DNA from: a virus
Lineage: Duplodnaviria > Caudoviricetes
IMG/VR virus record: IMGVR_UViG_3300037587_000500
Coordinates: 1 to 42,379 of that record
Length of the DNA stretch: 42,379 nt
Direction: 5' to 3' (one strand)
In this document: one piece after another, positions 1 through 42,379 of the stretch
How positions within the stretch are numbered: position 1 is the first letter of the stretch
Layout of the letters: every line of letters starts with the position of its first letter
Translations under genes and position numbers: made by a program
The notes under the pieces: model-generated
The model's input: only the letters and a program-made list of their open reading frames with translations
The model's database searches: none
Told to the model about the DNA's origin: nothing

Positions 1-127
1 CTGTGGGGTCAGCTGGGACCGTGACGATGAGGCGCCGGCGTGCAAGACCAATGAGCAGTTGGGTCATGAGACTCTGGACAAACTGAAAGCTGAGGTAAGT
101 AGCGCACCAACGTGCCAGGTGTGCTTC
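1..127. repeat. 127-bp terminal direct repeat, identical to 42253..42379 (circularisation overlap)
   Basis: Exact match of ctgtggggtc...gtgtgcttc at both ends; 127 is a common assembler k-mer size. Confidence 0.95.
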
Positions 128-198
128 GATGCTGAAGCAACCATGCAGCGTGACGATGGTACGTATTGTTGCGGTTCATGCATGTATGGAGAAAAGTG

Positions 199-516
199 AT
201 GATCAAAAATAATGAGCACGCAATCGAGGTTCAGAACCGGCGCTATGACAGCGGCAAGAAAGGTGTCGCCAAGTCGGTGCGTCGATTCGTGATGTCACAG
301 TACGGTCGACCCTTGGTCATGGTTCCTGAAGTCAGAAATGAAGCTTTCTATCGCTTCACTGGGTGCGATGGCATGCACCAGCGTTGCCGTGAGCTAAAGC
401 CGACCCCGAAGCCACTGTGTGAACATTGGTCGAACTGTTCATGCGGCGGTGGAGCTGAGCAGTGCCCTGATCCGATTACAGGCCGTCTGTTGTGCGCTGG
501 TGACTCTGATGACTGA
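199..516 (+). CDS. Hypothetical early protein with C-terminal Cys module CSCGGGAEQCPDPITGRLLC
   Basis: ATG 199 overlaps the stop of the junction-spanning ORF (TGATG); part of the 166..516 ORF. Confidence 0.7.
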   Translation: MIKNNEHAIEVQNRRYDSGKKGVAKSVRRFVMSQYGRPLVMVPEVRNEAFYRFTGCDGMHQRCRELKPTPKPLCEHWSNCSCGGGAEQCPDPITGRLLCAGDSDD

Positions 517-658
517 AGCCTATCAACAAGGTGCCGCTGCACGTCGCAGTGACAACCCTGAACCCGACTGCCCGTATGCACCAGGTACCACCGAGTACTC
601 TGACTTTGCATCCGGGTTCGTTGAAGCTGCGCCGCTGCCGGCGCTGGGAGGAGAGTGA
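509..658 (+). CDS. Rmf/CrpP-fold-like small protein (49 aa)
   Basis: MTEAYQQGAAARRSDNPEPDCPYAPGTTEYSDFASGF fits the AYxxG...CPY...(W/F)xxG pattern; overlaps both neighbours. Confidence 0.55.
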   Translation: MTEAYQQGAAARRSDNPEPDCPYAPGTTEYSDFASGFVEAAPLPALGGE

Positions 659-831
659 TGACCGCGGTCAAACACACTGAAGCTGAGTTGAAGGTGATTG
701 TTGATCGGCAACTTGCGCGAATACGTCGCGGTGAACCGATGGTAACCGTTAAGCATCTGGCGAGCAGGGCGCAGCCGCAACCGAAAGAAGGTGCTGGTGC
801 ACCGTATAGGCTGACCGATGTATCGCGTTGA
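658..831 (+). CDS. Hypothetical protein (57 aa)
   Basis: Read manually: MTAVKHTEAELKVIVDRQLARIRRG...; TGATG coupling, GGAG upstream. Confidence 0.55.
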   Translation: MTAVKHTEAELKVIVDRQLARIRRGEPMVTVKHLASRAQPQPKEGAGAPYRLTDVSR

Positions 832-952
832 GCCGTGGCAGTTGCGGGTGACTTTAGTTGGCAACAAAGAATCTACCCGCATCGTGACGCTGGCAATACT
901 GCGGATGATGCGTCGAGCTAAATTGATGAGACTGTTGAGAGGTGGCAAATAA
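818..952 (+). CDS. Hypothetical basic protein (44 aa)
   Basis: Read manually: MYRVEPWQLRVTLVGNK...RGGK; fills the gap, TAATG coupling to the next ORF. Confidence 0.45.
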   Translation: MYRVEPWQLRVTLVGNKESTRIVTLAILRMMRRAKLMRLLRGGK

Positions 953-1110
953 TGGAACGCGGACCGATCAGGGTGACTGAGAACACAACGCGCCGGTGCC
1001 AGAACTGCAAGCACGCGAAGTCAGGTGCTCTGTTGCTGAAGTGCGCAGCGCATAAATGTAGCGTTCACGGGTTCGAAACCTGTGACAAATTTGAGAAGGT
1101 GGTGAAATGA
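952..1110 (+). CDS. Small Cys-rich protein (52 aa)
   Basis: MERGPIRVTENTTRRCQNCKHAK...KCAAHKC...TCDKFEKVVK; GAGG RBS, ATGA overlap with the next ORF. Confidence 0.65.
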   Translation: MERGPIRVTENTTRRCQNCKHAKSGALLLKCAAHKCSVHGFETCDKFEKVVK

Positions 1111-1535
1111 CAACAACATGTAACGTGAAAGGTGCGGTCTACCCCGGCGCAATGTGCGGTAAAGTCGGCGTTGACATGAACGGCAGTGCTAGTCGCTGTC
1201 ATGCTGAACCTAACAGTTGCCTGCACCAAAGCGACTATGCTGCTCCACCAAGTGTAACTGAGGTGTTGTCAGTTGCACTCAAGGCTATTTGCTTGACCCG
1301 TGACTACGTTGGTGAGTCGACTCTGCCAGCGATCGAGGGGTGGGAGTGGTACGACGCTGGGTGCGCTATTGCTGCATTGATCCCTGACGACGAGTGGACG
1401 GTGCAGTTCCAGCTGCGTGTCGAGAAGTACAAGTCACAGCAGGCATATTGGGGTAGCTGCCCTTGTGGCGGCGGTACGGAACCATGCCCTGACCCGGCAA
1501 CCGGTAAGCCTCTCTGCGGTGAGTCAACAAAGTGA
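1107..1535 (+). CDS. Modular hypothetical protein with C-terminal Cys module CPCGGGTEPCPDPATGKPLC
   Basis: ORF track; AGGTGG RBS; coupled at both ends. Confidence 0.75.
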   Translation: MTTTCNVKGAVYPGAMCGKVGVDMNGSASRCHAEPNSCLHQSDYAAPPSVTEVLSVALKAICLTRDYVGESTLPAIEGWEWYDAGCAIAALIPDDEWTVQFQLRVEKYKSQQAYWGSCPCGGGTEPCPDPATGKPLCGESTK

Positions 1536-1831
1536 CCCAGTCACTGGTCGAGCGCGTCAAGATGCTGCGGTCAGCAATGCTGATCCATAGCTACATCTAC
1601 TACTCGCTCGATGACAGCATTATCACCGATCATGAGTGGCAGCAGCGTGCTGATGAGCTCGTGGAGCTCCAGGCTCAGCTGTTCATGCCGATCGGCTGGT
1701 ATGACGCTGCGTTCGCTGACTGGACCGGTGCCACTGGTGCCCACCTGCCGTTCGATCTCTGGGTGACCGGTAAGGCTGCTTACATCATGAGGCTGTGCGA
1801 GCGTCGCAGCGCTGCAGTGAGCTTCCTCTGA
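1532..1831 (+). CDS. Stand-alone NAD-dependent DNA ligase domain Ia-like protein (Nlig-Ia)
   Basis: IHSYIYYSLDDSIITDHEWQQRADELVELQ matches the LigA N-terminal HxYxYYxxDxPxISDxEYD pattern; no adenylation domain follows. Confidence 0.75.
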   Translation: MTQSLVERVKMLRSAMLIHSYIYYSLDDSIITDHEWQQRADELVELQAQLFMPIGWYDAAFADWTGATGAHLPFDLWVTGKAAYIMRLCERRSAAVSFL

Positions 1832-2145
1832 TGCCTGCTATACGGATCACACCGAGTAGGGAACTGCTGCTGATGGCGCTGAATGAGGTGGGGTCACAGC
1901 AGGTGGCAGCTCGACTGTTCGGCATCAGCAGGGATCTGATGTATGAGTGGTGCAGGCAGCATCGCATAACCCGGGACTGCTACAGGCAGGTGCGTGACCG
2001 GTCAACGGTCGACAGGCTGACGGCCGATGATGTGACGCTGATCAGACAGCTTGAAGGTGAGATGACTGCTTCAGAGGTCGCTGTGAAGTTTGAAACATCA
2101 ACCAGGGCGGTGAAGAGGATATGGAAAAGGCAAACTTGGAAGTGA
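1831..2145 (+). CDS. Double helix-turn-helix protein
   Basis: Fis-like GSQQVAARLFGISRDLMYEW plus an HNH-associated-type HTH LTADDVTLIR...VAVKFETSTRAVKRIWKRQTW. Confidence 0.7.
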   Translation: MPAIRITPSRELLLMALNEVGSQQVAARLFGISRDLMYEWCRQHRITRDCYRQVRDRSTVDRLTADDVTLIRQLEGEMTASEVAVKFETSTRAVKRIWKRQTWK

Positions 2146-2276
2146 CGACTAAGGTCTGCCCGAAGTGCGGTAACACGCACCTGGTGAGACTGTCAACGTT
2201 GAATCAAAAGCGCTGCACCGATTGTGGTGCATTGATTAAGTGGAAGAAGGAGAGTGGCGAAAGTGATTACATTTGA
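2142..2276 (+). CDS. Zinc-ribbon protein (44 aa)
   Basis: Read manually: MTTKVCPKCGNTHL...KRCTDCGALIKW; GTGA overlap. Confidence 0.6.
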   Translation: MTTKVCPKCGNTHLVRLSTLNQKRCTDCGALIKWKKESGESDYI

Positions 2277-2300
2277 AATTAAACTTGTGGAGAGTATCCG

Positions 2301-2456
2301 ATGATTAAGTGCATTGATAATAGTGGTTTCGAAGATCTGCTGACTGAAAACCAAATGTACCCGATAGTTGAGCGGGGTGTGAACGGGTTCCTGGTCGAGT
2401 GTGACAAGGGTGATCTGCGCTGGTTCGGCGGGCTGAAGTTTGAGGTGGTGTTGTGA
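2301..2456 (+). CDS. Small SH3-like hypothetical protein (51 aa)
   Basis: Read manually: MIKCIDNSGFEDLLTENQMYPIVERGVNGFLVECDKG...; GGAG RBS. Confidence 0.6.
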   Translation: MIKCIDNSGFEDLLTENQMYPIVERGVNGFLVECDKGDLRWFGGLKFEVVL

Positions 2457-3043
2457 GCTGGGTTCCGGCGGGGACCACGTTCTTCGATATTGATAAAAAC
2501 GATTCACGGATGATCATCAAATTCTATGCCCGCGGTGACTACATACCTGCGGGTGCATTAACCATCGATCGTCTACCTGGTGTGCTGGCGATCGAAGATG
2601 TCAAGCAGCAGATCGCTGAGAAGCCGTTGGCTGATCGGATGGAGACTGGTGGTCACTCGCCGCCGGCGTCGAAAGTTGCTCATCCGTACCCGATCGGTAG
2701 CCCGGCACACAGGGCATGGTTGGCTGAAGGCAAGCACAGGGCTGCCGCAGCTGCATCAACGAGCGCGGTAACTGCCGACGAGATCCTGCAGCGTGGTGCT
2801 GATCATATCCGTGATCGGGCTGCGACGCGGGACAAGTCGGACGGTGAGCGCACCATGCAACAGATTGTCGCCGCGTTCAACGCCATCTTCGGCACTGAAC
2901 TGACTGAAGAGCAGGGGTGGCAGTTCATGGTGCTGCTGAAGATTGTCAGGAGTGCTAATGGCAAAGTGAACATCGATGACTATGAAGATGAGGCTGCTTA
3001 TGCGGCGTTGGCTGCTGAGGCAGCTTTAACCGAGAGAGGGTAG
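2453..3043 (+). CDS. DUF6378-like domain protein
   Basis: C-terminal half: EILQRGADHIRDRAATRD..ERTM..FNAIFG..GWQFMVLLKIVR..DDYEDEAAYAAL. Confidence 0.75.
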   Translation: MSWVPAGTTFFDIDKNDSRMIIKFYARGDYIPAGALTIDRLPGVLAIEDVKQQIAEKPLADRMETGGHSPPASKVAHPYPIGSPAHRAWLAEGKHRAAAAASTSAVTADEILQRGADHIRDRAATRDKSDGERTMQQIVAAFNAIFGTELTEEQGWQFMVLLKIVRSANGKVNIDDYEDEAAYAALAAEAALTERG

Positions 3044-3047
3044 GATT

Positions 3048-3413
3048 ATGGAAACAGTGAACCATTGGAGCGATTGCGCCCAGCATAACGAACCCGCTAC
3101 GCCGAATGGCGAATGTGATTGCGGTGGTGACGCGCCAAGCGCGGATGCGATGGATGACAAGGTGGACTTTGCGAAGGTGTTCAAGACTGGCGACGTCGGT
3201 CAGATCCTGGTGGTAATCGACGACGGTGAGAAAGGGCCAGAAGTGCAATTCTCATTTGTTCCTGACGGGCTAGGTGTCTGCCGACAGGCGATTCAATTCG
3301 ATGGTGACATTGATACTGCGTGGGACAGTGCTCAGGAACTGTTCGACTCGGTTGATGAAGCGCGTGCGGTTGAGATCATTCAGCCAACACTGAATATGCT
3401 CAGGAACGGGTAA
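3048..3413 (+). CDS. Hypothetical protein with N-terminal HWSDCAQHNEPAxPxGECDCG Cys/His module
   Basis: ORF track; RBS; followed by a terminator. Confidence 0.75.
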   Translation: METVNHWSDCAQHNEPATPNGECDCGGDAPSADAMDDKVDFAKVFKTGDVGQILVVIDDGEKGPEVQFSFVPDGLGVCRQAIQFDGDIDTAWDSAQELFDSVDEARAVEIIQPTLNMLRNG

Positions 3414-3437
3414 CCCTGACACACTGTAACAACCAAC

Positions 3438-3463
3438 AAGCCGCCTTCGGGCGGTTTCTTTTT
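3438..3463 (+). terminator. Rho-independent terminator
   Basis: aagccgcc-ttcg-ggcggttt followed by cttttt. Confidence 0.85.
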
Positions 3464-3475
3464 GCGAGGTGACTT

Positions 3476-3883
3476 ATGAACTGGAACTTCAACCGTGGTG
3501 TGGCGCTGGGCAGTCAGAAGCAGCGTGACATCGAAGCTGAGTATGATGAGCCGTTCGTGGACGTGCTCACCGGGTACGCTGCTATGGGCTACGGCATCGA
3601 CACCACTGCTCGGGTGTTGGGCTACCATGCGTCGACGTTCAGGGCCCTGCTGAAGCGACGGGCTGGTGACTGGGTGATCAAGTGGCCTGCGCTGGTTGAC
3701 CAGGTCATTATGAAGGACCGGGTGCCGTTCACCGATGAGCGTCGAGCTAAGATCAGCAGGGCTGCTGTGCTGCGTGAGGCACGTCGTCGGGCTGAGCGGG
3801 GTGGTGATGCGAGGGTGGAGGGTGATCGAGGTGCTGGGGGTGAGCAGGGTTGCCCTGGTGCCGGGCATCCGTGGCGACGATGA
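3476..3883 (+). CDS. Putative DNA-binding protein (HTH plus NUMOD3-like motif)
   Basis: GIDTTARVLGYHASTFRALL HTH-like; FTDERRAKISRA NUMOD3-like; GAGGTG RBS. Confidence 0.65.
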   Translation: MNWNFNRGVALGSQKQRDIEAEYDEPFVDVLTGYAAMGYGIDTTARVLGYHASTFRALLKRRAGDWVIKWPALVDQVIMKDRVPFTDERRAKISRAAVLREARRRAERGGDARVEGDRGAGGEQGCPGAGHPWRR

Positions 3884-3894
3884 TGCAGTGTGAC

Positions 3895-3922
3895 AAGAGC
3901 CCGGGTGACCGGGCTTTTCTTT
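3895..3922. terminator. Terminator between convergent genes
   Basis: aagagcccgg-gtga-ccgggctttt followed by cttt. Confidence 0.8.
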
Positions 3923-3924
3923 GC

Positions 3925-4548
3925 CTAGCTGATGCGGGTGACTGTGATGATGCGTTGGCCGGATGCTGTGTTGCGGGTTTTAGTGCTGAACTTCTTGTCA
4001 CGAGGTCTGCCAATCACGTGCGCTGCCGCAGGAATCTTCAACCGACTCTCAGTGTCGAAGAATGTCACATCAAACTCAATAGACTGCCCTGCATCCATAT
4101 CTTTGAACGGCCATGACTTGCGAGCCAAGTTGTCGATGTTGACTATTTGGTCAGCACTACTCACACGAGTGATCATCACGGAATCATCGTGAGGACGCAA
4201 GACACTGAAAAACAATTCAGGGTGCTCGCGCTTTAATGTACGAATTCGTGCAACTGCAGGTGGCGCGTCATCCCCACCGAAAGTCACCGACTGACCGACA
4301 GGCATGCCCGTGAAAGGCCACCGCCTGTCGTTTTTGCGATCCACCCTCTTGTTGCGAATCCTCTCACCCTTGCGTGGGACGCGGGTGATGTACACCATCG
4401 CTCGGTTGGGGTATTCAATGCTGAAGAAACAGTCAGGACGCCTTTTCTCAAAAGCATTGAGCGCTCTGACGGCGGGAATCACCTTCTCACGTTTGAACAG
4501 GACACATGAATACACACTCATATACTCGAAAGGCCAGTCAGCCGCCAT
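3925..4548 (-). CDS. Three-repeat protein (3 x WPFxxM...F...TR[VI]; DUF7303-like), putative DNA-binding
   Basis: Three ~55-aa repeats; GAGGAG RBS; own promoter. Confidence 0.8.
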   Translation of the reverse strand: MAADWPFEYMSVYSCVLFKREKVIPAVRALNAFEKRRPDCFFSIEYPNRAMVYITRVPRKGERIRNKRVDRKNDRRWPFTGMPVGQSVTFGGDDAPPAVARIRTLKREHPELFFSVLRPHDDSVMITRVSSADQIVNIDNLARKSWPFKDMDAGQSIEFDVTFFDTESRLKIPAAAHVIGRPRDKKFSTKTRNTASGQRIITVTRIS

Positions 4549-4566
4549 GATAATCTCCTCTTGTAA

Positions 4567-4914
4567 ACCGGCACTAATGTTTGCGCGGCCGTTGTGCCGA
4601 TTATTATATAAGCGCGTGGGCTAGCAGTCAAACTGTCGTGAGAATTGCAGTTGGTTAAAAAGTGATCAATAATCGGCACAACGGCACAATTATCGGCACA
4701 GAGGCCGTGCGAATATAAGTGCCGGTGGTCTGCTTTTTATTCTCTCTTAATATCAACTACTTATAACCATAATCACTCTAATATTGTAGAATCGGCACAG
4801 AAGAACAGATAAAAACGAGATATTGGTAGGGACTGAGTCGATACCTATGCGATCCAAGGGGTTGAGCCTGAAACTGGAACTGTGCCGATGGGTTAAACTG
4901 TCGTGAGAACTGCA
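4567..4914. repeat. CGGCAC box array with direct and inverted repeats (operator/iteron-like; possible ori or pac region)
   Basis: 18-bp perfect IR 4588-4605/4668-4685; further boxes near 4568, 4682, 4692, 4718, 4790, 4880; 20-bp direct repeat AAACTGTCGTGAGAAYTGCA at 4630 and 4895; AT-rich core. Confidence 0.8.
4603..4631 (-). promoter_or_regulatory. Near-consensus sigma70 promoter for 3925..4548
   Basis: TTGACT-17 bp-TATAAT on the - strand. Confidence 0.8.
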
Positions 4915-5033
4915 AAACGCACTAACGGTGTCATTCTGCTGCACCTGCACAATCAACCGGTGAACCGCCCCATTTCACGCCTACACAGCATCGGTGATAC
5001 ACTTCAGCAATAGTTAAATGAACGGTGATGACA

Positions 5034-5492
5034 ATGGCACGATACAAAAAAGGACTGGTGAAGCACGGGTTGCTGGCGGGCCTGCCACACAAACACGCGA
5101 ACTTCGTCATAGAGTACGCGAAGGACTTCAGTCCACGACGGGCTGCTGAGGCGTCTGGCTTCTCCCCTGACACCGGTTACACGCTGCGGGAAGAGCCTGA
5201 GATAGCCGCAGCCATCGACCTGCTCATAGCGACCAGGCTCGAGGCCAGCGACATCGATGCTGAGTGGGTGCTGATGGAAGCGGTGGACAACGCACTGATC
5301 GCCAAGCAGCGGGGCAACATCTCAGCCAGCAACACTGCGCTGACCCTGGTGGCGAAGCATGTCATGGTCGACGCGTTCGCTGCTGACAAGGTCGAGCTGT
5401 CTAGTGCCAAGGACATCGTTGAGCGGCTGCGGCGTGCCCGTGACAGGATGCAGGGTGACCCTAACGATGAGCCTGAAGTTTCGTTCCTATAG
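5034..5492 (+). CDS. terS: Terminase small subunit
   Basis: FVIEYAKDFSPRRAAEASGFS N-terminal HTH; IDAEWVL; upstream of TerL; exact start uncertain (5025-5034). Confidence 0.85.
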   Translation: MARYKKGLVKHGLLAGLPHKHANFVIEYAKDFSPRRAAEASGFSPDTGYTLREEPEIAAAIDLLIATRLEASDIDAEWVLMEAVDNALIAKQRGNISASNTALTLVAKHVMVDAFAADKVELSSAKDIVERLRRARDRMQGDPNDEPEVSFL

Positions 5493-5610
5493 CTGCCTGT
5501 GATACGCTGATCGGGCAGCGGTGGCCGGGCTCGCTCGACTGACCCGTCACCTCAGTCCTCTGGTCGCCGCTGCTTACCCTTTCTGGTGACGCAGCGAATG
5601 GTGACACATT

Positions 5611-5715
5611 ATGGGCAACATCAACCCTTTCAACCCTTTCTTCCTCAGCCCTATGGGCTACGGTAACTTCTGCCTGATGCAGTGCTATTGCGCCTATTGG
5701 GGCATTAATCTGTGA
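5611..5715 (+). CDS. Putative 34-aa peptide coupled to terL
   Basis: MGNINPFNPFFLSPMGYGNFCLMQCYCAYWGINL; GGTGA RBS-like; stop overlaps the terL GTG. Confidence 0.4.
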   Translation: MGNINPFNPFFLSPMGYGNFCLMQCYCAYWGINL

Positions 5716-7271
5716 CATCAATTCAGTCGGCTATGCAGGTCGATAATGAGTTCTATGAATCGGACCATATCGATCTGCGGCTGGCTGACGAGGTGTCGAA
5801 GTTCTATGCTGACCCGTTGGGTTTCGTCATGTGGGCCTTCGACTGGGGCCACGGTGAGCTGAAGGGTTTCGACGGTCCTGATCAATGGCAGCGCGATTCT
5901 CTCAACGACATCGGTGATGCAGTAAAGGAACGCAAATTCAACGGCGTTGACCCAGTCGACCCGATTCAGGTAGCCGTAGCGTCAGGTCACGGGGTTGGCA
6001 AAAGCGCAAAGTCTGCTTGGCTGGCGCTATGGATCATGAGCACCAGGCCACACAGTAAAGGCGTGGTGACCGCCAACACCGGTGAGCAGCTCAAGACCAA
6101 GACGATGTCGGAGATGGCGAAGTGGCGCAGCCGCTGCATCACCGGTCATTGGTTCGAAATGAATGCGATGTCGATGGTGCACAAGGCTTACCCTGACACA
6201 TGGCGCGTCGATGCTCAGACATCACGTGAAGAGAACAGTGAGGCGTTCGCAGGTCTGCACGCTGCTGACTCAACACCCTGGTATCTGTTCGACGAAGCGT
6301 CTGCCATTCCTGAGAAGATCTGGGAAGTGGCGAAGGGCGGGTTGACTGACGGTGAACCGATGCACTTCTGCTTCGGCAACCCGACCAGGAACAACGGCAG
6401 CTTCAAAGAATGCTTCGGTCGACAGTCGCACCGCTGGATCACGCGCCGGGTCGACAGCCGAACAGCGAAGATGACCAACAAGCGGTTGATCAAAACTTGG
6501 GTCGATGACTTCGGTGAAGACAGTGACTTCGTCAGAGTGCGCGTGCGCGGTATGTTCCCGAAAGGTGGCGACATGCAGTACATGCCGAGTGACGTGGTAT
6601 TCGATGCACAGAAGCGCGGCCCGGGGCAGTACCTGGGTGATGATCCACTGATCTGCGGTATCGACCTTGCCCGGGGCGGCGACGACAACTGCATGATTCA
6701 GTTCCGCCGCGGCAAGGATGCCAAGAGTGAGAAGGTCTACCGGATACCGGGTGAGAAGTCCCGCGACAGCATGAAGGTCGTGTCGCTGATCGTCACAATA
6801 CTTGATCGGCACAAGCCTGACGTCAGCTTCCTTGATGTCGGCAGCATGGGTGGGCCGATCGGTGACCGGCTGCGGCAGCTGGGTTATCACTGCATCGACG
6901 TCGGTTTCGGTCACAAAGCTGAAGATGAGCGACTCTATGGCAACAAGACCGCCGAGATGGGTGGCCGATGTCGTGAGTGGCTGCTGGCCGGCGGCGCGAT
7001 AGTGGACAATCCTCAGCTTGAGACTGAGTTGACATCACGTGACTTCAGCCACAACGACAAAGATCAGCTGGTACTTGAGCGGAAGAAGGACGTGAAGAAG
7101 CGGTTGGGGGTGTCACCCGACTGGGCTGATGCGTTGTTCCTGACGTTCGCTCATGCGGTACCAAAGCGCGAAGTGCCTCGGGGTCAACTGGATGCGGCCA
7201 TTGGTGCCCGGCAGCAGAACAGCGGTGACTATGACCCGCTGAAGGCGCTTGATTCACATGAGTACGATTGA
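5712..7271 (+). CDS. terL: Terminase large subunit
   Basis: Walker A SGHGVGKS, Walker B YLFDEA, FGNP motif, nuclease motifs GIDLARGGDD and SPDWADA. Confidence 0.95.
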   Translation: MTSIQSAMQVDNEFYESDHIDLRLADEVSKFYADPLGFVMWAFDWGHGELKGFDGPDQWQRDSLNDIGDAVKERKFNGVDPVDPIQVAVASGHGVGKSAKSAWLALWIMSTRPHSKGVVTANTGEQLKTKTMSEMAKWRSRCITGHWFEMNAMSMVHKAYPDTWRVDAQTSREENSEAFAGLHAADSTPWYLFDEASAIPEKIWEVAKGGLTDGEPMHFCFGNPTRNNGSFKECFGRQSHRWITRRVDSRTAKMTNKRLIKTWVDDFGEDSDFVRVRVRGMFPKGGDMQYMPSDVVFDAQKRGPGQYLGDDPLICGIDLARGGDDNCMIQFRRGKDAKSEKVYRIPGEKSRDSMKVVSLIVTILDRHKPDVSFLDVGSMGGPIGDRLRQLGYHCIDVGFGHKAEDERLYGNKTAEMGGRCREWLLAGGAIVDNPQLETELTSRDFSHNDKDQLVLERKKDVKKRLGVSPDWADALFLTFAHAVPKREVPRGQLDAAIGARQQNSGDYDPLKALDSHEYD

Positions 7272-7314
7272 CGTGCTATTATCGCCCAATAACTGAACAA
7301 CTGAGGATAGGCTT

Positions 7315-7527
7315 ATGTGTGGCGGGTCACCAAGCGCTCCACCTCCACCCCCAAGAGCACCAGAAGCACCACGGTTGCCGGATGCGACACCGACGGATGG
7401 CGCTGGCGCTGATCGTCGTCGTCGTGCGGCAGCAGCCGGGGCCAGTCCGACCAGCACCATCTTGACCGGTTCACGTGGTGTGCAGGACGGTGCTGCGACT
7501 GCAACCAAGACGCTGCTGGGCCAGTAA
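7315..7527 (+). CDS. Small Pro/Ala-rich virion assembly protein
   Basis: MCGGSPSAPPPP...STILTG...KTLLGQ, the usual small gene before the portal in these podoviruses. Confidence 0.8.
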   Translation: MCGGSPSAPPPPPRAPEAPRLPDATPTDGAGADRRRRAAAAGASPTSTILTGSRGVQDGAATATKTLLGQ

Positions 7528-7530
7528 TCG

Positions 7531-8619
7531 ATGTCGACAGCACGCGCTAATCTTGATGTCACTCAGTATGTGAGGGTCACCAGTGACCCCGCAGTACCTG
7601 CTGCGGTGATGCTGCAGTCGCATCGTGACTCTGTGCGCATCGTCTTTAGTGATGTGAAGCCGGCAAAAGGTAACTCAGTTTTTCACGACCTGGGTGAAGA
7701 TGATCCGATATTGAATGTCCCGCTGACTGAGATCGGTGTGTGGGCGCTGGCGATGACCAGCACATCAGCGTTGACTGTGACTGAGCAGCGGGTGCCGGTT
7801 GAGATTGATCAGCGCGACGGCATGACCGTAGGTGTCACGCTAAACGACGCGACGACCGAAATGCTGGATCTGGATTTCCTGCAGGAGCTTCGTGTTGGCC
7901 TGACTCTCGCCGTTGATTCTGTTGCTGACTCTCGCGTCATCACGCTTACTGCAGGTCACGGAATGACACCCGGTGCGGTCCCTGGTACTAGTGTTTATCC
8001 CGACGGTGATGTGGGTACGATCTTAGAAATCGGCAGCACTACGACTGGGCGCTTTGTCCAAGCAAAAGTGCTAGCTGTCAGCGGTGACGACATCACGCTC
8101 AGTCAGCTAGTGGGTGACGTGTTCTCCGCAGGATCATCTGTCAATACCGGTAACCGCAACTTAGCGTTGGCGGATGGATCATCTACGCCGGTAATTTTCC
8201 GAGTAGAGCCGTCACCAGTGCAAGCGGGCGATATTACGCGCATCATAATTGCTATCATTGGTCCGACCGCGATGGATTTCTCTACTTTCGGGTCAGACAT
8301 ACCATTATCTGTCGGGCTGCTATTTAGAGTCAGGCGACCTGATGGTTCTTATAAGAACATTCGGACAATCGACAGGAATTTGGAAGGGTATCTCTGGGGG
8401 TTCGACAACTCCCAATTTATACCTAAACAGGGGAACACAGATCACGGCATCGCGTTTCGCGTGACGTTCGCTGGTCAGGACAAGCACGGCGCCGCCAGTA
8501 GATTAGACGGCGCGTTAGGGGTCGGTGAGCAGTGGGAAGTGGTGGTCTTAGACCCCTTGCTATCGGGAACAAATATCGAAATCCGCATCATGGCTGAAGG
8601 CTCAGAACTACAGGAATAA
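7531..8619 (+). CDS. Hypothetical beta-rich virion-associated protein inserted before the portal
   Basis: 362-aa ORF rich in V/T/G; tightly packed in the head operon. Confidence 0.75.
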   Translation: MSTARANLDVTQYVRVTSDPAVPAAVMLQSHRDSVRIVFSDVKPAKGNSVFHDLGEDDPILNVPLTEIGVWALAMTSTSALTVTEQRVPVEIDQRDGMTVGVTLNDATTEMLDLDFLQELRVGLTLAVDSVADSRVITLTAGHGMTPGAVPGTSVYPDGDVGTILEIGSTTTGRFVQAKVLAVSGDDITLSQLVGDVFSAGSSVNTGNRNLALADGSSTPVIFRVEPSPVQAGDITRIIIAIIGPTAMDFSTFGSDIPLSVGLLFRVRRPDGSYKNIRTIDRNLEGYLWGFDNSQFIPKQGNTDHGIAFRVTFAGQDKHGAASRLDGALGVGEQWEVVVLDPLLSGTNIEIRIMAEGSELQE

Positions 8620-8622
8620 ACT

Positions 8623-10290
8623 ATGCCTAAGATTGTAAGTTACAGAAAACGACTTGAGGCATTGCGGTCTGAGCGGGCAACCTTCATTCCGCTATACCGG
8701 GAGCTGTCCGACTATCACCTGGCTCACCGTGGTCGGTTCCTGACGTCTGACCGGAACAAGGGTCACAAGCGCAACACCCGGCAGATCAACAACACCAGTC
8801 GCCTGTCATCACGCACGCTGGCATCGGGGCTGATGTCAGGCATCACGTCGCCCGCCCGCCCATGGTTCAGGCTCGGCACTGGTGACAAGACGCTGGATGA
8901 TGCTGCATCAGTCAAGGAATGGCTGCGTGACGTTCAGGACATCATGTACAAGGTCTATTCGTCATCGAACACCTACAACTCGCTGCACACGCTCTACTCA
9001 GAGTTGGGGGTGTTTGGCACCGGTTGCATGGCGGTGTTCAAGGATTTCGACAACGTGATCCGGTGCAAGACTTATACGGTCGGCAGCTATATGCTCGGCA
9101 TGAATGGTCAAGACATCACTGACACGTTTTATCGTGAATATGAGATCTCTGTTGGTCAGGCTGTGAAGCAGTTCGGCGTTGAGAACGTCAGCAGTCACGT
9201 CGCAAAGCTGTGGGAGAACGGTAACAGTGAAGCCTGGGTCAAGGTTGTCCATGCGATTGAGCCGAATGACAAGCGCGACGGCGCCAGCCCTCTTGCCAGC
9301 GAGAAGCCGGTGCGATCGGTTTACTATGAGGCGAGCAACACAACCGGTGATGATAAGTTCCTGCGTGAGTCGGGCTTCGATGAGTTCCCAATCATGGCGC
9401 CACGCTGGGATGTCACCGGTGAAGATATCTATGCGACCGACTGCCCCGGCATCACCGCGCTGGGTGACACGAAGGCACTGCAGCTGGCTGAGAAGCGCAA
9501 ATATCAAGCGATCGATAAGCTGGTGTCGCCACCGCTGCAGGGGCCGGCATCGCTGAAGAACAAGATGAAGGGCGAAACACTCGGGCCGAATGAGATCGTG
9601 TGGCATGAGCAGACCGGCGCCGGTCTGACTAGCATCTATACCAACTATCGCCCTGAGATCGAGCAGATCAAGGATGAGATCCTGAACGTCGAGAACCGCG
9701 TGCAGCGTGCGTTCTATGAAGACTTGTTCCTGATGTTGGCACAGACTGATCGTCGTCAGATCACAGCGCGTGAAGTTGCCGAGAAACATGAAGAAAAGCT
9801 GCTGATGCTGGGTCCGGTATTGGAACGGCTGCACACTGAACTGCTTGATCCACTCATCGATCGCACATTCAGTATCCTGCAGGCTAACGGTGTGCTGCCA
9901 CCCCCACCACCAGAGTTGGCTGAGCGTGAGCTTGAGATCGAGTACGTGTCAGTGCTGGCTCAGGCTCAGCGCCTGGTGAACACGGGGGCGATTGACAGAC
10001 TTGCTCAGTTCACCAGTAACCTTGCCGCCATCTGGCCGGATGCCCGTCACAAGTTCAACGCAGTGCAGTCGGTGGATGACTACGCTGAAGCACTGGGTGT
10101 TGATCCTGCGATCGTCAACAGCGATGAGGTGGTTAAAGAGATGGCTGATGCTGAGCGGCAGGCACAGGCACAGCAGCAGGCAGCAGCACAAGCAGAGCAA
10201 CTGGCGAACATGGCGAAGACTGCATCTGATACTCAGGTATCTGATGACAACGCTTTGGGTACTATCATGAACCGGGCCGGCATCGGCTAA
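8623..10290 (+). CDS. Portal (head-to-tail connector)
   Basis: LASGLMSGITSPARPWFRL; TAREVAEKHEEKLLMLGPVLERL; IEYVSVLAQAQR. Confidence 0.95.
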   Translation: MPKIVSYRKRLEALRSERATFIPLYRELSDYHLAHRGRFLTSDRNKGHKRNTRQINNTSRLSSRTLASGLMSGITSPARPWFRLGTGDKTLDDAASVKEWLRDVQDIMYKVYSSSNTYNSLHTLYSELGVFGTGCMAVFKDFDNVIRCKTYTVGSYMLGMNGQDITDTFYREYEISVGQAVKQFGVENVSSHVAKLWENGNSEAWVKVVHAIEPNDKRDGASPLASEKPVRSVYYEASNTTGDDKFLRESGFDEFPIMAPRWDVTGEDIYATDCPGITALGDTKALQLAEKRKYQAIDKLVSPPLQGPASLKNKMKGETLGPNEIVWHEQTGAGLTSIYTNYRPEIEQIKDEILNVENRVQRAFYEDLFLMLAQTDRRQITAREVAEKHEEKLLMLGPVLERLHTELLDPLIDRTFSILQANGVLPPPPPELAERELEIEYVSVLAQAQRLVNTGAIDRLAQFTSNLAAIWPDARHKFNAVQSVDDYAEALGVDPAIVNSDEVVKEMADAERQAQAQQQAAAQAEQLANMAKTASDTQVSDDNALGTIMNRAGIG

Positions 10291-10305
10291 CACTGGAGAA
10301 CGATA

Positions 10306-10533
10306 ATGGCTAACTTTGATATGGGGTCGACCAAGGATCTCGCAAAATCAGATACACCGAATGCTGAGTTCAATTGGATCATGGTGACGACGACTGCCGG
10401 ATCACTGATTGTCGGCAAGAAAGGTGGTAATGTCACCACGCTCGCTGATGTCCCTGTCGGTATCTGGGTTCCTGTCGGTGATGCGACCAATATCGAGACA
10501 GGATCAACTGCTGTCGGCCTGATGGTAGTCTGA
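10306..10533 (+). CDS. Head spike base protein (RcGTA Rcc01079-like)
   Basis: AGSLIV..GGNVTTLADVPVGIWVPV...IETGSTAVGLMVV pattern; size; precedes a fibre gene. Confidence 0.6.
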   Translation: MANFDMGSTKDLAKSDTPNAEFNWIMVTTTAGSLIVGKKGGNVTTLADVPVGIWVPVGDATNIETGSTAVGLMVV

Positions 10534-10546
10534 AGAGGGTTGTCCT

Positions 10547-12892
10547 ATGAGCGTGCGTAACGCCATGTTGAACTTCATGATGCTGAGTAATGGGTTGGCG
10601 AAACTCATTGTGTCGTTTCTGACCGGTGCAGGAGGGTTCACTTTCACCCGGTCAGGTACTCAAGACTTCACCGATTTCGAGGATGAGACTAAGACTGTCC
10701 CTCAAGACCAGTCGGCGCATGTCGGGGCGCGGATGGTTGAGAATCTTACCCCTAGCGATCTATCTGCATGGGGAGACTCTATCTCTGGTGGGGCGGTAAT
10801 TACAGACAATGGTGATGGCACAAAGACTATAAACTCTCCTGCTGGGGGTCGTGCTTTTTCATTCTTTACGACAGGCTCCTTAGGGATCGGTGATTATAGG
10901 ATTACATTGTCTGTCTCGGATGTAGAACTTGTTACCGACTTGAACTTTTTTGGTCTCGGTAGCGGGACAGGCACAGCCTCGTTCCAAGCTGTGAAATTAC
11001 TGGATGATTCAGATAAAAGGTTATCTGCGACTATTACCGTGACTGTTGCAGGGACGATCCAACTCAGGATGGGTAACGGTACAAGCAATAATGCTGAGGG
11101 GGTGGTGAAAATGGCTCAGCCTGTCTTTGAGGAAGTCACCGGACAGTTCAACCAGAACCCTAGTGAATTCGTCGAGGCGGTCAAGTTTTCTAGCTTGGAA
11201 AACGGAAACTCAGTGGATAGTAATGGCGTAGTCACTGCTGCTGCTGGTATTGTAATCCCTCAGTCCGATGAATTTTCTCGCCATGAGGATAACTTTCTTG
11301 GCGATAGCAAATGGTCGGAGTTTACCGCCCCTACTGAAACGGGTGCCACGTTCACAATATCAGCCGATGATAGGACCGCAACGGTAACCAATCCCGGCGG
11401 TGGCCGTGCGTTTGTTGGTAAAACCTTCAGTTTTGTGTCAGGTAGAACATACTGCCTGTCATCCAGGGCAACCCAGCTTAGCGGTGGGATAGGTATCAAG
11501 AAAAACATGTCTGCCCTAGTTACAGCCCCGACTGGCGAGAAGGATCTAGATTTCCCCTCTAATGGTTTGTTGCAAGTTATCTTCACTGCTACAGTGACCG
11601 AGGACAAGTTAGTTAGATTCGGGATAGGCATTAACGCTGCCGAGGTTACTGCTGCTGTCTGGGAGATAGAAGCTCCGATACTTCGTGATGTTACAGGCTT
11701 GACTAATCAAAATGCTCCGTCCGATGTGGTTGATGGTTTACAGGCGTTTTTACTGACGAATGAAAACACGGTATCCGCTAATGTAGTTGCCGAGGTTGGT
11801 GCGCTAAGTGTTGGGCCTGTACGTGGATACGACTCGTTGGTTATTCATGGGGACTCGTTTACCAATGACTCATCTGAGCTTGGGAGCAATTTGCCAACTT
11901 TATCAGGGGTTGTATTTGAGACTAAAGGGGTGGCGGGAAATAAGTTAGGTCAGATAAGGGCAATCATGATTGCGGACCTACCCAGATCACCGATTAACGC
12001 GGTGCTAATAGAGGGTGGAATCAACGACATTATTGTAGCATCTGTGGACCCGACAGCCCAGATGATGATTGACCAGGCGGCAATGGTGGCCCATGCGGTG
12101 GGTAACGGCCTGCAGTATCAGGTCTACACTATAGGACCGTGGAAGGGGGCTACAGAAGCTACGTGGACAGCGGAGAGGCAGGGTTGGCAGGACACCTATA
12201 ACGCTTGGGTCATCTCTACCTACGATCCCCGGCGCGTAACGGACATGTTTACGATCCTTGAAGACCCTGGAACGCCGGATACATTGCTTGCAGCATTTGA
12301 CTCTGGTGACGGGTTGCACCCTAACGCTGCGGGTTTTGCGGCTGTTGATGCAGTGACGGATCCGCTTTTAACTCCTGAGTTTATGCAAGGCATCTTATTA
12401 GACACCAGCCCGACAGAGATGCGCCGGCCATGGCTCGTCCCTGTAAACGGCGTCAGCTTCCAGCTGAAAGCCACTATGAACTTCAACGGGTCGGACGCTA
12501 AGGGCGCGGACCACGCTTTGCTGTCGCTCGTGTTTGACGCAACGAACTATCTGGAGGTGGCAGTCGATGCGGTCAACGACCAGATCCATTTCAACCGATC
12601 GGTGGGCGGCGTAATCGGAACAGCATCGACAGCTGTGGCAGCGCTCAACTACGTGGTCGGCGATGAGTTAAACCTGCGCGGTGTGGCGGATAAAGACGGG
12701 CTGCGCTTCTGGGTTGACGCCGTCACTGCAGCCAGCACCACGACAGCCGCTAAAGCTGATTTCACATCACCACCGACAGAGATCCGAATAAACGAGAATG
12801 CAGCAGGGGTGACTGGGGTTTCAATTGCAGCAGCATCAAGCAGCACATGGAACTTTTCGCAGTCCGATGCATTCTTAGCGAGCCTGATGTAA
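10547..12892 (+). CDS. Head spike/fibre protein with tandem beta-sandwich repeats and SGNH/GDSL esterase
   Basis: FTFTRSG N-terminus; SGNH blocks HGDSF, GVAG, GGIND, DGLHPN; LamG-like C-terminus. Confidence 0.75.
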   Translation: MSVRNAMLNFMMLSNGLAKLIVSFLTGAGGFTFTRSGTQDFTDFEDETKTVPQDQSAHVGARMVENLTPSDLSAWGDSISGGAVITDNGDGTKTINSPAGGRAFSFFTTGSLGIGDYRITLSVSDVELVTDLNFFGLGSGTGTASFQAVKLLDDSDKRLSATITVTVAGTIQLRMGNGTSNNAEGVVKMAQPVFEEVTGQFNQNPSEFVEAVKFSSLENGNSVDSNGVVTAAAGIVIPQSDEFSRHEDNFLGDSKWSEFTAPTETGATFTISADDRTATVTNPGGGRAFVGKTFSFVSGRTYCLSSRATQLSGGIGIKKNMSALVTAPTGEKDLDFPSNGLLQVIFTATVTEDKLVRFGIGINAAEVTAAVWEIEAPILRDVTGLTNQNAPSDVVDGLQAFLLTNENTVSANVVAEVGALSVGPVRGYDSLVIHGDSFTNDSSELGSNLPTLSGVVFETKGVAGNKLGQIRAIMIADLPRSPINAVLIEGGINDIIVASVDPTAQMMIDQAAMVAHAVGNGLQYQVYTIGPWKGATEATWTAERQGWQDTYNAWVISTYDPRRVTDMFTILEDPGTPDTLLAAFDSGDGLHPNAAGFAAVDAVTDPLLTPEFMQGILLDTSPTEMRRPWLVPVNGVSFQLKATMNFNGSDAKGADHALLSLVFDATNYLEVAVDAVNDQIHFNRSVGGVIGTASTAVAALNYVVGDELNLRGVADKDGLRFWVDAVTAASTTTAAKADFTSPPTEIRINENAAGVTGVSIAAASSSTWNFSQSDAFLASLM

Positions 12893-13170
12893 TGACCGAC
12901 CAAGACGACCAGCCACAACGCGGCAATAGCTCCGCACGTGAAGTTGAACTGCTGACGATTCGCAACCTGATGCGCAATGAGAGCGGTCGGGACTTCATGT
13001 GGCGGTGTTTACAGCAATCCTGTATATTTGGCAATGTGTTTGACAAAGATCCCTTGACGCATGCGTACCGCGCCGGGGCGAGAGAGCAAGGATTGTGGCT
13101 GGATCGAGAGATTAAAGAAGCCGCACCTGACGAATACTTAATGATGCTACGGGAGCATTTCGATGGCTGA
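12892..13170 (+). CDS. Bbp19-like head-module protein
   Basis: LMRNESGRDFMWRCLQQSCIF...AYRAGAREQGLWL; TAATG coupling. Confidence 0.75.
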   Translation: MTDQDDQPQRGNSSAREVELLTIRNLMRNESGRDFMWRCLQQSCIFGNVFDKDPLTHAYRAGAREQGLWLDREIKEAAPDEYLMMLREHFDG

Positions 13171-13843
13171 CGGTGACGACGTTCAAACAACCGGTGTTGA
13201 AGCAGACACTGGTGCAGAAGATGCCAGCGCAACCGATACCACCACGGTTGCAGCTGATGACACGAATTCTGACGCATCCGCTGATACAGCGAGTGCTGAT
13301 GATACCACTGATGCCGGCGACTCAGGTCAGTCCGACACCGATGGTGAAGCTGGTGCGGAGGGTAGCCAGACACCGCCTGATGCATATGCCGACTTTGTGA
13401 TGCCTGAAGGTGTCCAGATTGATGAGTCCATGTTGACTGAAGCAACTCCGCTCTTTAAAGAGTTGGGGCTGACTCAAGATCAGGCTCAGAAGCTGGTTGA
13501 CTTCCAGGCAACTCAGGTCCAGGCAGGTGCACAGAAGCAGGTCGATGCTTTCAATCAGCAGAAAACTGACTGGCGTGATCAGTCTGCTAGTGACAAGGAG
13601 TTCGGCGGCGATGCTTTCGAAGAGAACATCAAAGTCGCGCAATCTGCCATTAACAATTTTGGAACGCCAGAGTTGAAGCAGCTACTGGAAGACTACGGTG
13701 TGGGCAACCACCCCGAGGTAATCCGGTTCATGGTTAAGGTTGGGAAACTGACTGCAGAGGATGTGCCGGGTGGTAGTTCTAACCCGTTGCAGTCGACGCA
13801 GAACAGGGTTAACCAGCTCTACCCGAATGATCGTAACGAATAA
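13163..13843 (+). CDS. Capsid assembly scaffolding protein
   Basis: Acidic N-terminus; FKELGLTQDQAQKLVD; GVGNHPEVIRFM; just before the major capsid gene. Confidence 0.85.
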   Translation: MADGDDVQTTGVEADTGAEDASATDTTTVAADDTNSDASADTASADDTTDAGDSGQSDTDGEAGAEGSQTPPDAYADFVMPEGVQIDESMLTEATPLFKELGLTQDQAQKLVDFQATQVQAGAQKQVDAFNQQKTDWRDQSASDKEFGGDAFEENIKVAQSAINNFGTPELKQLLEDYGVGNHPEVIRFMVKVGKLTAEDVPGGSSNPLQSTQNRVNQLYPNDRNE

Positions 13844-13869
13844 CCTGCCTACGCACACGAGGTGTAAAT

Positions 13870-14868
13870 ATGGCTACTTTGGGCAATAAATTTATCGACT
13901 TGATCGATATCTACAAGTTGCAGGACGGTCGGGGTCAGTTCAACCCCGTCATCGAAATGCTGATGGAAATGAACCCGATCCTGATGGATGCGATCGCGGT
14001 TGAATGTAACAAGGGTACCACCCACCTACATACGGTGCGATCGGGTCTGCCTGGGGTAACTTGGGGCAAGCTGTACCAGGGCATTCCGAACACTAAGGGC
14101 AAGACCGCGCAGGTTGAAGACACCACCGGCTTTGTTGAAGGTCTGAGCACCGTCGACAAGCGCTTGCTGGATCTGTCCACCAATGAGGGCGCGGTGCGGC
14201 TGTCGGAAGCGCAGGCGTTCATTGAGGCGATGTCTCAGGAGGTCAGTGAGAAGATCTTCTACGGCAACACTGCATCTGACCCTGAAGAGTTCATGGGTCT
14301 GGCGCCGCGGTTCAACGACAAGTCTGCTGCCAACGGTGGTCAGATCATCGACGCCGGTGGCGTGGGCTCGGACAACACATCCATCTGGTTCGTGACCTGG
14401 GGTGATAACCAGACCAACCTGCTGTATCCGAAAGGTACTCAAGCGGGTGTGCAACGCGACGACAAGGGCGAACAGCGTGTGCTGGATTCCAACGGCAACG
14501 CCTTCTATGCCAAGGAAGAGTTGTTCACATGGAACATCGGTCTGGCCGTCAAGGATTGGCGTTATGTGTCCCGCATCGCGAACATCGATGTGAGCGACAT
14601 GCAGGCTGGCTCAGTGAAGCTTTACGACTTTATGCGTCAGGCATTTTACCGCCTGCAGAATCGCCGGGTAGCGGGTGGCAATATGTCCATCTATTGTAAC
14701 CGGGATGTTATGGAGTCGCTGGATGCACTGGCTACTAATGCCGGTGCCGCTGACAACTTCGTGCGGCTGACGCGCAAGGATGTCGAAGGTGATGAGGTGC
14801 TGATGTATCGCGGCATTCCGATTCGTGAAAGCGACTCGCTTGTCAACACTGAAGACCAGGTGACCTAA
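13870..14868 (+). CDS. Major capsid protein (BPP-1 Bbp17/epsilon15 gp7-like)
   Basis: RLSEAQAFIEAMSQE, FYGN, EEFMGLAPRF, DWRYVSRIANID, GIPIRESD. Confidence 0.95.
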   Translation: MATLGNKFIDLIDIYKLQDGRGQFNPVIEMLMEMNPILMDAIAVECNKGTTHLHTVRSGLPGVTWGKLYQGIPNTKGKTAQVEDTTGFVEGLSTVDKRLLDLSTNEGAVRLSEAQAFIEAMSQEVSEKIFYGNTASDPEEFMGLAPRFNDKSAANGGQIIDAGGVGSDNTSIWFVTWGDNQTNLLYPKGTQAGVQRDDKGEQRVLDSNGNAFYAKEELFTWNIGLAVKDWRYVSRIANIDVSDMQAGSVKLYDFMRQAFYRLQNRRVAGGNMSIYCNRDVMESLDALATNAGAADNFVRLTRKDVEGDEVLMYRGIPIRESDSLVNTEDQVT

Positions 14869-14879
14869 GTCATCGGATC

Positions 14880-14906
14880 GTGACCGGTTAACGCCGGTCG
14901 CATTTT
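14880..14906 (+). terminator. Hairpin/weak terminator after the major capsid gene
   Basis: gtgaccgg-ttaacg-ccggtcgc followed by atttt. Confidence 0.5.
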
Positions 14907-14928
14907 GAAATTTAAGAGGATGGATCTT

Positions 14929-15366
14929 ATGATTCTCTCAGCAAATCAATTGTTCTCCGATGACCAGGTGATCACAGCTACTGCGATCTCCACCAACGTC
15001 ATCGACCTGGGTCTACCGGGTACGCCGTTTGATGCGGCAGCGCCCCTGAATGACGACGTCGGCAAAGGCAATATGGTGCCGATTCTGATTCAGGTCACCG
15101 AAGCCTTCAACACACTCACCAGTCTGACTGTCACGGTGGAAGTCAGTGCGGCGGCGGGGCTCACGTCACCGAAGGTGCTGGCAACCGAAGTCATCCTTCT
15201 GGCTGACCTGATCGCCGGTAAGCAGACGTTCATGCAGGTACTGCCGAACGGTGCTGATCTGCAGTTCCTGGGTGTTCGCTACACTGTGACGGGCACACCC
15301 CCGACACTGGGTAAGATCACAGCGGCTGTCAGCATGGGCAACCAGACCAACGTAACCGGCGGTTAA
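14929..15366 (+). CDS. Capsid cement protein (Bbp16-like)
   Basis: MILSANQLFSDDQVITATAISTNVIDLG...FLGVRYTV. Confidence 0.85.
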   Translation: MILSANQLFSDDQVITATAISTNVIDLGLPGTPFDAAAPLNDDVGKGNMVPILIQVTEAFNTLTSLTVTVEVSAAAGLTSPKVLATEVILLADLIAGKQTFMQVLPNGADLQFLGVRYTVTGTPPTLGKITAAVSMGNQTNVTGG

Positions 15367-15372
15367 CCGGAT

Positions 15373-15400
15373 AGGGCGGCTCCGGTCGCCCTTTTACTTT
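15373..15400 (+). terminator. Rho-independent terminator
   Basis: agggcggc-tccg-gtcgccct followed by tttacttt. Confidence 0.75.
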
Positions 15401-15412
15401 CTGTGGAGATTG

Positions 15413-15700
15413 ATGATGCCTAGCTATAAAGTGATTACGAAAGGGTTTCTTGAGGGTGTGATGTATGACCCCGATGGCAAGCGCCGTATGGTTCATCGTG
15501 ACAAGCCCTTCGACAAAAAGAAAATGCCGTCTTGGCTGAAGCCGATCAAGTCGGAAACTGCCGGCGAGAAAAAGAAGCGTGAAGCTGTCGAGAAAAAGAC
15601 CGCCAACGCTGATGCTGATAAGGCAAGGCAGGATAAGACCGACATCGACAACGCCTCGTTTATGGGCGACGGTGAATCGGACGCAATCGAAACTCTGTGA
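15413..15700 (+). CDS. Hypothetical head-module protein
   Basis: MPSYKVITKGFLEGVMYDP; GGAG RBS. Confidence 0.75.
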   Translation: MMPSYKVITKGFLEGVMYDPDGKRRMVHRDKPFDKKKMPSWLKPIKSETAGEKKKREAVEKKTANADADKARQDKTDIDNASFMGDGESDAIETL

Positions 15701-15711
15701 GGTGATGGGTC

Positions 15712-16017
15712 ATGGCTGAGCATCCGGTAAAGATCAAAAAAGAGCAGGGGTCGTCACATCTGACTGATTCCTCTGACGGTAACCATTACCCGTTTGGCAC
15801 CAGTCTTCATCTTGACGACGACATGCTTGAAGAGCTGGGCATGGGTGGACTGGGCGTCGGTGACATAGTCAAGATCAGTGCTTTCGCTTTTGTCGACAGC
15901 AGGTCGGAGCACAGTGACCGCGACGGCTCGGATAAGTCTATCCGACTCCAGCTGACCAGTATTGAACTGCAGCGTGAAGAGGGTGACCGCGCTCAGCAAC
16001 TCTACGGTGACAACTGA
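15712..16017 (+). CDS. Small virion protein (capsid staple-like)
   Basis: YPFGTSLHLDDDMLEELG...VGD...IRLQLT...LYG pattern. Confidence 0.6.
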   Translation: MAEHPVKIKKEQGSSHLTDSSDGNHYPFGTSLHLDDDMLEELGMGGLGVGDIVKISAFAFVDSRSEHSDRDGSDKSIRLQLTSIELQREEGDRAQQLYGDN

Positions 16018-16673
16018 TGCCAAGTGAAATTGATGTCATCAATCTTGCGCTCAGCAACATTCGCGCAGGCAGCATCAACTCTCTGACCGAGAGCAGTCTG
16101 CAGGCGCAAGTCGCCAAGCTGAAGTACCCGTTCATGCGCGACCGCCTGTTGCGTGAGTTACCGTGGCAGTTCAACCGCAAGATTCGTGCACTCTCGGTGC
16201 TCACCGTTGACATCTTCAATTGGGCGGTTTCTTACCAGTACCCGGTTGACTGCCTGAAGATTCACCGCTTGGTTCCTGAGTTCGAATCGATCCCGGCGGG
16301 AAGTGCAGGCATCATTTCTCGGCTGCGCGATAGTGAGGTGCGGTCACTCAAGCTGCTACGTCAGCAGGTTCCCTATGAAGTGTTCAACTTCGACGACAAC
16401 AAAGTTATCGGCGCCGATGATGAGAACCTGCGGATCGACTTTGCTGCGAACATCACTGACCCCAACCTGTTTAGCGACGACTTTATTCTGGCGCTGTCAC
16501 ATCTGCTAGCAGCAGAGATGGCAATCCCCTTGATCGGCGCTGAGGTCGGTCGTCAGTTGCGCTCTGACTCGCTGACGATGTATCAGCAGTATCTAGCATC
16601 GGCAATGGCTAACGATATCAACGATGGGTATCATGTACCCAGTGAAAGCGAATTCGTTACAGTCAGGGGGTGA
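16017..16673 (+). CDS. Tail adaptor (tubular protein A-like)
   Basis: SEIDVINLALSNI; LLRELPWQF; YQYPVDCL; position. Confidence 0.85.
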   Translation: MPSEIDVINLALSNIRAGSINSLTESSLQAQVAKLKYPFMRDRLLRELPWQFNRKIRALSVLTVDIFNWAVSYQYPVDCLKIHRLVPEFESIPAGSAGIISRLRDSEVRSLKLLRQQVPYEVFNFDDNKVIGADDENLRIDFAANITDPNLFSDDFILALSHLLAAEMAIPLIGAEVGRQLRSDSLTMYQQYLASAMANDINDGYHVPSESEFVTVRG

Positions 16674-16676
16674 TCA

Positions 16677-19220
16677 GTGCCGGAAACGATCCAGCGAAGT
16701 TTTACCAGTGGTGAGATTTCACCGTCGCTTCAGTCACGTGCTGACACCGTCAAATATGCCACAGGGTTAAACCTGTGTCAGAACTTTCTCATTCGCGCAC
16801 AGGGAGGTGCGTACTCTCGACCTGGCCTGCGGTTCGTCGGTGAAGTGGGCGATTCACTCACCACTGCGCGAGAGATCCCGTTCAGCTTCAACACAGAGCA
16901 AACCTATAACCTGGTGTTCCAGGCGCTGACGATGCGGGTCGTCAAAGACGGGGCGTTCGTGCTTAAACCGGTCGCAACTATCACCGGTATCACACAAGCG
17001 AACCCCGCCGTGGTAACAGCCGCGAACACTTTTGCAAACGGTGAGAAAGTATCTCTGTCTGCAATAGTCGGCATGACTGAGCTGAACGGCACCACCCCCA
17101 CCATCGCCAACGTCACCGGTACTACGTTCGAGCTAGTCGGTGTAGACAGTACTGCTTTCGGGGCTTATGTGTCCGGGGGTTCTGCGCAGAGTGATGGAAT
17201 CTTCGAACTGGTGACGCCGTACACTGAGGCACAGCTGCCATTTCTAGGATTCACACAGTCGGCTGACGTGATGACCATCGTCAACCCGAACCACGACCCT
17301 CGTGACTTGAATCGACTGGCAGATGACAATTGGACTCTGGTGGTGATCAACTACGCATCAACAGTGACGGCGCCGACGTTTGCCACGACCGATGTTAAAG
17401 TCATCACCAACATAACTCAGGCAGACCCTGCTAATGTAACAGCTGTGGGGCATGGGCGAACGACAGGTGACCTGGTGACCATCGCCGCAGTTGTCGGGAT
17501 GGTTGAGGTCAACGACCGAGCATTCGTGATCACTGTCACAGGCGTCGATAATTTCGAGCTTTTCGGTGAAGATTCGACCGGGCACAGCGCGTATGTGTCA
17601 GGCGGCACATCCACATTCAACGCACTGAATACAGTCGGTGACCCCGCCGGCGGCGGCAGTTTCGACAAGACTTATACCTATGTTGTCACAGCGGTGGACG
17701 CTAGCGGCATCGAATCCCTTGCGTCTTCTGCGGCCAGTATCACGGTCAAGTCGTTGAGTCAGACGTTCGGGGTCAGGCTTGTGTGGGATGTGGTCGCAGG
17801 TGCTGATCATTACCGGATTTACAAAGACCCATCGAACAACACAGCAGTGTTTGGCTTTATCGGTGAGTCGAATAATACCAATTTTGACGACTTCAATATC
17901 GCACCGATCATCAGCGACACGCCGCCGAGAGATCGACAGCCGTTCACCGGTGCGGGGAACAAGCCATCTGCTGTCAATTACTATCAGCAGCGGCAGATAT
18001 TTGCCAACACGACAGCTGAGCCACAAGCGGTGTTCACCACGCAGACGGCTAACTTCAACTCGCTGCGCACATCCAGCCCGGCACGTGACGACGACGCGAT
18101 TACCTTCACCATCGTCGGTCGGGAAGTGAACGAGATTCGACATATCGTGTCGCTGGATTCCATGCTGCTGCTGACATCAGGTGGTGAGTGGAAGACCACT
18201 GAGGGTCAAGACCAGGTGCTTACCCCTGCGACAATCGGAGCGCGTCAGCAGTCATACAACGGGTCATCCTGGGTGCCACCGGTCGTGGTCAATAGCACCG
18301 CGCTGTACCTGCAGGAGAAAGGCGCCAAGGTGCGTGATCTCGGGTATGAGTTCAGCAGCGACAAGTTCACAGGCAACGACCTGTCATTGATGTCAGAGCA
18401 TCTGTTTGAAGGGTTCGAGATTACATCGATGGCCTACGCTTCGATACCGTACAGCATCATCTGGTGTGTGCGTGACGACGGGGTGTTGTTGGGTCTGACG
18501 TACCAACGAGAGCATCAGGTCTGGGGATGGCATCAGCACATCACTGACGGTCTGTTTGAGTCGGTGGCGGTCGTGACAGAGGGTAAGCGCGACGCAGTGT
18601 ATGTGGTCGTCAAGCGAACCATCAACGGTGCGACAAAGCGGTATGTCGAACGGATGGAGTCGCGTGAGCAGACCAACGCTGAGGATGCGTTTTATGTCGA
18701 TTCGGGGTTGTCGTATGACGGTGTCCCGGCGACAGTGTTCAGCGGGCTGGAGCATCTTGAGGGTGAGGCAGTTGCAGTGCTGGCCGATGGCTACGAGGTT
18801 GAAGGTCTGACTGTCACATCGGGGTCGATCACTCTGGCACGCGCAGCATCGAAGGTTCATGTCGGGCTGGCGTACCTGCCGGCGATCGAGTTGCTTGATA
18901 TTGATGTCGCATCGGCCAGCGACACATTGAAGTCCCGATCAGTGTCAGTATCGAAAGTTCTCATTGAGGTTGAGAAGTCACGCGGCGGATTCATCGGACC
19001 CCGGGCAGATGGTGAGGTGACTATCGCACCAGTATTGCAAGAGATTAAGCCGCGGTTCGAATCAGATGGATACAACGCCATCGCACTGAGGACGTTCAAG
19101 CAGGAAGTGATCATTGAACCCCAGTGGAGCAAAGGTGGCGGGGTGCGGATTGAGCAGCGGTCACCGTTGCCGCTGGCGATTCTGTCAGTTATCCCCACGG
19201 TTGATCTCGGTGGGCATTAG
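16677..19220 (+). CDS. Tail nozzle (tubular protein B-like) with two FCCH-like inserts
   Basis: QRSFTSGEISP, TQSADVM, QQRQIFA, QVWGWHQH, PLPLAILS. Confidence 0.9.
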   Translation: MPETIQRSFTSGEISPSLQSRADTVKYATGLNLCQNFLIRAQGGAYSRPGLRFVGEVGDSLTTAREIPFSFNTEQTYNLVFQALTMRVVKDGAFVLKPVATITGITQANPAVVTAANTFANGEKVSLSAIVGMTELNGTTPTIANVTGTTFELVGVDSTAFGAYVSGGSAQSDGIFELVTPYTEAQLPFLGFTQSADVMTIVNPNHDPRDLNRLADDNWTLVVINYASTVTAPTFATTDVKVITNITQADPANVTAVGHGRTTGDLVTIAAVVGMVEVNDRAFVITVTGVDNFELFGEDSTGHSAYVSGGTSTFNALNTVGDPAGGGSFDKTYTYVVTAVDASGIESLASSAASITVKSLSQTFGVRLVWDVVAGADHYRIYKDPSNNTAVFGFIGESNNTNFDDFNIAPIISDTPPRDRQPFTGAGNKPSAVNYYQQRQIFANTTAEPQAVFTTQTANFNSLRTSSPARDDDAITFTIVGREVNEIRHIVSLDSMLLLTSGGEWKTTEGQDQVLTPATIGARQQSYNGSSWVPPVVVNSTALYLQEKGAKVRDLGYEFSSDKFTGNDLSLMSEHLFEGFEITSMAYASIPYSIIWCVRDDGVLLGLTYQREHQVWGWHQHITDGLFESVAVVTEGKRDAVYVVVKRTINGATKRYVERMESREQTNAEDAFYVDSGLSYDGVPATVFSGLEHLEGEAVAVLADGYEVEGLTVTSGSITLARAASKVHVGLAYLPAIELLDIDVASASDTLKSRSVSVSKVLIEVEKSRGGFIGPRADGEVTIAPVLQEIKPRFESDGYNAIALRTFKQEVIIEPQWSKGGGVRIEQRSPLPLAILSVIPTVDLGGH

Positions 19221-19683
19221 CCTGGTCAAGCCGACTGAAGAGTCGGTGCGGGTTATTGCTGCTGACATGCGTGATGCCGATGCGGCTGAGGTCTGGGCGT
19301 CACACCGTCACACTCCTGTCGATGCGCTGTTGTCCGGGTGGAGGATGTCAGACTTCTCAGTGGTCGTGGAGTGCGCCGGTGTGCCGTCAGCCATGCTGGG
19401 CTTGGTTGTCAATTGCAGACTGACCGGCGCCGGTACGCCGTGGCTTCTAGCGTCGAATCACGCGCTGAAATATAAACGCGAATTCCTGTTACAATCACCC
19501 CCAATCATCGAAGAAATGCTGAACATCTGCCCACGGCTATCGAACCATGTTCATGCGGATAACCGAGTCAGTATCCGGTGGCTGAAATGGCTGGGCTTTA
19601 CGATTGATGAACCGATGCGAACAGGTGCCGATGATGAGCTTTTTCACCGGTTCCATCTTGAAAGGGTAAGTGACGATGTGTGA
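19210..19683 (+). CDS. GNAT-like internal virion protein A (DUF2833-like)
   Basis: DMRDADAAEV; PWLL; LSNHVHADNRVSIRWLKWLGF; GTG 19210 chosen as start. Confidence 0.8.
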   Translation: MGISLVKPTEESVRVIAADMRDADAAEVWASHRHTPVDALLSGWRMSDFSVVVECAGVPSAMLGLVVNCRLTGAGTPWLLASNHALKYKREFLLQSPPIIEEMLNICPRLSNHVHADNRVSIRWLKWLGFTIDEPMRTGADDELFHRFHLERVSDDV

Positions 19684-20212
19684 TCCGGTAACAATAGCAG
19701 CGGTCGTCACCGTTGCATCGACTGCATTCACGATACAGCAGCAGCGTGAGCAGGGTCGGTTCCAGCGAGATGTTGGTGAGTTCAATGCGCGCCAAGCTGA
19801 AAACGAGGCCGAAGCGACCCGGGCCGCTGCCACTGAGACTGAGAACATTCAGCGCCAACGCACTCAGGAACTGCTGTCGAAGCAGCGTGCACAGCTGGGT
19901 GCTGCTGGCGTCGAGCTTACATCTGGCTCAGCCCTGCAGTTGCAAGAGGACACGCTGACACTCGGTGAAGCTGACGCACTGCGCATCCGTAGTCAAGGTG
20001 AGCAGGCATTTGAGGCACTGACCCTTGAGTCTTCATTGACCCGGACACAAGGTGCATTTGCCAAAGCAGCGGGTGACAAGGCAGCTGTGGGCTCGCTGCT
20101 GTCGGGGTCAGCTGACGTGCTTGGTACCGGTGTGGCCGATAAGTGGTTCACGTCGAAGAGTGCTGCACGGAACCCTCTGAACATCAATCAAGGTGGCGGA
20201 ATAGGACTGTAA
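19676..20212 (+). CDS. Internal virion (ejection) protein
   Basis: MCDPVT...QRAQLGAAGVELTSGSAL pattern; position. Confidence 0.8.
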   Translation: MCDPVTIAAVVTVASTAFTIQQQREQGRFQRDVGEFNARQAENEAEATRAAATETENIQRQRTQELLSKQRAQLGAAGVELTSGSALQLQEDTLTLGEADALRIRSQGEQAFEALTLESSLTRTQGAFAKAAGDKAAVGSLLSGSADVLGTGVADKWFTSKSAARNPLNINQGGGIGL

Positions 20213-20214
20213 CC

Positions 20215-21819
20215 ATGCCAAAAGTCGCACAAGCACAGTCCAATCTAGTCGCACCGCGTGTTGTTCGCCAGCCGCGTGCGAGCGGCGCAGTGCCGACAGC
20301 TGCGTTCGGCGCACCCATCACAAGGAGTCTGGTTGATATCGCTCAGGCAGGGCTGAATATCAAGAAGCGCATCGACACCACGTCGGCTGAAGAAGCACTG
20401 GTGAGTTTTGAGCGTGATAAAAATGCGATCTTCTTCAACCCTGAGAACGGTTACTTCAACACTCAGGGTCGCAACGCGTTTGACAATGCAGCGGTCGCTA
20501 ACACTGCACTCGACGATCTGAAAAAGAAATACGGCGACACACTCAGCGAGCAATCGCGCCTCATGTTCGACAAGGTTGCCGACCGGCACATCACCAGCGG
20601 ACGGGCTGACATCGGGCGCCATGCCAGCAAGGGGCTGCAAACCTGGGAGATCGCGACGCTTGAGTCTCAGGTCGAGAACACCATGGAGAACGCATCACTG
20701 TATTGGAGCGATCCGCAGCAGATGCGAGTCCAACGGGTGATCGGTGAGCAGGCTATCATTGACGGTGCTCAGACTGCCGGCATCGGCCCTGAAGCGACTG
20801 CTGAGAAGCTGCAGACGTTCCGATCCACCTTCACCAGTAACGCCATCGCAGCAGCCACCAATAGCAGCGCGACTGAGGGTCAGCAGATGCTGGATCAGCA
20901 AGGCAAACTGCTGGAAGGTCCAGATAAGGTGAAGTTGACCAAGGTGATCGAGGCGAAGCAGAAGTCGGAGAAGACACAGCAGGATGCTCAGTCAGCGGTG
21001 ATCACTGCGACCAGCCTTGTCAGTCAGTTTGACGACCGGACTGATGTGATCGAGCAGGTCAATAAAATTAAAGACCCTGATCTGCGCAAACAGACCATGA
21101 CTGAGACAATGCGTCAGTTCAGTCAGAAGCGTCAGGCTGAATCTGAAGCACGCGGTGATGCCTTTGAGCGCGCTGAGTCGCACATCATCGGTGGCGGATC
21201 GGCTGAGACATACAAGATCGAAGACCCTGAAGGTTGGGAAAATCTGTCACCGAAACAGCAAAAGAGCATCGAGGCAGGCAAGTCAGTGATCACCAACTGG
21301 GTGGCGTTCAGCGGCTTGATGACCTTGCCGCGTGCTGAGCTGGCGAAGATCGACCCGGTTGACCATTACAACGAGTTGGCGCCGGCTGAGCGTAAGTCAC
21401 TCATCAGCGCGGTGAAGTCTGCCAACGGCACCGGTACCAAGTCGGACAAGATTGATCACCAGGTCGGTCGCACCCGGGGCGCTCAAACCACTGATGCAGT
21501 CAATCAAGTATTTGGTAAAAAGACCAAGCGCAACGCTAAGGAAATGGAACAGGTCAACGCGTTCTATGCCGTGCTGGATGATGAAGTCAATTTCCGCGAA
21601 AGCGAAAAGGGTGGCAAGCTAACGTCGGAAGAATACACCAATGTGCTCAGCGGACTGACGCGCAAGGTGGTGCAGGAAGGGTTCATATTTGACAGTGAGC
21701 TTGATTTGACTGATATCCCGGCTGAAGACGTGCCGACGCTCAGCAAGTTTTTACGCGACAACGGCATTCCTGTAACATCTGATAATCTGATAAAGGCTCA
21801 TATACAGGCGACAAAATAA
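20215..21819 (+). CDS. Internal virion (ejection) protein
   Basis: Helical, Ala/Gln-rich; MPKV start after AGGA RBS; position. Confidence 0.75.
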   Translation: MPKVAQAQSNLVAPRVVRQPRASGAVPTAAFGAPITRSLVDIAQAGLNIKKRIDTTSAEEALVSFERDKNAIFFNPENGYFNTQGRNAFDNAAVANTALDDLKKKYGDTLSEQSRLMFDKVADRHITSGRADIGRHASKGLQTWEIATLESQVENTMENASLYWSDPQQMRVQRVIGEQAIIDGAQTAGIGPEATAEKLQTFRSTFTSNAIAAATNSSATEGQQMLDQQGKLLEGPDKVKLTKVIEAKQKSEKTQQDAQSAVITATSLVSQFDDRTDVIEQVNKIKDPDLRKQTMTETMRQFSQKRQAESEARGDAFERAESHIIGGGSAETYKIEDPEGWENLSPKQQKSIEAGKSVITNWVAFSGLMTLPRAELAKIDPVDHYNELAPAERKSLISAVKSANGTGTKSDKIDHQVGRTRGAQTTDAVNQVFGKKTKRNAKEMEQVNAFYAVLDDEVNFRESEKGGKLTSEEYTNVLSGLTRKVVQEGFIFDSELDLTDIPAEDVPTLSKFLRDNGIPVTSDNLIKAHIQATK

Positions 21820-24800
21820 TGCCATTAGATCTTGAGAAGATTGACCTGGGTAGCTTTGGCATTGGTGACGACCTTGCTCAAACTCAACAAGACACTCAGC
21901 TGAACGCCAGCATCACTGAGGCGGTGAAGATCAACCCGGACCAGCAAGCGAAGACGACCAGTCTCAGTGAGCAGTCCGGTGTCCCGGTGTTTGCCGTCGA
22001 AGACAACCCCACTGAGGTCGAGGACCAGCTGAAACTGGATCAGATCGACATCAGCGGCATGTCGAAGCGCAGCCCCAACACCGCGAAATATCTCACTGAC
22101 TTCAACAACGCATCGATTGCTCACGATGACATCGACATCCTTCAGTCAATCGAAGACATCTTCGACTTCAGCAAAACATTCGAGAACATCGGTGAATCGA
22201 TCACGACCGGCTTCAGTGCTCAAGTCACCGGAATGAACGCCGCCGGCGTCGACATGACACCGACTCGCATTCAGGATCTGATCCCGGCATCCGGACTGCC
22301 GATCGGCATGGAATTCGAAGCAGCGCTGATGTCGCAGGAACTGGCGTCTAACCTGGGCATTGACACCGATGAACAGTTGCAGGCAGCAAAGGTCGAAGCG
22401 ACCGATCAGATGCTTGGTACGCTGCGTGAGCTGCAGGCAAAGAAGAAGGCACTGACCCCTGAAGATCTCAACCTGCTTGAAGAGGGTGTGCGTGCCGGCG
22501 TTGAGTCGCTGGCTAACATGGCACCCGGCTTCGGACTGATGTTGCTGTCCGGGGGCCGGGCGGCGCCGCTGCTGGCGACTATAGGCGTGCAGACGTTCGG
22601 TGATTCCTACGGTCAGGGTCGTGCCGAAGGGCTGACACCAGAGCAATCAGCCTGGTTCGCCAGCATCAACGCTGCGATCGAGGTTGGCACTGAGGTGTTG
22701 CCGACCGGTACCCTTGAGACAATCCTGACCGGCAAGAGTACTGGGCTGACTAAATCCGCACTGAAGTTTCTGGTGCAGGAGATGGGCACCGAGCAGCTGG
22801 CAACGCTGGGTCAGTCCATCAATGAGTTCGCATTCGGGCTCGATGAGCAGATGGAACAGGCTGAGTCCATTGAAGAGAAGGTTCAGATCCAGCTGCGGCG
22901 ACAGGCGGTCACAGCGATCGCGACAATCGTTGCCGGCGGTACTCAGGCGGTAGCAGTCACCGGTGTTCGCAAGACCATCGAAGCAGTCGCGCAGCAGGGC
23001 AACGCCAACCAGAACCAGGGTGACACTGAGCAGCGCAACCTTGATCGGTTGAACGAGACTGCGCAGAAGTCGAAGCTGCGTGAGCGCAACAAGGAATCAT
23101 TCAAACAGTTCGTCGAAGAGGCTGACGGTGAGAACAACACCAACGTGTTCATCGATGCTGCACAAACCTCACTGTACCTGCAGACCAAGACCCGCGAAGA
23201 GATCGAAGCGGATCCAGCACTGAAGCTGCTGAATGAGCAGGTACGTGAGGCTGCTGACCTGGGTGGGGAAGTGGTACTGCCGGTGGCAGAGTTCACCACA
23301 GAGATCGCAGGCACTGAGCACTTCGAGCAGCTGCGCGACAGCATGACGATGAGCGAAGCCACCATTGCGCCATTCCGTCAGGAGCAGGTGCAGCAGGAGA
23401 CTCAGAGCTATATCCGCACGCTGCTTGATGAGGCGAGTGAGAACGCCAGCGAGTTCGTCGAGGCGCAGGAGATCTTCACCACGGTGCGTGACCAGCTGGT
23501 CGACACAGGTCAGATCACCCCTGCGAACGCATCGATTATGGCGCAGTTGGTGCCGGCCTGGGCAACCGCTCAAGCACGCCGCCTGGGTAAGACAGTGCAG
23601 CAGGTATATGCGGAAGCAGGGTTGACGATCGAAGGGCCGCTGACCGGTGAAGCTGTTCGGCTGGAGGCTGAGCGGGGGTTGTTGACTCAGGAACAGATCA
23701 ATCTTGATTTTGGTGCGGCTGAGGAAGTCGGGTTTCAAGGCGGTACACACGGTGAAGCACAACAGTGGGTCGCGGCTAAACAGAAAGGTTTGGACCTGTC
23801 TGAAAATTCCCGTAAGGCACGTGCGGTTGAACAAGGGTTCGATGTCGATCAAGTTCTATACCACGGCACCGCAGCAGATTTCAGTGAGTTCAATGTTGAC
23901 GCTGCGACAGGTAAATCATTCGATACGGGTGTATTCCTGAGTGACAATCAACAGGTTGCCAATAGCTATGCTGGCAAGAATAACGGTCGAGTAATCCCCA
24001 CTTACATCAAAGCTGAAAATCCTCTCGAAGTGATAGTCGATGAAGGCACCAACTGGGATGATCTGACTGATGAAAATTCAACTGTAAATCTGCCCAGCGG
24101 TGAATCAACATCATTGTCAGAATTGTTTGACTTCCCAATTGATGAATCTGTGTCGACCGATGATCTCATGCGTAACGCACGATCGGCAGGGTTTGACGTC
24201 GTCACGGTTCAGGGTTTGCGGGACATCGGCGGCGCAACACGTGGTGTTGATCTGACTGACGTCGGCCCTTCGACAATCACCGCGGTATTTGATCCCACCA
24301 AGATCAGATCAGTCAACGCAGCCTTCGACCCTGATGCTGCTGAGTCGGCTGATCTGTTGGCTCAGGCACCTGCTGCACCGCTTGAGCAACCCACCACCCC
24401 GGATGCACCCGGCGCACGCGGCTACTACGACCCAGCAAACAGTATCATCAGGCTCACCGAGGCAGCTGACCTGAGCACGTTCCTGCATGAGTTCGCGCAC
24501 TTCATGTATGAGATGGAGGTCAATGGCAACACCGAGATGCTTCAGAGCATCAACAGCTGGTACAAGCGCAACGCTGATGATGTGGCAAAAGAGGCGAACC
24601 GATACCTGACCGCGAAGGGCTTTGATGCTGAGAAGCAGGTCGGCACTGAGCCGGGTGACACCGTCACCACTGCTGAGGTGGTCACATATCTCGACACCAT
24701 GTCAACCGGTGATAGGGACAAAGATTCAGCGATCAGGCGTGCGGTACATGAACAGTTCGCCCGCGGCTTTGAAACCTACTTGATGGAAGGCACGGCGCCC

Positions 24801-27800
24801 AGCATCGAGCTACGCAACGCATTCCGGACCTTCGCCCGCTGGCTGTCTCAGATCTACCAGAACGCCCGCGGCAGGCTTGACGTCAACCTTGACTTTGAGA
24901 TGCGTCAGGTGTTCGACCGGATGTTGGCGACTGAAGAACAGATCGCGGCGGCTGAGGCACGGCAACGAATTGAGCCGATGTTCACCGATGCGGCGATGGC
25001 CGGCATAACCGAAGAAGAGTTCACCGATTATGAGCAGCGCCGCGGCAAGGTGAAGGATGTTCAGGCTGAGACTCTGCGCGACAAGATGATCAAGCAGCTG
25101 ACCCGGCAGACCCAGAAGTGGTGGAACGATGAAAAGCGCGACATCATCGATGAAGAAACTGACGCCCTACAGAAAGAACAGGTGCACGCTGCCCGGGCAC
25201 GGCTGAAGGATGGCGACATCAAGCTGGACTTTGCCGGCACGAAGGCGATGGTCGGTGAAGAGAAGACTGACAAGCTAGGTCGCAAGTCGATCGTGATGCC
25301 GCCGAAGCTGCGAGGCATGACCGTGAAGGAACACCAGGGGCTGCACCCTGACGAAGCTGCTGCGATACTCGGTTACTCATCAGGCTCTGAGTTGCTTGAT
25401 GACCTGGTGAACGCACCCAGCCTCAAGGAAGCCGCTGAGGTCAAGGCTGAGGCACGTATGGTCGAGCGGCACGGCGACATCCTAACTGACGGCACCATTG
25501 AGCGTGAGGCTGATGAGGCGGTGCAGAGCGAGGAACGTGGCAAGCTGTTGCTGCATGAACTGAAGATCGTCGCACGTGGCACCAATGCGCCGACTGTCGA
25601 CCGCGCCACGATCAAGGCGATCGCTGTTGAACGCATTGGTAAACTGCCTTTCCGCCAGATCCACCCGGGTAAGTACCGAAAGGCTGAGATCAAGGCGGCG
25701 CAGGAAGCGTCACGCATGCTGGCCGAAGGCAACCGCGACGGTGCGGCGCAAGCGAAGATGCGTCAGGTGGTCAATTATTACTTGGGGCTTGAAGCCACTG
25801 TCGCCAAAAACGAGACAACCAAGATCGTCGACCGCATGGGTCGATACGGCAAAAAGAAAGTGCGTGAAGAGATCCAGAAAGCTGAGGGTGGGTACTGGGA
25901 ACAGATCGTCAAGATTCTGGATCGGTTCGAGTTCCGGAAGTCAGCCACACTGAAGCAGGTCGAGGCAGTCAACCAGGACATTAACACGTGGATGAAAGAG
26001 CGCATCGAGATCGACGGTGATGCTCTGGTGATCACCAACGCTGTGTTGAATGAAGCCTTCGTCACCCATTGGAAGAATGTGCCGTTTGCTGAGCTGCAAG
26101 GTATCAGCGACTCGGTGAAGAACATCGAGCATGTTGCCCGATACGCCAACCGGATCACCCGGATGCAGGAAGAGGTCGACTTTAATAAGCTGGTCGACCG
26201 CTGGGTCAACAGCATGGATGAGAAGGTCAAGACCCGCTTCAAATCGAAGCGCACCGATGTGGCTGAGGGTCGCAAGTTTGGCCGGTACCTGATGGCACAG
26301 ATGACTAAGATTCCATTCATGGCGTCCTGGTTGGATGGTGGCGAGCGGGTCGGTATCAGTCACCAGATCCTGGTGCAGCCGATGACTGACGCATACGCCG
26401 CTGAGATTGACCTGTGGGAGAAGACCGGCAAGCCTGTGATGGAACTGATTGAGAATCGCAGCAAGGCTGACATCAAGCGCCACAACACGAAAATATTCAT
26501 TCCTGAGATCGATGACAACTTATATGGTCACCAGATCATTGCTGTCGCGCTGAACACCGGAAACGAGAGCAACCTGCGCAAGCTGCTACTGGGTGAGGGT
26601 TGGGCAGATCCCGACAGCGACTTCGGCATCAACTTGCAGAACCAACAGCTGCAGGCAGTGCTGACCCACATGACGAAGAGTGACTGGGAGCTGGTCCAGA
26701 ACATCTGGGATCAGATGGACACCCTGTTCCCTCAGCTGGCTGAAGTGCATCGGCGCACCACGGGACTCACGCCACCGAAGATCGAAGCGACACCGGTTGA
26801 GACAGCATTCGGCACGTTCAAGGGTGGTTACTACCCGGTGAAGTACGACCCCAACCGGGACCATCGCGCACAGCTGAACGAAGATAAGCTGAACGCTCAA
26901 ACGGAATCGATGTTCAGCAACAACGCTAGCATTCAGTCATCGGTGAACACCGGCGCGACGAATGAGCGCACAGGTTACTTTGCACCGATCAGGCTGAGCC
27001 TGGACGTGGTACCGGCGCATTTCCAAGAGGCGATCCACTACATCACCCACCATGACCCAGTGCGTGAGGTCAACCGGTTAATCCGCAACAAGCGGGTCGC
27101 TCAGACCATCAAAGAGAAGCTGGGGCCGGAAGAGTATGCACAGCTCAACCCGTGGCTGAACGACATCGCTAAGGACGGTCGTGAAGCCCCGACGAAGATG
27201 TTCTGGGATGACATGCTTCAGCGGCTGCGCTTCGGGGTCACACTGGGTGCGATGGGCTTCAAGGCGTCCACCGGTATCATTCAGATCAGTGGCCTGTCGA
27301 ACAGTGTTGCTGAGCTTGGGTTGGCACCGGTGATGAAGTCAATGCGTATGATCCTGGGTAGCCCGAGAACGATTCGTGAAGCCTGGGACTTCGCGTCTGA
27401 GAATTCCAAGGTCATGAAGCATCGCACGCAGACGATGGATCGTGAGATTAAGAACGCCATGAAGCGGATCGAGGGTAAGCGCGGGGTGTTAGCCGCGGTG
27501 CAAGAGGCGTCGATGAAACACATCGCGATGATCCAGACTTACATGGTGGATTTGCCGACGTGGCATGCTGCCTATACCGTAGAAATGGAGCGGTCAGGCG
27601 ACGAAACCAAAGCGTTCCAGCACGCTGACTTTGTGGTGGAGAGCGTGCAAGGGTCAGGTGCAACAAAGGATCTGGCGCGCATCATGCGGGGCCAGGCTGA
27701 GACTGGTCGGATGTTCACCATGTTCATGACGTTCTTCAGCTCGCTGTGGAATCTTGAGCGCGATCTGGTGAAGGGTGCCCGATCAGGTCGGTACTCGACT

Positions 27801-28247
27801 ACCAATGTCGCAGCAAAGGCCATGTTCCTGTTCACCCTGCCGGTCCTGTTCGAGATGATGATGCGCGGTGAGTTCGGCGCCGATGAAGAGCCTGAAGAGA
27901 CTTTGCAGAAGATGCTCACAAAAGTCGCGATGTTCCCAGTGCAGTCGATACCGTTCGTGCGTGACATCGCCAACGGTGCGACCGGCGAGTTTGGCTATAA
28001 CATCTCACCTCTGGCGTCTATCATTGAGCAGGGTACCCGGTCGATCCCGGCAGTGATCACACGCGGGTTCACCGATGAAGAGATCACCAAGGGGCAGATT
28101 AAAGGCGCCACCAAGTTCATCGGTGCTGCGGTGGGGATACCAGGCACCGGGCAGGCGTGGGCAACTGGTGAGCATTTATTCGAAGTGATTGCAGACGGTG
28201 AAGACTTCACCATGCATCAGTTGCTATTTGGGCCAGAACGTGACTAA
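21819..28247 (+). CDS. Large polyvalent ejection protein (LPD22-like, ART-PolyVal-like and zincin HExxH domains)
   Basis: NPD..AHDDID N-terminus; LYHGT..GVFLS..ANSYA..VFDPTKIRS; STFLHEFAH..HEQFARGFE; GGYYPVKYD. Confidence 0.85.
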   Translation: MPLDLEKIDLGSFGIGDDLAQTQQDTQLNASITEAVKINPDQQAKTTSLSEQSGVPVFAVEDNPTEVEDQLKLDQIDISGMSKRSPNTAKYLTDFNNASIAHDDIDILQSIEDIFDFSKTFENIGESITTGFSAQVTGMNAAGVDMTPTRIQDLIPASGLPIGMEFEAALMSQELASNLGIDTDEQLQAAKVEATDQMLGTLRELQAKKKALTPEDLNLLEEGVRAGVESLANMAPGFGLMLLSGGRAAPLLATIGVQTFGDSYGQGRAEGLTPEQSAWFASINAAIEVGTEVLPTGTLETILTGKSTGLTKSALKFLVQEMGTEQLATLGQSINEFAFGLDEQMEQAESIEEKVQIQLRRQAVTAIATIVAGGTQAVAVTGVRKTIEAVAQQGNANQNQGDTEQRNLDRLNETAQKSKLRERNKESFKQFVEEADGENNTNVFIDAAQTSLYLQTKTREEIEADPALKLLNEQVREAADLGGEVVLPVAEFTTEIAGTEHFEQLRDSMTMSEATIAPFRQEQVQQETQSYIRTLLDEASENASEFVEAQEIFTTVRDQLVDTGQITPANASIMAQLVPAWATAQARRLGKTVQQVYAEAGLTIEGPLTGEAVRLEAERGLLTQEQINLDFGAAEEVGFQGGTHGEAQQWVAAKQKGLDLSENSRKARAVEQGFDVDQVLYHGTAADFSEFNVDAATGKSFDTGVFLSDNQQVANSYAGKNNGRVIPTYIKAENPLEVIVDEGTNWDDLTDENSTVNLPSGESTSLSELFDFPIDESVSTDDLMRNARSAGFDVVTVQGLRDIGGATRGVDLTDVGPSTITAVFDPTKIRSVNAAFDPDAAESADLLAQAPAAPLEQPTTPDAPGARGYYDPANSIIRLTEAADLSTFLHEFAHFMYEMEVNGNTEMLQSINSWYKRNADDVAKEANRYLTAKGFDAEKQVGTEPGDTVTTAEVVTYLDTMSTGDRDKDSAIRRAVHEQFARGFETYLMEGTAPSIELRNAFRTFARWLSQIYQNARGRLDVNLDFEMRQVFDRMLATEEQIAAAEARQRIEPMFTDAAMAGITEEEFTDYEQRRGKVKDVQAETLRDKMIKQLTRQTQKWWNDEKRDIIDEETDALQKEQVHAARARLKDGDIKLDFAGTKAMVGEEKTDKLGRKSIVMPPKLRGMTVKEHQGLHPDEAAAILGYSSGSELLDDLVNAPSLKEAAEVKAEARMVERHGDILTDGTIEREADEAVQSEERGKLLLHELKIVARGTNAPTVDRATIKAIAVERIGKLPFRQIHPGKYRKAEIKAAQEASRMLAEGNRDGAAQAKMRQVVNYYLGLEATVAKNETTKIVDRMGRYGKKKVREEIQKAEGGYWEQIVKILDRFEFRKSATLKQVEAVNQDINTWMKERIEIDGDALVITNAVLNEAFVTHWKNVPFAELQGISDSVKNIEHVARYANRITRMQEEVDFNKLVDRWVNSMDEKVKTRFKSKRTDVAEGRKFGRYLMAQMTKIPFMASWLDGGERVGISHQILVQPMTDAYAAEIDLWEKTGKPVMELIENRSKADIKRHNTKIFIPEIDDNLYGHQIIAVALNTGNESNLRKLLLGEGWADPDSDFGINLQNQQLQAVLTHMTKSDWELVQNIWDQMDTLFPQLAEVHRRTTGLTPPKIEATPVETAFGTFKGGYYPVKYDPNRDHRAQLNEDKLNAQTESMFSNNASIQSSVNTGATNERTGYFAPIRLSLDVVPAHFQEAIHYITHHDPVREVNRLIRNKRVAQTIKEKLGPEEYAQLNPWLNDIAKDGREAPTKMFWDDMLQRLRFGVTLGAMGFKASTGIIQISGLSNSVAELGLAPVMKSMRMILGSPRTIREAWDFASENSKVMKHRTQTMDREIKNAMKRIEGKRGVLAAVQEASMKHIAMIQTYMVDLPTWHAAYTVEMERSGDETKAFQHADFVVESVQGSGATKDLARIMRGQAETGRMFTMFMTFFSSLWNLERDLVKGARSGRYSTTNVAAKAMFLFTLPVLFEMMMRGEFGADEEPEETLQKMLTKVAMFPVQSIPFVRDIANGATGEFGYNISPLASIIEQGTRSIPAVITRGFTDEEITKGQIKGATKFIGAAVGIPGTGQAWATGEHLFEVIADGEDFTMHQLLFGPERD

Positions 28248-28283
28248 TGGTAAACTCGTGTCATCAACCATCGGAGCGTCAGT

Positions 28284-30662
28284 ATGACAGTCAACACGCA
28301 GAACATCACATCAGGTCCGTTCGTCGGCAATGACATCGCGACCCAGTTTTCTTACACGTTCCGAGTAGAGGATAAAACTCAGCTGGCAGTGTTCGAAACC
28401 GATCTGGCGGGGGCTCGGACTCAGCTGACTGTCGACACTGACTACACTGTAGGTGGCATCGGCACCGATGGTGGGGGTCTGGTCACCCGTGTGGCGGGGG
28501 CACTGCCTCTGAATTTCGAGTGGTTCATTCGAGCAGATTACCAGTCAACTCAACTGACGGCTTTCCCGTCACAGGGTCCATTCTTTCCCGACGTGCATGA
28601 AGCGTCGTTCGATCAATTGACATTCCTGATTCAACAGTTGGAAGATGCTCGGGATCGATCGTTCAAATTATCAGACACTACTGACATCGACGGTGTGTTT
28701 TCGATTACCCAAGACGCAACTGGGCGTGCTAACAAGTTCCTATCATTCGATGCTAGCGGAAACCTGGTTGTCTCAACTGATCCCGCAGTATTGCCATCAT
28801 CATCCGAGATTGATCTGTCAGGCACGAAGGCGGTTCTGGTCGGAAAGTCGCTTGACAGTGGTGTCACTGCGTTCACACAAGGGTACAACGTCGCGGGTGA
28901 TCGGGGCGGCAGACCCTACCTGATTAAGACTGCCGCACAAGCGGGTTTGGATGGTGACGTGATCGACGGGTTCGGAAACTTGACCCTTGCGAACGGTAAC
29001 GTTGCGATAATGCAGTACTCAGAAGGTGTACTCCATAGTAAGTGGTTTGGTGCTAAAGGAGATGCCGATTATGCAGAGTGGGTAGCATCTCAGACAACAA
29101 ATAACTCAACAAACGAGTACGCAAATATTCAGGCTATGTTGACTCGTTCGACAGATGATAACGTACCAGCAACTATTGACGAAGGTACATTTCTCCTAGA
29201 TCCACCAGATAGACTAGTGCATAAAACTCTTGTTGGTGAGCGTTCTTATTTATACGGCGCTGGTGTTGAAAAGACGTTTATCTTCAATACACTATTTACT
29301 GCTGCGGGCGATCTATTTAGTTCTCAGATTATAGGTGGTCCAACTAGCGGAGTATCTCATTACGAAGGATTCACGATTCTTGAAACACATCAAGGAGATC
29401 TGGACGGAACTGGCGGGGTTAACGGAGTCACAAACGCAAACGGTGAAGGGATAGTCGTCAAAAACCTAGAGGTCTTGAAATGCGGTAACCGCGCTATAGG
29501 TGTAGAATCTAATCCAAAAATCGTAAAGATTGCAGAGTTTGAAAATGTTTATGTAAGAGATGCTTGGAAAAACGGGATTATAGTTAACGGGTTAGATCAA
29601 ACAGGTACGATTAAGGCTAGGATCAGTTTCAACAATGTTGAAGTGAATGGGTATAATCTTATCGCAAATGAGATTGGCGGTCTTGACGATCAAAATCAAG
29701 GCGTATCAATTCCGTTCCCGGCTGGAGCAATACCAACAGTTGATATATCCACACCTTTAAGGATTAAAAATGGGTTTGCTCAAGCGTTCTCTTATCTCGG
29801 ACCTAACCTAAGTGGCAAGATAATTGTAAGAGACATTGAAACGCCGGATGCTGCATCTTTTACTCAGACTGCTGCGGTATTTGTATCTGCTAAGTCTAAT
29901 GTTTGCATCGATGCGGATATAGATGGTGTCATTGGGGGCGGGGGTTTGCTGACTATTGCAGGGGATGCAGATATCACTAAAATATCAGCTCTTCGCGTAA
30001 GGAATGCCGATCTATACGACTTCAGGAACGGATCAGAGTTTCATGGTGTAGGTTTTGATCTGTTTAGAACTGACGATAAACCCAATATCGCTGTAGCTGC
30101 TAAAGGTAAGCTAGCAGGATGTGTGATAATCGGACGTAAGCCGTTTGGCACTACATCAAACGCTTTCTTACATCCTAACGGAACACTAATAACCTATGAC
30201 GGCTGTAGAATCGAAACTACTGGTGACGGAGCAGGTAATCAGTTTTATTTAGGGACTGAGTTCACAGATCTTCGGAAACATTGGGATGTATCTAAGTTGC
30301 CAGATATGTGGTTTCCTGTTGGCGGTTCTACTCTTGCAACAAATAGAGAAGGCCAGGGTGGGGTAAGAATCCAAGGTGTCTCCCCTAATGCTGTTGGATT
30401 CATACAGGCAGATACCATTGTTGATTCAGGTGCCGGTACTTATACAATCAAGGCTAAATTAAGTGCAGCTTCTGGAACTATGCGGGTATATATCAGTGAC
30501 GGTACAGTAACAAATTTGCAGGTTTTGCAACTGACAAACACAACAGAACAGACAGTATCTGGGATTACCTTCAATTCTGATAATGTGACGTTTAAGATAG
30601 GCCGTACAGATTCGCTATCGACGGATAGCGTGTTGGAATATTTGAGGCTCACACAACCATAA
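28284..30662 (+). CDS. Tail fibre/tailspike with beta-helix (depolymerase-like)
   Basis: T7-gp17-type anchor (GND..FSYTF..DYTV..DQLT); KWFGAKGD beta-helix start; AT-richer C-terminal part. Confidence 0.85.
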   Translation: MTVNTQNITSGPFVGNDIATQFSYTFRVEDKTQLAVFETDLAGARTQLTVDTDYTVGGIGTDGGGLVTRVAGALPLNFEWFIRADYQSTQLTAFPSQGPFFPDVHEASFDQLTFLIQQLEDARDRSFKLSDTTDIDGVFSITQDATGRANKFLSFDASGNLVVSTDPAVLPSSSEIDLSGTKAVLVGKSLDSGVTAFTQGYNVAGDRGGRPYLIKTAAQAGLDGDVIDGFGNLTLANGNVAIMQYSEGVLHSKWFGAKGDADYAEWVASQTTNNSTNEYANIQAMLTRSTDDNVPATIDEGTFLLDPPDRLVHKTLVGERSYLYGAGVEKTFIFNTLFTAAGDLFSSQIIGGPTSGVSHYEGFTILETHQGDLDGTGGVNGVTNANGEGIVVKNLEVLKCGNRAIGVESNPKIVKIAEFENVYVRDAWKNGIIVNGLDQTGTIKARISFNNVEVNGYNLIANEIGGLDDQNQGVSIPFPAGAIPTVDISTPLRIKNGFAQAFSYLGPNLSGKIIVRDIETPDAASFTQTAAVFVSAKSNVCIDADIDGVIGGGGLLTIAGDADITKISALRVRNADLYDFRNGSEFHGVGFDLFRTDDKPNIAVAAKGKLAGCVIIGRKPFGTTSNAFLHPNGTLITYDGCRIETTGDGAGNQFYLGTEFTDLRKHWDVSKLPDMWFPVGGSTLATNREGQGGVRIQGVSPNAVGFIQADTIVDSGAGTYTIKAKLSAASGTMRVYISDGTVTNLQVLQLTNTTEQTVSGITFNSDNVTFKIGRTDSLSTDSVLEYLRLTQP

Positions 30663-30672
30663 CGGTGACAAC

Positions 30673-31122
30673 ATGATCATCACAGTCAGAAGGTTCCTGT
30701 CGAACAGCGATGCCACACTGTCAGAAGTTAAGATCGACGGGCTGCGTCAATGCTACGGACTTGAGGATGAGCACCGTGATGTCAAAGTCAACGGTGAGAC
30801 TCGCATTCCTGCAGGCGCATACAAGATCGGCATCAGAGCTGAGGGCGGTTTTCACAACCGGTACAGCAAGAAGTTCGCTGAGATCCACCGAGGTATGCTG
30901 TATGTGCTCGATGTGCCGGGGTTCGATTACATCCTGATCCACGTCGGCAACACTGACGATGACACCGCTGGGTGCTTGCTGGTCGGGCAGACCTGCTTGG
31001 GAACTCCTGACGTGCTGACTGTGGGTTCATCAGTGCTTGCTTACAAGTCACTATATCAAGCGGTGATCGATGCGGCACTGGTTGATGACTTGGTGATTCA
31101 TTATATTGATGGGGATCGGTGA
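30673..31122 (+). CDS. DUF5675-family putative endolysin
   Basis: TRIPAGAY; ILIHVGNTDDDTAGCLLVG (His/Cys, YkuD-like). Confidence 0.8.
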   Translation: MIITVRRFLSNSDATLSEVKIDGLRQCYGLEDEHRDVKVNGETRIPAGAYKIGIRAEGGFHNRYSKKFAEIHRGMLYVLDVPGFDYILIHVGNTDDDTAGCLLVGQTCLGTPDVLTVGSSVLAYKSLYQAVIDAALVDDLVIHYIDGDR

Positions 31123-31123
31123 C

Positions 31124-31483
31124 ATGAGCATTATGTCGTTTTTAACTGGTGGGGTTGTTGGCTCTCTTGAGCGCATAGCTAGTGAGTTCATTGAAACTGA
31201 TATGGAGTCGGCTGAAGCCAAGGCTCTGATGATCAAGACTCTTGACCCTAACGGCAAGATGCGTCGGGATTTGTCGCGGTTCGCTAATCGGGCATACGGG
31301 TTTTACTTAGCTGTGATGACGGCACTGGCGATGGCTCACGCGTTTGATCTGGGAGTCGCTACCCAAACAAAAGAGGCTATGGAATCCATGTCCGGACTGT
31401 TCCTGCCGATCACAGGGGGCTGGACGGCAATCGTCTCGGCGTCATTTGGCGTCAATTATGCTAACGTCAAGAAAAACAAGTAA
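31124..31483 (+). CDS. Putative holin
   Basis: Two hydrophobic segments, basic C-terminus, next to the endolysin. Confidence 0.65.
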   Translation: MSIMSFLTGGVVGSLERIASEFIETDMESAEAKALMIKTLDPNGKMRRDLSRFANRAYGFYLAVMTALAMAHAFDLGVATQTKEAMESMSGLFLPITGGWTAIVSASFGVNYANVKKNK

Positions 31484-31492
31484 GGATGCACC

Positions 31493-31861
31493 ATGTCGAA
31501 CGGTGATGATGTGACTCGTTGTACTGATGAAAAACTGTTCCAACTCTGTAAGGATTTTGAAGAGCACAAGGAGCGTTTTGAGAAGCATGAGCAGCGTGAA
31601 ACTGCCACGTTCGGCAGGATACTCGACGCGCAACATGAGAACACCAAGGCGATCGGTAATTTGACAGGACAAATCACAAGCCTGGTCACTGAAACACGCG
31701 CCTCAGTACAACTCACCCGTGACCTTGAAGGCATCACTAGGGTCGGGTCAGGTGTACAGCGGTTCGCGATATGGTGCCTGAAGTGGGGTGGCATACTCGG
31801 TGGCCTGGGTGTCGGCATCAGCTGGATCATTGATCACTTCAGCAAGCACCCGCCGAGCTAG
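31493..31861 (+). CDS. Coiled-coil protein with C-terminal TM segment (lysis-associated)
   Basis: Charged helical N-terminus; FAIWCLKWGGILGGLGVGISWII. Confidence 0.65.
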   Translation: MSNGDDVTRCTDEKLFQLCKDFEEHKERFEKHEQRETATFGRILDAQHENTKAIGNLTGQITSLVTETRASVQLTRDLEGITRVGSGVQRFAIWCLKWGGILGGLGVGISWIIDHFSKHPPS

Positions 31862-33351
31862 AAAAAGTTAATGTCTAAGTCATTCGTCGTGATGCCGCGG
31901 CGATACCGATCGATCGCTGACTTCAACCCTTCCTGGTCATCAACCTTCCGTTCCAGGGCATCAGCAACAGCCAGATCCACAGTATCAGCGCATAAGATCC
32001 TGATGATCGATACGGGTCGAGTCTGACCCTGCCGGTTGATGCGACCGTTCATCTGCTCATACAACTCAAGCGACCAGTTCAACCCGAACCACACCAGGAT
32101 TGACCCGCTGTCCTGCAAGCCATCGACACCATGCCCCATCGATGCCGGGTGGCCGACCAACAGCTTGATCTGACCGCTGTTCCATTTGTTGATGATCGCC
32201 TCAGTATCCTTCGACGGTGTGTTGGTCAGGTTGATCGGTCGATACTTTTTAAACCGCTTCATTATCCGCTCAGCATCAGCCTTAAAGGTGTAGCTGCAGA
32301 GCACGGGGGCGCCACCGGCTTCCTCAAGCACGTCTTCAAGTGCATCCAGCTTTGCATCGTGCAGTGCTTCGAACTCAGATGACTCACTGCTCAGGTACGG
32401 TGACCCGTTCGCAAATTGCAGACACTTATTCGACACACTGCTGCGGCTGAACACTTCAATCTCTTGACCGCTGTCGAGCTGCGTGAACATGTGCTTCTCG
32501 ACTTCCTTGTATGATTTACGTGTAGCTGCAGGCAGCTCGACCATGACGTTCGTGACCTTGCACTCAGGCAGATCCAGGTAATCAGCAGCGTCCATCTTCT
32601 TTGTGATGTCGCTGATCTTGTGCTCGATCCATTGCTTGCCGAGGTCTGTCGGTGAGTAGTTCCACCCGCTGTAATCCGACATGAAATAGTTGTCTTTGTA
32701 ATGGGTAACGAACTCACCCAGGCGCTCACCCCCATCGACAGCCAGGAACTGTCCGAACAGATCCAGATACCCGTTGCTTGCCGGGGTGCCGGTCAACCCG
32801 GTGCGGTACTTGAAGTGTGGGATGATCTTGCGCCAACCGGTGACCTTGATCTTGACCGCTTCGCCCCTCCCATCTTTGCGGTCGCGGGTTCCGCCGGCCA
32901 TGCGCAGTGTGGTGCTGTTCTTCAGCTTCGACACTTCGTCATACACCACCATCTGAAACGGCAGCGGCTTGTCTTGTGATAGGTAGTAGTGGTCGAGTTC
33001 CTGGGCCAGCCAGTTCATCGATTCATAGTTGATGAGGTACACGTCGGCATCAGCGAACAAAGCGCGACCTCGCTTCTCCCTGGTGCCGTGGATCACGCTG
33101 AAGCGCAGATGCTTAGTGTGCGACCACTTGCGTGCCTCACGTGCCCACACCGCCTGTATGACCCGCAGTGGTCCGAAGATCAGAGTCTTCTGCACTTGAC
33201 CGCTGCGCATCCGGTCGACCATGGTGGTGAGCGTGATCGGTGTCTTGCCCAGCCCCATCTGCAACCACAACATTGAGTCGGGGTGCTGCAGCTGGTGCAT
33301 GACACACTCGCGCTGGTAGTCGTGGAGCTGTTGGGGAATGAGTAGTGTCAT
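31858..33351 (-). CDS. SNF2-family helicase
   Basis: MGLGKT, VVYDEVS, GLTGTP, HPASMGHGVDGLQ, QMNGRINRQG. Confidence 0.92.
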   Translation of the reverse strand: MTLLIPQQLHDYQRECVMHQLQHPDSMLWLQMGLGKTPITLTTMVDRMRSGQVQKTLIFGPLRVIQAVWAREARKWSHTKHLRFSVIHGTREKRGRALFADADVYLINYESMNWLAQELDHYYLSQDKPLPFQMVVYDEVSKLKNSTTLRMAGGTRDRKDGRGEAVKIKVTGWRKIIPHFKYRTGLTGTPASNGYLDLFGQFLAVDGGERLGEFVTHYKDNYFMSDYSGWNYSPTDLGKQWIEHKISDITKKMDAADYLDLPECKVTNVMVELPAATRKSYKEVEKHMFTQLDSGQEIEVFSRSSVSNKCLQFANGSPYLSSESSEFEALHDAKLDALEDVLEEAGGAPVLCSYTFKADAERIMKRFKKYRPINLTNTPSKDTEAIINKWNSGQIKLLVGHPASMGHGVDGLQDSGSILVWFGLNWSLELYEQMNGRINRQGQTRPVSIIRILCADTVDLAVADALERKVDDQEGLKSAIDRYRRGITTNDLDINFF

Positions 33352-33674
33352 CCGACCACACCCCTCACCGTCGCCATGTGCTGCATCATCTTGATCATCT
33401 CAGCGATCAGTTCATCAACCTGCTGCTCACCGTAGACGATCGTCGCTCTGAACCCGAGCACAGTCATCCGGGTGCGCTCACGCTGCTGTGCTGGCGACTC
33501 AACCCCGTCGACAGTTTTAATTTCGCAGAGCCACAGCAGCCCGCCAGGCAGGAGCACCAGTCGGTCGGCAACACCGTCGTGACCGGGGCTGACGAACTTC
33601 CTGGTGACACCACCGAGTAGCAGCTTGACCTGGTCGTCGAGGTACCGTTCGACTTTGTTCTCACGGACGCCCAT
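33348..33674 (-). CDS. VRR-NUC domain nuclease
   Basis: RENKVE..KFVSPGHDGVADRLVL..LCEIKT..SPAQ; start set at MGVRE. Confidence 0.88.
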   Translation of the reverse strand: MGVRENKVERYLDDQVKLLLGGVTRKFVSPGHDGVADRLVLLPGGLLWLCEIKTVDGVESPAQQRERTRMTVLGFRATIVYGEQQVDELIAEMIKMMQHMATVRGVVG

Positions 33675-33675
33675 G

Positions 33676-34032
33676 TCAAATTTCCGAGAAACAGTGTTCA
33701 CTCGGTTTTGGCAACACCGGTTGAACTTCTGTGAGATTGATTGCGATCTCAGCGATGGCAATTTGCGCCTTGAGAATCGACAGGTGGCGATTCTTGCGAA
33801 TCTGAAACGACCTGAATGCTTCGGTTTTGGTTGGGTAACACAACCGTTTTCGTGCATTCTTCGACACCCACTTTTTGTACTGCTCAAGAATCACGGCGGC
33901 ACCCATTGGTGAATTATCGTAAGACTGATTGACCCAGTAACCACATGGTGTCTCACGTAGCACTTTATAGGTTCGTAAAACCAGCTTGACGGTGTCAGTG
34001 AAGTTCATAGCGTCGTATCGATAGTGATCCAT
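33676..34032 (-). CDS. Conserved-looking phage hypothetical protein
   Basis: VLRETPCGYWV...KKWVSKNARKRLCYPTKTEAFRSF; coupled to the upstream gene. Confidence 0.75.
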   Translation of the reverse strand: MDHYRYDAMNFTDTVKLVLRTYKVLRETPCGYWVNQSYDNSPMGAAVILEQYKKWVSKNARKRLCYPTKTEAFRSFQIRKNRHLSILKAQIAIAEIAINLTEVQPVLPKPSEHCFSEI

Positions 34033-34379
34033 CAGTGCTTCCTCAACGGCGTCATGTTGGATTTATGTGACGTGATTTCGAGGCTCAGGTGCTCGATGCA
34101 TGCGTTGATGCCATTCAGTGATGCTTGTTTGAACACCTCAACCAGCACTGTGCTTGTTTCAACCTCATCACGTAGCATCATCATCTGACCCAGCGCAGCA
34201 ACAGGGTTGCCCGCGTACATCTTCGACACCTGCTTCTCAGTCTCAAGGTCAGCGGTGGCCGGGTGCAGCGTAGTGACGCTGAGCATGTGACCCTGCTGAA
34301 TCATCTCTTCCAGCTGGTCAGACGCGACGAACTCACGCGACTCACCGTTGCTGAATTGGATTGTTACCGTGGTGTTCAT
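34032..34379 (-). CDS. Hypothetical protein
   Basis: ORF track; ATGA and TGATG overlaps with neighbours. Confidence 0.75.
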   Translation of the reverse strand: MNTTVTIQFSNGESREFVASDQLEEMIQQGHMLSVTTLHPATADLETEKQVSKMYAGNPVAALGQMMMLRDEVETSTVLVEVFKQASLNGINACIEHLSLEITSHKSNMTPLRKH

Positions 34380-34852
34380 TCGCCCGTGCTCCCAAAGCCG
34401 CCAGCGCCGCGGTCGGTCACTGCGCTGTGACCGAACGACTCACACGCTTTAGCTAGCACACACTGTTCGATAATCAGCTGCGCGATCCTATCACCGTGAT
34501 TGATGTGAAACTCTTCATCACCAGTGTTGAGCAGTATCACACCGATCTCACCCTGATAGTCCTCATCGATCACACCTGCCAGCACATCAATGCCGTACTT
34601 GTTTGCCAGCCCTGAGCGTGGGGCGATGCGACCATAGATGTCGCAACCCCGTGGTAGATCCCAGCTCCAACCGGTTTTGATCAGCATCCTTTCACCCGGT
34701 AATATGAACACGCCACCTGACATTTTGTTCCAGCCCGGAATGGTCACATCCATCTGCATAAGGTTGGCGCACAGATCCAGACCGGCTGAGTGCGGTGCGC
34801 CGCGTGATGGCAGTGGCAGGTCGTGGTCGAACGTGCGGATAAATTTGATCAT
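34376..34852 (-). CDS. dut: Trimeric dUTPase
   Basis: All five motifs: AGLDL, PRSGLA, GVIDEDYQGE, GDRIAQL, RGAGGFGSTG. Confidence 0.95.
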   Translation of the reverse strand: MIKFIRTFDHDLPLPSRGAPHSAGLDLCANLMQMDVTIPGWNKMSGGVFILPGERMLIKTGWSWDLPRGCDIYGRIAPRSGLANKYGIDVLAGVIDEDYQGEIGVILLNTGDEEFHINHGDRIAQLIIEQCVLAKACESFGHSAVTDRGAGGFGSTGE

Positions 34853-34884
34853 CGTCGTCACCTCAGTTAATTAAACACACTCGA

Positions 34885-34913
34885 ACTGTAGAACAATGTC
34901 CCACATCAGTCAA
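34885..34913 (-). promoter_or_regulatory. sigma70 promoter for dut, with two TGTnnnACA boxes
   Basis: TTGACT-17-TACAGT; TGTAGAACA 34887-95 and TGTCCCACA 34897-905. Confidence 0.7.
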
Positions 34914-36945
34914 GCAATGGTTTCACCAGCTTCTCAGCTTCCTTGATGTACCATTCGAAGTTCAGGTCACAGTAGTGACTCTGTTTATCGAGAACGTTCG
35001 CTGTGTGTTGATCCAAGTTGTTGCAGATCTGCACAGTCCAACCAGTGTTGATGCCCATCCGACGTTCCTCATACACTGACTTATTCTTGGTGTGCACTCG
35101 CTCATCCCACACACCCGGACCCACCTCAGCCATGACACCATCGAAGTGTGCGTCAGTCAGCTTGTTCGCACGCTTGAACTCACCCATCGGACCACCCGCA
35201 GGCATCACCTTCTCAAGCGGTCGACCCTCAGTGCTGATGTAATAGCGCACAATGTTGCTGACCTGCTCACCACCCCACTCGAGCATTGAGCTGCGGGGTA
35301 CCTTAGTGCGCAGAAAGAAGTCGAAGATGTCGTCATGACTGGTGATGAACTCGCGGATGTCTTCACCGCGCACCAGGGCGGCTTCAGCAGCCATTGCCAC
35401 CACGCGTGCTGACCAGTCTTTGTGATACGGCAGTTCACGGGTGCCGGGGTTCTCTTCGGCTGTCTCATAGGCATAGGCGCCGATGCGCTTCAGCTTGCCG
35501 CCCTGCTTCTCTGCCATGTAGCTGTTGACGTCCCTGATGAACATGCGGTCATACAACGCTTCCTCAAGCTCCAGGTTCGTGACCCCCTCCCACCAGGTAC
35601 AGACCGAACGGGTGTGCTCAACATACTCACGGGGGCACAGGTAAGTGATGCCGTCGGTGTTGGCTTGGATCATGCGCAACCCCGGCACCTTCAGCATCTG
35701 CTCAGCCAACATGCACAGCAGCAACTGACCATTGATGGTGATTGACATGGTGTATTGCAGGTCATAGAAGGGGCTGTATTCGTTACCGCTGCCACCGTAT
35801 GCACCGTTCAACGCTAGCTTAAATGCCTCGTTCTCAGGGGTGCCCTTGGGGTACGTCTTGCGGGTGTGGTAAACGCTCTGATACGCATCACAGAATGCTT
35901 GCCCCAAGTGAGCCGGGAACAGATGATTTTTGATGCCCAGGTTCGGATAGAAGCTGGCAACGTCAACATCAACGATCTGGTATCGGTCATCGCTGCAGAT
36001 GACCTGTGACTCAACCGATGCATGGATGCCGCCGGTGCCGAACTTATACGCCACACCGTCAACGTCAGCGATCAGACCTTTGAACACACCTTTGGTTTCA
36101 GTGATCACCTTCGACTGCAGGAACACCAGGATCTGCTGAAACTCGATCCGCTCGAATGACACATAGTCGAATATCACCTCAGCCAGATCGATGCGCTCAC
36201 GCTTGGTCTGACGCTTGACCTTCTTGTTACCCTCATACTCGAAGCAGGGGATGCCTGACTTCTCGATCTCAGTGACCAGGATCGTTTCACCGATCTTCAC
36301 GTCACTCATGTTCATCATGTTTTTGCCGAAGGTTTCACTGAGTCCTTCACGCATCCTGATCGCAGTCATCGTGCGGTCGCAGAACTTATCGGTGGCGTCG
36401 ATGTCGTGCCACATGTAGTCACCGAGTGCCTGGATCTGATCATCGGTGAGCACGGTGCCGACAGGAAACGGCAGATCTTCGATGTTGCTCATGCGCATGT
36501 TGAACTCGAGCACCTTCAGACCTGTCATCTTTGACGGGTTGTCGAAGTGGTGAATCTTGAACAGGTCGATCTGCGGCACCAGCCAATCGGATTCCCAAAC
36601 CATGTGCGAGAACCTTGCAGGACCGTGGGCGCCGATGATCGACATCGCCTTGTTGTAGATGTCGGTGTAGGTGATGCCGACGTGCTGATTCTTGTGGATG
36701 AAGTGAATCACCGGATAGTCGAACCCGAGGCTGTTGTATCCGACCATACGCACCTTGTGTTGACCCAGGATGTCGAGGAACAAGCAGAACATTCTGATGT
36801 CGTTGCGTCGGGTGCTGATCTCGAAGTACCACTTGCGCCGAGTCGTGCGATGCAGCAGCCCGATGGTGAATGCGTTTGGGAATGTCTCGATGTCATAATC
36901 GATATCGCCATCGGTGATGCCGAAGAGGAAGTCGGGGTTAGTCAT
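34906..36945 (-). CDS. Family-B-type DNA polymerase with 3'-5' exonuclease
   Basis: Exo motifs YDIET, GYNSLGFD, YMWHD; pol motifs DVASFYPN, KLALNGAYG, ANTDG. Confidence 0.92.
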   Translation of the reverse strand: MTNPDFLFGITDGDIDYDIETFPNAFTIGLLHRTTRRKWYFEISTRRNDIRMFCLFLDILGQHKVRMVGYNSLGFDYPVIHFIHKNQHVGITYTDIYNKAMSIIGAHGPARFSHMVWESDWLVPQIDLFKIHHFDNPSKMTGLKVLEFNMRMSNIEDLPFPVGTVLTDDQIQALGDYMWHDIDATDKFCDRTMTAIRMREGLSETFGKNMMNMSDVKIGETILVTEIEKSGIPCFEYEGNKKVKRQTKRERIDLAEVIFDYVSFERIEFQQILVFLQSKVITETKGVFKGLIADVDGVAYKFGTGGIHASVESQVICSDDRYQIVDVDVASFYPNLGIKNHLFPAHLGQAFCDAYQSVYHTRKTYPKGTPENEAFKLALNGAYGGSGNEYSPFYDLQYTMSITINGQLLLCMLAEQMLKVPGLRMIQANTDGITYLCPREYVEHTRSVCTWWEGVTNLELEEALYDRMFIRDVNSYMAEKQGGKLKRIGAYAYETAEENPGTRELPYHKDWSARVVAMAAEAALVRGEDIREFITSHDDIFDFFLRTKVPRSSMLEWGGEQVSNIVRYYISTEGRPLEKVMPAGGPMGEFKRANKLTDAHFDGVMAEVGPGVWDERVHTKNKSVYEERRMGINTGWTVQICNNLDQHTANVLDKQSHYCDLNFEWYIKEAEKLVKPLLD

Positions 36946-36959
36946 TGGTCGTCACCTCA

Positions 36960-37295
36960 TTATCTTTTTGGAGTGGTGCTGACTACGTCAAAAGACACTC
37001 GATGAATGCCTAGTCCACATCCAGGCGCACCCAGCACCACTTCAAAAAGACCCGACCGAAGCCGGGCTGGGTTGTTACTGCACTCGAACGAACGGGATGC
37101 CTCGTTGAGTTTTAGCATACTGCAGGGGCAAGTGAGGCATCCGGCGTAACTCACACCGCCGACATCCATGCGCTGACTGCGCTCATCTTCCAGGGATCGA
37201 CACACCATCGCATTCGGTGCGCGGACTGCCTGTCGCTGGCGTTTGGTGCGATGTCGACCGTTACCGGTCAGCTTGTTAGCAGGGTTGCGATTCAT
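36960..37295 (-). CDS. Hypothetical Cys-containing basic protein
   Basis: ORF track; AGGTGA RBS before ATG 37295; CLTCPC..C..C. Confidence 0.55.
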   Translation of the reverse strand: MNRNPANKLTGNGRHRTKRQRQAVRAPNAMVCRSLEDERSQRMDVGGVSYAGCLTCPCSMLKLNEASRSFECSNNPARLRSGLFEVVLGAPGCGLGIHRVSFDVVSTTPKR

Positions 37296-37339
37296 AATTA
37301 TCACCTAAGATAAAGCCCGGTGTGACCCAGGCACATTGA

Positions 37340-37694
<355 letters not shown>

Positions 37695-37711
<17 letters not shown>

Positions 37712-37913
37712 ATAATTCTCCAAGTTCTTCAGGTGCGATGATTCGCAGGTTGCCGCTGTTGAATGCAGTGATCATCTCACGCACTAACAGCTGGTAAGGT
37801 TTGCCGGCCACGCGGATCGACTTCTGTTTGAAAATCTCCAACTCTCTCGAATCAACCCGACAACGCAGATTGTCATCAAGATTGCTGGACTGTTCTACGG
37901 CATCGGTTGCCAT
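37695..37913 (-). CDS. Ribbon-helix-helix-like regulator
   Basis: NLRCRVD strand followed by two helices; 72 aa; first gene of the leftward operon. Confidence 0.6.
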
Positions 37914-38055
37914 GTTTCACCCTCTTCATTCGGTTAGCTTCTACTGACAAACCCGCAGTCAAGCGGGTTTGATGATTAGCTTATGAATTGGATTATTAAC
38001 TGTGCATGATCATACCCTCAGTTGGTTGCTTGCGTTTCTGCCTGTTTGGGATTTC

Positions 38056-38123
38056 ATCTTAGTTCTACAAATGCCCACATGTCAACGTAAATGTTTGACT
38101 TTGTTCTACAAGGGTCATACTAT
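38056..38123. promoter_or_regulatory. Back-to-back sigma70 promoters
   Basis: Leftward TTGACA(38085-80)-18-TAAGAT; rightward TTGACT(38095-100)-17-TACTAT; GTTCTACA boxes in both spacers. Confidence 0.7.
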
Positions 38124-38202
38124 GCAAGCTGACAGAAAGTGGTCGTCGGAGTAGTATGAAAAGTTCCGACAACGTATAGCAGATTCAGATGGTGACGGTA
38201 AC

Positions 38203-40869
38203 ATGGTGACAAATGATGAGTTCCTTCGAGTAATATTCGGTGCTGACGCACCCTGGTCACACGTCACAGCGTTCCCCTATGATCCCGGCAACATCCCCAA
38301 AGACAAGCATCTGATCGCATGGAAGGGTGACTATCACAGTCGTCAGACTCTGCCGCCAAACACCAACCAGTACTTCACCATCAGCGCGTTCTATTGTGAT
38401 GACCAGGGTCAGGCACGTCGGCGCAAAGCACTCTTCCGCTACACCCCTTGCATCGTGCTGGATGACGTGAAAGAAAAGCTGTCGATGACTGAGGTGCAGA
38501 AGCTACCACAGCCATCGTGGATACTGGAGTCATCAGCAGGGTCGGAGCAATGGGGCTACATCCTCGACACACCATGCGAAGACCGTGGCCGCGTTGAGAA
38601 CTTGCTTGATGGTTTGGTGGCGAACGGTCTGGCGCCTGACGGGAAAGACCCAGGCATGAAGGGGGTGACCCGCTATCTCCGGTTACCTGAAGGCATTAAC
38701 AACAAGGCGTCGAAGTTGGTCAACGGTCAGCCGTTCAATTGCCGGATGCTGCTGTGGGAGCCGACCCGACGGGTGACGATGGGGCAGCTTGCCGCACCGT
38801 TCGCTGTGGATCTGGATGCAGTACGGCGTGAGTCACGGGTCGACGGTGCTGCTGCGGTGAGCGACCATCCGCTGATCAACATTCCTGACATTATTTCAAT
38901 TAAAGAGGTGAGATCTGATGGTCGGTTTGATATTACGTGCCCTTGGGTATCCGAACATACTGGCGCCGATGACAGCGGGGCCGCGGTATTCACAAACGAA
39001 GACGGATCAATCGGATATAAATGTCACCACGGAAATTGTCAGTCTAAAACCGGAAAAGACCTGCTCAGGTTCATCGACAGTCAAATGCCAGGTTGGTCAC
39101 TGGGAACCCTGAAGAACTGGCAGGTGATGCGCAGCTTCGATTTACCCGGTGTGGAAGTCAGCTTCATGACGCCACGCGGCGCAACCGCTGCTGATGTGGT
39201 TGCTGCTGCAAAAGTGGGTGACGCAATCTTGGATCACCACGTCGCCGCCGGTGAATTCCCCACTGACGTCAGCTTCATGACCCCCGTGGTACCCGCACCA
39301 CCAGTTCAACCTATTGCAGTAGAGCCCGCGGCACTCACCGTCGACGCGATCCAGCATCTATGTGACATGCTGCGTCGGCAAATACCCGCCACTGCTGAGG
39401 CCCGGCAGGCTGCCGGCACCATGCTCAAGCACGTCGATGATATGCCGAAGATGGATCAGAAGCACTGGCATGAGCAGGTCTGCGACATCATGCGGTGGAG
39501 CAAAGCCGACTTCAGAGACATCATCAAGGATCTTCGGAAGGACTGGTACGTCGACAAGGTCAGCACGTCAGACTTCTATGACAACGTGGTGTATGTGAAA
39601 GAGCTGAACCAGTTCTACGACCTAAAGTCACGCATCTTTTTCACACCCGAAGCCTTCCAAAATTCGTTTGCTCATGAGGATGCTGAGGCACGCAAGATCG
39701 CGCTGCAGGATGGTCGGGTGCGCAAGGTCGACAAGCTGGACTACGCACCGAAAAATCCTGAGGTGTTCGTTGAAGGTCACATCATGTACGGCAACATGTG
39801 GAGTGATGCCGATCAGCCGAAGGGCATCCAGGGTGACATCAGTCGCTGGTACGACCACTTTGACGCGTTGGGGTGGGGTGAGCATCGCAAGCACATAGAG
39901 CAGTGGATGGCGTACACCCTGCGGCATCCTGATCGCAAGATCAATCACATGCTGCTGCTCGGCAGCGGTGAAGGGTGCGGTAAAGATTTCCTGCTATATC
40001 CGCTGGTCGAAGGCATGGGTGAGAACGCTGAAGTGATTAGTGGCGAAGAGTTGATCAGCGACTTCAATGAATACCTGCTGAGCACCAAGTACCTGCACAT
40101 CAACGAAGCAGAGCTGGGTGATCGACGTGAAGCGATGGCGGTCAGTAACAAACTCAAGCCGATCGCGTCAGCGCCACCGAACAGACTCGGTGTTAACCCG
40201 AAAGGTGTCAGACGCATCAAAGTGCGCAACATTGTCAACGGTAGCATGACCACCAACAGTCAGTTGCCACTGCGACTCAACGGTCCCAGTCGTCGATTCT
40301 TTGCGTTATGGTCTGACCTGAACACACGTGATGATCAGGGTCAACCACGTCAGGACTGGCTTGACTACTGGGAGGATCGCTGGTCGTGGATGCGTGCGGA
40401 CGGTTGGTTAAACGTGCTGCACTACCTGCACCATGAAGTCGACTTGACCGGGTTCAACCCTGGTGAAGCACCCCCAGTCACTGAGTTCCTGAAGGACATT
40501 CAAGAGTCGTCAAAGACACCTCAGCAGCAGACAATCGAGGCGTTCATTAGCAACCGCATTGGCATGTTCAAGTGTGATCTGCTCAGTGCTCAGGACATGA
40601 GTGACACCGTGAGAACTGAGGGTGTGTTCTCGACTAACAATGTTTATTGCGACGTGAAGTACCTGACACCTGTCGGCATCGGTCGGGCGTTGAGCAGTGC
40701 GGCAGGGGTGGTGCAACTCAGGGGTCGTCGGGATGATAGCCAGGTCCGACTGTACGCGATCCGCGACGCATTGAAGTATCAGGCGATGGGGTCAGCTGAC
40801 CTGTATCGAGAATATGAGCGACAGGTTGCAGCGGTGCGCGGCGCAACTCCTTTGACAGTGGTGAAGTAA
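38203..40869 (+). CDS. Primase-helicase (RepB-like AEP primase, Zn module, SF3/DUF5906-like helicase)
   Basis: CIVLDDV, ILESSAGSEQWGY, RYLRLPEG; CPW..H..CHHGNC; GSGEGCGKD, HINE, TTN, RRF. Confidence 0.9.
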   Translation: MVTNDEFLRVIFGADAPWSHVTAFPYDPGNIPKDKHLIAWKGDYHSRQTLPPNTNQYFTISAFYCDDQGQARRRKALFRYTPCIVLDDVKEKLSMTEVQKLPQPSWILESSAGSEQWGYILDTPCEDRGRVENLLDGLVANGLAPDGKDPGMKGVTRYLRLPEGINNKASKLVNGQPFNCRMLLWEPTRRVTMGQLAAPFAVDLDAVRRESRVDGAAAVSDHPLINIPDIISIKEVRSDGRFDITCPWVSEHTGADDSGAAVFTNEDGSIGYKCHHGNCQSKTGKDLLRFIDSQMPGWSLGTLKNWQVMRSFDLPGVEVSFMTPRGATAADVVAAAKVGDAILDHHVAAGEFPTDVSFMTPVVPAPPVQPIAVEPAALTVDAIQHLCDMLRRQIPATAEARQAAGTMLKHVDDMPKMDQKHWHEQVCDIMRWSKADFRDIIKDLRKDWYVDKVSTSDFYDNVVYVKELNQFYDLKSRIFFTPEAFQNSFAHEDAEARKIALQDGRVRKVDKLDYAPKNPEVFVEGHIMYGNMWSDADQPKGIQGDISRWYDHFDALGWGEHRKHIEQWMAYTLRHPDRKINHMLLLGSGEGCGKDFLLYPLVEGMGENAEVISGEELISDFNEYLLSTKYLHINEAELGDRREAMAVSNKLKPIASAPPNRLGVNPKGVRRIKVRNIVNGSMTTNSQLPLRLNGPSRRFFALWSDLNTRDDQGQPRQDWLDYWEDRWSWMRADGWLNVLHYLHHEVDLTGFNPGEAPPVTEFLKDIQESSKTPQQQTIEAFISNRIGMFKCDLLSAQDMSDTVRTEGVFSTNNVYCDVKYLTPVGIGRALSSAAGVVQLRGRRDDSQVRLYAIRDALKYQAMGSADLYREYERQVAAVRGATPLTVVK

Positions 40870-40880
40870 AGGTGACGATA

Positions 40881-41126
40881 ATGGATACTATTAAATGCGG
40901 GCGTGAAGTGTACGAGCTGGACAACGGAGATACTGTGCTGGACAACGGTTCGTGCTTGCAGTTGATTACTCGAACGGTCCGGCGGGGTTTCTATTCGCAC
41001 TCACCCCGAGTCTCCAAAGCTGCTTTTAAAGCGTTCAAAAAGAACGAGAATGTTAAGCAGAATTTAGATCACAGATATGGATCGAATGCGACGCTCTGGA
41101 CGTACACCCGCGTCGGTGCAAAATAA
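40881..41126 (+). CDS. Hypothetical protein
   Basis: ORF track; AGGTGA RBS. Confidence 0.65.
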   Translation: MDTIKCGREVYELDNGDTVLDNGSCLQLITRTVRRGFYSHSPRVSKAAFKAFKKNENVKQNLDHRYGSNATLWTYTRVGAK

Positions 41127-41130
41127 TTAT

Positions 41131-41160
41131 TTGACATGTGGAACATTGTGGTACTACACT
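41131..41160 (+). promoter_or_regulatory. sigma70 promoter for the early small-gene cluster, with TGTGGAACA box
   Basis: TTGACA-18-TACACT; spacer tgtggaacattgtggtac. Confidence 0.7.
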
Positions 41161-41191
41161 CAGTAAAACATTAACAACTGAGGTGACGAAC

Positions 41192-41548
41192 GTGAAAACT
41201 CAACCTGGGTACTTCTCTGATCTCAACGAAGAGATCGAAATCAACGTGCAGCACATGGCGCCAGTGACTCTGACACTGGGTCAGATCCTTGAACAGCAAG
41301 CCATGCTCACCGCCTTCCGGCACGCCAGCAACAGCATCGGCATAGCAACCGGTACCATCATCAGCCATGTCGCTCACGATGAAGCTGCGAAGTCGGTCAC
41401 CGGAGATCACTACTTCCTTGAGCTGATCGCTGAGTCTGAGCTGCGGTACAAGCGGTTGAAGGCTGCTGCTGAGGATGTGGTCGAGTCTCGTAACAGTGTG
41501 ATCCGGTCGGTTGAATCAATCGCTAAATTGTGGGAGCTACTGAAATGA
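41192..41548 (+). CDS. Hypothetical protein
   Basis: GTG after GAGGTG RBS, downstream of the promoter. Confidence 0.65.
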   Translation: MKTQPGYFSDLNEEIEINVQHMAPVTLTLGQILEQQAMLTAFRHASNSIGIATGTIISHVAHDEAAKSVTGDHYFLELIAESELRYKRLKAAAEDVVESRNSVIRSVESIAKLWELLK

Positions 41549-42015
41549 TCTGCCCGAAGTGCGACACCGGTGGTGGTCCCTGTTACTGCCAGCCGCCGAA
41601 GCTCAAGGTCACGTTCAACATGAAGGGTGGTGGTCGCATTACCACAACCGGGTTCAGTGACGCTGACTCAGCGATCGTTGGGCTGAACATATCACGTGAC
41701 ATGATCCGAACGACCAACACTGTCAGGCTACCATTGAAAATTCAACTGTCGTCTGCGTATGGTCATTTCGGTGTCGATCTGGCTGAGGGACCAGACACCA
41801 GCGCGACGATGACTATCAATCGATCCGGTCTGCCTGCTGAAGCGCTGGACATGTCAGGTATCAAGGCTGGTCAGCGCACATGGTCGATCAAGGCTCAGAC
41901 CATCTACACCTTGATCGAAGAGGTCATCAACGCCTACGACAACACTGTCAGCAAAGATCAGTTGATTGATGACCTGAACCAATACGCTGCGCAGCTGGCA
42001 AGAGGTGAGTTATGA
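41545..42015 (+). CDS. Mosaic hypothetical protein (Cys knuckle, PolB-motif-B-like and TerL-nuclease-like peptides)
   Basis: MICPKCDTGGGPCYC; LKIQLSSAYGHFGVDLAEGPD; ATGA overlaps at both ends. Confidence 0.7.
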   Translation: MICPKCDTGGGPCYCQPPKLKVTFNMKGGGRITTTGFSDADSAIVGLNISRDMIRTTNTVRLPLKIQLSSAYGHFGVDLAEGPDTSATMTINRSGLPAEALDMSGIKAGQRTWSIKAQTIYTLIEEVINAYDNTVSKDQLIDDLNQYAAQLARGEL

Positions 42016-42203
42016 GTGAATACCTCAAACTGATCCTGTTCCTCCTGGGTTTGATCTGCCTGTGCATGGTGGTCGCTGTCAGCTGGGTGAACATCATCCC
42101 CACGGCTGTGTTCTGGTTGACGCTGCACTTCCGCTGGCCTCTGGCGAATGTGCTGATGGGTAGCTGCTTTGACACGTGCGACCCTGCGGCGGGTGCTGTA
42201 TGA
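42012..42203 (+). CDS. Small membrane protein
   Basis: Long hydrophobic N-terminus; GAGGTG RBS. Confidence 0.55.
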   Translation: MSEYLKLILFLLGLICLCMVVAVSWVNIIPTAVFWLTLHFRWPLANVLMGSCFDTCDPAAGAV

Positions 42204-42379
42204 ACTGCCAAGCGGTGTACCAGCACGGCAACGATCAGTATGTCTGCACCCGCTGTGGGGTCAGCTGGGACCGTGACGATGAGGCGCCGGCGTGCAAGAC
42301 CAATGAGCAGTTGGGTCATGAGACTCTGGACAAACTGAAAGCTGAGGTAAGTAGCGCACCAACGTGCCAGGTGTGCTTC
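42200..42379 (+). CDS. 83-aa double zinc-finger protein spanning the circular join (continues to position 199)
   Basis: MNCQ..CTRCGVSWD...CQVC...CCGSC reads through the terminal repeat to TGA 197-199. Confidence 0.7.
   Translation, partial: MNCQAVYQHGNDQYVCTRCGVSWDRDDEAPACKTNEQLGHETLDKLKAEVSSAPTCQVCF
42253..42379. repeat. Terminal direct repeat copy
   Basis: Identical to 1..127. Confidence 0.95.

Follow-up and report, generated by a model that had tools for sequence, protein, structure and literature searches.

Terminase-like and polymerase-like peptides in the variable linker of a small phage protein, and their possible reading as decoys of host sensors

Introduction

Why would a small accessory protein of a phage carry, back to back, one peptide resembling motif B of family-B DNA polymerases and another resembling the first nuclease strand of the large terminase subunit (TerL), the strand that carries the first catalytic Asp? 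The question is raised by P0001, a protein encoded in the window, the whole stretch of 42,379 nucleotides analysed here, which is a complete phage record of 42 kb bearing direct terminal repeats (end repeat of 127 bases) and encodes a family-B polymerase, a primase, a helicase, TerL and a portal. The nearest cultured relatives are the Vibrio phages PS25B.1, MZH0603, 1.185.O and 1.021, whose primases are 57-66% identical to that of the window. The sole sequencing run containing the window sequence comes from marine sediment, and no RNA dataset is listed for it. A sequence-only reading had taken the two peptides for mimics of the phage's own polymerase and terminase, displayed by an early protein as a possible decoy for host defence.

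Results

The ORF at 41545-42015 looks like a real gene (Table 1). It lies in a mosaic run of small genes, and P0001 is a credible gene because the ORF overlaps its neighbours by ATGA at both ends and has GGGAG upstream; syntenic homologues exist. A 900-base contig over 41442-42341 from the probable source run spans P0001 with zero differences to the window and, as it probably derives from the source sample, is not independent of it. P0001 may be expressed early, judging by its position and by a weak sigma-70-like site matching at 10/12 (2 found against 1.0 expected), the two features that bear on timing.

Table 1. Positions of P0001, its segments and the sequences compared with it
Feature	Position	Strand	Remark
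Sigma-70-like promoter site, tentative	41131..41160	+	upstream of the gene run
P0001, 156-aa accessory protein	41545..42015	+	third gene after primase; 4 known full family members
Cys-rich tip CPKxxxGGGPCYC	41548..41598	+	12-13/17 identical in homologues; putative metal binding
Scaffold, small beta-beta-alpha-beta core domain, residues 19-62	41599..41730	+	conserved
Family-B polymerase motif-B look-alike KIQLSSAYGHFG	41737..41772	+	nearest T4-like cyanophage KIQLNSAYG; S for N
Mobile terminase-nuclease-strand look-alike FGVDLAEGPDTSA	41767..41805	+	D-x5-D-x-[ST]-[AV] spacing
RxGLPAEALD segment, common to P0002, and C-terminal helical hairpin ending RGE[LS]	41821..42012	+	
Own polymerase motif B KLALNGAYGGSG	35785..35820	-	comparison only; lineage consensus KLALNGAYGGS
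Own TerL first nuclease strand GIDLARGGDD	6657..6686	+	comparison only; GIDLARGGD at 6657-6683
G040 frame with terminase-strand look-alike FIAVDSASEPDSSV	37093-37515		
G040 paralogue ending in motif-B look-alike IKMTLNSKYGVFGG	37696-37917		

Homologues of P0001 are few. A full-library search returned P0002 and P0003, and a synteny and profile search led to a protein of L010; the family profile matched 4/50 records, two of them by the N-tip only, with the L010 protein as the sole addition, and found no members in metagenome or genome contigs. The single-sequence search returned P0001 itself only, with noise in cultured phages, nothing in viral contigs and nothing usable in the Atlas. P0004 was dropped as a homologue, being a repeat-protein artefact. 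The core retains 27, 32 and 15 of 44 identical residues in the three homologues. In the AlphaFold2 model, built from a 4-row alignment with a mean pLDDT of 56, core residues 21-60 reach a pLDDT of about 80, a C-terminal helical pair is predicted and residues 64-111 fall below 50; because a shallow alignment stands behind these low values, disorder of residues 64-111 is only weakly evidenced. Foldseek with this low-confidence model gave 0 matches at E <= 0.001, and the motif segment matched nothing in Pfam, PHROG or PDB. The 20-residue motif segment has 2, 1 and 1 identities with the three homologues, over 8-16 gaps, and is replaced or missing in all three, so that the tags are present in one of four family members. 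As this segment is unconserved while the Cys tip and core are conserved, the motifs occupy a variable slot, and the tagged linker is swapped between homologues on a scaffold whose core is conserved. The expectation that the two peptides would be the most conserved islands of the protein is not borne out (1-2/20 residues identical in 3/3 homologues), and non-conservation in homologues, which the earlier note itself had named as refuting its proposal, is the case in this family. The variable slot of P0003 (residues about 102-122, VIDAIRY...IYVDP) was set aside as a carrier of later terminase nuclease motifs, the likeness being by eye only; this slot has no terminase match by tblastn and no profile support. 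The CPKxxxGGGPCYC micro-module of the N-tip also starts unrelated genes (L006, L008, L018-L020), including in Mu-like phages.

The two peptides are real and were misattributed as to origin. Positions 41737-41796 encode KIQLSSAYGHFGVDLAEGPD, and the polymerase and TerL peptides with which it had been aligned also stand where they were reported, at 35785-35820 on the minus strand and at 6657-6683; the terminase-like tag extends beyond the first-noted 9 residues. Polymerases of the lineage mostly read KLALNGAYGGS (motif found in 117/120 proteins) and its terminases G[IV]D[MLIV]ARGGDD. DNA identity of the tags to the phage's own genes is 17/36 bases for the polymerase and 17/27 for TerL, which rules out a recent DNA copy from either gene. 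With profiles of 20 lineage core proteins, the adjacent-hit pair of P0001 ranks 121 among 529 accessory ORFs and is equalled by 42/150 shuffles, in a comparison that gives catalytic columns no extra weight. An own-lineage-only polymerase profile scores the P0001 peptide below 6 bits, a value reached by 54 null hits, and shuffle p values of 0.0015 and 0.005 with own-lineage profiles were discarded, as they are lost in an unbiased test or when one distant polymerase is removed. A match to the own lineage better than chance and better than to foreign enzymes was thus not found, and mimicry of the phage's own enzymes is not supported by the base identities, the rank and the low polymerase score. 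The claim that the pair exceeds chance divides accordingly, since it stands with general polymerase and Dam-tail profiles and falls with lineage core proteins. The motifs appear non-random and lie in a linker predicted to be disordered.

The terminase-like peptide, GVDLAEGPDTSA, is a member of a mobile motif, [IV]G[VI]DLAxGPDx[TS][VA]. The pattern G[VI]DLAxGPD occurs in viral_contigs at no fewer than 119 loci (about 290 estimated); a pattern of comparable information gave 4. Among the matches listed, 108/119 loci were parsed and fall into 40 groups that have no blastp link after motif masking; about seven resemble, by eye, chance frames or ordinary methyltransferase strands. Flanks outside the search pattern are biased in the 40 groups listed, with I/V at -1 in 25/40, T/S at +10 in 24/40 and V/A at +11 in 22/40. 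TerL is absent from the carrier groups among the matches listed (0/40), and of the 16/40 such groups with a PHROG match, the best-matched stretch excludes the motif in 11. Carriers include Dam, other methyltransferases, an HNH protein, P2-type small terminase, dNMP kinase, a portal-like protein, a RecBCD-inhibitor-like protein and tiny ORFs, and the tag is often a tail or an insertion. In gp21 of Salmonella phage g341c (L435:502-1257), the GNSP...VMVPK context occurs twice, with and without an inserted tag. In 201 genomes of one bacterial order the tag gave 4 matches (the seed genome and three prophage small-terminase genes) against 0 for a rearranged control, too few to carry weight. P0001 itself has F at -1 and S and A at +10 and +11, in a region predicted to be disordered and outside any terminase. 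As side observations, P2-type small terminase subunits (L179, L216, L442-L444) bear the large-terminase-like tag on an extension of the N-terminus, and phrog_13978 (50 positions, function unknown) matches the tag region of L231 at E 0.0008, so that a family of mini-proteins centred on the tag may have been clustered already.

The same element is recognisable in Dam methylases. P2-like prophage Dam proteins (L413-L434) end in the tail W-x-G-x-D-x-[AS]-x3-D-x-S, and 22 such tails, from proteins found with a Dam query and with one of six seed peptides abutting the tail, keep W in 22, G in 20, the first Asp in 22, the second Asp in 21 and S in 18 while intervening positions vary. Variants such as WVGFDPSRGVDSS approach the P2 terminase gpP sequence WIGYDPSHRGDS. 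The best site of the Dam-tail profile is the first nuclease strand in 4/4 terminases, with p of 0.002 for P2, 0.007 for HK97, 0.018 for Mu and 0.074 for the window's own TerL. A profile of 15 non-pattern Dam tails gives the P0001 tag 24.0 bits, the top hit of 2.29 million six-frame positions. The tag shares the spacing G-x-D-x-[AS]-x3-D-x-[TS]-[AVG], and with it the D-x5-D distance, with the TerL strand of HK97 gp2, Mu gp28 and P2 gpP; it differs from a TerL nuclease in its 12-13 residues without a fold, in lacking the later catalytic acids, in its G-P loop dialect and in its non-terminase carriers. P0001 accordingly has the first-strand Asp and the loop Asp with x-[ST]-[AV] of a large terminase nuclease, and not its RNase H fold, further catalytic acids and joined ATPase. 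As an add-on, the terminase-like tag recurs in phage proteins unrelated to one another, and it keeps both aspartates.

The polymerase-like peptide KIQLSSAYG is identical at 8/9 residues to KIQLNSAYG of the polymerase of S-CAM3, a T4-like cyanophage, and among 8 tblastn matches of a 36-residue P0001 segment to 50,697 phage records (E 4-10), four are the annotated S-CAM3 DNA polymerase and one is a further tag carrier. A polymerase profile chosen beforehand (T4, phi29, PRD1 and the window's own) scores P0001 at 18.2 bits, which 11/200,000 shuffles reach and which compares with a reversed-null maximum of 17.3; with the same profile P0001 ranks 2 of 1,198 called non-polymerase genes. The motif-B score, taken alone, is modest. 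P0001 shares K-x3-[NS]-S-x-Y-G-x2-G with motif B of T4 gp43, S-CAM3, phi29 and PRD1, and its match to motif B (KxxxNSxYG) is significant by profile with S at the conserved N. Unlike a family-B polymerase it lacks motifs A and C and the fingers and palm fold, and it is far from the several hundred residues of such an enzyme; its 156 aa have no Pfam or PHROG polymerase match, and its model is unrelated to polymerase. A strict motif-B pattern returned true polymerases in all 119 parsed of 120 matches listed, because phi29-like enzymes swamp these matches. A third polymerase-motif carrier is a 246-aa non-polymerase ORF of jumbo phage KpGz_1 (L409:1072-1812) with SLQLNSQYGAYG, a score that 3/200,000 shuffles reach. 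In G007, a motif-B match falls on the strand opposite a real gene and was put down to chance. The polymerase-like tag thus recurs outside polymerases, and with it the suggestion that the peptides are mobile mini-modules is borne out, by the 40 groups among the matches listed for the terminase-like tag and by G040 and KpGz_1 for the motif-B type.

Both tag types occur together on another scaffold, in the same region, in the related phage G040. A scan covering 2.29 million positions of 28 related genomes or large fragments, with one profile set seeded from P0001, gave the window and G040 as the top two non-enzyme hits with both motifs. G040 encodes, at 37093-37917 (L126:17093-17917), two nearby paralogues built on an unrelated scaffold; a single gene separates them, each has one tag, and the tags are about 500 nt apart. 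Like those of the window, they lie between primase and TerS, a co-location with a chance of about 0.001 by rough estimate. The G040 motif-B peptide is equalled by 1/200,000 shuffles, and its terminase-like tag stands only 0.8 bit above the background when scored with the Dam-tail profile; the scaffold occurs in 1/50 records. The fused two-motif form was sought elsewhere, and none of the 4 viral hits read or of the 12/23 metagenome hits parsed was relevant. By eye, the IFASGAVGCFK preceding the terminase-strand look-alike of G040 resembles a broken Walker A.

Discussion

The reading that explains the sequences best, though it is somewhat less likely than not, is that P0001 is a small scaffold whose variable linker carries probably acquired enzyme tags that would bind host sensors without activating them. 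Both tags were likely gained horizontally from other phages, and selection could come from a partner that reads terminase and polymerase signatures, possibly a host sensor directed at the terminase nuclease or at family-B polymerase. Host sensors are the partners known to read invariant features of terminase. Each tag would fold upon binding, the terminase strand into a beta-hairpin and motif B into a helix, and partial occupancy of the sensor would block the oligomerisation that the full enzyme would trigger. In the available text of PMC13601566, SeAvs3 reads residues of the active site and takes the nuclease natively folded, nuclease domains can elicit a response from KpAvs2, EcAvs2 holds an 11-residue helix from an unfolded nuclease and Upx is modelled on unfolded terminase strands; the latter two indicate that sensors are able to bind unfolded terminase pieces. 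SeAvs3 activation requires both terminase domains, as stated in the accessible part of Bioarxiv 10.64898/2026.08.25.746987, and therefore filling one cavity could block without triggering. Several descriptions count against the decoy reading. SeAvs3 takes the native nuclease, Avs2 and Upx depend mainly on the terminase ATPase, and the terminase look-alikes vs.8 and Ksap1/2 activate sensors rather than block them (PMC13601566, available text). Recognition by Avs proteins concerns core folds, and the polymerases sensed by Avs19 are of family A (PMC13581612, available text), the main text of which does not contain the term 'family B'. Folded domains, above all the terminase ATPase, are what the sensors described in the accessible parts of both sources mostly read. 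The sequences also count against the decoy in that one of four family members has the tags, the fused form had no relevant counterpart among the hits parsed elsewhere, the match to the phage's own core proteins is no better than chance, all 119 parsed strict motif-B matches are true polymerases and the terminase-like tag of G040 leads the background by under one bit. A wider version, in which phages would trade 12-15-residue terminase and polymerase epitope tags grafted onto small proteins as competitive inhibitors of pattern-recognition immunity, with GVDLAxGPD as the most widespread tag and the motif-B tag directed at an undiscovered family-B polymerase sensor, is doubtful.

The tags could instead be docking elements that address their carriers to a phage or host partner such as a chaperone, a protease or the machinery of packaging or replication, comparable to clamp-binding or SSB-tail motifs, with the enzyme likeness marking origin and not immune mimicry. 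The presence of the terminase-like tag on termini or linkers of working enzymes (Dam, methyltransferases, HNH, dNMP kinase, small terminase and a portal-like protein) and its own dialect, with G-P in the loop and scores above those of real terminases, fit this. On the other side, the carriers have no evident pathway in common, usually one carrier is seen per genome, tiny ORFs contain little beyond the tag, and two different enzyme signatures stand together twice, in the window and in G040; docking is considered unlikely. Interference between phages, with dominant-negative tags jamming the terminase or polymerase assemblies of competitors, would explain why the tags fit outsiders (HK97/Mu/P2 spacing and a T4-like polymerase) better than the phage's own enzymes and why many carriers are prophage genes. 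Both motifs, however, are buried active-site elements that are not known to be subunit interfaces, and in P2-like prophages the Dam tails look like the terminase of P2 itself; interference is considered very unlikely.

Illegitimate recombination may have moved short pieces of conserved enzyme genes into linkers that tolerate them, where they are noticed only because the motifs are famous; the highly mosaic region with its shuffled micro-modules and the loss or replacement of the segment in 3/3 homologues fit such neutral scraps. The aspartates retained amid varying neighbours in 22 Dam tails, together with 40 independent groups among the matches listed that share one short consensus while lacking flanking terminase sequence, speak against them, and this account is considered quite improbable. 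Alternatively, the terminase-like tag alone may be real, with the polymerase peptide a neighbour by chance, or it may be an acidic beta-hairpin of a generic kind (metal or RNase-H/SUKH-like) that has no relation to terminase. For the polymerase peptide a Bonferroni correction over 1,198 genes gives about 0.07, the reversed null comes close to the observed score (17.3 vs 18.2 bits), the segment is without a Pfam, PHROG or PDB match, the tag profile has Knr4/Smi1 among its best hits in PDB (E 1.6-1.9) with no terminase listed, and 2/40 groups among the matches listed look like ordinary SAM-methyltransferase strands. Against these stand the out-of-sample replicate in G040 (1/200,000 shuffles, with a terminase-like tag about 500 nt away), the KpGz_1 carrier (3/200,000 shuffles) and the 8/9 identity to the S-CAM3 motif B, and chance or a generic hairpin is judged decidedly improbable.

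The decoy reading has partial precedents. T4 vs.8 and Ksap1/Ksap2 are likewise phage proteins other than terminase that engage Avs2 and look like part of terminase; unlike the short linear nuclease-strand and polymerase peptides seen here, they are folded, ATPase-like and activating (PMC13601566, available text), and P0001 has no match to such a fold or family. The nearest printed idea, in the accessible text of PMC5871332, is the proposal, put forward there as a hypothesis only, that the ankyrin fusions of Bodo saltans virus are decoys. Its ankyrin ORFs carry fragments of essential enzymes, including DNA polymerase, on unrelated scaffolds, and differ from the case described here in belonging to a eukaryotic giant virus, in the ankyrin scaffold and in using fragments of the virus's own genes. 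EVADES (10.1101/2025.06.06.658234), in the part available, discusses DNA mimics and enzymatic anti-Avs proteins, and neither a decoy nor a mimic term occurs in the accessible text of PMC12236752. No description of the tag was found by motif or by decoy and mimic terms in the full-text literature, a collection with few subscription papers and with supplements excluded. By analogy, the tag would extend viral pseudo-ligand mimicry.

Receptors that sense terminase are considered difficult to evade, since the active-site features they read are immutable, and a portable short decoy of such a feature would, if the decoy reading is true, be a general counter-measure. The tag sequence could serve as a hook for fishing unknown sensors, and since it occurs in tractable enterobacterial carriers (P2-like Dam tails and Salmonella phage g341c), the idea is directly testable. 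Even as a docking tag, it would be a motif common to dozens of unrelated phage proteins and absent from the literature searched.

Other features of the window were noted in passing. A 99-aa stand-alone ORF at 1532-1831 matches the N-terminal piece of NAD-dependent DNA ligase (phrog_6466, phrog_3869) and is kept in L005, L008 and L010; it is another enzyme fragment in the same region. A 781-aa ORF at 10547-12892, outside the core profiles, has the portal region on one side and scaffold and capsid genes on the other, and a long Ala-Pro repeat protein encoded at 37340-37723 on the minus strand is common to the lineage.
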